This document shows, in pieces, positions 1-64,000 of a stretch of 64,000 nt of DNA. Location: positions 131,802-195,801 of the forward strand of contig JBCNUU010000001.1 of the NCBI GenBank assembly GCA_039630545.1. The letters run 5' to 3'. The DNA is from Endomicrobiia bacterium (GTDB lineage: Bacteria; Elusimicrobiota; Endomicrobiia; DTEH01). Position numbers and translations under genes: made by a program. Position 1 is the stretch's first letter. The number at the start of each line of letters is the position of its first letter. Under the pieces are notes generated by a model. It saw only the letters and a program-made list of their open reading frames with translations. It ran no database searches and was not told where the DNA came from.

Positions 1-750
1 GCAGAAATTCTTGGAATAAAGAATTTTCTTACTCGTCTACCAAAGGCCTTATCAGGTGGACAAAGACAACGTGTTGCTGTAGGAAGAGCTATAGTAAGAA
101 AGCCAAAGGTATTTTTGTTCGACGAACCACTTTCAAACTTAGATGCAAAACTTAGAGTTGAGATGCGTGCAGAACTTAAGAAGCTTCATGAGCGACTTCA
201 GGCTACTATCATTTATGTGACTCACGATCAAGTTGAAGCAATGACATTAGGTGACAAAATTGTGGTCATGAAAGATGGAATTATTCAACAAATAGGTAGT
301 CCTCTTGAGATTTACAATAAACCTGCCAATAAGTTTGTAGCAGGTTTTATAGGTTCTCCTCCAATGAATTTTATAAGCGGCAAAATAATAAAAAAAGACA
401 ACAGTTTATATTTTGACGAAGGAAGTTTTAGTATAAAAATTCCAGAAGATATGGAGAATAGTTTATATAACTATATAGAAAAAGAAGTAATTTTAGGGAT
501 AAGACCTGAAGATATATATGATAGAATTTATTCACCAACAGGCGAAATAGAAAATGTGATAGTTGCTACAGTAAATATAGTTGAGTTGTTAGGAAATGTT
601 AAACATCTTCATCTTATTTCAGGAAACAGTAGTTTTGTGTGCATAGTTAAATCATCCAATCAAGCTGAAGAAGGACAGACAATAGAAGTAGTTTTTGATG
701 TATCTAAAATACACATTTTTGATAAAACTACAGAAGAAGCTATAGTATGA
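1..750 (+). CDS. Sugar-type ABC transporter ATP-binding protein (MalK/UgpC-like), C-terminal portion; the 5' end lies outside the window
   Basis: Frame 1 reads through from base 1. ABC signature LSGGQRQR, Walker [13 protein letters not shown]-loop VTHDQ, then a C-terminal regulatory (TOBE-like) domain typical of MalK-family ATPases. Confidence 0.85.
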
Positions 751-2351
751 CAAACATTCTAGAAAAATTTAAAAAATTAAAACTTTTAGCCATTTTTATA
801 TTCAATGTCTTAATTGCTGGTTATATTAAACTCAAAAGTTTATATTCTTTCCCTCAACCTGTATGGGCGACTAAATCGTTTATTTTATTTGTGGAGATTT
901 TTATTGTAGTGGTCTTTATAAGTGTGCTGCTTTTGATAATATTTCATTATTTAAGAAAGATTATTATATTTTTGCTTCATAAATATCAAGAAGGAGAAGA
1001 AAATGTTAATGAGATAAAGCACTTAATGGAAAAGATTTCAAAACAAACGAAATTTCTTAACGAAAAGCTTCAAGAAAATAATCTTCTTAATAAAGTAATA
1101 TTTGAAATGAATCAAACTATGGAATTAGATAAAGTTTTGAAGATAATTTTAGAAAGTATCTGCAGCTATCTTAATTTTGATAGAGCGGTAATACTTATTT
1201 TAAATGAAAAAAACATGTGCTTAGAACCAGCATATGGAGAAAATATAGATAAAGAAAAACTACAGGAACTCTTTATATCTCTTAGAGATGATGATTTCTT
1301 TTTGGTAAAAATTTTATATAAAAACACTCCTTTAATAATAAAAAAAGTTCCAACAACTCAATACAGTTATTTTAAAGATATTACCAAGCAAAATACTTTG
1401 ATTTGTGTCCCTTTGCAAGCAAAAAAGAAAACCGTAGGAATGCTTTTAGCTGACACATCTAAATCTCAAAGGCAACTTACAGAGAAAGATCTTCGTCTCC
1501 TTATAAATTTTTCGAATCAAGCTTCATTGGCAATAGAGAATGCGAAATTATTTGAAACAGAAAAAAAATTTAAAGAGAAGCTTCAAGAAGAAGTTGAGAT
1601 TGCCTTAAAAAAACTTCAAGAAGCTCAGAAACAACTTATTCAATCAGAAAAACTTGCTGCTTTAGGTGAAATGGCGGCAGTTGTGAGTCATGAAGTAAGA
1701 AATCCGTTATCCACCATCCTTATGTCTGCGCAGGTATTAGATGAAGAAGTAAAAGATGAAAAATACAGAAAATATATAAATTATATTATCTCTGAAGTAA
1801 AACGCTTAAATAAAGTGGTTTCAGAAATTTTGACTTTTTCACGACTTCCAAAACTGGAACTTAAGCTTTCAGATATGCATAAATTAATAGATGAAGTGAT
1901 AAGTTTTCTTGAAATAAGTGATTTTATAAAATATGACATTAAATGTTATAAAGAATATAAAGCAGAAATTTCAGAGATCATGGTGGATGTAGATCAGATA
2001 AAACAGGTCCTGTTTAACATAATTCAAAATGCCTGCCATTTTATGTTAAACAAAAACATAAGAAATTTGCACATCACAACTGAAAATAAAAATGGATTAT
2101 TTGTTTTAAAAATAAAAGATACAGGTACAGGTATTCCACCTGAAAATTTAAACAAAATATTTGAACCATTTTTTACTACAAAAACAAAAGGAACAGGGTT
2201 AGGACTTACCATTTCTAAAAATATAATAGAGTCTCACAGAGGAAAAATAGAAGTGGAAAGTGTGCTTGGAGAAGGAACTACTTTTAATATTTTTTTACCT
2301 ATAAAACTATCAGAAATAAAAAATGAAAAAAATTTTAATAGTGGAAGATGA
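747..2351 (+). CDS. Membrane sensor histidine kinase (TM helices, GAF-like domain, HisKA, HATPase_c)
   Basis: Hydrophobic N-terminus. H-box [20 protein letters not shown] and G boxes (NIIQNACHF; [22 protein letters not shown]; [10 protein letters not shown]). ATGA overlap with the upstream ABC gene. Confidence 0.85.
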
Positions 2352-2682
2352 AGAATTACTTTTGGATGCTTTCAGCAGTGCGTTAAAAAAAAGGAATTAC
2401 GATGTTGTTGGTATCTCTAATGGTAAAGACGCCATAGATTATGTTAAAGACAACAGTGTTGATCTTATAATTTTAGATATAAAACTTCCCGATATGAGTG
2501 GTTTAGAGGTGTTAGAAAACATAAGAAAACTACTGCCAAATGTGCCTATAATAATGTGTACAGCATATGATAGTTTTAAAACCGATTATCAGATATGGGC
2601 AAACAAGGTTTCTGACTATGTTGTAAAACCTATTGTTTTAGAAGATATAGAAGAAAAAATCAGAAAAATTTTTAGTAAGTAA
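2323..2682 (+). CDS. Stand-alone response-regulator receiver (CheY-like, 119 aa)
   Basis: [13 protein letters not shown], phospho-acceptor context LIILDIKLPDMSG, conserved K in YVVKP. Overlaps the 3' end of the kinase by 29 nt. No output domain. Confidence 0.85.
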   Translation: MKKILIVEDEELLLDAFSSALKKRNYDVVGISNGKDAIDYVKDNSVDLIILDIKLPDMSGLEVLENIRKLLPNVPIIMCTAYDSFKTDYQIWANKVSDYVVKPIVLEDIEEKIRKIFSK

Positions 2683-2692
2683 TCAATTATGT

Positions 2693-3781
2693 ATGTTGAA
2701 TTTGTTTTTATTTATTGTAATAATCATTCAGATCGTAATATTTGCGTATTTTCTCTATCTAAATAAAAAAAATAAACAAGAAATAATTTCTTCCTTTAAA
2801 GAAAGTCTGGAAAATATATTAAAAATAACCGAGACACTTCGTAGTTCTCTTGACTTAGAAAAAATCTTTATAGAGATACTTAATATTTTTTCAAAAAACT
2901 TTGGATATAAGAAGGTATTTATCTATTTGGTAGAAAAAACTCCAGATCATCTGGAATTCAAATGTATTGCGTGTCCTGGTCTTGTCTCAGTGGAAGGAAT
3001 TGGTATTTATAGTTTTATAATTGATGATGTAAAAAATCCGATTTTTCAGATAGTTGAGAATTATAATGAAATTGAGCTTACTTCTTACCTTTTGCCTCAA
3101 CTAAAAGAGAAACTTAAATTTACCGAAATGTTTTTGTTGCCTATAATATTAAAGGATACTTTAGAAGGTTTTATAATAACTGAAAAACCTATAAATTCTC
3201 AATTTATTTTTCCTTTAAGAATTTTTGCCAACGAATGTGGAGTAGCTTTAGAAAATGCAAGACTTTTTAAAAAAATTCAGGAGATGTCTATCACTGATGC
3301 CCTTACTGGAGTCTACAATAGAAGATATTTAGAAAAAAAACTTCCAGAAGAAATTGAGCTGGCAAAAAGATACAAAAGTTTTCTATCAATAGGTATTTTA
3401 GACATAGATGATTTTAAACATTACAATGATACCAATGGGCATCTTTTAGGGGATGAGTGTCTTAAAAAAGTTGCAGAGGTTGTTACTTCCACTTTAAGAA
3501 GTGGTGATATAGTGTTTAGATATGGGGGAGAAGAATTTATTGTAGTTTTACCTGCCACAGACAAATCTGGTGCTTTTATTGCCTGTGAGAAAATAAGAAA
3601 AAACATAGAAAGTTATCCATTTGAAAATAGAGATAAACAACCTTTAGGAAAAATTACAGTAAGTATTGGTATTTCTGTGTATCCTGTAGATGCTCAGGAG
3701 GAAACCTCACTTATAAAAATAGCAGACGAAAATCTTTATAGAGCAAAAAAATCGGGTAAAAACAGAGTTTGTTGTTTATAA
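2693..3781 (+). CDS. Diguanylate cyclase (TM segment, GAF-like sensor, GGDEF domain)
   Basis: GGDEF-domain motifs DALTGVYNRRY, RYGGEEF (intact GG[DE]EF active site) and NLYRAKKSGKNR. Hydrophobic N-terminal segment. Confidence 0.85.
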   Translation: MLNLFLFIVIIIQIVIFAYFLYLNKKNKQEIISSFKESLENILKITETLRSSLDLEKIFIEILNIFSKNFGYKKVFIYLVEKTPDHLEFKCIACPGLVSVEGIGIYSFIIDDVKNPIFQIVENYNEIELTSYLLPQLKEKLKFTEMFLLPIILKDTLEGFIITEKPINSQFIFPLRIFANECGVALENARLFKKIQEMSITDALTGVYNRRYLEKKLPEEIELAKRYKSFLSIGILDIDDFKHYNDTNGHLLGDECLKKVAEVVTSTLRSGDIVFRYGGEEFIVVLPATDKSGAFIACEKIRKNIESYPFENRDKQPLGKITVSIGISVYPVDAQEETSLIKIADENLYRAKKSGKNRVCCL

Positions 3782-3784
3782 TTT

Positions 3785-4858
3785 ATGAAAAAAGAAATAA
3801 AATTAAACATTAACCAGCAATTAAAGCCTTCAGTTTTGCCTTTTCTCAAAATTAAACTTACCGGTAAACTTTCTTTAAAAGAAGAAGAAGTTGTGTCTTT
3901 AATTAAACAAATAGAAGAAACAGATGATTTTCAGAAATTGTTAGAATTAAAGATAATAAAGCGCACTCCATTTCCATCATTTCATGTCTCTATAAAACCT
4001 TTATATGAATATAAAGAAGATTTGTTTGAGATATTATCTTTTTCACTGCCAGATATTAATAGTATTATTCAGCAAAATCCTGATGTTGTGGAAACTATAA
4101 GAAAAATTGGTGAGGAAAATTATAAAAAATTTTTTTTAGGTTACGAAAGTTACTCCTTTGAAGAGATTTCAAAATTTTTAGGAATTTCTTGTTTAGAGGT
4201 AAAAAAAATTTTTGAATTTACAAACAATATATTTATTCATACTGAAATAAAATTACCAGATGGTAGTTTAAAAAAAGAATTAGTCGCAAAAAAATATACT
4301 AGAATAGCGAAGGTAGAACTTTCAGGAAATAATATTTTAATAACATATTTTAGCCCATTTATGTTTCGGGGTGTTTATGTTGTAGATTATGAGAAATTTA
4401 ACAATTTTATAAAAGATCTTCCATCCTCAAAGAAAAAATACCTAAAACAGATAGTAAAAGAAATAGAGCTATTAGAGATAAAAAAAAGAACTTTTCACAG
4501 ATTATTGGAAGAAATTCTTTTTATCCAGAAAGAATTTATTAAAACAGAAAAAGAAAACGACCTTAAAATCTGTACTCAAAAGGATTTAGCAACAAAAATT
4601 GGTGTTTCTCCTTCTACAATTTGCAGGTTAATAAAAGAACGATCTATAATTTTGCCTTCAGATAGAGAATATCCTCTGAATTATTTTTTTGTTAACAAAA
4701 AAAGAATAGCCCTTATTTATATTTCTGAAATTTTAAAAAATAATAAGAATATAAAAGATAAAAAAATCAAAGAAATTCTTTTTGAAAAATTGAAAATTAA
4801 GTATTCTATTAGAAGCATAAATTATTATAGAAATCTTTTAAAAAATAGAAATGTATAA
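3785..4858 (+). CDS. rpoN: RNA polymerase sigma-54 factor, unusually compact (357 aa)
   Basis: Region-I-like N-terminus (LNINQQLKPSVLPFLKIKL...). Near C-terminus, HTH plus RpoN box: DLATKIGVSPSTICRLIKERSIILPSDREYPLNYFF matches the sigma-54 pattern (HESTVSRA...ELKYFF). The core-binding middle region is short and divergent. Confidence 0.6.
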   Translation: MKKEIKLNINQQLKPSVLPFLKIKLTGKLSLKEEEVVSLIKQIEETDDFQKLLELKIIKRTPFPSFHVSIKPLYEYKEDLFEILSFSLPDINSIIQQNPDVVETIRKIGEENYKKFFLGYESYSFEEISKFLGISCLEVKKIFEFTNNIFIHTEIKLPDGSLKKELVAKKYTRIAKVELSGNNILITYFSPFMFRGVYVVDYEKFNNFIKDLPSSKKKYLKQIVKEIELLEIKKRTFHRLLEEILFIQKEFIKTEKENDLKICTQKDLATKIGVSPSTICRLIKERSIILPSDREYPLNYFFVNKKRIALIYISEILKNNKNIKDKKIKEILFEKLKIKYSIRSINYYRNLLKNRNV

Positions 4859-4929
4859 ATATCTGAATTTGAAAGAGTTGTTGAAATGTGGTTGAATTTA
4901 TTATTTTTATTTTATAATTATGTTTTTGT

Positions 4930-5493
4930 ATGGATATAAGCGATGAAAAATTATTGGTGGCGTTAGCACAAAAAGGTGACATAAAAGCTTTTGAAAAACT
5001 TATAGAAAAATATCAAAAAGAAATTTATAATCTCGCCCTGTTTAAAACTCAAAATCCAACATTAGCAGAAGAAATAACTCAAGAGACAATTATCAGGATA
5101 TATAGAAACATTCATAAATTTAAATTCAAAAGTTCTTTTTCCACCTGGATGTATAGAATTACTTATAATATTTTAAAAGACATCGTTAAAAAATTTAAAC
5201 CTCTTGCAGAAATATCAATAGAAGATGAAACTTCAGGATGTTTCTTTAAAGCAGATGATGAAGATGTTGAAGAAAAAATTAACAAGTTAGAAAAATCAAA
5301 AAAAATAAGACAGCTTATTTCAAAAATACCACATAAATTTCAGTTTGTTCTTATTCTTTATGATATAGAAGGAAAAACATATCAAGAAATAGCTGAGATT
5401 CTTAAAATAAGAATTGGGACAGTAAAATCAAGACTTTTTAGAGCAAGAAAAATTTTAAAGGATCTAATAATAAAAGAAAAATTGGAACTATGA
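4930..5493 (+). CDS. ECF (sigma-70 family group 4) RNA polymerase sigma factor
   Basis: Region 2 (ETIIRIYRNIHKFKFKSSFSTWMYRITYN) and region 4 HTH (KTYQEIAEILKIRIGTVKSRLFRARKIL). Confidence 0.85.
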   Translation: MDISDEKLLVALAQKGDIKAFEKLIEKYQKEIYNLALFKTQNPTLAEEITQETIIRIYRNIHKFKFKSSFSTWMYRITYNILKDIVKKFKPLAEISIEDETSGCFFKADDEDVEEKINKLEKSKKIRQLISKIPHKFQFVLILYDIEGKTYQEIAEILKIRIGTVKSRLFRARKILKDLIIKEKLEL

Positions 5494-7061
5494 GGTTTTT
5501 AATTTTAATTTTTTTATTAGTTGACTTAGTTTTTTGTCAAGAAGAATTTAACCAACAAAATATCGAAGAAATAAAAAAACTTATAAAAACTGGCAACTAT
5601 CAAGAAAGTTTGCAGAAACTTTTAGAATATGAAGTATTCATTTCAAGTTTTCCAGAGATTGGATATTATTTGGGGATATGTTATTTCCGATTAAAAGATT
5701 ATTTAAACGCTGAGAAGTTTTTTGAATTAAGTTTTAATTTTAACTACAATACACACCAGCTTTACTATAATCTTGGGATGACAAAATATAAACTTAAAAA
5801 ATATAAAGAAACTATTGAATGGTTAAAAAAAATAGAAAATGTTATAGAGTTTGAACCCAAAAGTTTATATGTGATTTTAGCCTGTTTTTTAAAATTAAAT
5901 GATAAAGAAAAGGCTTTAGAAACCTTCAAAAAATTATTCTCTAAATATCCATATTCTGTTTATGTATTAAAATCTCAAACTTTGTTAGATAAATTAAATA
6001 TTGACTATTCCAAAGTTTTAACGGATTCTGATTCTAAAAGAGTGTTTCATAGATTTTCAATAAATTTTAACTATGGTCAAGATAATAATATTTCATATGT
6101 GTCATCACAGGACTACTCTAGTATTAGTAGTTCTCATGTTGCTGATAATTTTTTTTCATATTATCTTTATGGTTCATTAGCTTTTAAAAAATTTTTTGGT
6201 TATTACAAATATTATAAAAAATCTCATTCAAATTATGTTAACTCTGATTATAATTTTTCCTTGCATTCTCTTTTCGGTAATATTAGAGTATATAGAAGTA
6301 AAAATTTTATTTTATCTTTAGGATGTAACGGCAACTACTATGAATATGAAAAACCCTATAGTTATTTTCTATCAGGAGATGTTAATTTGGAAATTTTAGA
6401 TGATAAGGATACATCATTGGAGATAGGTTATTCATATACATCTAATAACTACTTTGAAGGGAAAGAATATCTTGAGGGTGGCACTCATTTAATAGAAGTT
6501 GCTCTTAAAAATTTAGCTAAAACTAAATTTATTTTTACAAGCTCCTTTAAAAGAAAAGACACACTTTCAGAATATGTGGCTTCAGAATATAACTATTCTT
6601 ATTACATAGTTGATGGAACATCAGTTTATATTAATCATGTATATACTCCGCTGCTAAGAAGTTATGCATATAACTCTTTTGATTTTGAAATTTTAATAAG
6701 TCGCTTTATTTCAGAGAATTTAAATCTGAATTTAAATCTCAGTTATGAGATTTTCGAATACTTCCCTTTATATGAACATTATGGAAAAATTAAAGATATA
6801 TACGCCTACGATGTAGAAGATAATTTATGGTTTGTTTATACGGCTACTGGTTGGGAAGAAACCACTCAACCACCTCAGCTCGAAAAAATATATACTAAAA
6901 GAAAAGATAATTTATTTTCTTTATCTGCAGTTTTAAGTTTAGAGTTATTTGATAATGTAGAGCTAATTTTTACATATAATTATCTTCTTAATGAATCCTC
7001 TTTAGATGCTTATCAATGGACAAAGCAAATATATCAAGCCTCTTTAAAGATATCTTTTTAA
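5490..7061 (+). CDS. Outer-membrane protein: signal peptide, N-terminal TPR-like repeats, Tyr/Ser/Asn-rich beta-barrel-like C-terminal half ending in Phe
   Basis: Signal peptide MRFLILIFLLVDLVFCQ. TPR-like helical repeats. The C-terminal half has alternating-hydrophobic Y/N/S-rich strands and ends SLKISF (OMP-like C-terminal Phe). Translationally coupled (ATGA) to the ECF sigma gene. Confidence 0.6.
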   Translation: MRFLILIFLLVDLVFCQEEFNQQNIEEIKKLIKTGNYQESLQKLLEYEVFISSFPEIGYYLGICYFRLKDYLNAEKFFELSFNFNYNTHQLYYNLGMTKYKLKKYKETIEWLKKIENVIEFEPKSLYVILACFLKLNDKEKALETFKKLFSKYPYSVYVLKSQTLLDKLNIDYSKVLTDSDSKRVFHRFSINFNYGQDNNISYVSSQDYSSISSSHVADNFFSYYLYGSLAFKKFFGYYKYYKKSHSNYVNSDYNFSLHSLFGNIRVYRSKNFILSLGCNGNYYEYEKPYSYFLSGDVNLEILDDKDTSLEIGYSYTSNNYFEGKEYLEGGTHLIEVALKNLAKTKFIFTSSFKRKDTLSEYVASEYNYSYYIVDGTSVYINHVYTPLLRSYAYNSFDFEILISRFISENLNLNLNLSYEIFEYFPLYEHYGKIKDIYAYDVEDNLWFVYTATGWEETTQPPQLEKIYTKRKDNLFSLSAVLSLELFDNVELIFTYNYLLNESSLDAYQWTKQIYQASLKISF

Positions 7062-7124
7062 AAAATTCTCTGGGAACATTTTTAGTTATTTTTATGTCTA
7101 ATAAAGTGAAAAAAGGAGAAAAAA

Positions 7125-7811
7125 ATGAAAAACTGTAAAAAAACAGAATATCTTATATGGAAAAAATTAGATGGAAGTATTCTAACCAATGAAGAAGCAC
7201 TTTTAGATAAACATCTTGAAATATGTGATAAATGTAGAAGTGAATATATTTTAAATTCAAAAATTAAGGAAAATTTAAAAGAAATAAAATATCAGGAAAT
7301 TCCTCCCTGGTTTAAAGATAAGCTTCATCAAAAATTAGTTGAAGTTTCAAATGTTTTAAATCATCAAGAGTTTATTAGAAAAGTGATTTATGAGAGTTTC
7401 TATAGATATGCGGTAGCATTAGGTTTAGTTTTAGTTGCAGTGGTTGGATTATTTTTTTATGTTTTTAAAAAACCATCTAATGTGATAATTTATTCTTCTT
7501 TACCTCAGTTAACTTCCAATTATGAAATAAGAAAGGAAATTCCTGTTGGAAAAGAGAGTTACTTGCGACTTAAAGTAACAAGTAAAAGGAACTTAAAAAA
7601 TGTAAAAATTCAAATATTGCTTCCTCCGGAAATTTCAGGAGAAAAAAAACCTAAAGTAGTAAACTGGGAAGGAGACTTAAATACTGGCGACAACTATATT
7701 ATTTTAAAAGTAAAAAGTATAAAAGAAGGACAATATCCCTTGGAGATCAAACTAAGAAAAAACTCTAGAGAAAAAAAGTTTATAAGAAATGTTAAAATTT
7801 CTCATATATAA
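7125..7811 (+). CDS. Membrane-anchored anti-sigma factor candidate with a ZAS-type zinc motif
   Basis: N-terminal H-x3-C-x2-C (HLEICDKCRSE) as in zinc-binding anti-sigma factors. Single TM helix (AVALGLVLVAVVGLFFYVF) and an extracytoplasmic C-terminal domain. Position is downstream of the ECF sigma. Confidence 0.55.
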   Translation: MKNCKKTEYLIWKKLDGSILTNEEALLDKHLEICDKCRSEYILNSKIKENLKEIKYQEIPPWFKDKLHQKLVEVSNVLNHQEFIRKVIYESFYRYAVALGLVLVAVVGLFFYVFKKPSNVIIYSSLPQLTSNYEIRKEIPVGKESYLRLKVTSKRNLKNVKIQILLPPEISGEKKPKVVNWEGDLNTGDNYIILKVKSIKEGQYPLEIKLRKNSREKKFIRNVKISHI

Positions 7812-7814
7812 CAC

Positions 7815-7887
7815 TTATCTTCTGCTTAAATCTAAATGGAGGAAAGGAGGTGGTTTGAAAGTTTACTCCATTTTAAGCAGAAGATAA
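7815..7887 (+). promoter_or_regulatory. Long stem-loop directly after the anti-sigma stop codon and upstream of the repeat-protein RBS. Perfect 16-bp stem TTATCTTCTGCTTAAA / TTTAAGCAGAAGATAA extended by TGGAG/CTCCA; loop contains GGAGGAAAGGAGGTGG
   Basis: Read directly: arms at 7815-7830 and 7872-7887. Not followed by a U-run (next bases ACAAAAAGGAGG, then ATG at 7910). Confidence 0.5.
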
Positions 7888-7909
7888 ACAAAAAGGAGGT
7901 AGTAAATAA

Positions 7910-9031
7910 ATGAAAAAACTGCTTATATTTTTAATCTTGTTGTCATTTCTGTTTAGCTTTATAACTGCTCAGGAGGAAGCAAATGTTGAAAACGATTGGG
8001 ATGTAGATGTGGAGATAGATGTTATAGTAGAAAAAGAGGATGTTCCTTTTGAACCGTTGACTTCTGAAGAGATTGTGGAAGTTATCTCTGAGAAATTAGA
8101 GGATAACAAAAAAATTTCTGAAGAAACAAAACAAAAAATAATAGAAATAATAAGACAGAAAATAGAAGAAAAAGAAGTGCCTCCTGTTCAGCTTTGTATA
8201 GAAGTGTGTAAAGAAATAGAAACCAGCTGGAAGAAAGGTTGTGATGTTGAAAGATGCAGAAAGGATATCGAAAAAATTGAGAAGAATATAGAGCAACAAA
8301 TCAAAGAAGTAGAAAAAAAATTAGAAAAAAAATATGAGAAAATATCAAGAAGAAAAGGAAGAAAACCTGAAGAGCCACCAGTTGTGCCAAAAGATCCTGA
8401 AAAGAAAGAATCTCCTGTAGAAGAACCGCCTCTGAGAACTCTTCCATATCCTCCTGTAGAAGAACCGCCTCTGAGAACTCTTCCATATCCTCCTGTAGAA
8501 GAACCGCCTCATCCTCCTGTAGAAGAACCGCCTCTGAGAATTCTTCCATATCCTCCTGTAGAAGAAGATTTCTCTAAAGTAAAAGAAGTTATGAAGGCAT
8601 TGATTGAGGTTGGAATTCCCCCAGATAAAAGTTTAGATATTGTAATCTCTGCAGAGTTATATGGTATTAAGAGAGGAGAGATAAATATGTATAACAGGGC
8701 TCTTTTGGAAGAAAATGTAAAAGAAATCATTGAAAAAAGAATTCAAAATGGAGAAGAGATAATTCCTGAAATTCTTCCTGAAGAAATACAGAACAAACTA
8801 CAACTAAAAATAAAAGAACATTTAGAAACAAATCTTTCTACACAACTACATTTAAATGCTAGTAGTGGCACTTCAGATTCTACTATTTCTCCAATGGCTT
8901 CTAATGTGTCAAATTCTGTTATTTCAATACTTACTAATAAACCAGATGATCTATCCTCTATTACACCACTTTTGGAGAAATCCAATAATGAAAATTTAAC
9001 ATCTCATCAATGTAGTGGATGTGACAAATAA
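7910..9031 (+). CDS. Secreted acidic / proline-rich tandem-repeat protein, function unknown
   Basis: Signal peptide MKKLLIFLILLSFLFSFITAQEE. E/K-rich coiled-coil-like region. Central VEEPPLRTLPYPP repeats. Strong RBS AAAGGAGGT upstream and an intrinsic terminator downstream. Confidence 0.7.
   Translation: MKKLLIFLILLSFLFSFITAQEEANVENDWDVDVEIDVIVEKEDVPFEPLTSEEIVEVISEKLEDNKKISEETKQKIIEIIRQKIEEKEVPPVQLCIEVCKEIETSWKKGCDVERCRKDIEKIEKNIEQQIKEVEKKLEKKYEKISRRKGRKPEEPPVVPKDPEKKESPVEEPPLRTLPYPPVEEPPLRTLPYPPVEEPPHPPVEEPPLRILPYPPVEEDFSKVKEVMKALIEVGIPPDKSLDIVISAELYGIKRGEINMYNRALLEENVKEIIEKRIQNGEEIIPEILPEEIQNKLQLKIKEHLETNLSTQLHLNASSGTSDSTISPMASNVSNSVISILTNKPDDLSSITPLLEKSNNENLTSHQCSGCDK
8412..8569 (+). repeat. 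In-frame tandem array of a 39-nt unit GTAGAAGAACCGCCTCTGAGAACTCTTCCATATCCTCCT
   Basis: Units at 8417-8455 and 8456-8494 are identical. 8495-8518 is a 24-nt deleted variant (VEEPPHPP). 8519-8557 has one mismatch (C to T). A partial fifth copy follows. Confidence 0.9.
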
Positions 9032-9054
9032 TTTTTAACCAATACTTGACTTTA

Positions 9055-9102
9055 GGGAGCGAATTTATATAAATTAACAAAAAATTCGCTCCCTATTTTT
9101 TT
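9055..9102 (+). terminator. Rho-independent terminator after the repeat-protein gene
   Basis: 12-bp stem GGGAGCGAATTT / AAATTCGCTCCC (9055-9066, 9082-9093) followed by TATTTTTTT. Confidence 0.85.
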
Positions 9103-9118
9103 ATATTTGGTTCTTTAA

Positions 9119-9403
9119 ATGAAATTAGAAGAAAGAATAGCAAAAGATCTTTCTTATGTTCTTTTTAAAAATTTAAAAGACAAAAAGAAAAAAGTTAAAA
9201 AGATAATTTTTCATATAGAAGGCTCTCCGCAATTAAATATCTCACTTGTTAAAAATGCTCTTAAAAAATGTGTCTCTTATACTTCATGTGAATCAGCAGA
9301 AATAGTGTTTATGTATAAATATGATGTTGATTTAAAAAGTTTAAGTACTAATGATCCAGGTGCGAATAATATCTATCTACATGAGGTAGAGTATGAGGAC
9401 TAG
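9119..9403 (+). CDS. Hypothetical small protein (94 aa)
   Basis: ORF only. No recognisable motif and no convincing RBS. Lies between a terminator and a convergent tRNA. Confidence 0.3.
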   Translation: MKLEERIAKDLSYVLFKNLKDKKKKVKKIIFHIEGSPQLNISLVKNALKKCVSYTSCESAEIVFMYKYDVDLKSLSTNDPGANNIYLHEVEYED

Positions 9404-9430
9404 ATTGAGTTTGGTTTTATATGGAAATTT

Positions 9431-9503
9431 TGTCCCCGGCGAGAGTCGAACTCGCAACCAACGGATTAAGAGTCCGCTGCTCTTCCAGTTGAGCTACGGG
9501 GAC
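9431..9503 (-). tRNA. tRNA-Lys (anticodon CTT)
   Basis: On the reverse complement: acceptor stem GTCCCCG/CGGGGAC, D-arm TAGCTCAACTGGAAGAGCA, anticodon stem GCGGA/TCCGT with loop CTCTTAA (anticodon CTT), T-arm GGTTGCGAGTTCGACTCTCGCC, discriminator A. A GC-rich island in AT-rich surroundings. Confidence 0.9.
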
Positions 9504-9612
9504 AAAAACTAATTATTCTGTACTAAACTGATAATTAAAAGTCAATAATTAATTTGGAAATTTACAATTATATTTATTTTGTAGGTTTTTATAAATTTTT
9601 TATTCTAACCTA

Positions 9613-9681
9613 TTGACATACTGCTGACTATTATTATAACTATATATTGTAGCATAAATCAAAAATAACTACAATATATAG
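9613..9681 (+). promoter_or_regulatory. Putative nrdJ promoter (TTGACA, 16-nt spacer, TATAAC) overlapped by a perfect 13-bp inverted repeat CTATATATTGTAG - N16 - CTACAATATATAG resembling NrdR boxes
   Basis: -35 at 9613-9618, -10 at 9635-9640. Inverted-repeat arms at 9640-9652 and 9669-9681. Both arms contain the ACAATATAT / ATATATTGT core of the NrdR box consensus (acaCaAtATaTtGtgt). The RBS AAGGGGG follows. Confidence 0.45.
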
Positions 9682-9701
9682 ATTAAGGGGGCTTAAAAAT
9701 C

Positions 9702-12056
9702 ATGTCAGTAAATATACCTTATCCTCAAGAAAACAAAGAAATAGCAGAAAACACCCTAACTGAAGAGGTTTTAGTTTCTGAGCAAAAGGAGAACATAAAT
9801 GTTATGGGGTATAACACTGGAAAAAAATTTATAAAACCTTCTCTTTCAAGTAACGCCTTAGTCGTTTTAGAGAAAAGATATTTAAGGAAAGATGAAAACG
9901 GGAATATCATTGAGTCTCCTGAAGATATGTTTAAAAGAGTAGCTAAGGCTATTTCTGAAGCGGATATAAACTATGGAGATGATCCTAATGAATCTTATGA
10001 GAGGTTTTATGAAATAATAGCTTCTCTAGAATTTCTTCCTAACTCGCCTACTTTGATGAATGCTGGTACACCATTTCAACAGCTTTCTGCATGTTTTGTT
10101 TTGCCCATAGAAGATTCTATGGAGTCAATTTTTGAAACATTAAAATACGCAGCTTTAATTCATAAAACAGGTGGAGGGACTGGTTTTTCTTTTTCTAACC
10201 TTAGACCATCAAATGATGTTGTAAAAACAACTTCTGGAATTTCTTCAGGTCCTATATCTTTTATGAAAGTATACAATGCTGCTACAGAAGCTATTAAACA
10301 AGGTGGCAGAAGGAGAGGAGCTAATATGGGAATTTTAAGAGTAGACCACCCTGATATTATAAGTTTTATTAAATGTAAAGAAGAAGAGGGAGAGTTAGTT
10401 AATTTTAATATATCTGTTGCCATCACTGATGATTTTATGAAAAAACTCCAGAATGATGAAGAATACGAACTTATAAATCCAAGAACAAAACAAGTAGTAA
10501 AAAGAATAAAAGCAAGAGAAATTTTTGACTTAATTGTGGAGCATGCATGGTTAAATGGAGAGCCGGGAGTAATATTTATAGATACAATTAATAAACATAA
10601 CCCTACACCAGAAGTAGGAGTTATAGAATCCACCAATCCATGTGGAGAACAGCCTCTTTTGCCTTTTGAATCCTGCAATCTGGGATCTATTAATCTTGGA
10701 AAAATGGTGATTCGCAGAGGAGATAGTTGTGAAATAGATTGGCAACGTCTCAGATATGTGACAGAAACAGCAGTTCATTTTTTGGATAATGTAATAGATG
10801 TTAACCAATATCCTGTAGAAAAAATAAAACAGATGACTTTAGCAAATAGGAAAATAGGTTTAGGAGTAATGGGTTGGGCTGATATGTTGTTTCAGCTTAA
10901 AGTTCCTTATGATTCGAAAGAAGCCCTTTCTCTTGCAGAAAAAGTGATGAGCTTTATAAAAAAAGTAGCAGTAGAAACTTCTCAAAAACTTGCTCAAAAA
11001 AGAGGACCTTTTCCTAATTTTGAAAAAAGTATTTTTAAAAACGAAACTCCAAGACGTAACGCTACACTCACCACTATTGCTCCTACAGGTTCAATAGGAA
11101 TAATTGCTAACGCTTCAACAGGTATAGAACCAGTTTTTGCTTTGGCGTTTGTAAGAAAAAATATTTTAGGAGGAGAAGAACTTTTTGAAATAAATCCTTA
11201 TTTTAAACAAACTTTAATTGCTGAAGGTTTATATTCTAAAGAATTAATTCAAGAAGTAATAGAAAAGGGTTCATTGAAAAATATAAAAGGCATACCTGAA
11301 ACTATTAAAAAAATTTTTGTTACAGCATTAGATGTACCGCCAGAGATGCATGTAAGAATGCAGGCAGCTTTTCAAAAATATGTGGATAACGCTGTTTCAA
11401 AAACAATTAATCTGCCTAACTCTGCTACAAAAGAAGATGTAGCGAAGGTTTATATTTTAGCATATAAACTTGGATGTAAAGGAGTTACTGTATATAGAGA
11501 TGGTTCAAGATCAGCTCAGGTATTAAATGTAGGTTCATCCAAAAAGAAATCTCAAAAAGAACAGCTGAAAGAAGAACCAAGAGTAAGACCTAAAGTTGTT
11601 TCTGGTAAAACAGTAAAGATGGTTACAGGATGCGGTAATATGTATGTAACTGTTAACGAAGACGAATTTGGGCCATGTGAACTTTTTACTTCTTTAGGTA
11701 AAAGTGGCGGTTGTACTTCATCTCAATCAGAAGCTATTGGAAGATTGATTTCACTTGCTTTAAGAAGTGGAGTAAACCCCCAAAAAATTATAGAACAACT
11801 TCGTGGAATTCGTTGCCCTTCTCCTGTGATTTTTCAAGGAGAGTCTATTTTATCTTGTGCTGACGCGATATCAAAAGCACTTGAAATCTATATTAAAGAG
11901 AAAGAGTCACCATCCCTTTTTGACAGCGTAAAAACTCACACTTCTTCATATAATAATATGGGCTTAAATCCAGAATGTCCTGAATGCGGGGGAAGATTAG
12001 AGATATTAGAAGGATGTGCGACTTGCCAAAGTTGCGGTTTTTCTAAATGTTTATAA
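9702..12056 (+). CDS. nrdJ: Class II (adenosylcobalamin-dependent) ribonucleoside-diphosphate/triphosphate reductase
   Basis: 784 aa. Class II RNR hallmarks visible: active-site region NPCGEQPL...ESCNLGSINL and a C-terminal Cys cluster (CPECGGRLEILEGCATCQSCG). No adjacent beta subunit, consistent with a monomeric class II enzyme. Confidence 0.85.
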   Translation: MSVNIPYPQENKEIAENTLTEEVLVSEQKENINVMGYNTGKKFIKPSLSSNALVVLEKRYLRKDENGNIIESPEDMFKRVAKAISEADINYGDDPNESYERFYEIIASLEFLPNSPTLMNAGTPFQQLSACFVLPIEDSMESIFETLKYAALIHKTGGGTGFSFSNLRPSNDVVKTTSGISSGPISFMKVYNAATEAIKQGGRRRGANMGILRVDHPDIISFIKCKEEEGELVNFNISVAITDDFMKKLQNDEEYELINPRTKQVVKRIKAREIFDLIVEHAWLNGEPGVIFIDTINKHNPTPEVGVIESTNPCGEQPLLPFESCNLGSINLGKMVIRRGDSCEIDWQRLRYVTETAVHFLDNVIDVNQYPVEKIKQMTLANRKIGLGVMGWADMLFQLKVPYDSKEALSLAEKVMSFIKKVAVETSQKLAQKRGPFPNFEKSIFKNETPRRNATLTTIAPTGSIGIIANASTGIEPVFALAFVRKNILGGEELFEINPYFKQTLIAEGLYSKELIQEVIEKGSLKNIKGIPETIKKIFVTALDVPPEMHVRMQAAFQKYVDNAVSKTINLPNSATKEDVAKVYILAYKLGCKGVTVYRDGSRSAQVLNVGSSKKKSQKEQLKEEPRVRPKVVSGKTVKMVTGCGNMYVTVNEDEFGPCELFTSLGKSGGCTSSQSEAIGRLISLALRSGVNPQKIIEQLRGIRCPSPVIFQGESILSCADAISKALEIYIKEKESPSLFDSVKTHTSSYNNMGLNPECPECGGRLEILEGCATCQSCGFSKCL

Positions 12057-12135
12057 TCATATTGAAAAACTTATCCAAATCTAATATATAATTAAGAAAA
12101 TTTTCAAACCCTCCTTAAATTTGAATAGTTCAAAA

Positions 12136-12690
12136 ATGATATTATCAGATTTAGAATTAAAAAAATATGTTAAAAAATATAAAATGATAGAGCCTTTTGA
12201 AGATACAAGACTTTTTAAGTTAGATAAAAAAATTTCCTGGGGTGTGTCTTCTTATGGATATGATTTTAGATTATCTGATGAATTTATTGTTCCTCAAGAT
12301 ACTACTCAGATTACAATTGATCCTAAAAATTTTGATGTTTCAAAGTTTAAGAAAATAAAATCTCAAGAATATATAGTTCCAGCTAATAGCTTTGTGTTAG
12401 GAAAGTCAGTAGAATACTTTAGAATTCCAAGAAATATTCTTGTGATAGTATGTGGGAAATCCACATATGCGAGGTCAGGACTTGTGGTGAATGTAACTCC
12501 TCTTGAACCAGAGTGGGAAGGATATATTACAATTTCCATAATTAACCCTTTAAATCATAAAATAAAAATATACGCAAATGAAGGTATAGCACAGGCTGTA
12601 TTTTTAAAAGCAGCAAAAATTTGTAAAATTTCCTACAAAGATAAACAAGGTAAATATCAAGCTCAGAAAGATATTACACTTCCTAAGTAA
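12136..12690 (+). CDS. dcd: dCTP deaminase
   Basis: Begins MILSD, as Dcd proteins do. dUTPase-fold motifs (VIVCGKSTYARSGL, EGYITISIINPLNHKIKIYANEGIAQAVF). The tracked start at 12121 is TTG; the ATG at 12136 is preferred. Confidence 0.8.
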   Translation: MILSDLELKKYVKKYKMIEPFEDTRLFKLDKKISWGVSSYGYDFRLSDEFIVPQDTTQITIDPKNFDVSKFKKIKSQEYIVPANSFVLGKSVEYFRIPRNILVIVCGKSTYARSGLVVNVTPLEPEWEGYITISIINPLNHKIKIYANEGIAQAVFLKAAKICKISYKDKQGKYQAQKDITLPK

Positions 12691-12727
12691 TATTTATATT
12701 GAACAAATTTAGCAGGAGGACAAATTT

Positions 12728-13888
12728 ATGGCTTTTTTTATAGGTAGAGACAAAGAGGCAAGAAGAGCATATGGTTTTGACGAGGTTGCTATTGTACCAG
12801 GTAACATTACAATAGATCCTGAAGACACAGACATATCTGTGGAGTTGTGTGGTTTTAAGCTTAAAGTTCCTCTAATAGCATCTGCTATGGATGGTGTGGT
12901 GGATCCAAAAATGGCTGTTGAATTAGGCAAACTTGGTGCTTTAGGTGTTTTAAATTTAGACGGACTATATACCAGGTATAAAGATCCTTATCAGCAGCTT
13001 GAAAAAATAATAAACGCTTCTGATGAAAAAGCTACTGAGATTATTCAACAGATATATAGAGAACCAGTTAAAGAAGATTTAATATATGAAAGAATAAAAG
13101 AAATAAAAAAAGAAAATGTTTTATGTGCCGTGTCTACTATACCTCAAAATGCTCCGAAATATATAAAAATAGCAAAAGAAGCTGGTGCTGATATATTTGT
13201 TATACAGGCAACTGTAGTTACTGTCAAACATTATTCTTCACGATATGGTTGTGTTGATTTAGAAAAAATCTGCAAAGAAAGTGGGTTGCCGGTAATTATC
13301 GGTAACTGTGTTACTTATAAAGTAGCATTAGAACTTATGGAGATAGGAGCCCAAGCAATTTTGGTAGGAGTAGGACCTGGTGCTGCTTGCACTACAAGAC
13401 AGGTTTTAGGTTTAGGAGTTCCTCAAATTACTGCTACAGTTGACTGTGCTAAAGCACGAGATTTTTATTTCAAAAAAACAGGAAGATATGTGCCAGTAAT
13501 TACAGATGGGGGTATGATAACAAGTGGTGATATTTGTAAATCATTTGTAGCAGGTGCTGATTTGGTAATGTTTGGTAGTGGTTTTGCCAAAGCAAAAGAA
13601 GCGCCAGGCAAGGGTTATCACTGGGGTATGGCTATGCCTCATTTTTATTTACCTCGTGGTGCAAGAATTTATGTTGGAACAACAGGCACGCTTAAAGAGA
13701 TACTTTTTGGCCCTTCTAAAGTTGACGATGGAACACAGAATCTTGTTGGTGCTTTAAGGACATGTATGGGTAATGTTGGTGCAAGAACAATAAAAGAATT
13801 TCAACTTGCACAACTTATAATAGCTCCGGAAATTAAAACAGAAGGAAAAAGATATCAGAAAGAACAAAAAGTAGGTATGGGTAAATGA
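12728..13888 (+). CDS. IMP dehydrogenase / GMP reductase family protein lacking the CBS pair (GuaB-like, 386 aa)
   Basis: N-terminal TIM-barrel motifs ([20 protein letters not shown]). Catalytic Cys loop [14 protein letters not shown]...[19 protein letters not shown]...GADLVMFGS. No CBS insertion. Stop overlaps the guaA start (ATGA). Confidence 0.8.
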
Positions 13889-15438
13889 TATTGATTTTTG
13901 ATTTTGGTTCTCAATATACACAGCTCATAGCAAGAAGAATAAGAGAGTTAAATGTTTACTGTGAGATTCATCCTTATAATGTAAATATTAAAAATTTTGA
14001 AACAGAAAAGATAAAGGGAGTTATTTTTTCAGGCGGTCCTGACAGTGTCTATGAGAAAACCTCACCTAAAATTAGCCTCTCCAGTTTGGAATATCTCATA
14101 AATAAGAAAATACCTATATTAGGTATCTGCTATGGAATGCAGCTTATAAGTTATCTTCTTGGAGGTAAAGTTATAAGAGGTAAAATTCATGAATATGGAC
14201 TTTCAAGAATAAAAAAAGTAAAAGAAAGTGCTTTGTTTTTAAATATTCCTGAATATTCAAATGTATGGATGAGCCATGGTGACACAATTTTAGAATTACC
14301 GGAAAATTTTGAAGTCGTTGCTAAAACAGAAAACAATTTGTTGGCAGCTGTTGAAAATATAAAATCCTCTTTGTATCTCTTACAGTTTCATCCAGAGGTA
14401 AGGCATACAGACTACGGCACAGAGATTATTAAAAATTTTGTATTCAGAATTTGTAATGCCTCACCAGACTGGCAGATGAAAAATTTTATTGAAAGTTCTT
14501 TAGAAGAAATAAGAACTACATTAAAAGACAAACCAGCAATTTGTGCTATATCTGGTGGAGTGGATTCTTCAGTAGCAGCAACTTTAGTATACAAAGCAGC
14601 TGGCAAAAATCTTTATTGCGTGTTTGTAGACAATGGAGTGTTAAGACATGGAGAAAAAGAAAGAGTAAAAAGGATCTTTAAACCAATGTTTGCTGAAAAC
14701 CTTCATATAGTAGATGCCAGCAAAATTTTTCTTTCAAGACTCAAAGGTGTCATAGATCCAGAAAAAAAAAGAAAGATAATAGGAAAAACCTTTATAGAGG
14801 TTTTTGAAAAAGAAGCAAGAAAAATAGAAAAGAAACTTAAAAAGAAAATAGAATTTTTAGTTCAAGGAACACTTTATCCTGATGTTATAGAAAGTGTTTC
14901 TGTGAAAGGACCATCCAGGACAATAAAAACCCATCACAATGTTGGTGGTTTACCAAGAAAATTAAAATTTAAACTCATTGAACCATTAAAATTTTTATTC
15001 AAAGACGAAGTAAGAAGGTTAGGAAAAGAACTGGGACTTCCTGATGAGATACTTTTAAGACATCCTTTTCCTGGTCCTGGACTTGCGGTGAGGATTATTG
15101 GAGAGGTGAATCCTTCAAGGGTAGAGCTTCTTAAAAAAGCAGACAAAATTATTGAGGAGGAAATAAGAAAAGCAGGACTTTATGAAAAAGTTTGGCAATG
15201 TTTTGGGGTACTTCTTCCTGTAAAAAGTGTAGGTATTATGGGAGACAGAAGAACATATGAAAATGTTTTAGCAATAAGATGTGTTGAATCACAAGATGCT
15301 ATGACAGCTGACTGGGTGAGGTTGCCTTATGATGTTTTAGGAAAGATATCTAACAGGATAATAAATGAAGTTCGCGGAATAAATCGTGTAGTATATGATA
15401 TATCTTCTAAACCCCCAGCCACAATCGAGTGGGAATAA
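13885..15438 (+). CDS. guaA: GMP synthase (glutamine-hydrolysing)
   Basis: GATase-1 N-domain ([12 protein letters not shown]). PP-loop ATP pyrophosphatase SGGVDSSV. C-terminal dimerisation domain ending ...PPATIEWE. Confidence 0.95.
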
Positions 15439-15478
15439 ATCTGTCAATATAAATATATAAATTCACTGGAGGTTTATT

Positions 15479-16897
15479 ATGAAAGAAACAATTTTTAGAG
15501 AGTATGATATTCGTGGAGTGTATCCTGAAGATATAAACAAAGATGTTGCATATAAGATTTCTTTAGCATTTTCAAAATATCTTACAGAAACTATAAAAAA
15601 AACAGAAGACATATGGGTGTGTGTAGGTATGGATGTTCGTAAGAGTTCTCCTGAAATTAAAGAAGGAGTTATTTCTGGATTTGTTGACTCAGGAATAAAT
15701 GTAATAGATATAGATATGGTTCCTACGCCGGTTTTATATTTTTCTTTATTTACAAAACTTATTCCTGTAGATAAGAAAATAAGCCAGCCAGATGGTGGAG
15801 TTATGATAACAGCATCACATAATCCGCCAGAATTTAACGGGATGAAACTTTGTGTAGGCCCCTATGCTTTGTATGGAGAAAAGATAAAAGAAATTTTCAA
15901 GATTGCGATTTCTCAAAATTTTATAACGTCAAAGAAAAAAGGTCAAGTGGTAAAGTATGATATTGTATCTGACTATGTTTGCTTTTTAACAGGGCATTTT
16001 TACAAACTTAAAAAGTTATTTTCTGAATTTAAAAAACCTGTTTTTGCTGTGGACTGTGGAAATGGAACAGCAGGTCCTGTAATAAAAAAGATACTAGATA
16101 ATTTAGAAATAAATTATATCCCTCTATTTTTTGAACCAGATGGAAACTTTCCAAATCACCATCCTGATCCAACTGTTCCTGAATATGTAAAAGAACTTTC
16201 AAACACAGTAAAGAAGAAAAAACTTTTATGTGGCATAGGTTATGATGGTGACTCAGATCGTCTTGGTGCAGTGGACAGCAAAGGAGAAGTTGTATATGGT
16301 GATAAATTACTTCTTTTGTTTTCAAAATATGTGATAAAAGAATTTGGTGCTAAACATAAGTTTATCGGTGAAGTTAAATGTTCTCAAGTTTTATATGATG
16401 GGATTAAAAAACTTGGAGGGCAACCGATAATCTATAGAACAGGTCATTCTTTAATAAAAGAAAAAATGAAAAAAGAAGGTGCACTTCTTGCAGGTGAAAT
16501 GTCAGGACATATGTTTTTTAACGATAGATACTTTGGTTATGATGATGCAATTTATGCTTCTTTAAGGTTGTTAGAAATTATTGGGTTAGAGAAGAAACCA
16601 CTTGATAAAATCATAAGTTTTATACCAAAAACTTACAACACTCCTGAGATAAGAGTAGAATCTTCTGATGAGAAAAAATTTGAAATAGTAGAAAAACTAA
16701 AACAAGAGCTTAAAAAACTAAAAATGAAATTTATTGATATTGATGGAGTAAGAGTTCAGTTTCCAGACGGTGGTTTTGGGCTTGTAAGAGCATCCAACAC
16801 ACAGCCGGTGTTGGTTTTACGGTTTGAAGCAAAAACACCAAAACTGCTTGAACATCATAAGAAGTTTGTAATGGAATTGTTGAAAAAAATAAAATAA
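15479..16897 (+). CDS. Phosphomannomutase / phosphoglucomutase
   Basis: Active-site serine loop TASHNPPEFNGMK. Metal-binding GYDGDSDR. Sugar-binding GEMSGH. Confidence 0.9.
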   Translation: MKETIFREYDIRGVYPEDINKDVAYKISLAFSKYLTETIKKTEDIWVCVGMDVRKSSPEIKEGVISGFVDSGINVIDIDMVPTPVLYFSLFTKLIPVDKKISQPDGGVMITASHNPPEFNGMKLCVGPYALYGEKIKEIFKIAISQNFITSKKKGQVVKYDIVSDYVCFLTGHFYKLKKLFSEFKKPVFAVDCGNGTAGPVIKKILDNLEINYIPLFFEPDGNFPNHHPDPTVPEYVKELSNTVKKKKLLCGIGYDGDSDRLGAVDSKGEVVYGDKLLLLFSKYVIKEFGAKHKFIGEVKCSQVLYDGIKKLGGQPIIYRTGHSLIKEKMKKEGALLAGEMSGHMFFNDRYFGYDDAIYASLRLLEIIGLEKKPLDKIISFIPKTYNTPEIRVESSDEKKFEIVEKLKQELKKLKMKFIDIDGVRVQFPDGGFGLVRASNTQPVLVLRFEAKTPKLLEHHKKFVMELLKKIK

Positions 16898-16903
16898 AAA
16901 AAT

Positions 16904-16940
16904 GCCCGGTCATTCAAGACCGGGCTATCTATATTTTTTG
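16904..16940. terminator. Bidirectional intrinsic terminator between the convergent phosphomannomutase (+) and hsp20 (-) genes
   Basis: Perfect 8-bp GC-rich stem GCCCGGTC (loop ATTCAA) GACCGGGC, flanked by an A-run on the left and a T-run on the right. Confidence 0.85.
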
Positions 16941-16950
16941 TAAGATTTTT

Positions 16951-17397
16951 TTATTCTATTTCAATTTTTGTAGATTTTTCTTTTGCTTCTTTTGTTTTTG
17001 GCAGTGTAAGTTCTAACACACCATTGTTGTATTTTGCCTTTATAGCTTTTTTATCAATTTCAGCAGGTAGTCTTAAACTGCGGACAAACTCGCCATATGA
17101 CCTTTCTGCATAGTAGTAATTTTTGTCTTTCTTTTCCTGTTCCTGTTTTCTTGTAGCTTTTATGGTTAACACATCGTCAGTTATATTTATATCTATATCT
17201 TTCTTTTCAAACCCGGGAAGTTCAGCTTCAACAACATATTTGTTTTCATCTTCCCATACATCTATTTTAGGAAGATTTACACTTTCAGATGGTAGTTCTA
17301 TATCCCAATCCTCAAAGAATCTTTTTAGCCTTTGAAGTGGCTTAAAAGCTTGTTCAATTGTTTTTTCAAAATCATCTAATGGTTTTATGAGTTTCAT
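16951..17397 (-). CDS. Small heat-shock protein (Hsp20 / alpha-crystallin family)
   Basis: ACD motifs (DVWEDENKYVVEAELPGFEKKDIDI, AERSYGEFVRSLRLP, KAKYNNGVLELTLPK). ATG at 17397 is preferred, with GGAGGTGA 8 nt upstream; the tracked start at 17406 is a GTG. Confidence 0.85.
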   Translation of the reverse strand: MKLIKPLDDFEKTIEQAFKPLQRLKRFFEDWDIELPSESVNLPKIDVWEDENKYVVEAELPGFEKKDIDINITDDVLTIKATRKQEQEKKDKNYYYAERSYGEFVRSLRLPAEIDKKAIKAKYNNGVLELTLPKTKEAKEKSTKIEIE

Positions 17398-17576
17398 GGT
17401 TATCACCTCCTTTTCATAAAGTTTTTAAAATTTGTATTTTTGCTTTAACTTTTTTTCCATAAATTATAGATGCATAAGACAATTTTTAGGTTTCACTTTA
17501 TCACTGTTAATAAGTTGATTTTTTGTAATAAATTTTGTATTTAGAAAAAAACTTTTTGAAACAACGGGGAGGATAT

Positions 17577-18167
17577 ATGATTACACATTTGACTTACTCA
17601 AGGTATCTTAGCCAGAATATTCTCAAAATCTCAACTCCACTACAGAAATTTATATACATAATTTTTATATCTCTATTTGGAAGTTTTTTGTTAGCAGTAT
17701 CCTCAAAGATAAATTTTGTTTTGCCTTTTACTTTTGTGCCTTTCACTATGCAGACTTTTGTGGTTCTTCTTTTATCAATGATGTTTGGAAGAGAGGTTAT
17801 ATACATTCTTATATCCTATGTTTTTGAGGGTATAGTTGGTCTTCCTGTTTTTGCAAAGGGTGGTGGTGTATTGTATATTTTAGGACCTACAGGAGGATAT
17901 ATTGTGGGTTTTTTAATTTCTGGTTATATTTGTGGTTTACTTGCTGAAGCTGGTTTCACAAAAAGTTTTCTTAAGACGATTTCTGTTATGATTTTAGGGA
18001 TTTTAATTATATATTTTTGTGGTGCCTTGTGGTTGTTAAGATTTGTTAATTTTAGTATTAAGCAAGCGTTAAAAATTGGGGTTTTGCCTTTTATAATAGG
18101 TGATTTAATAAAAATTATTTTTGTTTCTTTTGTTTTACCTTTAAGTTATAAAAGAATCAATAATTAA
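17577..18167 (+). CDS. bioY: Biotin transporter BioY (ECF-transporter S component)
   Basis: About 190 aa, six hydrophobic helices. BioY-type motifs (VPFTMQTFVVLL, GPTGGYIVGF). ATG at 17577 has GGGGAGGA upstream; the longer tracked start lacks an RBS. Confidence 0.8.
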   Translation: MITHLTYSRYLSQNILKISTPLQKFIYIIFISLFGSFLLAVSSKINFVLPFTFVPFTMQTFVVLLLSMMFGREVIYILISYVFEGIVGLPVFAKGGGVLYILGPTGGYIVGFLISGYICGLLAEAGFTKSFLKTISVMILGILIIYFCGALWLLRFVNFSIKQALKIGVLPFIIGDLIKIIFVSFVLPLSYKRINN

Positions 18168-18249
18168 TTAATTAATCCTGTAAATTAAGTCTTTACTCCT
18201 CAACAAGCACTTTTCAGATAAAATTTGTTTATTTTAAACTTTTAATTTT

Positions 18250-21096
18250 ATGGATAAAATAGTAATCATTGGAGCCAAAGAACATAACCTCAAAAATATA
18301 AATCTGGAATTACCTAAAAACAAACTTATTGTAATTACCGGCCTTTCTGGTTCAGGAAAATCATCCTTAGCTTTTGATACGATTTACGCTGAAGGACAAA
18401 GAAGATATGTTGAATCTCTTTCTGCATACGCAAGACAGTTTTTGCCTTTAATGGATAAACCTGAAGTTGACAAAATCGAGGGTTTGTCCCCAGCTATTTC
18501 AATCCAGCAACGTGCTCTATCCCACAATCCACGCTCTACAGTAGGCACAACCACGGAAATTTATGATTACATGCGTCTTCTGTATGCAAGAATAGGAAAG
18601 GTATTTTGTCCTAACTGTGAAGATCACCCCCAGATAAGATCTACTTCTGTTTCTCAAATAGTAGAAGAAGTTTTTAAAAAATACGAAGGTCAAAAAGCTT
18701 TTATATGTTCACCTGTGGTCCGAGGAAGGATTGGAACTTATCAGGAGCTTATTAATAAAATATTAAAAGATGGTTTTATTCGTATAAGAATAGACGGAAA
18801 AATTTATGATCTGGATGATACACCACCACAAAAAATCAAACTTGATAGATACAAAAAACATAATATAGAAATTGTAGTAGATAGTCTAACTATAAACCAA
18901 CAAAATAAATCTCGTATTGTTGACTCTATAGAAATTGCTCTAAAAAAATCTCAAGGGTTGCTACTTTTGCTTTTCCCTAAGGGAAACTCAAACAATTATA
19001 TAGAACAAATTTACTCAGAGCATTTTAGTTGTGTAAATTGTGGTTATAGTTTACCTATGTTAGAACCAAGGATGTTTTCGTTTAACTCACCTTATGGGGC
19101 CTGTCCGTCCTGTGATGGTCTTGGGCACAAATTAGAAATAGATCCTGATCTTGTGGTTCCAGATAAAAACATTTCTGTTAAAGAAGGCGCTATAAAACCA
19201 TTTGATGAACCTATTACTACAAGAACTCATAGATGGAGATCTTCCTGGAGAAGTTACTATGAAGAGATACTGGAAGAGGTAGCAGAAAGACATAAAATTG
19301 ACCTTTCAAAACCTTTTAATAAGCTATCTAAGGAACATCAAAAAATAATTCTATACGGTGACGGAATATTTGAAGGTGTAATACCACATCTTCAAAGAAG
19401 ATATCAGGAAACTGATTCTGAATATGTTAAAGAAGAAATTTATAATAAATATATAAGCAAAGTTGTTTGTAATACCTGCCAAGGCAAAAGATTAAAAAAA
19501 GAAAGTTTATATGTAAAAATTAATACAAAAAATAAGGGATTTCTTAACATAGCAGAGATGAGTGCTTTTTCAGTAAAAGAATTTAAAGAAGTTATAAATA
19601 ATTTAGCAATTTCAGATCAAGAACAAGAAATTGCCAGACCAATATTAAAAGAAATAAATCACAGGATAAATTTTTTAATTTCTGTCGGTATTGACTACAT
19701 AACTTTGGATAGAGAGACTTCAACTTTAGCCGGTGGAGAAGCACAAAGAATCCATCTTGCTACCCAGATTGGTTCTGGACTTACGGGTGTTCTGTATGTT
19801 TTAGATGAACCAACAGTAGGACTTCATCCTAGAGATACGCAAAGGTTAATAGATGCGATGAAGTCATTAAGAGATATAGGTAATACATTGATTGTAGTAG
19901 AACACGATGAAAATGTGATAAGACAGTCTGACTTCATAGTAGATTTAGGACCAAAAGCCGGGATTCATGGTGGAGAGGTTGTTGCTTGTGGTAATCTTAA
20001 GGAGCTTCTTGAAGAAGATTCGAAAGTTAAAAATTCTCTTACCTTGCGATATTTAAAAAAAGAACTGAAAATAGAAATAAATTCTAAAAAAAGAAAACCT
20101 AAAGGTAAATCAATAAAAATTATTGGAGCTAAACAGTTTAATTTGAAAAATATAGATGTAGAAATTCCTTTGGGTTTATTTGTATGCGTTTGTGGAGTTT
20201 CAGGTTCAGGTAAGTCTACTTTAGTAAATGAGATTTTATATAAAGCCTTAGCTAAGAAACTATATGGAAGCAAAGAAGAACCAGGAATACATGATAAAAT
20301 AGAAGGTGTAGAATATATCGACAAAGTGATAGTTGTGGATCAATCTCCAATTGGTAGAACTCCAAGATCAAATCCTGCAACTTATACAGGTGTGTTTACT
20401 TACATTAGAGAACTCTTTTCTCAGACACCAGAAGCAAAAAGAAGAGGTTACCTTCCTGGAAGATTTTCTTTTAATGTTAAAGGTGGAAGATGTGAGAACT
20501 GTCAGGGTGATGGGGTATTAAAAATTGAGATGCAATTTTTACCTGATGTCTATGTGAAGTGCGATGTATGTGGTGGTAAAAGATTTAACGAGGAGACCCT
20601 TCAGGTAAAATATAAGGACAAAAATATTTATGAAGTGTTAGAAATGACTGTTGAGGAAGCGTTAGATTTTTTTGGTAATGTAAATAGAATAAGAGAAATT
20701 CTTTCAGTTATAAATGAAGTAGGTCTGGGGTACATAAAACTTGGGCAGCCTGCTACTACCCTTTCAGGTGGAGAAGCTCAAAGGATTAAATTAGCAGCAG
20801 AGTTATGTCGTAGATCTACAGGAAAAACCTTGTATATCCTAGATGAACCAACCACAGGACTTCATTATGCTGATGTAGAAAAACTGCTTAATGTTCTTCA
20901 TAAACTTGTGGATTTAGGTAATACAGTAGTCGTAATAGAACATAATTTAGAGGTTATAAAGACAGCAGACTGGATTATAGATTTAGGTCCAGAAGGGGGG
21001 GATGCAGGAGGATATGTGGTTTATTGTGGTCCATTTGAGGGGTTGTTGAAATTAAGAAATTCTTATACTGCTGAATATTTAAGAAAAGTGTTATAG
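18250..21096 (+). CDS. uvrA: Excinuclease ABC subunit A
   Basis: Two ABC ATPase modules (GLSGSGKSS...; GVSGSGKST...), two LSGGE signatures, Zn-finger Cys pairs. 948 aa. Confidence 0.95.
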
Positions 21097-21102
21097 ATTT
21101 GA

Positions 21103-22293
21103 ATGAAAAATTATTCATATATCTACAGAAATACCAAGAAAGAACTGCATGGTTGGTATGTGGTAGATAATCGTAAAGAATGTACTGCTGAGAGATTGCT
21201 TGTAAATCCTTATAATGGTTGTTCTGTTGGATGTTTTTTTTGTTATGCAAGAGCCCTTCCGGGTAATTTTGAAGAGTACCATAAAGAAAATAAAATTTTT
21301 ATCTTTGAAAATTTTCCAGAAGTAGTTGATAAACAACTTTCTGAACTTTGTGTGGCTAGTTGTGGATATTTAAGTCCTGTTACGGATCCATTTCAAGAAA
21401 TAGAAAAAAAGGAAAACATTTCAAAAAAAATTATAGAGATTTTTTTAAAGTATAATATACCAGTAGAGTTTATTACAAAATGTGAAATTCCTCAACAGAT
21501 AATAGAACTCATAAGACCATCATTTAACGAAGATAAAACTTCTTGTAAAAAACATTGTTTTGGCCAGGTGAGTATAATAACTATTGATGAAAATTTAAGA
21601 AAAATTTTATCTCCTGGTGGAGCATCTGTTGAAGTTCTCTTTGAAAATCTTGCAAAGCTGGCAAAAAACAAAATTTTTGCGGTATGCAGGATAGATCCAA
21701 TTTTTCCTTTCATTACAGATAAAAAAGAACATCTTAAAGAAATAGTTATCAGAGCAAAAGATAATGGAGCAAATCATATTATAGCAAGTGTTCTTGATAT
21801 TCCACTAAAAATCTATGATTTTATACTGGGAAATATCAAAAAATATTTTGGAACATCTGTTTATTATGATTACAAAAATTTATATATTGAAAAGATAGGA
21901 TATCTTAATGCAAAGCTTGACTATAGATTAAAAGTGTTTGATTATTTAAGAAATCTATGTGATAAGTATAACTTAAGTTTTGCTTTGTGTATGGAATATA
22001 AAGTAGAAAAAATTACGAAAGAAATTCTGGAAGAAAAAGTTTATTACGAAGGACTAAATAAAATGTTTATGTCATCTGTTAATTGTGAGGGAATAAATAT
22101 TCCTATATATATAAGAAAACCCGGAGAAAGAAAGTTTTATCCAGCCGCAGATTGTAATGGAGCATGTTTAAACTGCAAAGATGCCATCTGTGGTATAAAA
22201 GAACTTGCGCAAGCAAAAACTTCTCCTAAAGGTTTAAAGCTAAAAGATTATAAAAACTTCACAAAAATTTTCAAACAGGAAGTATTATTTTAA
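21103..22293 (+). CDS. Radical SAM protein of the SPL / DNA-repair-photolyase-like family (COG1533-like) with an extra C-terminal Cys cluster
   Basis: CxxxCxxC radical SAM motif in NPYNGCSVGCFFCYAR. C-terminal CNGACLNCKDAICG. Lies between uvrA and rmuC. Confidence 0.65.
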   Translation: MKNYSYIYRNTKKELHGWYVVDNRKECTAERLLVNPYNGCSVGCFFCYARALPGNFEEYHKENKIFIFENFPEVVDKQLSELCVASCGYLSPVTDPFQEIEKKENISKKIIEIFLKYNIPVEFITKCEIPQQIIELIRPSFNEDKTSCKKHCFGQVSIITIDENLRKILSPGGASVEVLFENLAKLAKNKIFAVCRIDPIFPFITDKKEHLKEIVIRAKDNGANHIIASVLDIPLKIYDFILGNIKKYFGTSVYYDYKNLYIEKIGYLNAKLDYRLKVFDYLRNLCDKYNLSFALCMEYKVEKITKEILEEKVYYEGLNKMFMSSVNCEGINIPIYIRKPGERKFYPAADCNGACLNCKDAICGIKELAQAKTSPKGLKLKDYKNFTKIFKQEVLF

Positions 22294-23486
22294 TGAATTT
22301 AGTCACTATTTTATCCATATTGATAGTAGCATTATTAGTATATTTAATTTATTTATTCAAAAAACTAAATGAACAAAAACTTACAGATTTTATAACCAAG
22401 TTAGAACTCTCATCCCAGCTAGTAAATGAGTTAAAAAATTCTGTGTTTAATTCACTTGCTTTACTTCAAAATCATATTAACCAGACAATAAATCAAGTTT
22501 CTGCAACCGACAACACATTAAGAACTCAACTTGAACTTTTAAGAAACTCAATTAATGAACAGATTTCTTTTACTGTGAAGAACTTAAATATGCAGATTAA
22601 AACCACTACAGATGCGACTTCCAAGAGCCTTGAACTTGTAACACAACAGATAGATGAACGTCTTAAAGGCACAATTGAAATTTTTTCTCAGATGAGTCAG
22701 ATGTTAAGTAGACTAAATTTTTTTGCTGAAGAGCTGAAGGTAAATACAGATGAATTAAATAAAATTTTAGGAGCAACAAAATTAAGAGGAAGTTTTGGAG
22801 AGGTTTTGCTTGAAAAAGTTTTACTGGATGTTTTTCCACAAGAAAAAGTAAAATTTAACTACTATGTTAATCCGCATAGCAGTGAACATGTTGAGGCGGC
22901 TGTTCTGTTTAAAGATAAAGTTTTCCCAATAGATTCTAAGTTTAATTTAGACAAAATCCGTCAGTTGGAAGAGGCTAAAGATGAAGCTTCTGTTCGACGT
23001 GCCGAAAAAGATTTAATAGAGACACTAAAAAAACAGATTGATGAAATAGCAGAGAAATATGTATTACCACAATATGGTGCAGATTATGCTTTTATGTATA
23101 TTCCTTCAGAGTCGGGGTTTTTAAGAATTATAAATTTAAAACTAAAAGATGGAGAAAGTATTGTAAAATACGCATCAAAAAAACATGTTGTAATTGCCTC
23201 CCCACAAACCTTACTTCCTTATCTTCAATATGTTATTATTGGTATCCAGACTGAACAAATTGCAAAAAACGCCGTATATTTAAGACAGCAGATAAATTCG
23301 TTAATTATGAGTATAACTAAATTTCAAGAAAAATTTTCTACTTTAGGTAAACATATAAAAAACGCATATGAGAGATATACTGAAGTAGAAAGCGATCTTA
23401 AAATGTTAGAAATGCAAGTAAAAAACATAACAGCTATAGATACTGTCCAGCAAGAGACTTTAAAGCTTTCTGGAGATTCAAAATAA
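22293..23486 (+). CDS. rmuC: DNA recombination protein RmuC
   Basis: N-terminal TM anchor, long coiled-coil, C-terminal RmuC-type domain. 397 aa; start overlaps the upstream stop. Confidence 0.75.
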   Translation: MNLVTILSILIVALLVYLIYLFKKLNEQKLTDFITKLELSSQLVNELKNSVFNSLALLQNHINQTINQVSATDNTLRTQLELLRNSINEQISFTVKNLNMQIKTTTDATSKSLELVTQQIDERLKGTIEIFSQMSQMLSRLNFFAEELKVNTDELNKILGATKLRGSFGEVLLEKVLLDVFPQEKVKFNYYVNPHSSEHVEAAVLFKDKVFPIDSKFNLDKIRQLEEAKDEASVRRAEKDLIETLKKQIDEIAEKYVLPQYGADYAFMYIPSESGFLRIINLKLKDGESIVKYASKKHVVIASPQTLLPYLQYVIIGIQTEQIAKNAVYLRQQINSLIMSITKFQEKFSTLGKHIKNAYERYTEVESDLKMLEMQVKNITAIDTVQQETLKLSGDSK

Positions 23487-23490
23487 AATC

Positions 23491-24252
23491 ATGAAACTAT
23501 TAAATTTATTTAAAACTAAAAAACAACTTATTCCATTTTTAACCTGTGGATTTCCTACAAAAAAAGATACAGTTGATATTATAAAATTACTTCTGGATGA
23601 AGGTATAAGGATTATAGAAATAGGCATACCTTTTTCCGATCCTGTAGCAGATGGTCCTACGATACAGTTTTCTTCTTATGTTGCTTTAAAGAACAAAATT
23701 ACAATTAATGATGTTTTTGAAGTTGTAGACAAAACATTAAACTATGCTGAGTATTTTCCTGTACTTATGGGATATCTAAATCCTGCAGTAATATATGGTA
23801 TGGAAAGATTCATAAAAGATGCAAAAAACAGTGGAGTAAAAGGTATGATCTTTGCAGATTCGATTGTTGAAGAAAAAGATATATTTTATCAATTGACAAA
23901 AAAATATGGAATTTGTAGTATATTCTTGTTGTCTACAACAACTAAATTAGAAAGAAGAAGGTTGATATATAAATTTACTGAAGGTTTTATATACCTTATT
24001 ACTCTTAAAGGTACAACAGGAGCTAAAGAAAAACTGCCTGAAGAGTTTTATAAATTTGTCAAGATAGTAAGAAAAGAGACAGAACATCCTTTATGTGCTG
24101 GATTTGGTATTTCAAAACCCCAGCAAATTCTGCCTGTGCTTGAATATATTGATGGATTTATTGTTGGTTCTGTGATTATAGAACACCTAAAACAAGATTC
24201 CACATACAGATCTTTAAGAAATTTTATTAGAGAATTTATGAAAATACTATAA
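23491..24252 (+). CDS. trpA: Tryptophan synthase alpha chain (no trpB adjacent)
   Basis: Motifs IEIGIPFSDPVADGPTIQ, ...GFGISKPQQ... and GFIVGSVII align with TrpA catalytic and phosphate-binding regions. Confidence 0.8.
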   Translation: MKLLNLFKTKKQLIPFLTCGFPTKKDTVDIIKLLLDEGIRIIEIGIPFSDPVADGPTIQFSSYVALKNKITINDVFEVVDKTLNYAEYFPVLMGYLNPAVIYGMERFIKDAKNSGVKGMIFADSIVEEKDIFYQLTKKYGICSIFLLSTTTKLERRRLIYKFTEGFIYLITLKGTTGAKEKLPEEFYKFVKIVRKETEHPLCAGFGISKPQQILPVLEYIDGFIVGSVIIEHLKQDSTYRSLRNFIREFMKIL

Positions 24253-24261
24253 AATATCTTT

Positions 24262-25614
24262 ATGCAAAAAGAACTTTTAGATAGATTTTTAAGTTCATTT
24301 AATTTAGACAGAAAACTGATAAAATATGATATAGAAGCATGTATCGCGTGGATAACAACACTTTTTGAAAATAAAATCATAGACAAAAAACAATCATCCA
24401 GACTTATTAAAGTTTTAAAAAATTTAAAAAAACAAAAAGACCTAAAAAATATTCAAGCAGAAGATGTACACTATGCTGTAGAAAAAAAACTAGAAAGAGT
24501 TTTAAAAAAAGATAAATATCTAGCCGGAGTTATTCGTACAGCAAGAAGTAGAAATGATTTAGTTGTTTCTGATGAGAGGATGTATATAAAAGATGAGATT
24601 AATCAAATTATAGTACTTCTTAAAAATTTAATATCTTCAATAGTAGAAGTAGCACAGAAAAATCTTGATGTTCCGATGGTAGGATACACTCATCTTCAAC
24701 CTGCACAACCTGTACTTTTTAGCCATTATATTTTGAGCTTTGCTTGGTGGTTTGTAAGAGATATTGAGAGATTTAAAGATTGTTATAAGAGAGTAGATGT
24801 TTCAACTTTAGGTGCAGCAGCTTTTGCAGGAAGTAGTTTTGAAGTTAACAGACAAAAGGTTGCAGAAAAACTAGGTTTTTTGAAGGTTTCAGAAAATTCT
24901 GTTGATAGTGTTTCAGATAGAGACTACATTATAGAATTTATTTCATGTTGTGCCATCGTAATGATACATCTTTCAAGAATAGCTGAAGAGCTAATCATCT
25001 GGTGTACTCCTAATTTTGGATATATCAGTTTACCTAAAAAGTTAACCTCGGGTTCATCAATTATGCCACAAAAGCAAAATCCTGATTATTTAGAACTAAT
25101 AAGAGGAAAAACAGCAAAAGTAATTTCGGATTTAATTGGAATTCTGGTAGTCATGAAAGCGTTACCTCTTACCTATAACAGGGATATGCAGGAAGATAAA
25201 GTTTATCTTTTTTCATCTGTCGAGACAATAAAAGATTGTCTTAGAGTTATGAGAGTAATTTTTGAAAATCTTATGGTTAATGCTCAAAGATTAAAAGAAG
25301 ATATTCAAAAACACGATTTTATTTTTGCAACTGAAGTTGCTAATTTTTTAGTTGAAGAAATGAAATATCCATTTAAACTTGCTCATAAAAAAACTCAACT
25401 TTTAATAGACTACTGTGTAAAAACAAACAAAAAACTTAAGCAATTAGGCTTAAAAGATTACAAAAAAATTGTAAGCAGAGAATTTACAATTGAAATGTTT
25501 GAAAAACTAAATCGAAAATTCAACAATTCATATTCAAATTACAAAACATTTGGTGGAAGTTCTCTACCACAGGTGAAGCGTCAAATAAAAAATATTAAAA
25601 AATTAATAGTATGA
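24262..25614 (+). CDS. argH: Argininosuccinate lyase
   Basis: Fumarate-lyase signature GSSIMPQKQNPD. GYTHLQPAQP. Confidence 0.9.
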   Translation: MQKELLDRFLSSFNLDRKLIKYDIEACIAWITTLFENKIIDKKQSSRLIKVLKNLKKQKDLKNIQAEDVHYAVEKKLERVLKKDKYLAGVIRTARSRNDLVVSDERMYIKDEINQIIVLLKNLISSIVEVAQKNLDVPMVGYTHLQPAQPVLFSHYILSFAWWFVRDIERFKDCYKRVDVSTLGAAAFAGSSFEVNRQKVAEKLGFLKVSENSVDSVSDRDYIIEFISCCAIVMIHLSRIAEELIIWCTPNFGYISLPKKLTSGSSIMPQKQNPDYLELIRGKTAKVISDLIGILVVMKALPLTYNRDMQEDKVYLFSSVETIKDCLRVMRVIFENLMVNAQRLKEDIQKHDFIFATEVANFLVEEMKYPFKLAHKKTQLLIDYCVKTNKKLKQLGLKDYKKIVSREFTIEMFEKLNRKFNNSYSNYKTFGGSSLPQVKRQIKNIKKLIV

Positions 25615-26873
25615 ACATGCAACCAGTAACTCCAAAACTGATATATAAAAACAATACTCTTTATTTTGAAAATGTAGAAATTAAAAAAATCATTGAGAGA
25701 TTCTCTACACCTGTTTATGTCTATTCAAAAAATCAAATAATAGAAAACTTTCTTAATTATAAAAAGGCACTTAAACAAAGAAATCATATAATATGTTTTG
25801 CAATGAAAGCCAATTCAAACTTGCAGATTTTAAAAATAATAAAAGATCTTGGGGGAGGATGTGATGTTACAAGCGGGGGAGAAATTTTTCGCGCTTTAAA
25901 TGCAGGGATTGAGCCTAGAAAAATTGTGTATGCTGGAGTTGGTAAAACACAACAGGAGATAGAATATGCCTTAAAAAACAAAATTCTTATGTTAAATATA
26001 GAATCAAAAGATGAAGTTTTACTTTTAGAAAAAATTGCTAAAAGAAAAAAAATAAAGATAGATATTTCTGTAAGAATTAATCCAGAAGTAACTACCACAA
26101 CTATCTCTTATATCTCTACTGGAGAAGAAGGCACAAAGTTTGGAATACCTATAAAAGAAGCTGAAAGTTTTATTAAGTATGTTAAAAACTTAAAGAATTT
26201 AAATTTAGTTGGATTACATTTTCATATTGGTTCTCAAATTTGCAATGTGAAACCTTTCGTAGAGGCAACGAAGAAAGTGACAGAATTGATAAAAAAAATG
26301 AAACTTAAGTTAAGATATTTAGATATAGGAGGGGGATTAGGTATAAGATATAAAAATGAAACTCCTCCTACACCAGAAGAGCTGATGGATGAGTTGTTAA
26401 AACATATTCCTGAAGATTTGACAATTATATGTGAACCAGGCAGATACATTGTAGGAAACGCAGGAATACTTGTAAGTAAGGTATTATATCATAAAAATGT
26501 AAAAAATAAAAAATTTTTAATAATAGATGCAAGTATGACAGATCTTATAAGACCTGCATTCTATGATGCATACCATAATATAATTCCTTTGAACTTAAAT
26601 TTAATTAACAACTCTAAAATTAAAAAGTATGAAGTAGCTGGTCCTGTATGTGAAACATCTGATTTTTTAGGCAAAAATATACGACTTCCTGAGATATCAA
26701 ATGGTGACTATGTAGTTATAGAAACAACTGGTGCTTATGGTTTTGTAATGAGTTCAAATTATAATTCAAGATTAAAAGTAGCTGAAGTGATGGTAGATGA
26801 TAATAAGTTTTATTTGATTCGTAAAAGAGATACTTATCAAGATTTAATAAACAAAGAATTAAAAGTATCATGA
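25611..26873 (+). CDS. lysA: Diaminopimelate decarboxylase
   Basis: PLP-dependent Orn/DAP decarboxylase fold. FAMKANSN (PLP Lys), DIGGGLGI, CEPGRY, ETTGAYG. Confidence 0.9.
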   Translation: MNMQPVTPKLIYKNNTLYFENVEIKKIIERFSTPVYVYSKNQIIENFLNYKKALKQRNHIICFAMKANSNLQILKIIKDLGGGCDVTSGGEIFRALNAGIEPRKIVYAGVGKTQQEIEYALKNKILMLNIESKDEVLLLEKIAKRKKIKIDISVRINPEVTTTTISYISTGEEGTKFGIPIKEAESFIKYVKNLKNLNLVGLHFHIGSQICNVKPFVEATKKVTELIKKMKLKLRYLDIGGGLGIRYKNETPPTPEELMDELLKHIPEDLTIICEPGRYIVGNAGILVSKVLYHKNVKNKKFLIIDASMTDLIRPAFYDAYHNIIPLNLNLINNSKIKKYEVAGPVCETSDFLGKNIRLPEISNGDYVVIETTGAYGFVMSSNYNSRLKVAEVMVDDNKFYLIRKRDTYQDLINKELKVS

Positions 26874-27712
26874 AAAAAATAAAATTTGCAAAATTTGTTG
26901 CCGCTGGAAATGATTTTGTTATCATTAACAATTATGATAAAAAAATATCATCTAAAAAATACCATGAACTTGCAAAAATTCTGTGTCAGCCCAAATTTGC
27001 TGTAGGTGCTGATGGTTTTTTAGTGATAGAGCCTTCTTTCAAAAAAAACTGTGATTTTAAAATGGTTTATTATAACTCAGATGGTTCTTTTGCTTCAATG
27101 TGTGGAAATGGTGCAAGATGTATTGCTTATTATGCTTATGAGTTAGAGTTATGTGAAGAAATTGCGAATTTGGAGACGGCAAATGGAGTGGTAAAATGTA
27201 TAATAAACAAGAAAAAAAACTCAGTTAAAATTTCGCTTCCCGATCCTAAAAATCTTAAATTGAATATTTTATTAAAACTTGAAAATAATAAAGAGATAAA
27301 TGTGGACTTTATCAACACAGGTGTGCCCCATGTAGTAATTTTCGTTGATGACATAGAAAGAATAGATGTTCACAATTTAGGTAAAGAAATAAGGTATCAC
27401 AAAACTTTTGCCCCTGAGGGTGCAAATGTTAACTTTGTAAAAATAAAAGATGAGCATACTTTATATATAAGGACATATGAAAGAGGGGTTGAAAACGAGA
27501 CACTTTCCTGTGGGACGGGATCTACTGCTTCAGCATGTGTGGCTGCTGTGAAAGGTTTTGTGAAATCACCTGTTAGTTGTGTTACAAAAAGCAAGGAAAT
27601 ACTTAAGATAAGTTTCAATTTAAACTCACCTGAAGATATGATATCTCCAGTTTCAAGTTTGTATCTTGAAGGAAAAGTTAAACATGTTTTTGACGGAGAA
27701 TTTTATATATGA
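26870..27712 (+). CDS. dapF: Diaminopimelate epimerase
   Basis: FVAAGNDFVII. Two catalytic Cys contexts (SMCGNGARC and LSCGTGSTA). Confidence 0.85.
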   Translation: MKKIKFAKFVAAGNDFVIINNYDKKISSKKYHELAKILCQPKFAVGADGFLVIEPSFKKNCDFKMVYYNSDGSFASMCGNGARCIAYYAYELELCEEIANLETANGVVKCIINKKKNSVKISLPDPKNLKLNILLKLENNKEINVDFINTGVPHVVIFVDDIERIDVHNLGKEIRYHKTFAPEGANVNFVKIKDEHTLYIRTYERGVENETLSCGTGSTASACVAAVKGFVKSPVSCVTKSKEILKISFNLNSPEDMISPVSSLYLEGKVKHVFDGEFYI

Positions 27713-27757
27713 AGTTGTAAGTGTTAAAATTAAATTTAAAAATTGGAGGGTAGTTGT

Positions 27758-28648
27758 ATGTTTAAAGGTTCTATAGTAGCATTGGTTACTCCGTTCAAGA
27801 ATGGAGAAGTTGATGAAAAAAAACTTTGTGAACTGGTAGAGTGGCACATTTCAGAAGGGACTGATGCGCTATTACCTTGTGGTACAACAGGAGAGTCACC
27901 TACTTTATCATATGAAGAACACAACAGAGTAATAGAAATTGTAGTAAAGCAAGCAAGAAAAAGAATTCCTGTAATAGGTGGAACAGGAACTAATTCTACC
28001 TCAGAGAGTTTACTTTTATCTGAACATGCAAAAAATGTGGGGTGTGATGCTTTATTGCTTGTTGTTCCTTATTATAACAGACCGACTCAAGAAGGCATGG
28101 TTCAACATTTTAAGTTGATCGCAGAAAAAACAGGTATGCCGATAATTATTTATAACATTCCTGGAAGGACTTCTTCTAATTTAGAACCACAATCTTTCGT
28201 GAGATTAGTCAAAGAATGTAAAAATATTGTTGGGATAAAAGAAGCATCTGGTTCTATAGAACAAGTATCTCAAATTTATTCTCTTCTTCTTCAGGATGGG
28301 TTGGAGAACAAAATTTCAATACTAAGTGGAGATGATAGTATGACTTATCCTATAATGTGTCTGGGTGGAAAAGGAGTGGTTTCTGTAGTAGCAAACATCA
28401 TTCCTAAAAAAGTTTCTCAGTTTACTTCACTTTTACTTGAGAAAAAATTTGAAGAAGCACAGAAACTTCACTATGAACTTTATCCATTAATGAAAGCAAT
28501 GTTTATTGAGACAAATCCCATTCCAGTAAAGGCTGCTATGGAGATGATGGGATTATGTAGTGGTGAGGTAAGATTGCCACTTACTTTTATTTCTTCACAG
28601 AATAAAGAAAAACTAGAAAATATTCTTAAGAAATACAAATTGATTTAA
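27758..28648 (+). CDS. dapA: 4-hydroxy-tetrahydrodipicolinate synthase
   Basis: MFKGSIVALVTPF start, GTTGES, and the Schiff-base Lys context IVGIKEASG. ATG at 27758 with GGAGGG 7 nt upstream; the tracked start at 27743 is TTG. Confidence 0.9.
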   Translation: MFKGSIVALVTPFKNGEVDEKKLCELVEWHISEGTDALLPCGTTGESPTLSYEEHNRVIEIVVKQARKRIPVIGGTGTNSTSESLLLSEHAKNVGCDALLLVVPYYNRPTQEGMVQHFKLIAEKTGMPIIIYNIPGRTSSNLEPQSFVRLVKECKNIVGIKEASGSIEQVSQIYSLLLQDGLENKISILSGDDSMTYPIMCLGGKGVVSVVANIIPKKVSQFTSLLLEKKFEEAQKLHYELYPLMKAMFIETNPIPVKAAMEMMGLCSGEVRLPLTFISSQNKEKLENILKKYKLI

Positions 28649-30114
28649 ATGAGATTATTATACATTTATCATATCATATATATTTAAAATTCAACAATTA
28701 CAAACTTTTAAGCAAACTATAAAAGAAGATGATTTTTAAAAACACCAAAAAGAAAGGAAATCTAAAAGTATTCCTTGCCAGTCTTTTTTAGAGCAAAAGG
28801 ACTTACCGGTATAATCAACTAAGCAAAAGAAATAGTTGCAGCAATAAAACATAATTATAATAATACTATGTTGCTTTATAGCTGTTATTCTACTGTTGAG
28901 AGTTATGCATATGCCCATAAGTGGAAATTTAGCTAAAAAAATAGTTTTTTTTGACTCTTTTTAAGAGTGATTTTTTTTTAATAATATTAAAATGACAAAA
29001 AAATATATCAAACCTCAAATTACTTCCAGGAAAGTTTTATTTCCAAATGATACATCTGTTGTTTAGTTAAATGAAGTTTACTATAAAAATGTAATCTGAA
29101 AACTTTATCATCTTTTAAGCTGCTCGATCGTTGGATTTTATTTTATTATCATGTCATTATAAGGTTTATTTTTAAAATAGATAGATTTTTAAAACGTTCG
29201 CTGATGAAGTAAATAAAAAACTGATAACTTTCATAAAAATTTTTTTCTTTCGGTTTTATGTTTTAAAATAAATAAACAGGTTGTTTTTAACATTAGTCTT
29301 CATTTTTTAAAAATGTTTAGGTTTTTCTGCAACAAGAATAAAAACGGTAGAGTATACAATTTGGTGTAGGTTTTTCCACAGGTATAATATAAGGAGCAGA
29401 CCATACTGTGTATGTGCTCTATGTACTAAAAGACACTACAACTTCAGCCCTACCTTAACCTAAATTTTTCACAAAAAGATGTGTTAGTTTTTTGAAATGA
29501 AGTTAGTTTTGAGTTGTATGCTTTTTTTGATACACGGAGTTGTGTAAAAAAATAACATGAATTACAAATCTTAACTTCTGTAACATTTAAACATCTTCAT
29601 TATTCAACATCAACAGATGTGATAAACTATACTACCACATTATTATCCTAAAGAAGATACTGCTGGTGTGTAAAAACAAAGAATTATGCAGAAAAGTTTT
29701 CTTTGTAGTTTTCTGCGAGAAAATTCTTGATTGATACGCAACCAGCAATGTTATGTTATTTGTTTGGATTCAGATACAGGTTTATTTAGAATGGTAGTTT
29801 TTCAAGATTTAGACTGAGAACTTACAACCGAGATAAAACTAACAAGTTTGGTTTATAAATTTTTACCTATCAACTTAAGCTTAATAAATCATCGTTAAAA
29901 TTAGATGAAGAAATAAAAAATTTTAAAAATAAGAAAGACTTAGAATGTTTTGGCATTAAAAAACTGCCTCGTTGTGCAGTATTTAGATACCATATTTTCA
30001 CAAAGTAGATATATGTATAAAACTTTTTATTTTTAATTTAAATAATATAAAAAACTTCAATCAAGTTTGTGTTGATTTTTTATTAAATTTATTGTATTTT
30101 TATAAATTCTGCCT

Positions 30115-30188
30115 CGGGGCGTAGCTCAGGTGGCTAGAGCACTCGTTTGGGGTGCGAGAGGTCAGCGGTTCAAGTCCGCTCGCCCCGA
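30115..30188 (+). tRNA. tRNA-Pro (anticodon GGG)
   Basis: Acceptor CGGGGCG/CGCCCCG, D-arm GCTCAGGTGGCTAGAGC, anticodon stem CTCGT/GCGAG with loop TTGGGGT (anticodon GGG, G37), T-arm AGCGGTTCAAGTCCGCT, discriminator A. The tracked ORF start at 30147 overlaps this tRNA and is rejected. Confidence 0.9.
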
Positions 30189-30203
30189 GATTATCTCAAC
30201 AGT

Positions 30204-30662
30204 ATGATAATAGCAATTGCATCGGATCATGCTGGGTATAGGATTAAGAAAGAACTGGTTGAATTATTATCAAAAGAGTACAAGATAATAGATTTTGGAA
30301 CTTTTTCAGAAGAATCGTGTGATTATCCTGACTATGTAAAAAAAGTAGTTTTGGCTATAAGAAATAAAGAAGCAGATAGAGGTATACTTTTATGTAGCAG
30401 TGGAGAAGGAGTATGTATTGTGGCCAATAAATTTAAAGGCATAATGGCTGGTTTGTGTTATTCAGAAGAAGTAGCAGGTCTTTTATCTTCTCATAACTTT
30501 ACAAATGTGATATGTTTTCCTACAAGAATAAAAAAAGAAATAACATCTGAGATGCTTTATAAGTGGGTAAAAATATGGTTGAATACTCCAAATTCAGATG
30601 AAGAAAGGCATTTAAGAAGAATAAGAAAAATTAAAGAAATTGAGGAGGAAAATTTTAAATGA
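30204..30662 (+). CDS. rpiB: Ribose-5-phosphate isomerase B
   Basis: MIIAIASDHAGY start. LLCSSGEGVCIVANK matches the RpiB/LacAB active-site Cys region. Confidence 0.85.
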   Translation: MIIAIASDHAGYRIKKELVELLSKEYKIIDFGTFSEESCDYPDYVKKVVLAIRNKEADRGILLCSSGEGVCIVANKFKGIMAGLCYSEEVAGLLSSHNFTNVICFPTRIKKEITSEMLYKWVKIWLNTPNSDEERHLRRIRKIKEIEEENFK

Positions 30663-31063
30663 AATATTTTTCTGTGATTTTTTTGCTGTCTTTTACGACT
30701 TGTCAAGTATTGTATTCTCAAGTTCATAAGACTATAGACGAAGCAATAGATTTAATAAATAAAAATAAATATGATGAAGCAATAGAAATTTTAGAAACAA
30801 ATGGCAAAGAAAACGATATTCTTATAGCTATAGCTTACTTAGGAAAAAAAGATTTCAAAACAGCTAAAGCTTTTGCTTTGCAGTACTGGTTTAACAATGA
30901 AAATGATGTGTTAGCTAACTATGTTCTTGCTTTAATTTCAGAAGAACTTAAAGAGTATAATCTTGCTTTAATGTACTGGTCTGCAGTTTTAAAAAACGCA
31001 AAAGTACCTGTTCTAAAACAGCTTGCAAAAAAGCACATAGAAGTACTCAATAAATTAAAATGA
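30659..31063 (+). CDS. Small secreted TPR-like protein
   Basis: Signal peptide plus helical-repeat composition. ATGA coupling to rpiB. Confidence 0.45.
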   Translation: MKYFSVIFLLSFTTCQVLYSQVHKTIDEAIDLINKNKYDEAIEILETNGKENDILIAIAYLGKKDFKTAKAFALQYWFNNENDVLANYVLALISEELKEYNLALMYWSAVLKNAKVPVLKQLAKKHIEVLNKLK

Positions 31064-31626
31064 AAAAATCGAAATTCTATTTTATGTTTTCTATCCTTGC
31101 TATCCAGTGTTGTGTAACTCCAAAGGGGGTTTTCCATAAAGATTTTGACATAGACAAACTTACAACGATATTTGTAGAAGAATTCAAGCCCTACAATGGT
31201 TATCCTTCCAGCGGAGAAATGATAAGAGATTTAATAATTCAACATCTTTTAAGAAGAAAATTTGTAGTAAAAGATTTAAATACAGAAGATGTAAAGTATA
31301 TATTGTCAGGTTCTGTAACCAAGTTTTATCCTGAAAAAAGATATTTAGTTTACATTGGAGAGGAAGGTAAAGATAACATAATAGTAGGAAGCACATTAAC
31401 AGAAATAAGTGGAAGTTATGTTTATAAAATTTCATCTGCGTTTGGCCTTAAAAATGCAGAGATAGTAGCAACTAACTCAGTAGTAGGAGTGTCAGCAAAA
31501 CTTATAGAAAAAGATACAGGTAAAATTTTATGGAGCAGTTCTTTTACATACGAAGCTTTAACTGTAGAAACCGCAGCAGATGTTGTAGTTAACTATTTAG
31601 TTACATCTTTAACTGGCAAAAAATAA
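31060..31626 (+). CDS. Putative lipoprotein
   Basis: N-terminal signal with a Cys near the cleavage region (ILAIQCC); beta-rich body. Coupled to the upstream gene. Confidence 0.45.
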   Translation: MKKSKFYFMFSILAIQCCVTPKGVFHKDFDIDKLTTIFVEEFKPYNGYPSSGEMIRDLIIQHLLRRKFVVKDLNTEDVKYILSGSVTKFYPEKRYLVYIGEEGKDNIIVGSTLTEISGSYVYKISSAFGLKNAEIVATNSVVGVSAKLIEKDTGKILWSSSFTYEALTVETAADVVVNYLVTSLTGKK

Positions 31627-31638
31627 CATAGATATTAA

Positions 31639-32271
31639 ATGGAGATTGCTAAATTTATAGAATACACTAATTTAAAGCCATACGCTACAGAAAAAGACAT
31701 AATAAAACTTTGTAAAGAAGCTATAAGATATGGATTTTTTGGAGTATGTGTTAATCCTGTATATGTGAAATTGTGTAAAGAAATCCTTAAAAACACCAAT
31801 GTTAGAATATGTAGTGTGGTGGGGTTTCCTTTGGGTTGTAATACTACAAAAGTGAAGGTGTTGGAATCCCAGCAGGTAATTTGTGATGGTGCTGATGAGA
31901 TAGATATGGTAATAAACCTTAGTGCTTTAAAATCAGGTAATTATGAAGAAGTTTACAAAGACATAAGCTTTGTAAGGAAAGCTACTGAAGGAAAAATACT
32001 GAAAGTGATATTAGAAGTTTGTTACCTTACTAAAAAAGAAAAGGTTATAGCAGTTGAAATAGCAAAAAAGGCAAAAGCAGATTTTATAAAAACTTCAACA
32101 GGATTTGGAACAAGCGGAGCAAATGTAGAAGATATTAAATTAATTAAATCCATAGTAAAAGAAAACATAGGAATAAAAGCAGCAGGGGGAATAAAAGATA
32201 AAAATACAGCTTTAAAAATGATAAAAGCAGGAGCAGATCGTATAGGAACTTCATCTTTAATTAAGGACTGA
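31639..32271 (+). CDS. deoC: Deoxyribose-phosphate aldolase
   Basis: GADEIDMVIN and the Schiff-base Lys context FIKTSTGFG. Confidence 0.85.
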   Translation: MEIAKFIEYTNLKPYATEKDIIKLCKEAIRYGFFGVCVNPVYVKLCKEILKNTNVRICSVVGFPLGCNTTKVKVLESQQVICDGADEIDMVINLSALKSGNYEEVYKDISFVRKATEGKILKVILEVCYLTKKEKVIAVEIAKKAKADFIKTSTGFGTSGANVEDIKLIKSIVKENIGIKAAGGIKDKNTALKMIKAGADRIGTSSLIKD

Positions 32272-32425
32272 ATTATTTATGATCCATAAATGGGAGATAA
32301 AATCATTTAAAGAAGCTAATAAGGTAGAATATAGAATAAGATTAAAAGCACAGGAAGAAGATTTAGTAGAACTTAAAAATTTTCTTAGAGAAAACAAAAT
32401 ATAAATCTCAAAAGAATTTTCTTCT

Positions 32426-33712
32426 TTGAGCACAGAGTTTAATTATGTGTTATATGTAAGCAAAGTAGCTCAAGAAAAAATAAGTAAATTATCACTATTG
32501 CTTAAAAATCTATGTAATGATGGTAGTTTTATAGATATAGAGGAAGCTTCTGTTAAAGATGATGATGGTTTAAAATATCTCTATGAGATTTTAAGAGGTA
32601 TGTATGAATTGCCGATAGTAGGACAGCAGAAAGAGTTAAAAGAGGAATATTATGATATTCTAAAAGAGGCAAGTAAAATGATTTCTTCGGTTACAGATTT
32701 TAGTCAGCTCATAAAGATACTTTTTAAAATTTCGCATCAATTAAACTATGACAAAACAGTTATACTTCTTAGAGACGAAGATATGTTTAGTTTTGTTGAT
32801 GGATATGGAATAGACAAAAGCATTGCTGGTTTATATAAGTTAGATTTGAGCGTTGGGGAGATGATAAAAGATTTAGGAAGGATTGTCCCCAAAGAAAAAA
32901 TTCCTATAGAGATTTTAAATTCACAAGAATTATTTAAGATATTTCCAGTAGGTATAATAATTTCTTTAGTTTCTGAAAAAGAAACAGAAGGATTTATATT
33001 GTTAAATGAAAAATCTCATATTATGAAAAATTTTAAAACCGATTATGATTTATTAGAAATTATTTCTTCTCAGATTTCTTCAGTTATTAAGAATTTTCGT
33101 CTTTCTAAAGAAGCAATTACTGATCCATTAACTGGTACATATAGGTATAACTATTTTGTAAAAAGATTAAATGAAGAAATTTACAGAAGTATACTATACA
33201 AACATCCTTTAAGTTTATTGATGATAGATGTAGACAATTTTAAAACAATAAATGATACATATGGACACCAAATAGGAAATGTTGTGTTAAGAGAAATAGG
33301 TAAAGTTTTAAAAGAAAATGTTAGAATAAGTGATATAGTGTGTAGATATGGCGGTGATGAATTTGCTATAATTTTTCCAGAAACTAATATAGATGAAGCA
33401 TTGAGATCTGCAAAAATATTAAAAGACCATATAAATAACGTAGTTAAAATTACAAATGAATTAAAGCAAAAAATAGAAAGAATTGGAATAGAAATTATTC
33501 CTAAAATTATTATTTCTGATATTGAACCGAAGGTTACAGCTTCTATGGGTTTAGCTTTTATTACTGGGAAAGAAGAAAGAAAAATTACTTCAGAAGAGTT
33601 TATTAATTATGCTGATAAAGCTTTATATTTATCTAAAATAGAAGGTAAAAATAAAATAACCATATGGAATGAAGAAGAAATTATAAAATTTTTAAATGGA
33701 GAGATCTACTAA
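32426..33712 (+). CDS. Diguanylate cyclase (GAF-like sensor plus GGDEF)
   Basis: DPLTGTYRYNY, RYGGDEF, ADKALYLSKIEGKNK. Confidence 0.85.
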   Translation: MSTEFNYVLYVSKVAQEKISKLSLLLKNLCNDGSFIDIEEASVKDDDGLKYLYEILRGMYELPIVGQQKELKEEYYDILKEASKMISSVTDFSQLIKILFKISHQLNYDKTVILLRDEDMFSFVDGYGIDKSIAGLYKLDLSVGEMIKDLGRIVPKEKIPIEILNSQELFKIFPVGIIISLVSEKETEGFILLNEKSHIMKNFKTDYDLLEIISSQISSVIKNFRLSKEAITDPLTGTYRYNYFVKRLNEEIYRSILYKHPLSLLMIDVDNFKTINDTYGHQIGNVVLREIGKVLKENVRISDIVCRYGGDEFAIIFPETNIDEALRSAKILKDHINNVVKITNELKQKIERIGIEIIPKIIISDIEPKVTASMGLAFITGKEERKITSEEFINYADKALYLSKIEGKNKITIWNEEEIIKFLNGEIY

Positions 33713-33716
33713 AGCT

Positions 33717-34802
33717 ATGAAACCTGCAGATATAGACCAACTGTTACGGTTGATGGTTAAGAAAGGAATTTCTGATATTCATTTTAAAGCGAATTCTTCG
33801 CCACTAATTAGAATAAATGGTAAAATAGTATCTTCCAGATATGAAAAACTTTCTAAAGAAACAATAGAAAATATAGCATATGAACTGATGAATGAAGAAC
33901 AAAGAAAAACTTTTGAAAGAGAATACGAACTGGATTTTGCTTATTCAATAGAAGGATTCGCCAGATTTAGAATAAATGTTTATAAACAAAAAAATACAAT
34001 AGCTTTGACATTAAGAGTTATACCGTTAGAAATCAAGTCATTTAAAGAGTTAAATTTACCAGAAGAAGTGTTAATAAAACTTGCTCACGAACCACGTGGT
34101 TTGATACTTATAGCTGGTATAACAGGGTCTGGTAAGACAACCACTTTAAACTCAATGTTAAATTACATCAATGAAAATTTTGAATATAATATTATCACCA
34201 TAGAAGATCCTATAGAATATTATCACGTAGATAAAAAATCATCCATTTCACAAAGGGAAATAGGTTCCGATACTAAATCATTTAAAAATGCTCTTAAATA
34301 TGTATTAAGACAAGATCCTGATGTTGTAGTAATAGGAGAGATGCGTGATTTTGAAGCAATATCTGCAGGAATAACAGCAGCAGAGACTGGGCATCTTGTA
34401 CTTTCTACAATTCATACTATTGATGCTGTTCAGACAATTGACAGGATAATAGATAGTTATCCTCCTCATCAACAAAAGCAAGCACGTATACAACTTTCAA
34501 ATGTTTTGAAAGGAATTGTAGCACAAAGACTATGTAATTTAAAAGATGGTTCCGGAAGAATTCCAGCTGTTGAGGTGCTTATAGGAACTTCCTTCGTTAA
34601 AAAACTTATTTTAGAAAATAAAACGCAGGAAATATATAAAGCAATGGAAGCAGGAGAGTATTATATGATGAATACTTTTGACCAATCATTACTTAAACTA
34701 TACAACTCAGGTCTTATTACATTTGACGAAGCTCTGGATAAAGCTACAAATCCAGAAGATTTACAGTTAAAACTCCGTGGAATTTCTCAAACAAGAGGTT
34801 GA
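33717..34802 (+). CDS. pilT: Type IV pilus retraction ATPase PilT
   Basis: Walker A GITGSGKTT. Asp box and His box (ITIEDPIEY, GHLVLSTIHT). Strong colinearity with PilT. ATG at 33717 is preferred over 33696, which overlaps the upstream gene. Confidence 0.9.
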   Translation: MKPADIDQLLRLMVKKGISDIHFKANSSPLIRINGKIVSSRYEKLSKETIENIAYELMNEEQRKTFEREYELDFAYSIEGFARFRINVYKQKNTIALTLRVIPLEIKSFKELNLPEEVLIKLAHEPRGLILIAGITGSGKTTTLNSMLNYINENFEYNIITIEDPIEYYHVDKKSSISQREIGSDTKSFKNALKYVLRQDPDVVVIGEMRDFEAISAGITAAETGHLVLSTIHTIDAVQTIDRIIDSYPPHQQKQARIQLSNVLKGIVAQRLCNLKDGSGRIPAVEVLIGTSFVKKLILENKTQEIYKAMEAGEYYMMNTFDQSLLKLYNSGLITFDEALDKATNPEDLQLKLRGISQTRG

Positions 34803-35536
34803 TTATGCTGCAGGATAAAGACAAAAAAGTAGACGAAATACTGGAAGAATTAAAAAATGTATTAGATTCTATTACTAAAAAAACTCAGACGAATACTCAA
34901 CCATTGCAAGAAGACAGTTTCAAAAAGATAGAAGAAATGAAAAATATATTGAAATCTAAAGAAAAAGAAGAAATTAAACTTGAAGAGAAAAAAGAAGCAA
35001 CACCTACCGAGAAGGTAGACAATGTTAATAAATTAAAAACTTCGTTAACTATCTTCTCTGAAACGACTAAAGAAGAGAAAACAGAACAAAAAATATCTTC
35101 CACAGCTCCAGAGAAACCATCTACTGAAGTGATGCCTCCTGAGGAAGCTGATAAAAAAGAGGGTATTGTAATAAAAACTATGGTGCTGGTTCCATTAGCT
35201 TTACAGGATGCCAAAGATGAGTTTTTTAATAATGTTAATTCTACTTTAAAACGGGTAAGTAAAAAGAATATAGAATTTAAAGAAAGTATCTGTGTAAGTT
35301 ATAGTTCTTTAACCAAGGATATTTTTTTACAATATAGTTTAGTAGTTGAAAAAATCAGAAACAATAACATAAATGCCTTAATTTTTATAGTTAATGAAAA
35401 TACCTTAGAAGTAGAAGAGTTTATTAAAAAAATATCATCCTTTGTTATCTTAGCAAAAAGTATAACAATGAAAGAATTAAAAATGAGATCTACATATTTA
35501 GATCTTTCTATAGATTTACTTTTAACTATAAAATAA
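34799..35536 (+). CDS. Hypothetical protein: K/E-rich low-complexity N-terminal half, with a C-terminal ~120-aa domain that appears shared with the next protein
   Basis: ATGA-coupled to pilT and 1 nt from the next gene. C-terminal segment aligns by eye with the C-terminus of the downstream DnaA-like protein (VIxxxxxxP...KxNxxYK...NxNxxIxxV...EEF...KExxxxxxYLxLxxDxxL). Confidence 0.55.
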
Positions 35537-35537
35537 C

Positions 35538-37334
35538 ATGATTTCTACATGGGATTTAAAATTTTTACCAACAGATAAATATCCTAATAGGTATAGATTA
35601 AGGGTTAAGTGTTCTGCAGAAGATTTGGAAGAGTTATGTAATTTTCTTAAAGAAGACCTAAACTTAGACATATCACCTCCTTTTAATGTTTTATCTTCAA
35701 ATTATAATATAGGAATTTTTATATATGAATTACCACTAGAAACTAAAAATAAACTTGTAGATAAACTATTTTCTATTTGTAAAAGTGGTACAGTAGATGA
35801 AGGAATTTCTTCCAAAGAAGAAAATCAAGAAGAGAAATCTTCTAAAAAAGAATCTTTTCCTGACGAACTAAGCAGTGTCCTTGCCGATTTGGTTGAACAA
35901 CTAAGTTCAAAAGCAGTTGAAGAAGATAGCTCATCCAAGCAAAATATCTTCAATGGGATGCCTTTGAATCCTAAATATACTTTTGAAAATTTTGTAGTAG
36001 GTGCAAGCAATAGATTTACTCATGCTGCTGCTTTAGCAGTTGCTGAAAATCCAGGAAAAGCATACAATCCCTTATTTATATATGGTGGTGTTGGTTTAGG
36101 TAAAACACATCTTATGCAGGCAATAGGACATTATATAAAAAAGAAACGTCCATTACTAAAAGTAGTTTATATCCCATCTGATAAGTTCGTTACTCAGGTA
36201 ATAGAAGCTATCCGTTCCGGTAATATTCAAATGTTAAGGGATGCTTATATGAGGGTAGATGTATTATTAGTGGATGATGTTCAGTTTATGGCTAGTTCAG
36301 AATCTACACAAGAAGAGTTTTTTCATATTTTCAACACTTTGCATCAGTATGGAAAACAAATTGTTCTTACAAGTGACAGACCTCCCAAACTTTTATCCAC
36401 ACTTGAGGATAGATTACGTTCTAGGTTTGAATGGGGACTTATTGCAGATATAAAATCACCTTCTTTAGAAACAAGGGTAGCTATTCTTAAAAAGAAAGGA
36501 GAAGAAGAAAAGGTTAATGTTGATGATAATATTCTTTTATATATTGCATCAAAATTGAAATCAAATATAAGAGAACTTGAAGGTTTCTTAAAAAGAATAA
36601 CAGCATATGCTCATTTAAACAATGTGCCTATAAATATGGAGCTGGTTAAACAGTTAATGAGCGAACTTTTACCAGAAGAAGAACTCACAGAAGAAGAAAA
36701 AGCATTATCTGAAACAAGAAAAGAAAAAATAGAAGAAAAATCTAAAGAAGAACCCAAAGTTTCAGTAGCGCAAGAAGCTGCTTCTAAGAATAAACAAAAA
36801 GAACCTCAAACTATTTCTCTTGAAGAAATATACAGTTCAACACAACCTCCACTTCAACCTCAAACTCCACAGGTTTCTTCCGAAACAGTTGCTTCAAGAT
36901 CATCTGCACCAGATGAACAGAAATTGTATCAAGAGTATGAAGCAGAAACAAATGTAATTGAGGCTGCATTTTTCTATCCTGAAGGTAAAACTGAAGAACT
37001 TAATATAGTAAAACAAAAATTTACTGAAGTTATTAAAAAACATAATTTAAAATATAAATTGGCTACAGCTTTTGATAGACCATACATGTTAGAAAATATA
37101 AACTATAGATTATTTATAGAACTATGTAAGACAAACAAAGTAAATATATGTATAGTTATATCACCTCCGCCCAATAGTAATCTCTCTGCAGAAGAATTCT
37201 ATAATAATCTTTTACCATTAGCAGAATCAGAAGGTATTAGATTGGAATACATTAACTGGAAGGAAATAACAAAAGAATACAGATACCTAAATCTCGCCTT
37301 GGATATAGCCCTATCAAAATTTAAGATGTTTTAG
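35538..37334 (+). CDS. DnaA-paralog: canonical DnaA AAA+ domain III flanked by unrelated N- and C-terminal domains, with no DnaA domain IV (DNA-binding HTH)
   Basis: Residues about 140-370 read as DnaA domain III almost motif for motif ([56 protein letters not shown]; [45 protein letters not shown]; [29 protein letters not shown]; [18 protein letters not shown]). No RPRQIAMYL-type domain IV in any frame. No dnaN adjacent. Confidence 0.8.
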
Positions 37335-37397
37335 GCCTTTTTTTTCATTTCATAAACTATTGATTTATAATCATAAATTTCTTAAAAATTATGAATT

Positions 37398-39158
37398 ATG
37401 AAATTAACAAATTTTTATTTACCAACATTAAGGGAACCGCCAAGTGAGTGTGATATAATTTCTTCTAAGCTAATGTTTAGAGCAGGTATGATAAGAAAAC
37501 TTGCCAGTGGTATATATGAGTATTTGCCACTTGGTTTAAGGGTTCTTAAGAAGATAGAGCAAATAATACGTGAAGAGATGGATAGAATAGGTGGTCTTGA
37601 AGTGTGGCTTCCTCATCTTTTGCCTCGGGATATATGGGAGCAGACAGGTAGATGGCAACTATACGGTAAAGAACTTTTTAGATTAAAAGACAGAAAAAAC
37701 GCCGATTTTTGTTTATCTCCTACAGCTGAAGAAGTTATAACACATCTTATAAGAAATGAAATGCGTTCTTATAAACAATTACCAAAAATGTTTTATCAAT
37801 TTGGTACAAAATTTAGAGATGAAATAAGACCAAGATTTGGAGTAATAAGAGCCAGAGAATTCTATATGAAAGATGCTTATTCTTTTCATAAAGATGAAAA
37901 AGATGCGGAAGAGTTTTACCAGAAGGTTTTTGATGCCTATTGTAGAATTTTTAAAAGATGTGGATTAAATTTTGTTGCGGTAGAGGCATCTACAGGGGCT
38001 ATTGGAGGCAAATTTTCTCATGAGTTCATGGTTGTCAAGGAAAAAGATCCTGATTTTGTGGGTGAAGAGACAATAGTGTTTTGTTCTAATTGTGGTTATT
38101 CTGCAAATATAGAAAAAGCAAAGTGCATATATGAAGATACTACTGAAAAGTTTTTGAAAATGGAAGAATTATGCGAAGTGTTTACTCCGGGTATGAAGAC
38201 AGTGGAAGAAGTAGCCGGTTTTTTGAAGGAATCTAAAGATAAATTTATTAAAACTTTAGTGTATAAAGAAGAAACACAAAATTATGTGTATTTAGTTCTT
38301 ATTAGAGGTGATTATGAAGTAAACGAAGCAAAACTTAAAGAAGTTTTGTCATTGTCAGATATTAAGTTGGTAGAACCACAGGAGGTGGAAGAAATCTTTG
38401 GTGTTCCTGTGGGTTTTTTAGGACCTGTTAATTTAAATATTGTCAATAAAAAGTATGTAGTTAAGACTGTAGCAGATGAGTCTGTGAAATATATAATGAA
38501 TGGTATTTCTGGAGCAAATAAAAAAGATTATCATTTAAAGAATATAAATTATCAAAAAGATTTTACTGTAGATATAGTTGCTGATATTAGAAATATTACT
38601 AAAGAAGATTTATGTCCTGTATGTAGAAATAAGAGTACTTTAAATTTTTCAAAAGGGATAGAAGTTGGTCATACTTTCAAATTAGGTACAAAATACTCAA
38701 AGTCGATGGAAGCCACTTTTCTTGATGAAAATAATAATCAGAAGTACTTTGTCATGGGATGTTATGGGATTGGTGTTTCAAGAATTATAGCAGCAGCTAT
38801 AGAACAAAATCATGATGATAAAGGGATTATCTGGTATCCTGAGATTGCTCCATTTTTAGTATATATATTGCCTATTGATTATAGTGATCCCCAGATCAAA
38901 AATATTACTGATAAACTCTATAACTTATTGTTAGACAACAATATAGAAACAATCTTAGATGACAGAGATGAACGGCCAGGAGTAAAATTTAAAGATGCGG
39001 ATCTTATAGGAATACCTCTAAGAATAACTATAAGTAAAAAACTACTTCCATCAAAAGTTGAATTATATTTTAGAAAAAACTCTGAGAAAGAAGTTGTGGA
39101 GTTGGATGGTATAATAGATAAAATTAAAAAAACACTTGCTTCATTAAAAAATTTTTAA
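37398..39158 (+). CDS. proS: Proline--tRNA ligase (bacterial type with editing insertion)
   Basis: Class II motifs (FRDEIRPRFGVIRAREFYMKDAYSF; GCYGIGVSR). 586 aa with an INS domain and a C-terminal anticodon-binding domain. Confidence 0.95.
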   Translation: MKLTNFYLPTLREPPSECDIISSKLMFRAGMIRKLASGIYEYLPLGLRVLKKIEQIIREEMDRIGGLEVWLPHLLPRDIWEQTGRWQLYGKELFRLKDRKNADFCLSPTAEEVITHLIRNEMRSYKQLPKMFYQFGTKFRDEIRPRFGVIRAREFYMKDAYSFHKDEKDAEEFYQKVFDAYCRIFKRCGLNFVAVEASTGAIGGKFSHEFMVVKEKDPDFVGEETIVFCSNCGYSANIEKAKCIYEDTTEKFLKMEELCEVFTPGMKTVEEVAGFLKESKDKFIKTLVYKEETQNYVYLVLIRGDYEVNEAKLKEVLSLSDIKLVEPQEVEEIFGVPVGFLGPVNLNIVNKKYVVKTVADESVKYIMNGISGANKKDYHLKNINYQKDFTVDIVADIRNITKEDLCPVCRNKSTLNFSKGIEVGHTFKLGTKYSKSMEATFLDENNNQKYFVMGCYGIGVSRIIAAAIEQNHDDKGIIWYPEIAPFLVYILPIDYSDPQIKNITDKLYNLLLDNNIETILDDRDERPGVKFKDADLIGIPLRITISKKLLPSKVELYFRKNSEKEVVELDGIIDKIKKTLASLKNF

Positions 39159-39179
39159 TATAAACACAATTTACTTACT

Positions 39180-39677
39180 ATGAGTAAAAATGAAATAATA
39201 GAAAAAGTAAAAGAGGTAATTTCTCCAGTTTTAGAATCAGGTGGATATGAATTAGTAGATATAGAATATGATTTATCACAAGAAGGAAGAGTTTTAAGGA
39301 TATATATAGATAAAGATGGTGGTGTCAAAATCAAAGATTGTGAAACAGTAACTGCAATGGTTTTGACTGTATTAGATACTCATAAGATAATTGAAGAGGA
39401 TTATTTCATAGAAGTTTCATCCCCTGGAATATATCGTGAGTTAAAAAAAGAAAAAGATTTTTTAAGATATATAGGACATAGAATAAAAGTAAAATTATAC
39501 AATTCAATGGAATTGCCTCAGTTTGGTAAGCAGAAAGTTTTTTTTGGTAAATTAAAAGATTTTAAAAATAATACTTTGTGGATCGTCTTGGATAACAACT
39601 TAGAAATATGTTTTGATATGAGTATAGTTGCGAAGGTAAATTTAGAACCAGACATTTCTATTTTATTTGATAAATAA
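39180..39677 (+). CDS. rimP: Ribosome maturation factor RimP
   Basis: Conserved position upstream of nusA. RimP-like N-domain (VLESGGYELVDIEY, LRIYIDKDGGV). Confidence 0.85.
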   Translation: MSKNEIIEKVKEVISPVLESGGYELVDIEYDLSQEGRVLRIYIDKDGGVKIKDCETVTAMVLTVLDTHKIIEEDYFIEVSSPGIYRELKKEKDFLRYIGHRIKVKLYNSMELPQFGKQKVFFGKLKDFKNNTLWIVLDNNLEICFDMSIVAKVNLEPDISILFDK

Positions 39678-39687
39678 CTTTAAATCT

Positions 39688-40761
39688 ATGACAGAAATAA
39701 AACTTGAAGATATATTACCAGCATTAGAACAAATAGAAAAGTTGCATAAAATACCTCGTGAGGAGGTTATAAAGTCTATAGAATCAGCTATAACTTCAGC
39801 TGCTAACAAATTTTTTGGTTCCGAATATAAAATCGTAACTAACATAGATTTTAACAGCGGTACTGGAGTGCAAACTTTTATCATTAAAAAAGTTGTTGAA
39901 AAAATTACTGATGAAAAACAAGAAATTTCTTTAGAAGAGGCAAAAAAATATAATTCTCAAGCTAAAATAGGAGATGAAGTAAAAATTTTAGTAAATAATG
40001 CTTCTTTTAGCAGGTTAGCTGCTCAGTCTGCTAAGAAGATTATTTTACAAAAACTCCGTGAAAGTTACAAAAAGAATATCTTTGAGGAATATAAATCAAA
40101 AGTAGGTGAAATAGTATCAGCAAATGTGTATGCTATAAAAGGCAAAACCATTATATTAGAAGTGATGGGAAATATTGAAGGAATAATTCCACAGAGGGAA
40201 CAGGTGTTTAAAGAGAAATTTAGAATAGGACAAACAATAAAAGTATTAATAAAAGATGTTGAAAAAACAAAAAAAGGTATAAGAATAATAGCATCCAGAT
40301 TTGACAAAGATTTTATTAAAAAACTTTTTATGTCTGAAATCCCAGAGATAAAAGAAAATGTAATAGAAATAGTAGAAATTGTCCGTGCAGCTGGACATAG
40401 GACAAAAATAGTATTAAAATCAAATAATCCTAAAGTGGATCCTGTAGGATCTTGTGTTGGAGTAAAAGGTTCAAGAATAAAACCAATAATTGATGAATTA
40501 CAAGGAGAAAAAATAGATTTGATACCATATACCGATAATATTACAAAATTCATACTTTATTCCTTAGCTCCATGGAAAGTAGAAAAAGTAGAAGTAGAAG
40601 ATGCTGACAAAAAAATAGCGAATGTTTATTTGTCTAAGGATTTTTACGAAACTGTTAGTGACAAAGCTAACATTAATCTTAATCTTGCTAAGGAATTAAC
40701 AGGTTGGGAGATAAAGATATATCCTTTAGAAACTAATGTAGATACTAAAAAAAATGAATAA
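39688..40761 (+). CDS. nusA: Transcription termination/antitermination factor NusA
   Basis: N-terminal RNAP-binding domain, S1, then KH1/KH2 (GHRTKIVLKSNNPKVDPVGSCVGVKGSRIKPI). No C-terminal acidic repeats (short form). ATG at 39688 is preferred over the TTG at 39667. Confidence 0.9.
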   Translation: MTEIKLEDILPALEQIEKLHKIPREEVIKSIESAITSAANKFFGSEYKIVTNIDFNSGTGVQTFIIKKVVEKITDEKQEISLEEAKKYNSQAKIGDEVKILVNNASFSRLAAQSAKKIILQKLRESYKKNIFEEYKSKVGEIVSANVYAIKGKTIILEVMGNIEGIIPQREQVFKEKFRIGQTIKVLIKDVEKTKKGIRIIASRFDKDFIKKLFMSEIPEIKENVIEIVEIVRAAGHRTKIVLKSNNPKVDPVGSCVGVKGSRIKPIIDELQGEKIDLIPYTDNITKFILYSLAPWKVEKVEVEDADKKIANVYLSKDFYETVSDKANINLNLAKELTGWEIKIYPLETNVDTKKNE

Positions 40762-42724
40762 AAAAAGTACCAAAAAAGACATAGATAAAATTAAAAAGAC
40801 AATTGTTGATAAGAAGAAAAAAGAAAAAAAAACTTTGCCTAAAAAAAACAATCTCAAGTCTTCTACAACGCTTTCTCGTAAACGAGAAGTATCACAGAAG
40901 TTGTTAACTATAAAGTTAACTAAGGAAGGCATTTCTCCCCAGGAAATTTCAGAGATTATAAAAGAACCTGTCAATAAAATCATTACAGAGTTGATAAGCT
41001 TAGGAGTAATAGTTTCTGCCACACAGAAAATTACTGATAAAGATACTCTTGAATTATTATTTATTCAGTTAGGAAAAAAAATAAAATTTGAAGAGGTTGT
41101 GGAAGCAAAAGAAGAGATTACTATTGAAGAAAAAGAAATTAAAGAAATTAAGGTAGAAGAACCAAAAATAGAAAAAAAACCAAAAGTAGAACAAGTTAAA
41201 AAAGAAATACCTCCTAATTTTGTTAAAAAAATTCCTGTAGTCACAGTAATGGGACATGTAGACCATGGCAAAACTACTTTATTGGATACAATTAGAAAAA
41301 CTAATGTTGTTTCACAGGAATACGGAGCTATTACTCAACATATTGGAGCTTATAAAGTTAAGTATAAAGAGAATTTTATAACTTTCATAGATACTCCGGG
41401 CCACGAAGCTTTTTATGCTATAAGAGCAAGAGGTGCTAAAGTTACTGATATTGTAGTTTTAATAGTAGCAGGTGATGAGGGGATTAAACCCCAAACTATT
41501 GAATGTATAAATCATATAAAATCTGCTAATGTTCCCTTTATAGTTGCTGTTAACAAAATAGATTTACCACAGTGTAATGTAAACAATGTTAAAAAACAGT
41601 TTTCTGATTTAGGGATTATACCAGCAGATTGGGGGGGAGATGTTGAGTTTGTAGAGATTTCTGCAAGAAACAACATTAACATAGACAGGTTATTAGAAAT
41701 AATAATTGCTCAAACTGAACTAATGGAGTTATATTCACCAATTGATGTTCCTTGTGAAGCTGTGGTAATTGAAACTAAGTTTGATCAAAAAAAAGGATTT
41801 TTAGCCACTGTAATAGTCAACAAAGGCAAATTGAAAATAGGAGAAAGTTTTATATGTGGTTATTCATATGGGAAGGTAAGATCTATTTTTGATGAAAATG
41901 GTCAAAAGTTAAATGAGTTAAATCCCGGAGAACCTGGAGAAATTTTTGGTTTTGAAGTTTTGGCTAATGCCGGAGATATTTTAAAAGTCGTAAAAGATGA
42001 AAAAGAAGCAAAAAGGATATATGAAGAACTTGAGGCTCAAAGGAAGATACAATTAAGTAAAACAAAAAGACATCTTACTATAGAAGATGTGATATCTGGT
42101 AAAAGAAATGTTTTAAGTTTAGTTATAAAAGCAGATACTCAGGGTTCTTTAGAAGCTATACTAAAGATGTTAAATAATTTATCAGAGGAACTTAAAAATT
42201 CTGCGGAACTTCCGGAGCTAAAGATATGTCATTCTTCTGTAGGAGAAATAAAAGAATCCGATGTATTACTTGCTACAACAAGTGACGCTATAATAATAGG
42301 TTTTAATGTGAGACCCAATATTCAAGCTTTAAAAGACGCTAAACATGAAGGTATTGAGATAAGAACTTATAGGTTAATTTATGAACTTATAGATGACATA
42401 AGAAAAACACTGCAGCGTTTAGAAATAAAAAAAGAAACAGAAGAGTTTTTAGGAAGAGCAAGAATTAAAAAAATTTTCGAGATTTCCAAAGTAGGAAAAA
42501 TAGCTGGATGCATAGTGGAGGAAGGCAAAATTGTAAGAAATTCAAAGGTAAGAATTTTGAGAGATAATGTTATTATAGGTGAGACAAAAATTATTTCTTT
42601 AAAACATTTCAAAGAAGATGTGAAAGAAATTCAGCAAGGATATGAATGTGGTATTGGACTTGAAAACTTTCAAAACATAAAAGAAAACGATGTGATAGAA
42701 TGTTATCAAATTGTAATTAAATAA
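40754..42724 (+). CDS. infB: Translation initiation factor IF-2
   Basis: G-domain (GHVDHGKTT, DTPGH, NKID). C-terminal beta-barrel domains. K/E-rich N-terminus. Confidence 0.95.
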   Translation: MNKKSTKKDIDKIKKTIVDKKKKEKKTLPKKNNLKSSTTLSRKREVSQKLLTIKLTKEGISPQEISEIIKEPVNKIITELISLGVIVSATQKITDKDTLELLFIQLGKKIKFEEVVEAKEEITIEEKEIKEIKVEEPKIEKKPKVEQVKKEIPPNFVKKIPVVTVMGHVDHGKTTLLDTIRKTNVVSQEYGAITQHIGAYKVKYKENFITFIDTPGHEAFYAIRARGAKVTDIVVLIVAGDEGIKPQTIECINHIKSANVPFIVAVNKIDLPQCNVNNVKKQFSDLGIIPADWGGDVEFVEISARNNINIDRLLEIIIAQTELMELYSPIDVPCEAVVIETKFDQKKGFLATVIVNKGKLKIGESFICGYSYGKVRSIFDENGQKLNELNPGEPGEIFGFEVLANAGDILKVVKDEKEAKRIYEELEAQRKIQLSKTKRHLTIEDVISGKRNVLSLVIKADTQGSLEAILKMLNNLSEELKNSAELPELKICHSSVGEIKESDVLLATTSDAIIIGFNVRPNIQALKDAKHEGIEIRTYRLIYELIDDIRKTLQRLEIKKETEEFLGRARIKKIFEISKVGKIAGCIVEEGKIVRNSKVRILRDNVIIGETKIISLKHFKEDVKEIQQGYECGIGLENFQNIKENDVIECYQIVIK

Positions 42725-43077
42725 TGAAGAATTTTCTTTACAGAACATATAGAGTAAGAAAGCAACTTCATAGAGAAATAGCTAATATAATTTCTAACTT
42801 AAAAGATCCAAGAGCTAACAACATTACTATTACTGAAGTTGAACTTTCATCAGATCTTAGAACTGCGAAAATATATTATACTGTGATTGGTAATAATATT
42901 CAGGATATAAAAGAGATGTTTAATTCGGCTAAAGGTTTTATTAGAAGTTCTTTAGCGCAAAAGTTAAATCTTAAACATGCGGTTGACATAGAATTTATTT
43001 ATGATAAATTTTTAGAAAAAGCTTTTAGAGTTATCACAATTTTAGATAAAATTAAAGATGAAGAAAGTAACAAGTAA
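42724..43077 (+). CDS. rbfA: Ribosome-binding factor A
   Basis: Conserved operon position. RbfA KH-like sequence (ITITEVELSSDLRTAKIYYTV). Confidence 0.85.
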   Translation: MKNFLYRTYRVRKQLHREIANIISNLKDPRANNITITEVELSSDLRTAKIYYTVIGNNIQDIKEMFNSAKGFIRSSLAQKLNLKHAVDIEFIYDKFLEKAFRVITILDKIKDEESNK

Positions 43078-44053
43078 AGAAGCAAAAAAGTTCTTTGAAT
43101 TAGTAAAAAATTCAAAAAGTATCCTTATTATAGGTCATGAATTTCCAGATGCTGATGTAGTTGGAAGTGCTTTAGCTATTTTCTTATTTATAAATAAACT
43201 TTATCCAGAGAAGAAAATAGATATATATTCAAAAGATAAAATACCCGAATATTTAAAGTTTCTACCTGAAATAGATAAAATAAAAATAATAAGAAAAGTT
43301 CCACATTATAAAAAATATGATCTTGGTATCATGCTTGAATGTATAGATAAATCTAGGATAGGAGATATAATAGAATTTTCTCAACTTCGTTATATAGTGA
43401 ATATAGATCATCATTTAAATAATCAGAATTTTTCAGATAGAAATTTCTTAAATATTGTATACACTGAATATGCTTCATGTGCTGAGATTGTTTTTGACAT
43501 ATTTAAATTAAATAAAGTTAAACTTAACAAAGAGATGGCTTTATGTATATATGTAGGGATTCTTACCGATACTGGAATGTTCCAGTGGACAAATACTAAT
43601 AGACATACTTTTACTACTGCAGCTGAACTTCTTTTATATGGGATAGAACCATATTTTGTTTATAAAAGTTTGTTTAGAAATAAAAGCTACGAAAGTATGT
43701 TGCTTTTGAGTAAAGCACTGTCTACTATGAAGTTTGAAAAAATAAAAAATTATAAGGTAGGCACAATGCAAGTAACACAGAAGATGCTAAAACAAACAAA
43801 AACTACTTTGCGGGATACAGAAAATTTTATAAATTTTATAATGGATGTATCTAACACAAATATAGGAATTTTATTTAAAGAAGAAGAAAAAAATTCAATA
43901 AAGGTAAGTTTCAGGTCAGATGTAGTTGATGTTGAAAAAATATGTAAAAATTGGGGAGGTGGAGGGCATAAATCTGCTGCTGGAGCGATGATAAAAGGTA
44001 ACATCGAAAAAGTTAGAGTTGAAGTTTTAAACTACTTAAGAAAAATATTGTAA
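43058..44053 (+). CDS. nrnA: DHH/DHHA1 nanoRNase / pAp phosphatase (NrnA family)
   Basis: DHH motifs (IIGHEFPDADVVGS, NIDHH). DHHA1 GGGGH. Confidence 0.8.
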   Translation: MKKVTSKEAKKFFELVKNSKSILIIGHEFPDADVVGSALAIFLFINKLYPEKKIDIYSKDKIPEYLKFLPEIDKIKIIRKVPHYKKYDLGIMLECIDKSRIGDIIEFSQLRYIVNIDHHLNNQNFSDRNFLNIVYTEYASCAEIVFDIFKLNKVKLNKEMALCIYVGILTDTGMFQWTNTNRHTFTTAAELLLYGIEPYFVYKSLFRNKSYESMLLLSKALSTMKFEKIKNYKVGTMQVTQKMLKQTKTTLRDTENFINFIMDVSNTNIGILFKEEEKNSIKVSFRSDVVDVEKICKNWGGGGHKSAAGAMIKGNIEKVRVEVLNYLRKIL

Positions 44054-44940
44054 TGCAAAAAGCTGGTGTTGCTACGATTGGTTTTTTTGACGGAGTTCAT
44101 CTGGGACATCAGAAATTGATATCTATAGTTAAAAAAGTAGCTGCGGCTTCTAACTACAAAAGTATTCTTTTTACTTTTAATAAAACTTTAAAATCTGAAA
44201 ATTTGATTTATAGTTTTAGAAAAAAGATTGAGATTTTAAAATCATGTAATTTGGACAAAATTATTGTACTTGATTTTTGGAAAATAAAAAATTTAACACC
44301 TCAGATGTTCTTTGAAAAATTTATAATAAAAAATAAAATTAAACTAGTTATTGTAGGCAGAAATTTTAGATTTGGGAAAGACGCATCTGGCGGAACAAAA
44401 GAGTTGATAGAATTATCACATAAATACAAAGTTTCTTTAGGAATAATCAAAAATGTTAAAATTAAGTTGAACACAAAATCCTATTCCGTATCTTCATCAA
44501 TGATAAGGAATAAAATATTAAAAAGTAAATTTGAATATGTCAACAAACTCCTTAATAGGGATTATTATATTGAGGGCTTTGTTACAAAAGGATATGGGAT
44601 TGGCAGTAAGCTTCTGGGTGTTCCTACTTTGAATATTTCACCTAAAAATCTTGTGTTACCCAGAGGTGTAATTTTAGGTATAACAGAGATAGACCAAAAA
44701 AAATTTTACTCAATTGCAAATTTTGGATTCGCTCCTACTTTTAAAAAAAAGTATTTTTCTGTGGAGATACATATTTTGAACAAAAGTATTAATATCAAAA
44801 ATAATAGGACAATAAAATTTTATCCTATAAAAAAAATAAGAAATGAAAAATTTTTTTCTTCAGTTTCGTCTCTTAAAAAGTGTATTCTAAATGATATTAA
44901 AAAAGCTTCGCTTTTTTTTCGGTCATATAAAATTGATTAA
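44053..44940 (+). CDS. ribF: Bifunctional riboflavin kinase / FMN adenylyltransferase
   Basis: FAD synthetase motifs (GFFDGVHLGHQ, SSSMIR). Riboflavin kinase domain (GFVTKGYGIGSKLLGVPTLN). truB is absent between nrnA and ribF. Confidence 0.8.
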   Translation: MQKAGVATIGFFDGVHLGHQKLISIVKKVAAASNYKSILFTFNKTLKSENLIYSFRKKIEILKSCNLDKIIVLDFWKIKNLTPQMFFEKFIIKNKIKLVIVGRNFRFGKDASGGTKELIELSHKYKVSLGIIKNVKIKLNTKSYSVSSSMIRNKILKSKFEYVNKLLNRDYYIEGFVTKGYGIGSKLLGVPTLNISPKNLVLPRGVILGITEIDQKKFYSIANFGFAPTFKKKYFSVEIHILNKSINIKNNRTIKFYPIKKIRNEKFFSSVSSLKKCILNDIKKASLFFRSYKID

Positions 44941-44949
44941 GGAGGAAAT

Positions 44950-46941
44950 ATGAATAATATAATAAACATCTCTGTGATAGGTTCATCTACTTCAGGTAAA
45001 ACTTCTTTAGTTGAAGCAATTTCATTTTTGGCCGGTATAACTTCAAGATTAGGAAGTGTTCAAGACGGAAACACTATATCAGATTATTTGCCTGAAGAAA
45101 TAGAAAAACAAATGTCAATAAGTAATTCTGTAATTACATTCACTTATAAAGATAAAAAAATAAATTTAATAGATACACCAGGATTTCCTGATTTTATAGG
45201 AGAAGTTTTGTGTGCTTTAAACGTAGTAGAAAATTGTATTTTAGTGGTAAGTGGAGACTCACAGCTGGATGCCCAAACCATGGACTTTGTAGATATGCTT
45301 CGCGAAAAGCAAATACCTTTTGTTACAGTAATAAGTAAAATGGACAAGGAAAATATTAATTTTGAAGAGAAATTAAAAGAGATTGAAGAAAAATTGGAGT
45401 TAAATTTTACTCCTGTTACAATTCCTAAATCTGTTAGTAGTAATCTTGAAATTATTAATTTGTTATCTCTTCAAGAGAGACCCTCGCAAGCTGAAATTGC
45501 TAAACTTTATGATAAATTTTTTGAAAATGTTGTCAGTTTAAATGAACAGCTTATGGAGAAATATTTAAATAATGAAAAAATCTCTTTAAATGAAATTTCC
45601 TCACAAGTTAGAATAGGATACCAATCCTTACAGATAAGACCTTTGTTTTGTGCTTCTTTTAACAAATTAGTTGGTGTTAAAGAAATTTTAGAATTTGTTT
45701 TAGAAAACTTTACAGATGCCCAAAGTGTTTTAAAAAAGAATGGATTTTCTTTAGATCAGCAAGTATCAGCTTTAGTGTTTAAAACTGTAAGTGAACCTGG
45801 CATGGGACAGATGAATTATATTAAGGTTTATAGTGGAAAGTTTGTAAGTGGTATGGATGTTAAAAATATTACAAGGAATATTACAGAACGAATAGGTCAA
45901 TTAGTGTTTTTACAAGGTAAAAAACGTCAGGAACTAAATGAGATTGTATTTGGAGATATTGGCGGATTGATTAAGCTTAAAGATACAAGAACAAATGATA
46001 TTTTATCTAACGATGAAACATTAGCAAAAAAAATAAAAAGAATAGAATTTCCAGAACCTTTAACAGATATGGCTGTAGTAAGTAAGTCTAAGGGAGAAGA
46101 GGAAAAAGTAGGTAACGCTTTCAGTAATATTCTGTTAGAAGATCCGACTTTAAGATTTAAATACAATCCAGAAATAAAACAAATGATAGTTTCAGGGATA
46201 GGCTTTACTCAGTTGGATATTATAGTTAAAAGAATAAAATCAAGATATAATGTTGAAGTTGATCTCATTAAACCGAAAATACCTTATAAAGAAACAATTA
46301 AGAAAAAAACAGAAGCTGAAGGTAAATACAAAAGACAGTCAGGAGGAAGAGGGCAGTATGGTCATTGTTTCCTAAGAGTTGAACCTCTTCCGCGAGGAAA
46401 AGGTTTTGAGTTTGTAGATGAAATTTTTGGAGGGGTTATTCCTAAAAACTATATACCTTCTGTTGAAAAAGGTGTTTTGGAAAAAATGGCAGAGGGTGTG
46501 ATTGCTGGCTATCCGGTGGTTGATATAAAAGTTACATTATATGACGGTTCTTATCATGAAGTAGATTCTTCTGATATGGCATTTAAAATTGCTGCAAGAA
46601 TGGCTCTTCAAAAAGCAATAATGGAAGGTTCTCCATGTATTTTAGAACCAATAATGGATGTTGAAATAAAAGTTCCTGAAGAGTACCTTGGGAATGTCAT
46701 AGGAGATATAAATAGTAGAAGAGGTAGAATAATATCTTTTGAAAAAGAACATAAATATCAAAAAATTAAAGCACAGATTCCTTTAGCTGAACTTCACGGA
46801 TATACTATGGATTTAAGGAGTTTAACTAAAGGTGCAGGTAAATTTTCAATGAAACTTTCTCACTATGAAGAGTTACCACCACATCTATCTCAGCCTTTAA
46901 TTGAAGAATATCAAAAAAGTAAAACTCAACAAGAAGAATAA
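44950..46941 (+). CDS. Elongation factor G paralog (EF-G-like translational GTPase) with divergent G motifs
   Basis: Full EF-G domain order (G, II, III, IV, V) with DTPGFPDF (G3). G1 reads GSSTSGKTS and G4 reads SKMD instead of NKxD. 663 aa. Confidence 0.8.
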   Translation: MNNIINISVIGSSTSGKTSLVEAISFLAGITSRLGSVQDGNTISDYLPEEIEKQMSISNSVITFTYKDKKINLIDTPGFPDFIGEVLCALNVVENCILVVSGDSQLDAQTMDFVDMLREKQIPFVTVISKMDKENINFEEKLKEIEEKLELNFTPVTIPKSVSSNLEIINLLSLQERPSQAEIAKLYDKFFENVVSLNEQLMEKYLNNEKISLNEISSQVRIGYQSLQIRPLFCASFNKLVGVKEILEFVLENFTDAQSVLKKNGFSLDQQVSALVFKTVSEPGMGQMNYIKVYSGKFVSGMDVKNITRNITERIGQLVFLQGKKRQELNEIVFGDIGGLIKLKDTRTNDILSNDETLAKKIKRIEFPEPLTDMAVVSKSKGEEEKVGNAFSNILLEDPTLRFKYNPEIKQMIVSGIGFTQLDIIVKRIKSRYNVEVDLIKPKIPYKETIKKKTEAEGKYKRQSGGRGQYGHCFLRVEPLPRGKGFEFVDEIFGGVIPKNYIPSVEKGVLEKMAEGVIAGYPVVDIKVTLYDGSYHEVDSSDMAFKIAARMALQKAIMEGSPCILEPIMDVEIKVPEEYLGNVIGDINSRRGRIISFEKEHKYQKIKAQIPLAELHGYTMDLRSLTKGAGKFSMKLSHYEELPPHLSQPLIEEYQKSKTQQEE

Positions 46942-46967
46942 TTTATGTTTAAAGGAGGATTTTAAAA

Positions 46968-47576
46968 ATGAAAAACATATTACAAATGATTTTTTTAATT
47001 GTAATTTGTTGTTTTATTTTTAACAGTTGTGCTACAACTCCTACTGTTACCAGGATAGATGTTTCTGAACAGATAGATTTAAGTGGAGAATGGAATGATA
47101 CTGATTCTCAACTTGTAGCTGCTGAGATGATAAAAGATGCGTTAAGCCGTCCATGGATAGATGAATTTGTTTCAAAGAAAAAACAAAAGCCCAGAATAAT
47201 AGTAGGTACAGTAAAAAATCGTTCTCATGAACATATAAATACTCAGACTTTTGTTAAAGATCTGGAAAGAGAATTAATAAATTCAGGAAGAGTAGTATTT
47301 GTAGCTTCTAAAGAAGAAAGACAGGAAATAAGGGAAGAAAAACTTGACCAGATGATGCATGCTTCAGCTGCTACGAGAAAACAGTTAGGGGAAGAATGGG
47401 GTGCAGATTTTATTCTTCAAGGACAGATAAACACTATTCTTGATCAAGCTGGCAACAAAACTGTAAAATATTATCAAGTTGAATTAGAAATGGTAAATAT
47501 CTTGACTCATGAAAAAGTCTGGATAGGGCAGAAAAAAATTAAAAAGCTTGTTGAACGTCCAAGAACTAGGTTCTGA
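46968..47576 (+). CDS. Lipoprotein, LpoB-like (penicillin-binding-protein activator family candidate)
   Basis: Lipobox-like IFNSC after the signal peptide. C-terminal region (GEEWGADFILQGQI...YQVELEMVNILTHEKVW) resembles LpoB-family domains. Recognised from memory only. Confidence 0.45.
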   Translation: MKNILQMIFLIVICCFIFNSCATTPTVTRIDVSEQIDLSGEWNDTDSQLVAAEMIKDALSRPWIDEFVSKKKQKPRIIVGTVKNRSHEHINTQTFVKDLERELINSGRVVFVASKEERQEIREEKLDQMMHASAATRKQLGEEWGADFILQGQINTILDQAGNKTVKYYQVELEMVNILTHEKVWIGQKKIKKLVERPRTRF

Positions 47577-47597
47577 TTAAATTTGTTATTTAAAAAT

Positions 47598-48557
47598 ATG
47601 AAAGTTTTAATTACAGGTGGTGCTGGTTTTATAGGTTCTCATTTAACAGATGAATGTTTAAGAAAAGGTTGGGATGTGGTGGTTGTAGATAATCTTTCTA
47701 CAGGAAAACAAAAAAATGTAAATAAAAATGCTAAGTTTTATATGGTTGATATTACAGATCTAGGAACACTAAGAGATATATTCAAAAAGGAAAAACCACA
47801 AATAGTAAGTCATCATGCTGCTCAGATAGATGTAAGAAAGTCTGTAAGTAATCCTCAGTATGATGCAACTGTAAACATAATTGGTTCTTTAAATTTACTG
47901 CAACTTTCTGTAGAATATAAAGTTAAAAAATTTATATTTGCTTCTTCAGGTGGAACTATTTATGGGGAATGCAAGAATAAAACCGCGCCTAAAGAAACAT
48001 CAAGAATGTCTCCTGAATCTCCCTATGGTTGTGCAAAATCTTCAGTGGAGCTTTATTTGTGGTATTACTATAAAGTTTATGGATTAAATGCGATCTCTTT
48101 AAGATATGCTAATGTATATGGCCCAAGACAGGATCCAAAAGGAGAGGCAGGAGTGGTAGCTATATTTATAGATAAAATGTTAAACAATCAAGATGTGTAT
48201 ATCTATGGGGATGGTAATCAAATGAGAGACTTTGTATATGTAAAAGATGTAGTGGATGCTAATATAAAAAGCATGCTTAGCAAAAAAGAATTTGGTATCT
48301 TTAATGTAGCCACTGGTAAATCAATTTCTATCAATAAAATATTCAATCTTCTTAGTAAGTTTTTAGAATACCACAAACCACCAATATATAAACCATCCAG
48401 ACCAGGTGAGATATTTAGAAGTTGTCTTAATATTGAGTTAATAAAAAAAGAACTTAAATGGAAACCGAGATTTTCAATTGTAGATGGACTTAAAGAAACT
48501 GTTTTATATTTTAAAAATCAATTTAGTATAAATGGAAAAATCCAAAATTATAAATGA
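47598..48557 (+). CDS. NAD-dependent epimerase/dehydratase (UDP-glucose 4-epimerase-like SDR)
   Basis: MKVLITGGAGFIGSH Rossmann motif. YxxxK catalytic pair (SPYGCAK). ATG at 47598 is preferred; the tracked start at 47583 is TTG. Confidence 0.85.
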   Translation: MKVLITGGAGFIGSHLTDECLRKGWDVVVVDNLSTGKQKNVNKNAKFYMVDITDLGTLRDIFKKEKPQIVSHHAAQIDVRKSVSNPQYDATVNIIGSLNLLQLSVEYKVKKFIFASSGGTIYGECKNKTAPKETSRMSPESPYGCAKSSVELYLWYYYKVYGLNAISLRYANVYGPRQDPKGEAGVVAIFIDKMLNNQDVYIYGDGNQMRDFVYVKDVVDANIKSMLSKKEFGIFNVATGKSISINKIFNLLSKFLEYHKPPIYKPSRPGEIFRSCLNIELIKKELKWKPRFSIVDGLKETVLYFKNQFSINGKIQNYK

Positions 48558-49140
48558 TTTAATTAATATTTTTAAAAATTTTCCTTCAGTAGGTCCAAAA
48601 ACCGCAGAAAGATTTTCTTATTTTCTTTTAGATAATGAAAATTTGTTGGATTCCTTTATAGAAGTTTTAACAAAGATAAAAAATAATGTAATTAAGTGTA
48701 AATATTGCCATAACTTTTCATCTGTAAATCCTTGCGAAATTTGTACAGATCCAAAAAGAGATTTTAAACTTTTATGTGTGGTGGAAAAGTATCAGGATAT
48801 TTATTCTATAGAAAATACAGAATATAATGGTTTATATTATGTGCTAGGAACAATTATAAATCCTCTTGAAGGTAAAATGCCTAGTAGTTTAGATGTAGAA
48901 TCTTTATATAAAAGAATAGTAAATGTAGAAGAAAATTATAAACCCGACGAAGTAATTATAGCTTTAGGTTTTACAACAGAAGCAGACATTACTTCAAATT
49001 TTATAACTGAATATCTAAAGTCTAAGAATTTAAAAATAAAAATGTCTAGAATTGCTAAAGGTTTACCTGTAGGGGCTGAGGTAGAATATTCAGATCCACA
49101 GACTTTAAGTTTTGCTTTTAAAAATAGAGTAATTATATGA
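48532..49140 (+). CDS. recR: Recombination protein RecR
   Basis: HhH (FPSVGPKTAERF), C4 zinc finger (CKYCHNFSSVNPCEIC), Toprim domain. Confidence 0.9.
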   Translation: MEKSKIINDLINIFKNFPSVGPKTAERFSYFLLDNENLLDSFIEVLTKIKNNVIKCKYCHNFSSVNPCEICTDPKRDFKLLCVVEKYQDIYSIENTEYNGLYYVLGTIINPLEGKMPSSLDVESLYKRIVNVEENYKPDEVIIALGFTTEADITSNFITEYLKSKNLKIKMSRIAKGLPVGAEVEYSDPQTLSFAFKNRVII

Positions 49141-51728
49141 AAATCTCTCAACCAGAATTTCCAACTCGTCTATATTTAATACTTGATAATCTGTTAAAGT
49201 ATAGTTTGCCTGTGTTTTATTTTCTTATAGCTGTAATGTTTTATTTAAGAACATATGACTCCTGTCAAATAAAAATAACGATTTTTCAGATAGGTGGTAC
49301 TGTGATGGTATTATTGTGGTTTTTGAAATCACTAGAAAATCTGAAAGAAACAAAAGAATTTTATTTTAAAAACTGGCAGATAACTTTGGTATTTGTTTTA
49401 TTTTTGCTTTCAGGTATTCAGTCGCACATTTTTATGTCACCTCTTAAAAAAGCCTCGGGAATGGAGTTGATAAGAAGAGTTATATATATGTTGTCTGTTT
49501 TGGTGATAATGAAAGAAATAGATAGCATAGAAAAATTTCAAAGGATGATAAGATGGCTTCTAGCTGCGTTGTTTATATCTACTTTTTATGGTATTATTCA
49601 ATATCTGGATATAAAATATTTCCCTCCTAATCCTGCAGTTGGCTTAGATCCTTTTATTTGGAGGCAGGCTTTTGGTAGCAGAATATTTTCTACATTTGGT
49701 AATCCGAATTTTTATGGAGATTTTCTTGTAACAATGGCACCTGTAAGTTTATCATTGTTTTTATATAAGAAAAAAATTTTCTTTTTAATACTCTGGATAA
49801 TGACTTTATTTAACACATATGTTACTTACTCAAAAGGAGCTTGGATTGGATTTGTTGCTGGATTTATTTATTTTTGTTTTTTATACATAATATTTTTTAT
49901 TCATACTAAACAGCAAAAAATTAGGATTTATGTTTTAATAGCAAGCATATTTGCGATTTTGATTACTACATATGGAGTTTATTTTCAGTTAACACAGCGT
50001 ACGGATTCTGCAAAGTTTAGAATTTATACATGGCTTTCTTGCTGGGAAATGATAAATACCTCGCCTGTTCTTGGCACAGGTATAGGAACTTTTTATGTTA
50101 CTTATCCAGCATGGAGAAGACCTCAAATTTTTTATATCGAAGGTAAACATAACACAGAATCAGATCATCCTGAAAATGAATATTTAGAAGTGTTGTATGA
50201 TGAAGGTATAGTTGGTTTTGGAATATTTTTGTTTATTATAACTTTATTGGTTGTTTCATCTATTAAAGCACTTAAAAAATTTTCTTACGGAGTAATTACA
50301 ATAGATAAAAAGGGAACCAAAAAAGAAATTACACAGGATATAAGAGCGTTTTACTTATTAGGATTTCTTTCTGGATGGTTGGGATCACTTACTCATAACT
50401 GGGTATGTGTTTCAATGAGGTTTGTATCTTCTGGAAGTATTGTATGGATGATGGCTGGTTTGATATGTTCTTTGTTGATTAATAATCCTTTGTCTGAAAA
50501 ATCAAAACAAGCAGATGTTTTATCTCCACTGACAATTTTATTTTTTATATGTATGTTCTGGTTTTTAAATTTTTTATGGTGGAAAATGACTACAGATGTT
50601 TCTTTAGCAGTAAGTGTTTTTTTATTTGTGTTAGGAATTATATTAGAGACGAGAACTTTAAAACCCTTAAATTTAGCTACTAATTTTTCTGCTTCTAAGA
50701 AATCTATTGTTTTGAGAATTACACAATTGGCTTCTTTTATTGTTTCTTTTTATTTGATGAATATTTTTAGAGGATATTTTATAGGTGATATACATCATAA
50801 TATAGCAATTTTTTATTCAAAACAAGGCAATTGGTCTGAGGCCTTAAATAACTACAATATAGTAGCTAAAAATAATCCTGGGTTCATAATGTGCCACTAT
50901 TTTATGGGAAATGTATTTAATGACCGGTGGAGTTTACAAAGGGAATACCATCCTGAATGGGGAGACAAAGAAAGTGACACTCCATTTGTGGAAATAGATT
51001 TAGGTAAACCTGGAAGAGTAGATCCTGAAAGATCTATTTCAAAATATCAAGATGTTTGGAGGTTAGCTCCTAATTATGTTCAAAGTCATCATCAAGCAGG
51101 TGTAGTGTATATGAAATTAGGTTTGCATTTTAGAAACATAGACATTCAAAAGTCCATCCTTTATTTTAATAAAGCTCTTGAATATTTTTGGAAATACCAC
51201 AAAATCGATCCTATCTTTCCGGTAAACTATCAACGAATGGCATCCATTTACCTAACTTTAGGTAATTTAGAAATGGCAGAGAAGGTGCTAAAAGGTCATC
51301 TTTTTACACAGTGGTTGTGTCAAAATCCTGAAGATATTATCAACCCTAAAAAAATAAAGACTGAACAAGATAAAATTAAATATGAAGAAATAAAACAAAG
51401 ATTTGAAGAAGAAAAAAACTGGCACTGCTGTGATTATCATAAAAGAGAACATTACCTTTTATCTACTGAAAACTGGGCCAGAAGAAGATCACATGAGTAT
51501 TCTGAAACGTATTTACAACTAGCTAAACTTTTTGTTGGAAGAAATAATTCTGAGGCAGAAAAATTCTTTATTCGTGCTGTTAAAGTGTATCCTCAAAATT
51601 TTCAGGCCTGGAAAAGTTTGATAACTTTTTATCAACAATTTAACCTCAATGACAAGATAAAGGAAACAATTAAATGGTATACTCAAGAGTTTCCACAAGA
51701 CAAAGAGTTGTCTAACCTAAAAAATTAA
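49137..51728 (+). CDS. Polytopic membrane protein with O-antigen-ligase-like (Wzy_C) domain and C-terminal TPR repeats
   Basis: More than 10 TM helices. Periplasmic-loop motif ESDHPENEYLEVLYDEGIVGFG (H...N.YL pattern of Wzy_C/WaaL-like proteins). C-terminal TPR-like helical repeats. Confidence 0.7.
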   Translation: MKISQPEFPTRLYLILDNLLKYSLPVFYFLIAVMFYLRTYDSCQIKITIFQIGGTVMVLLWFLKSLENLKETKEFYFKNWQITLVFVLFLLSGIQSHIFMSPLKKASGMELIRRVIYMLSVLVIMKEIDSIEKFQRMIRWLLAALFISTFYGIIQYLDIKYFPPNPAVGLDPFIWRQAFGSRIFSTFGNPNFYGDFLVTMAPVSLSLFLYKKKIFFLILWIMTLFNTYVTYSKGAWIGFVAGFIYFCFLYIIFFIHTKQQKIRIYVLIASIFAILITTYGVYFQLTQRTDSAKFRIYTWLSCWEMINTSPVLGTGIGTFYVTYPAWRRPQIFYIEGKHNTESDHPENEYLEVLYDEGIVGFGIFLFIITLLVVSSIKALKKFSYGVITIDKKGTKKEITQDIRAFYLLGFLSGWLGSLTHNWVCVSMRFVSSGSIVWMMAGLICSLLINNPLSEKSKQADVLSPLTILFFICMFWFLNFLWWKMTTDVSLAVSVFLFVLGIILETRTLKPLNLATNFSASKKSIVLRITQLASFIVSFYLMNIFRGYFIGDIHHNIAIFYSKQGNWSEALNNYNIVAKNNPGFIMCHYFMGNVFNDRWSLQREYHPEWGDKESDTPFVEIDLGKPGRVDPERSISKYQDVWRLAPNYVQSHHQAGVVYMKLGLHFRNIDIQKSILYFNKALEYFWKYHKIDPIFPVNYQRMASIYLTLGNLEMAEKVLKGHLFTQWLCQNPEDIINPKKIKTEQDKIKYEEIKQRFEEEKNWHCCDYHKREHYLLSTENWARRRSHEYSETYLQLAKLFVGRNNSEAEKFFIRAVKVYPQNFQAWKSLITFYQQFNLNDKIKETIKWYTQEFPQDKELSNLKN

Positions 51729-51743
51729 GCGATATTAATCTCA

Positions 51744-54113
51744 ATGAAATCTAAAACTATAAACTTTCTTTTTTATTCATTAATAACAATATCACCCCTT
51801 GTCTTCTTTACTGATCTTACAAGAAATCCATATTACTTTCAGATTGTTTTTGCTCAATCAATGATGGTGGTGTTATGGATAATAATTTTGTTAAGAAATA
51901 AAGATGGAATTTATCATTTTACAAATCCTTTTGAAATTCCAATGTTTAGTTTTTATGGTTTTGCAGTAATCAGTTGGGGTATATCAATGTTTTTGAATCA
52001 CAATTATAAAGTCCCAGAAGTTATTTTTGATTCTCTTAAAGTTTACAAAAAAAATTTTCTTTTAATGAGTATGTTTAATGAGGGTTTAAAAAAATTTATT
52101 TTTACTATCACAAATATAATTTTGGTTTATGTTTTTGCTACAAATTATGTAAATAGAGAAAATTTTAAAAAAATTTATTTTACTTTCTTTATCGTTGGAT
52201 TTTTGGCAAGTATATATGGAATTTTGCAATACTTTGGTATAGAATTAATATGGCCTAAAGTTCTTAATCCATTTGGAGGTAGATGTGTTTCTACTTTTGG
52301 AAATCCAAATTTTTTGTCGTCATTTTTGATTTTACTTTTTCCAATAATGATGGTAGAATATTTTTATGGGAATAGTGTGGTTATGTTTATATTTTTAATT
52401 GTTTATTTTTTTGCGCTTCTTGCTACATTGACAAGATCCTCCTGGTTAGGATTGACAGCAAGTTTAGTTTATATTTTTATTATTTTGTTTATAGAAGAAA
52501 AAAAAGTGTTAAAGGAAAATAAAAATAAAATTTTAATTTTGTTAGGAGTTTTAGTTTTAACATTTTTAATATGGCCTAAAAGTCCTGTTGGTAAAAATCC
52601 TTCTGCAATTGAGAGATTATTAGAAGTTAGACAAGCAAAAGAGATATATAGTCCTTTACATCAAAGATTTCTTATATGGTTGTGTGGTTTTGATATGATA
52701 AAAGAGAAACCTATAACAGGTAAGGGATGGGGTTTATTTGAACTTTTTTATCCATTCTATCAAGGAAAATATCTTTTTATTAAAAAACTATCACATAGAA
52801 CACATGCAAATAACGCGCATAATGAAATTATAGAAGTATGGTCTCAGACAGGTACTGTAGGGTTAGGAATTTATATTTTATTTTTAATCACATTTTTTAT
52901 CTATAGTTATAAGTTATTTAAGAGAGAAAAACAAATTTATTACAAACTTGTAATTTTAGCAATATCAAGTTCAGTGTTAGGAATGCTGATAGATAACTTA
53001 CTAAATGTTTCGATTCATTTTTGTATTCCAGCATTTTTATATTTTTTTAATATAGGTGCTTTAGCTACTTTTGATGTTGCAAGAGTAAAAATAAAGGTTA
53101 AGTTTAAAAGTATTTTCAGATATTTGTTAGTGGTTGTCGGATTGTCTATTGTGATTCGTCTTTGGTTAAATTTCTTAGGTGAAATTAATTACTTTAAAGG
53201 TTTTAAATATTCCAAAAGGAATGATTTAGAACCTGCGTTGTATTATTTGTCTAAAGCAAATAAATTTCAAAAATATGAAGTAAATAATAATTATGAACTA
53301 GCGAACACATATGCTCGTCTTAAAAGATTAAAGGAAGCTGTATATTACTACTACGAAGCTTTAGCAAGCAATTGTGGGTATGATGAAATTCACTTTAACT
53401 TAGCAACAGTTTATTCTCAGCTGAATAATTTTGATATTGCTAAGTTTCATTATACTCAAGCACTGTTTATAAATCCTTTGTCGAAAGAAGCTTATATGGC
53501 ATTAGGAAGTATTTTTTTATCAGATATCGACAAAAATTTACAGTCAGCGGTTAAACTTTTTGAACAAGCAATTTTAGTTTTCCCAGAAGAAAAAGATTTT
53601 TATAATAATTTAGGTTATCTTTACATAAAATCTAATCAAGAACAGAAAGCTTTAGAATATTATGAGAAAGCTCTAAAAATAGACCCTAATTATGAATTTG
53701 CTAAAAAAAATTATATGATTTTAGCAAACAAACTGAATGTAAAAAACAATCTGGTTGTTATTTATAATGATATTTTTAACGAAATGTTAAAAGATATAAA
53801 TCAAAAAAAATTTGAAGAAGCAGAAATAAAGTGTTATAAACTTCTTGAAATCTTTCCTAACGATTACAATGCTAAATTTTATTTAGCCAATATTCTGTTT
53901 TCAAAAAATGAGTTTAGGAAAGCTTCTGATCTATACAAAGAAATAATTTTGGCTCAACCAGACAATTTGAATGTTAGGTACAACTATGCTGTTACTTTGG
54001 TTAAATTACAAAATTATAATGAAGCAGAAGAACATCTTAGATATATACTTTCAAAACAACCGAACAACATTCAGGCTAAACATTTATTAATAAGTATTAA
54101 AAAAAATTTTTGA
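51744..54113 (+). CDS. Second O-antigen-ligase-like / TPR membrane protein (paralog of the upstream gene)
   Basis: Same architecture as the upstream paralog. Loop motif RTHANNAHNEIIEVWSQTGTVGLG. C-terminal TPR repeats. Confidence 0.7.
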   Translation: MKSKTINFLFYSLITISPLVFFTDLTRNPYYFQIVFAQSMMVVLWIIILLRNKDGIYHFTNPFEIPMFSFYGFAVISWGISMFLNHNYKVPEVIFDSLKVYKKNFLLMSMFNEGLKKFIFTITNIILVYVFATNYVNRENFKKIYFTFFIVGFLASIYGILQYFGIELIWPKVLNPFGGRCVSTFGNPNFLSSFLILLFPIMMVEYFYGNSVVMFIFLIVYFFALLATLTRSSWLGLTASLVYIFIILFIEEKKVLKENKNKILILLGVLVLTFLIWPKSPVGKNPSAIERLLEVRQAKEIYSPLHQRFLIWLCGFDMIKEKPITGKGWGLFELFYPFYQGKYLFIKKLSHRTHANNAHNEIIEVWSQTGTVGLGIYILFLITFFIYSYKLFKREKQIYYKLVILAISSSVLGMLIDNLLNVSIHFCIPAFLYFFNIGALATFDVARVKIKVKFKSIFRYLLVVVGLSIVIRLWLNFLGEINYFKGFKYSKRNDLEPALYYLSKANKFQKYEVNNNYELANTYARLKRLKEAVYYYYEALASNCGYDEIHFNLATVYSQLNNFDIAKFHYTQALFINPLSKEAYMALGSIFLSDIDKNLQSAVKLFEQAILVFPEEKDFYNNLGYLYIKSNQEQKALEYYEKALKIDPNYEFAKKNYMILANKLNVKNNLVVIYNDIFNEMLKDINQKKFEEAEIKCYKLLEIFPNDYNAKFYLANILFSKNEFRKASDLYKEIILAQPDNLNVRYNYAVTLVKLQNYNEAEEHLRYILSKQPNNIQAKHLLISIKKNF

Positions 54114-54161
54114 TATACTATTGAAAATTTTTAGAATTATTTATAAAAAATAAACATCTTA

Positions 54162-54216
54162 AGCAGTATAGGTTAGGTCGTTGAGCTTGATCTGATACTG
54201 CTACATTTTTATTTTT
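54162..54216 (+). promoter_or_regulatory. Terminator-like hairpin plus U-run immediately upstream of the cspA Shine-Dalgarno: either the terminator of the preceding gene or a cspA 5'-UTR element
   Basis: 8-bp stem AGCAGTAT/ATACTGCT (54162-54169 / 54195-54202) with a 25-nt loop, then ACATTTTTATTTTT, then AAGGGAGG. Putative promoter TTGAAA-N15-TATAAA at 54121-54147 lies upstream of the hairpin. Confidence 0.5.
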
Positions 54217-54235
54217 AAGGGAGGTGTTAAAAGAA

Positions 54236-54448
54236 GTGGTAAAAGGTAAAGTAAAGTGGTTTAATGAGAAGAAAGGCTTTGGGTTCATTAGTTGTGAAGA
54301 TGGCTCAGGTGATGTATTTGTGCATTATTCGGGTATCCAAAAGAAAGGTTTTAAAACTCTGAAAGAGGGCGAAGAAGTAGAATTTGAAATTACTACGACA
54401 AGCAAAGGTCCGAAAGCAATTAATGTTAAAAAATTAAACAAATTTTAA
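54236..54448 (+). CDS. cspA: Cold-shock protein (CspA family)
   Basis: [15 protein letters not shown] (RNP1) and VFVHYS (RNP2). GTG at 54236 is preferred (SD 11 nt upstream); the GTG at 54224 overlaps the SD. Confidence 0.85.
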
Positions 54449-54458
54449 TATTATTGAC

Positions 54459-54522
54459 ACTTTGTGCAGAAAAATTTTGCTTTGGTTATATTTGTTATAA
54501 CCAAATTTAAGTAGCACAAAGT
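54459..54522 (+). terminator. Nested inverted repeats downstream of cspA: outer ACTTTGTGC/GCACAAAGT enclosing inner TTGGTTATA/TATAACCAA
   Basis: Read directly. Weak U-run, so termination function is uncertain. TTGACA at 54454-54459 overlaps the outer arm. Confidence 0.4.
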
Positions 54523-54684
54523 TATATATAATAAGATTTTACTGATAGTTAGTTGGTAAAGTCTTATTTATTAAAAAATAAAACTTTTTTAGAAAATTGG
54601 TTTGTCTTTCCTTAATAATAATTACTTCTTGTATTTCTCTTGCTTATTTTATATTAAGATATAAATTTTAGGAGAAAAACCACC

Positions 54685-57330
54685 ATGTTAAGATATATTT
54701 TATCCAAAATTTTTGGTTCACAAAATGAAAGATATTTAAGATCACTAAAGCCAATAATAGAAAAAATTAATTCTTATGAAAATGAATTAGAAAAACTATC
54801 AGATAGTGCTTTAAGAGAAAAAACTTATGAGTTTAAACAAAGGCTTAAAAACGGAGAGACGCTTGATGAAATTTTACCAGAAGCTTTTGCCGTAGTTAGA
54901 GAAGCCTCTAAACGTACAATAAAATTACGCCATTTTGATGTTCAACTTATAGGAGGAATTGTTTTACATCAAGGGAAAATTGCTGAAATGAAAACTGGAG
55001 AAGGAAAAACTTTAGTTGCAACTTTAGCTGCTTATCTTAATGCTTTAGAAGGCAATGGCGTTCATATTGTAACAGTAAATGACTATCTTGCAAAAAGAGA
55101 TAGATTCTGGATGGGGCCAATTTATGAATTTTTAGGTTGTAGTGTTGGTTATATTGAGCATGATATGGATCCACAAATAAGAAAGCAGATGTATGCATGT
55201 GATATTACCTATGTTACAAATAATGAACTTGGTTTTGATTATTTAAGAGATAATATGGTGTTAAAAAAAGAAGATAAAGTCTTAAGAGGTCTTAATTATG
55301 CTATTGTGGATGAAGTAGATTCTATTTTAATAGATGAAGCAAGAACACCCCTTATAATTTCAGGTCCAGCAGAAGAATCCACAGAAAAGTATTATATAGC
55401 CAACAAGCTGGTTCCAAGATTAAATATAAAAATTATCACTGAAGATGAAGAAATAGAAGCAAAATATAAAGGAATAAATATCTATAAAGGTTATGATGCT
55501 ATAGTAGATGAAAAAAATCATACAGTAGTTTTAACCGATGAAGGTATCAAAAAATGTGAGAAATTACTAAATATTTCAAACCTATATGATGATTTATCTT
55601 CTGACTGGGTTCACATAATTACCCAGGCGATAAGAGCTCATAAACTGTTTCATAGAGATGTTCACTATGTAGTTAAAGATGGAGAAATAATTATTGTTGA
55701 TGAGTTTACTGGTCGTCTTATGCCTGGTAGAAGATGGTCCGATGGATTGCATCAAGCAATAGAGGCAAAAGAAAACTTACCTATCAGAGAAGAGAACCAA
55801 ACACTTGCAACCATAACATTTCAAAATCTTTTTAGAATGTATAAAAAACTTGCTGGTATGACCGGAACGGCGTTAACTTCAGCTGATGAATTTTGGGGTG
55901 TTTATAAACTTGATGTAGTAGTGATACCTACTCACAAGCCAATGATAAGAAAGGACCATCCAGATGTTGTATACAGAACAGAAAAAGAAAAATGGCAAGC
56001 GATAGTAAATGATATTGAGTATCACTACAGAAAAGGTCAACCTGTACTTGTAGGGACTCGTTCTATAGAAAAAAATGAATTTCTTTCATCTCTTCTAAGA
56101 AGAAGAGGGATTCCTCATCAGGTATTAAATGCAAAACACCATGAAAGAGAAGCTCAAATTATTGCTCAAGCAGGAAAACTTAAAACAGTAACAGTTGCTA
56201 CCAATATGGCGGGTAGGGGGGTAGATATAATTTTGGGAGGTAAACCTTCTCCTGAAGATGCTTCTCATCTTATATGCAATGATCCGAACTGTAAAGTTGA
56301 GTTTCTTCATAATAAAGAATATCATGAAGTGGTAAATTTAGGAGGGCTTTATGTTATAGGGACTGAACGTCATGAAGCCAGAAGAATAGATGATCAACTA
56401 AGGGGAAGAAGCGGTAGGCAAGGAGATCCTGGTGAATCAAGGTTTTATGTTTCACTTGAAGATGAACTCATGAGATTATTTGGTGGTATAAAGATGTCTG
56501 AAATTATGCTTAAGTTGGGAATGAAAGAAGGAGAAAGTATTCAGCATCCGTGGATTACAAAATCAATAGAAAGAGCACAAAAGCGTGTTGAAGCTACAAA
56601 TTATGATATAAGAAAACAACTTTTAGAATATGACGATGTAATGAATAAACAAAGAGAAGCTGTTTATTCTTTAAGGGATGCAATATTAGAAGGAAAAGAT
56701 CTTGAGGAGAGAATACTCACAATGTTAGAGGAATCAGTGGAAGATAAAATAGAAAATTTTTGTACTGCCAAATATCCTGAGGAATGGAACTGGACTGCTT
56801 TAAATTTATGGTTAAACAGAGTATTTGATGTTTCGTTTCAGCTTCAAGATAGAGATGTAAACAAAATAACTAAACAAAAGCTGAAAGAGGAGATTGTTAA
56901 GTTAGTAAAAGAAAGATATTATAAAAGAAAAGAGGAACTTACACCAGAAGTATTTTTTGAATTACAAAAAATAGTGTTTTTAAATATGTTAGATATAGCT
57001 TGGAGAGAACATCTCTATGAGTTAGATCATCTTAAAAGAAGCGTAGGACTTAGAGCATATGGCCAAAAAGATCCTCTTGTGGAATATAAAAAAGAAAGTT
57101 ATATCTTATTTAATAATCTAAAAACAAGAGTGAGAGAACAAACAATTGAATATGTGTTTAAATTACAACCAATCGTAAGACAATATCAACCATCCAGAAC
57201 AATGGGTGGAGTTGTTTCTACCATTAAAGAACCTTCACAAAAAGTAAAAATTGGAAAAATAGGCAGAAACGATCCCTGTCCTTGTGGTAGTGGTAAAAAG
57301 TACAAAAAGTGTTGTGGAAAAAGTGTATAG
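54685..57330 (+). CDS. secA: Preprotein translocase ATPase SecA
   Basis: DEAD-like motor motifs ([37 protein letters not shown]). C-terminal zinc finger [14 protein letters not shown]. 881 aa. Confidence 0.95.
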
Positions 57331-57361
57331 TTTTTATAAAAATAAATTATAATGTCTAAGA

Positions 57362-58951
57362 ATGTCTAAGCAATACTTAATTAGTTTTTTTTTGAATTTA
57401 TTGTCAGGTATTCTTTTCTTTTTATCTTTTCCTAAATTTGGTCATGGTATTTTTGCTTGGTTTTGTTTTGTTCCGTCTTTACTTGTACTATTTTATTTAA
57501 AAAATACCCAGGTAAGTTTGAAAAAAATATTTCTTTTAGGTGTAGCATTTGGTATAGCTGGATATTGCGGATTACTTTATTGGATTGTTCCTACCTTTGT
57601 TGTAGCTGGAGAAAATGTTATTTTTGGTGTTATTGCAGTGATTTTGCTTAGCTTATATTGTAGCTTATATTATAGTTTATTTTATATTTTTTCGTTTTAT
57701 GTTCAAAAAATAAATTTATTTTTTTATTCTCTATTGTTATCTTGTTTGTGGATTTTGCTTGAATATTTAAAAAGTTTTCTTTTCAGTGGATTTCCATGGA
57801 TGTTGCTGGGATATTCACAATATGAGAATCTAAAAATGATACAGATTGCAGAATATTTTGGTGTATACGGAGTTAGTTTTATTTTGATATTTTTTAATGT
57901 TTTTTTAACGAGAGCTCTATATGAATTATTTTTGAAAAAGAAGTTTTTAGAATTCATTTTTAGAATATCTTTGTTGTCTTTTTTCATTTTATTAGTCAAT
58001 ATATATGGCCACAATAGAATAAAAACAATCAATGAAAAAATAAAAAAAATTAACAATAAACTTACAGTAGCTATTCTGCAGGGAAACATTGATCAGTATA
58101 AAAAGTGGGACAGACAATATATAGATTATATTATGAATACATATTCGGAACTCGTTTTTTTATCTCATAAAGAAATAGAAGAAAAAAAACATAATTTAGT
58201 ACTTTATATCTGGCCTGAGAGTTCAGCACCAGGATGTGTACTGCAAGAAGATTACTTATATAACTGGATAGTGTCTCTTGTAAAGTTAACAAATACTAAA
58301 AAAATTATTTCATACCATCTAGTTGGAAGTATAAGAAAAGGAAATAAGAAAGATGAGTACTATAACTCAGCCATGTTATTTGAATTTAAAAATTCTAAAG
58401 TAATAGTTAGACAGATATATGATAAAATTCATTTGGTTCCATTTGGAGAATATGTGCCTTTAAGAAGTGTTTTAGGCAAATTTATAAGTACTGTAAATGA
58501 ACTTGGTGAATTTACAGAAGGGAAGAGAAATGTTGTTTTTAGGTTAAATGCTAAAGAAATGAGATTTTCTACTCTTATTTGTTATGAAAGTGTTTTTCCA
58601 GAGTTAACTAAAAAATTTGTTATTAATGGAGCTAAATTTTTAGTTAATATTACTAATGATGCATGGTTTCTTAAAACATCAGCTCCTTATCAACATTTTA
58701 TTTTTAATATATTTAGAGCAATAGAAAATAGGTGCTACTTGATTAGAGCAGCTAACACAGGAATTTCTTCTATAATTTATCCAACTGGTTATGTTTATAA
58801 AAAAACTAATTTATTTGAAACAACAAAAATTGTAGATGTTATTAATATCTACCATGAAGATACTTTTTATACTAAATATGGTGAATATTTGTGGCTAATG
58901 TATTTAGCTGGGTTTTTATTATTAACCATTTTTCTTTATAAAAAAACATGA
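57362..58951 (+). CDS. lnt: Apolipoprotein N-acyltransferase
   Basis: N-terminal polytopic membrane domain followed by a CN-hydrolase domain. Catalytic triad contexts include WPES and LICYESVFPE. Confidence 0.85.
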   Translation: MSKQYLISFFLNLLSGILFFLSFPKFGHGIFAWFCFVPSLLVLFYLKNTQVSLKKIFLLGVAFGIAGYCGLLYWIVPTFVVAGENVIFGVIAVILLSLYCSLYYSLFYIFSFYVQKINLFFYSLLLSCLWILLEYLKSFLFSGFPWMLLGYSQYENLKMIQIAEYFGVYGVSFILIFFNVFLTRALYELFLKKKFLEFIFRISLLSFFILLVNIYGHNRIKTINEKIKKINNKLTVAILQGNIDQYKKWDRQYIDYIMNTYSELVFLSHKEIEEKKHNLVLYIWPESSAPGCVLQEDYLYNWIVSLVKLTNTKKIISYHLVGSIRKGNKKDEYYNSAMLFEFKNSKVIVRQIYDKIHLVPFGEYVPLRSVLGKFISTVNELGEFTEGKRNVVFRLNAKEMRFSTLICYESVFPELTKKFVINGAKFLVNITNDAWFLKTSAPYQHFIFNIFRAIENRCYLIRAANTGISSIIYPTGYVYKKTNLFETTKIVDVINIYHEDTFYTKYGEYLWLMYLAGFLLLTIFLYKKT

Positions 58952-59691
58952 AGGTTCAACTCACATTAATCTCAATATCTGCCCTAGCTTGGATATATTT
59001 CAATAAGATTATTAAATCTGACATGTTTGTTTTTAGATGATGTCCAGTATAAAAAATGGATGGCAAAATAGAAACAAAATAAAATCTTCAAAATAGAAAA
59101 ACTCCTTAATGTATATTTAGGAATTAAAAGGAAAGTAATAAGTTTTCATCTCTTAAAGTAGAAAACTAAAAAAACTTTAAAATTAGTAAATACATGTAAA
59201 AGTCTTTCTTCTTGCATATATATTTCAGTAAGCGCTGTTAAAGGAATGTTTAGTTTTGGATAAATTCAAAAGATACAATATAGATGTATTTTTTCAAAAT
59301 TATACTACTTCAGTATATTCTTAGCTTTATAGAGAGTTTATACCAAATCTTTCTATAATAGAGATGATTTTTAATGTAAGAAAAGAAGAAACTCTTAAAT
59401 ATTATAAGCATATGATACAGCATTTAAAACTTTAAATTGTAGAATGAATTTTTTTCTTTATAAAAGCATAAAATAAATCTTAAAATCAGCTCAACTTTCC
59501 GAAGAAGAATTTGTAAATGGATTTGGGGAACTGTTATGTAAATTTTTTCAAAACAAAATATAGCATATGTGTTTCTTAAGAAAGCGTAGATTTATATTTA
59601 GCACTTTAAAGTTTAAGTATAGGAAAAAGTTGTGATGTGATAATCTCTTCTTATAGTTGCTTTTGGCAGTTATTAATAGTGTTCTTTAAAC

Positions 59692-59910
59692 TAGCGAAAT
59701 CCTATAATTGCTAATTGTGAATATGGACACCTTACTTATTTGGATATCCAACTGAAGATATTAGATTTAGGAATTCCAGTAATAGAAGATACTGCTCAAA
59801 TTAAATTGTCAGTACAAAAATTAATGGAAAGTTTGTAGTTAATTTTGGAGTAATAAATACGATTTTTTTTATGCAACTAAAATGTTTACGACTTTTGGAG
59901 AAGGTGATGC
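59692..59910 (+). pseudogene. Possible decayed fragment of a DegT/DnrJ/EryC1-type PLP aminotransferase gene inside a 1.26-kb ORF-free gap
   Basis: Frame beginning 59701 translates to ...CEYGHLTYLDIQLKILDLGIPVIEDTAQ..., resembling the conserved (L/I)P(V)IEDAAQA region. A second frame (59891 onward) gives TTFGEGDAFLTN, reminiscent of the downstream G-x-GD...FSF segment. Frames are interrupted by stops. Confidence 0.25.
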
Positions 59911-60574
59911 TTTTTTAACCAATTATTAAAAAATATGAATTTATAAAAGACATAAAGAGTTATGACAAAAAATATAGTTTTTTTGTGTACAGGATGATTT
60001 TAAAATATCAAAAATTCAAGCACTTAAGAGATTAATTCAACTTAAAAATATCTATATAATAAAAAAAGAAAAAATTTTTTTAATGCTACAAAAATAGATT
60101 TAAAAATTGTAATAATATAAAAATATTCACTTTGTTGAGTAATATAGAAACAGTATTTTACAGATTTAAATTATAGAAAACAAAAAACATATAAAGTAGT
60201 TGAATATAAAAAGTGACGGAATCAGTGTATCTTCCTTTATATAAATATTATTCAGACAGTATAGAGTTTTCTGGAAACATTCCAAGAAGAAACACCCAAA
60301 TATGCAATACTGCACCTCTTGCATTATTAGTTCAAATATTTACTACTTTAGTAGTAGTATTTTTTGAATTTAAAATCACAACTTTACCTATTGGGTTTTC
60401 TATTGAAAAAAGTTCTGTGGGTTTAATTTTGTTAGTAAGTTTCTGTACAGGTTTTTATTCAATAATTATAAGATACGCCTGTATAAATAATTTTGTTGCT
60501 TCTTTGATACTATTTCAAGTTTTTTTAATTTTTTGTATAATATCACTGATAATGTACGCTGGGAGAGAAAAGAC

Positions 60575-61102
60575 ATGAAAAAGAAATGTCTTAAAATAAC
60601 TGCTATACTAGTTTTAATTTTTTCATTATTGATTTCTAATTTATTTTCTTCTTCATGGAGTTCATCTAAAAACAATTCCTGTGTAATAGTTAAGGAAATT
60701 CATGAACAAGAAGATGTGGATTCCTTAGTTTTTACTTCAAAAAGAAAAGTTTTAACTAAAAAATCTCCTTTTGTAGCCTTGTTTTTAGCTTTGGTTCCTG
60801 GATTTTTCATTCATGGTCTTGGACATTTTTATGCTGGCAAACCGTTGATAGGTAGTGTATTGCTAATATGTGGTGTGGTAGGCACTGTAATGTTAATTAC
60901 AGGGATAGTAATGGTATGGTTTTCGGGTGCTATTTTAAGTCCCGGAATTATAGTTTCTATTTTAACAGGAACAAATATTTTTGTTTCCGAAACTGTGACA
61001 GGAATGGTTTTAGGTGTAGAATTAATTAAGTATGGAAGTATTTTGTTTATTGGAAGTTGGTGGATAGATATAATAGGTGCCTATTCATTGTGGGTTATAT
61101 AA
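60575..61102 (+). CDS. Small membrane protein with signal peptide and three predicted TM helices
   Basis: ATG at 60575 with GGGAGAG 8 nt upstream. Signal-like MKKKCLKITAILVLIFSLLISNLFS. Gly-rich TM helices. Confidence 0.45.
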   Translation: MKKKCLKITAILVLIFSLLISNLFSSSWSSSKNNSCVIVKEIHEQEDVDSLVFTSKRKVLTKKSPFVALFLALVPGFFIHGLGHFYAGKPLIGSVLLICGVVGTVMLITGIVMVWFSGAILSPGIIVSILTGTNIFVSETVTGMVLGVELIKYGSILFIGSWWIDIIGAYSLWVI

Positions 61103-61189
61103 CAGGAAAATAGATACTCAACCAATAAAAACTGACTATTCTATGCCGTTGCTTCTAGTAAAATTTTAAATCTACAGGAGGACAAATTT

Positions 61190-61651
61190 ATGTGCGCTAA
61201 AATTTATGAGGGTAAACTCACAGGTAAAGACAAAAAAATATGTATAGTGGTTTCAAGGTTTAATGATTTTATCACTAAAAATATGTTAGAAGGAGCCATT
61301 GATACTTTAATAAGACATGAAGTAAAACAGGATGACATAGATATTGTCTGGGTACCAGGGAGTTTTGAAATTCCTTATATATGTAAACGGATAGCTTTAA
61401 GCAAAAAATATGATGGGATTATAACAATTGGTGCTATAATAAAAGGTGATACTTCTCATAATGAGTATATAGCTACTGAAGTAACAAAAGGTATAGCACA
61501 GGTGATGTTAGAAACAAATGTCCCTATTGCTTATGGAATAATTACACCTGATAACTTAGAACAGGCAATTGAGAGAGCTGGAACCAAGCATGGTAACAAA
61601 GGTTCCCAGGCAGCTTTAACACTTTTAGAACTTATAAATTTAAATATTTGA
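61190..61651 (+). CDS. ribH: 6,7-dimethyl-8-ribityllumazine synthase
   Basis: Colinear with RibH (KICIVVSRFNDFIT, VWVPGSFEIP, TNVPIAYGIIT). 153 aa. Confidence 0.9.
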   Translation: MCAKIYEGKLTGKDKKICIVVSRFNDFITKNMLEGAIDTLIRHEVKQDDIDIVWVPGSFEIPYICKRIALSKKYDGIITIGAIIKGDTSHNEYIATEVTKGIAQVMLETNVPIAYGIITPDNLEQAIERAGTKHGNKGSQAALTLLELINLNI

Positions 61652-61664
61652 AAAAAATAGATAA

Positions 61665-64000
<2,336 letters not shown>

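What the first reader, a model, noticed from the sequence alone, without database searches (positions are those of the whole stretch)
34799..37334. DnaA-domain-III paralog lacking the DNA-binding domain, coupled to pilT and to a protein sharing its C-terminal domain
The 598-aa product of 35538-37334 carries an AAA+ module that matches canonical DnaA domain III motif for motif (Walker [11 protein letters not shown]; DDVQF box; sensor regions [14 protein letters not shown] and NIRELEG). This is far closer to DnaA itself than Hda-type paralogs are. Yet it has no DnaA domain I and no domain IV (the RPRQIAMYL / DHTTV HTH is absent in all frames), and no dnaN follows. Its N-terminal ~90 aa and its C-terminal ~130 aa (after a Pro/Gln/Ser-rich linker) are unrelated to DnaA. 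The C-terminal block aligns by eye with the C-terminal ~120 aa of the immediately upstream 245-aa protein (34799-35536), with shared positions VI-P, K-N-x-YK, N-x-N-x-I-x-V, EEF and KE-x6-YL-L-x-D-x-L. The three genes pilT, the 245-aa protein and the DnaA-like protein are translationally coupled, with ATGA and 1-nt spacers. A DnaA ATPase module re-deployed with new partner domains next to a pilus retraction motor is not an arrangement I recognise.
Basis: partly seen in the sequence, partly recalled or inferred. Interest (0 to 1): 0.75.

Follow-up and report, generated by a model that had tools for sequence, protein, structure and literature searches.

The report
DnaA-like ATPase paralogue beside PilT
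This Endomicrobia genome, like much of the phylum Elusimicrobiota, encodes next to the pilus-retraction motor PilT a protein with an almost canonical DnaA ATPase core but no DNA-binding parts, and it shares two previously undescribed end domains with its neighbouring genes.

Summary
ORF 35538-37334 (598 aa) carries a complete DnaA domain III (PF00308, E 3e-71; 60% identical to B. subtilis DnaA domain III). It has no domain I and no domain IV, and proS follows instead of dnaN.

It is not an artefact. More than 120 homologues with the same architecture exist, all in Elusimicrobiota and all annotated "DnaA".

The C-terminal domain (Y) is related to the C-terminus of the upstream 245-aa protein. 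BLASTP misses this, but a profile comparison gives P 4e-4 and none of 200 shuffles reaches the score.

New here:
- The N-terminal ~85 aa (X, SUI1-like fold) is shared with the GGDEF cyclase two genes upstream.
- All ATPase, arginine-finger and filament-interface residues are kept, but the essential ssDNA-binding lysine (Bsu K222) is Ser or Ala in 117 of 117 members.
- pilT lies upstream in 30 of 41 loci, usually with one or two X/Y-domain proteins in between.

Best reading: a non-initiator, ATP-driven assembly switch in a PilT-linked complex, possibly talking to the real DnaA. A canonical dnaA in the same genome was not shown directly. Function is inferred. I rate it a new variant of a known kind.

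The parts
32279..32404 (+). First 41 codons of the X-domain/GGDEF gene, ending at an in-frame TAA (32402-32404)
   Evidence: tblastn of the DnaA-like N-terminus hits this stretch (40% id, E 5e-6); translation. Relatives have GAA here and an uninterrupted 474-481 aa protein. The same TAA is present in two independent assemblies.
32426..33712 (+). Rest of the diguanylate cyclase gene (second half of domain X, middle region, GGDEF domain)
   Evidence: PF00990, E 3.7e-37. GGDEF and an RxxD site are visible in the translation ('RISDIVCRYGGDEF'). Domain X alignment.
33696..34802 (+). pilT (PilT/PilU-family type IV pilus retraction ATPase)
   Evidence: TIGR01420 465 bits against a cut-off of 319; PF00437. 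Found upstream of the DnaA-like gene in 30 of 41 loci.
34799..35536 (+). 245-aa (probably 243-aa, ATG 34805) partner protein: N-terminal helix motif H, Lys/Glu-rich linker, C-terminal domain Y'
   Evidence: No Pfam or NCBIfam hit. Seven sequence homologues; alignment. The H motif is found in the equivalent proteins of other loci.
35159..35533 (+). Domain Y' of the 245-aa protein (residues ~121-245)
   Evidence: hhalign against the Y profile: P 4e-4, 118 colinear columns, 0 of 200 shuffles reach the score. Reciprocal HMM hits.
35538..37334 (+). DnaA-like paralogue, 598 aa: X - linker - DnaA domain III - linker - Y
35538..35792 (+). Domain X (residues 1-85), small alpha/beta domain with a SUI1/eIF1-like fold
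35955..36692 (+). DnaA domain III AAA+ module (residues ~140-385)
   Evidence: PF00308. 60% identity to B. subtilis DnaA, PDB 8btg, E 2e-95. Motif audit.
36948..37331 (+). Domain Y (residues ~471-598), four-stranded Rossmann-like beta-alpha domain

Best explanation
The 598-aa protein belongs to an Elusimicrobiota-specific family of DnaA paralogues. It is not the replication initiator.

Shown:
- It keeps a complete, almost canonical DnaA domain III, with the ATP site, arginine finger and AAA+/AAA+ filament interface intact.
- It lacks the dsDNA-binding domain IV and domain I.
- It has replaced the lysine that DnaA needs to hold single-stranded origin DNA.
- Its ends are two lineage-specific globular domains on disordered linkers: X (SUI1-like) and Y (Rossmann-like, MID-like).
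- The same domains occur in neighbouring gene products. X is on a GGDEF diguanylate cyclase. Y' is on the 245-aa protein and, in other Elusimicrobiota, on one or two X-linker-Y' proteins.
- All of these sit directly downstream of pilT.

Inferred:
- The AAA+ core works as an ATP-dependent self-assembling switch or platform.
- X and Y are docking modules (X with X, Y with Y') that bring the cyclase and the Y' partner, and probably PilT, into one complex. This would link type IV pilus retraction and c-di-GMP signalling to the ATP state of the AAA+ core.
- Because the filament interface has stayed canonical, the protein may also cap or co-assemble with the genuine DnaA and so influence initiation.
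For: Architecture and absence of domains I and IV.

Family-wide conservation: more than 120 homologues; 56 genome loci, all Elusimicrobiota apart from three loosely labelled MAGs.

Residue audit over 117 members:
- Walker A Lys, Walker B DD, sensor I, R281, arginine finger R285 and sensor II R334 are invariant or nearly so.
- Seven of the eight B. subtilis filament-interface residues reported as essential in PMC6669920 are kept in at least 94% of members.
- Bsu K222 / Eco K243 is Ser in 105 and Ala in 12.
- Eco R245 (B-motif, PMC10325909) is Ser in 114 and Ala in 3.

Rate of change: the AAA+ module is 60% identical to Bsu DnaA, more than Bsu-Eco (54%) or Bsu-Tma (51%). It is as conserved as PilT across loci (median 70% against 67%; RpiB 47%).

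Shared domains: X with the GGDEF protein; Y with Y'; X-linker-Y' proteins in other loci.

Operon: 1-2 nt junctions and no terminator-like site between the genes on the + strand.

Synteny: pilT upstream in 30 of 41 loci, and in 25 of 28 where the paralogue carries X.

Not at an origin: no DnaA-box cluster, GC skew rises monotonically across the window, proS lies downstream.
Against: - No experiment exists, and no interaction was predicted or measured. Docking by X and Y is inferred only from their being shared.
- A subfamily (AAA+ ~45% identical, no X) and some other loci lack pilT. PilT therefore cannot be obligatory for the core pair, the Y' protein plus the DnaA-III-Y protein.
- The cluster sits in conserved housekeeping synteny (rpiB-deoC...proS-rimP-nusA). 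Part of the pilT linkage could be inherited gene order.
- In this genome the X-GGDEF gene carries a real nonsense codon, and X-GGDEF is confined to close relatives, so the cyclase is dispensable.
- A canonical dnaA in the same genome was not demonstrated.
Confidence: 0.45

Rival explanations
1. It is a regulator of replication initiation only (an Hda/YabA-like role). It co-assembles with, or caps, the filament of the genuine DnaA, acting together with its H-linker-Y' partner. The position next to pilT is inherited gene order without functional meaning.
For: The filament interface and arginine finger have stayed canonical while the DNA contacts are lost. The AAA+ module has not drifted from DnaA, unlike Hda, DnaC and IstB. 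The pair of Y' protein plus DnaA-III-Y persists in loci without pilT or X.
Against: pilT is immediately upstream in 25 of 28 X-bearing members across deep divergence, with tight junctions. X is shared with a c-di-GMP cyclase. No clamp-binding motif is conserved in the linkers. The Hda model scores below its cut-off.
Confidence: 0.25
2. It is the organism's real, divergent replication initiator. Domain Y replaces domain IV as the DNA-binding domain, and there is no other dnaA.
For: Every source annotates it as DnaA, and it passes the TIGR00362 cut-off (369 bits against 344). The AAA+ module is very strongly conserved. A canonical dnaA in the same genome was not shown here.
Against: The lysine essential for ssDNA binding (Bsu K222, PMC6669920) is Ser or Ala in 117 of 117 members. 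There is no dnaN, no DnaA-box cluster and no skew switch nearby. In E. minutum, DciA is Emin_0004, and the phylum is listed among those where dciA sits in the dnaA-dnaN-recF-gyrB context. A dnaA pseudogene is described in Ca. Endomicrobium trichonymphae. Y has a Rossmann-like fold with no known dsDNA-binding relatives.
Confidence: 0.07
3. It is part of an anti-phage or nucleic-acid-guided defence system. An Argonaute-MID-like domain is fused to an AAA+ ATPase, by analogy with short prokaryotic Argonaute systems.
Against: - Foldseek ranks lumazine synthase first, and identities are only 9-16%, so this is fold-level similarity.
- There is no PIWI domain and no Pfam hit.
- PADLOC gives no meaningful hit.
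- The locus is vertically inherited in housekeeping synteny, with one copy per genome.
- No conserved Tyr or Lys is seen where the MID 5'-phosphate pocket would lie, by inspection of the conservation profile.
Confidence: 0.03
4. It is an assembly or annotation artefact: a frameshifted or truncated dnaA.
For: None beyond the unusual architecture.
Against: An identical protein occurs on independent contigs. More than 120 clusters share the X-III-Y architecture. Both end domains fold with high confidence.
Confidence: 0.01

Closest known systems
Canonical DnaA (TIGR00362; B. subtilis DnaA, PDB 8btg/8bv3)
   Same: Domain III is complete and 60% identical. All ATPase motifs, the arginine finger, the filament-interface residues and the hydrophobic ssDNA H-motif residue are kept.
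   Different: There is no domain I and no domain IV. The ssDNA-binding Lys (K222/K243) and Eco R245 are replaced by Ser or Ala. New X and Y domains are present. The gene is not next to dnaN or an origin.
Hda / HdaA (DnaA-related regulators made of domain III only)
   Same: Both are DnaA-family AAA+ proteins without DNA-binding domain IV, and are therefore plausibly regulators that act through AAA+/AAA+ contacts.
   Different: It is far closer to DnaA than Hda is: the Hda model scores 107 bits, below its 195-bit cut-off, against 369 bits for the DnaA model. It is about 600 aa with two extra globular domains. No conserved clamp-binding motif is seen. It lies in an operon with pilT.
DnaC / IstB helper ATPases
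   Same: They belong to the same AAA+ clade. In both, a DnaA-type module has been re-used with a different N-terminal partner domain.
   Different: The IstB match is only weak (PF01695 E 1e-10 against 3e-71 for Bac_DnaA). There is no helicase-binding N-terminal domain.
Argonaute MID domain; type-II lumazine synthase (structural neighbours of domain Y)
   Different: Identity is 9-16%. There is no PIWI partner. The 5'-phosphate motif is not evident. There is no sequence-level relation. Homology is unproven.
Pilus/c-di-GMP to replication coupling in Caulobacter (surface sensing through pilus retraction; from my own knowledge, not checked in the paper library)
   Same: The same three ingredients occur together: a pilus retraction machine, a diguanylate cyclase and the replication-initiation machinery.
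   Different: In Caulobacter these are separate, unlinked proteins. Here the link is only a reading of gene order and shared domains.

Membership tests
Chromosomal replication initiator DnaA | AAA+ domain III with Walker A/B, sensor I/II and arginine finger | tested here: met
   PF00308 E 3.3e-71. All motifs are invariant in 117 members. 60% identity to Bsu DnaA.
Chromosomal replication initiator DnaA | C-terminal domain IV helix-turn-helix that binds DnaA boxes (PF08299) | tested here: not met
   No PF08299 hit. TIGR00362 aligns only positions 99-363 of 437. tblastn with Eco and Bsu domain IV finds nothing in the window or in 66 related loci.
Chromosomal replication initiator DnaA | N-terminal domain I (KH-like, binds DnaB/DiaA) | tested here: not met
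Chromosomal replication initiator DnaA | Basic ssDNA-binding residues of domain III (Bsu K222 = Eco K243; Eco R245) | tested here: not met
   K243 position: Ser 105, Ala 12. R245 position: Ser 114, Ala 3. Essentiality from PMC6669920 and PMC10325909.
Chromosomal replication initiator DnaA | Location at oriC / the dnaA-dnaN operon | tested here: not met
   proS lies downstream and pilT upstream. There is no DnaA-box cluster. GC skew is monotonic.
Hda / HdaA | Match to the Hda equivalog models above their cut-off | tested here: not met
   TIGR03420 scores 106.7 bits against a cut-off of 194.8. The other Hda models are far below theirs.
Hda / HdaA | N-terminal beta-clamp-binding motif | tested here: inconclusive
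   No conserved short motif is seen in the linker regions of the 99-sequence alignment. No formal motif search was made.
Argonaute MID domain (for domain Y) | Four-stranded Rossmann-like MID fold | tested here: met
Argonaute MID domain (for domain Y) | 5'-phosphate pocket (Y-K-Q-K type) and an adjoining PIWI domain | tested here: not met
   Y is the C-terminal end of the protein and no PIWI is found. The conserved residues of Y (F19, P21, K41, H42, K45, Y56, K119, Y121, Y123, N125, D129) do not reproduce the motif by inspection. No residue-level superposition was available.
PilT/PilU type IVa pilus ATPase (neighbour gene) | Match to TIGR01420 above its cut-off | tested here: met
   465.2 bits against 319.1.
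GGDEF diguanylate cyclase (neighbour gene) | GGDEF domain with an intact active-site motif in an intact gene | tested here: inconclusive
   PF00990 E 3.7e-37, and GGDEF and RxxD are present in the translation. The gene is interrupted by a reproducible TAA at 32402-32404.

The most novel reading that the evidence does not exclude
The paralogue physically joins the genuine DnaA filament through its unchanged AAA+ interface, while its X and Y domains tie it to PilT, a diguanylate cyclase and scaffold proteins. On this reading Elusimicrobiota have a dedicated protein that couples chromosome replication initiation to type IV pilus retraction and c-di-GMP (surface) signalling, a hard-wired version of a link that in other bacteria is indirect.
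Probability: 0.15. Interest if true: 0.85.

Novelty: new variant of a known kind. Interest (0 to 1): 0.6.

Why it matters
- **Annotation.** Databases call this family "chromosomal replication initiator protein DnaA" throughout a phylum. Origin prediction and replication-gene inventories for Elusimicrobiota can therefore be misled. A simple rule separates the paralogue from the initiator: no PF08299, Ser-Glu-Ser in place of Lys-Glu-Arg, and a C-terminal Y domain.
- **Biology.** It is a natural DnaA domain III that keeps ATP binding and filament contacts but has lost both DNA-binding functions. That makes it a ready-made probe of what DnaA oligomerisation can do away from the origin.
- **New domains and context.** It defines two undescribed domains, X and Y. 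The conserved operon with PilT hints at an unexplored connection between pilus dynamics, c-di-GMP and a DnaA-type switch.

Tried and rejected
- **Pairwise BLASTP of the two C-termini.** Not significant; replaced by the profile comparison.
- **PDB sequence-profile searches with X and Y.** Nothing below E 0.1.
- **Pfam on X/Y-only proteins.** No hits. PADLOC gave only generic P-loop noise.
- **Profile search of X against the 5.8-billion-protein set.** Nothing returned, not even known members, so it is uninformative and the search was wasted.
- **afdb50 fold library.** Unavailable.
- **Attempts to show a canonical dnaA in the same genome.**
  - It is not in the window or in any of the 66 fetched loci.
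  - The Hongoh 2008 paper is not held.
  - The supplement of PMC5174739 is not held.
  - Only indirect evidence remains.
- **Literature searches for a described DnaA-like/PilT protein.** Nothing relevant found.
- **Helix motif H in the DnaA-like protein itself.** Not supported (E > 1). It is a feature of the partner proteins only.
- **Domain X as DnaA domain I.** Rejected on fold.
- **Y as related to the ribH product encoded in the same window.** Rejected (HMM E 0.95).
Full report
**What is there**

The window is AT-rich (about 29% GC), has uniformly positive GC skew and is almost entirely coded on the + strand. The gene order around the finding is:
- tRNA-Pro, rpiB, a TPR-like protein, a lipoprotein, deoC
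- a GGDEF gene (32279/32426-33712)
- pilT (33696-34802)
- the 245-aa ORF (34799-35536)
- the 598-aa ORF (35538-37334)
- proS, rimP, nusA, infB

The 100%-identical proteins in public data come from an Endomicrobiia MAG and from Logan assemblies.

**Check of the observation**

*Domain content.*
- The 598-aa protein has PF00308 (DnaA ATPase domain) at residues 143-303, E 3.3e-71. Neither PF08299 nor a domain I model matches.
- It passes TIGR00362 (369 bits against a cut-off of 344), but only over profile positions 99-363 of 437. The Hda model stays well below its cut-off.
- tblastn with E. coli and B. subtilis domain IV finds nothing in any frame of the window.

*Similarity to canonical DnaA.*
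- Against the PDB the best relative is B. subtilis DnaA (8btg, E 2e-95).
- Over domain III the identity is 60%. That exceeds B. subtilis against E. coli (54%) and B. subtilis against T. maritima (51%).

*Gene junctions.*
- There is a 1-nt spacer between the 245-aa gene and the DnaA-like gene.
- The pilT TGA overlaps a TTG, but the better start is the ATG at 34805, behind AAGAGG.
- The GGDEF stop lies 4 nt before, or 17 nt inside, the pilT start.
- No terminator-like site lies on the + strand between these genes.

**The C-terminal similarity**

BLASTP between the two proteins is not significant (E 2.5). The last ~130 residues of the DnaA-like protein (domain Y) are conserved in 119 of 120 homologues. 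I compared a profile of those with a profile of the C-termini of the 245-aa family.
- hhalign gives score 28.4 and P 4e-4, colinear over 118 columns when relaxed.
- None of 200 column-shuffled controls reaches that score (mean 12.5, sd 2.5).
- Within the six-frame translation of the whole window, each ORF is the other profile's best non-self hit (E 0.012 and 0.036).

I accept the homology at moderate confidence and call the neighbour's domain Y'.

**A second shared domain**

tblastn of the DnaA-like protein against its own window also hit 32279-32458 (40% identity, E 5e-6). This lies just upstream of, and in frame with, the GGDEF ORF.
- In relatives the GGDEF protein is an uninterrupted 474-481 aa. 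Its first ~85 residues align with the first ~85 residues of the DnaA-like protein at 35-42% identity, E 1e-8 to 5e-10. I call this domain X.
- In the window the GGDEF gene has a TAA where relatives have GAA. The same TAA is present in two independent assemblies, so it is a real nonsense mutation.

**Distribution**

- The homologue search returned thousands of DnaA-family hits. The top 120 share the X / domain III / Y layout, never have PF08299, and where named are Elusimicrobia or Endomicrobia 'DnaA'.
- Scanning one genome per species with the Y profile gave 56 loci. All are Elusimicrobiota MAGs or SAGs, apart from three loosely labelled bins. None is from a named cultured species.
- An exhaustive HMMER scan of 1.84 billion representative proteins with the Y profile found only 92 proteins.
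  - Y is always at the C-terminus.
  - It occurs either behind PF00308 or in small proteins with no Pfam domain.
  - One eukaryotic hit is spurious.

**Neighbourhood survey**

I built local HMMs for X, Y, Y' and the neighbouring genes and annotated all loci. Forty-one non-redundant loci have at least 3.5 kb of upstream sequence.
- pilT lies upstream on the same strand in 30 of them. That is 25 of 28 where the paralogue carries X and 5 of 13 where it does not.
- In 24 of the 30, one or two extra proteins lie between pilT and the paralogue and carry X and/or Y'.
  - They have the layout X / long low-complexity linker / Y', are 200-740 aa long, and have no Pfam hit.
  - The 245-aa protein of the window is the X-less version of these.
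- Its conserved N-terminal helix motif ('[14 protein letters not shown]') recurs in them.
- X-GGDEF occurs only in the closest relatives.
- A second, divergent subfamily keeps Y and the upstream Y' partner but has neither X nor pilT. Its AAA+ module is ~45% identical and carries 'DDVQYMTESKISQEEL'.

The conserved core is therefore the pair [H-linker-Y'] plus [DnaA-III-linker-Y]. X and PilT are added in the larger subfamily.

**Residue audit of the AAA+ module**

I anchored the numbering on an E. coli DnaA sequence recalled from memory. It reproduced the known positions K178, V211, D235, R245, R285, R334 and T435. I also used the B. subtilis fragment aligned. The 117 family members show the following.
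- Walker A Lys, Walker B Asp-Asp, sensor I, R281, arginine finger R285 and sensor II R334 are invariant or nearly so.
- The hydrophobic ssDNA H-motif residue is Ile in 117 of 117.
- Of the eight filament-interface residues found essential in B. subtilis (PMC6669920), R202, F218, H231, R264, L269, G317 and R321 are kept in at least 94%. R206 is kept in 56%.
- The essential ssDNA-binding Lys (Bsu K222 = Eco K243) is Ser in 105 and Ala in 12.
- Eco R245 (B-motif; PMC10325909) is Ser in 114 and Ala in 3.

Across loci the module is as conserved as PilT (median identity to the window 70% against 67%) and far more than RpiB (47%). Most positions are at least 90% identical within the family.

**The new domains**

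*Domain X.*
- AF2 pLDDT is 95.6. It is a small beta-beta-alpha-beta-alpha-beta domain.

*Domain Y.*
- AF2 pLDDT is 89.9. It is a (beta-alpha)x4 Rossmann-like domain.
- Foldseek instead ranks Brucella lumazine synthase first (E 2e-5, TM 0.60) and MID second (E 5e-4, TM 0.63).
- Identities are 9-16%, there is no PIWI domain, and the conserved residues of Y do not visibly reproduce the MID 5'-phosphate motif.

I therefore describe Y as MID-like in fold only. Neither domain matches Pfam, NCBIfam, PADLOC or PDB sequences.

**Interpretation**

*Shown.* This is a lineage-specific DnaA paralogue family with a canonical ATPase and oligomerisation core. The dsDNA domain and the ssDNA lysine are lost. 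It has two new terminal domains that are shared with adjacent gene products, in an operon that usually starts with pilT.

*Inferred.*
- The core is an ATP-driven assembly switch.
- X and Y are docking modules. Dimerising N-terminal domains are the usual way GGDEF cyclases are switched on (my own knowledge).
- The complex acts with PilT.
- Hda, DnaC and IstB have drifted far from DnaA, whereas this module has not. That suggests it must stay compatible with a constrained partner. The genuine DnaA is the obvious candidate, but this is a hypothesis.

**Is there another dnaA?**

I could not test this directly. No canonical dnaA lies in the window or in any fetched locus, and the capped searches could not be aimed at it. 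The indirect evidence is:
- The DciA study lists Elusimicrobia among phyla where dciA sits in the dnaA-dnaN-recF-gyrB context, and gives Emin_0004 as the E. minutum DciA.
- Ca. Endomicrobium trichonymphae is reported to carry a dnaA pseudogene.
- The window shows no origin features.

Together with the lost lysine, this makes 'sole initiator' unlikely. I put it at about 7%.

**Verdict**

- It is a new variant of a known kind: the DnaA-family AAA+ paralogues, of which Hda is the known example. It is currently mis-annotated as DnaA.
- I found no paper in the searchable library that describes it.
- Function remains inferred.
- Interest 0.6.

Noticed in passing
window 32402-32404: An in-frame TAA splits the X-GGDEF diguanylate cyclase gene into a 41-codon ORF and a 421/428-aa remainder. 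Relatives have GAA at this position. The same TAA is present in two independent Logan assemblies, so this is a genuine nonsense mutation (a recent pseudogene or a split gene).
   Followed up: yes
window 28650-30110: A 1.4-kb AT-rich stretch between dapA and tRNA-Pro/rpiB has no ORF of 60 aa or more on the + strand. There is no Rfam match at E <= 0.1 and no notable repeats. In a relative (L008) the dapA-rpiB gap is only ~220 nt.
   Followed up: partly
window 58950-60210: A second ORF-free AT-rich stretch of ~1.25 kb lies after the lnt-like gene. There is no Rfam match and only short chance-like repeats.
   Followed up: partly
window 30114-30189: tRNA-Pro(GGG) overlaps the mechanically listed TTG start of rpiB (30147). 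The real rpiB start must be further downstream (around 'MIIAIASDH').
   Followed up: no
L023, L029, L033, L035-L037, L039, L041, L048 (DnaA-like genes ending near locus position 10400): A second, divergent subfamily of DnaA-III-Y proteins. The AAA+ module is ~45% identical and reads 'GPPGVGKTH' and 'DDVQYMTESKISQEEL'. R281 is lost and the arginine finger is kept. They have no X domain and no pilT upstream, but still have an upstream H-linker-Y' partner.
   Followed up: partly
L027 7631-10399 (P0091, 922 aa); L057 8035-10399; L028 4956-6697: Architectural variants. L027 has two tandem X domains before the AAA+ module. In L057, X sits on a separate upstream ORF that overlaps an AAA+-Y ORF. In L028 the gene is split, apparently by a frameshift.
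   Followed up: no
L022 7402-8477; L004 5245-5622: In L022, pilT is broken into three ORFs (a probable pseudogene or assembly frameshifts). In L004, a PilZ-domain (c-di-GMP receptor) gene sits in the same tpiA-rpiB-deoC-pilT-DnaA-like cluster.
   Followed up: no
window, whole: TTATCCACA-like 9-mers (up to 1 mismatch) are somewhat over-represented: 33 observed against 21 +/- 4 expected. They are scattered with no cluster. One perfect copy lies inside the DnaA-like gene (36393-36401).
   Followed up: no
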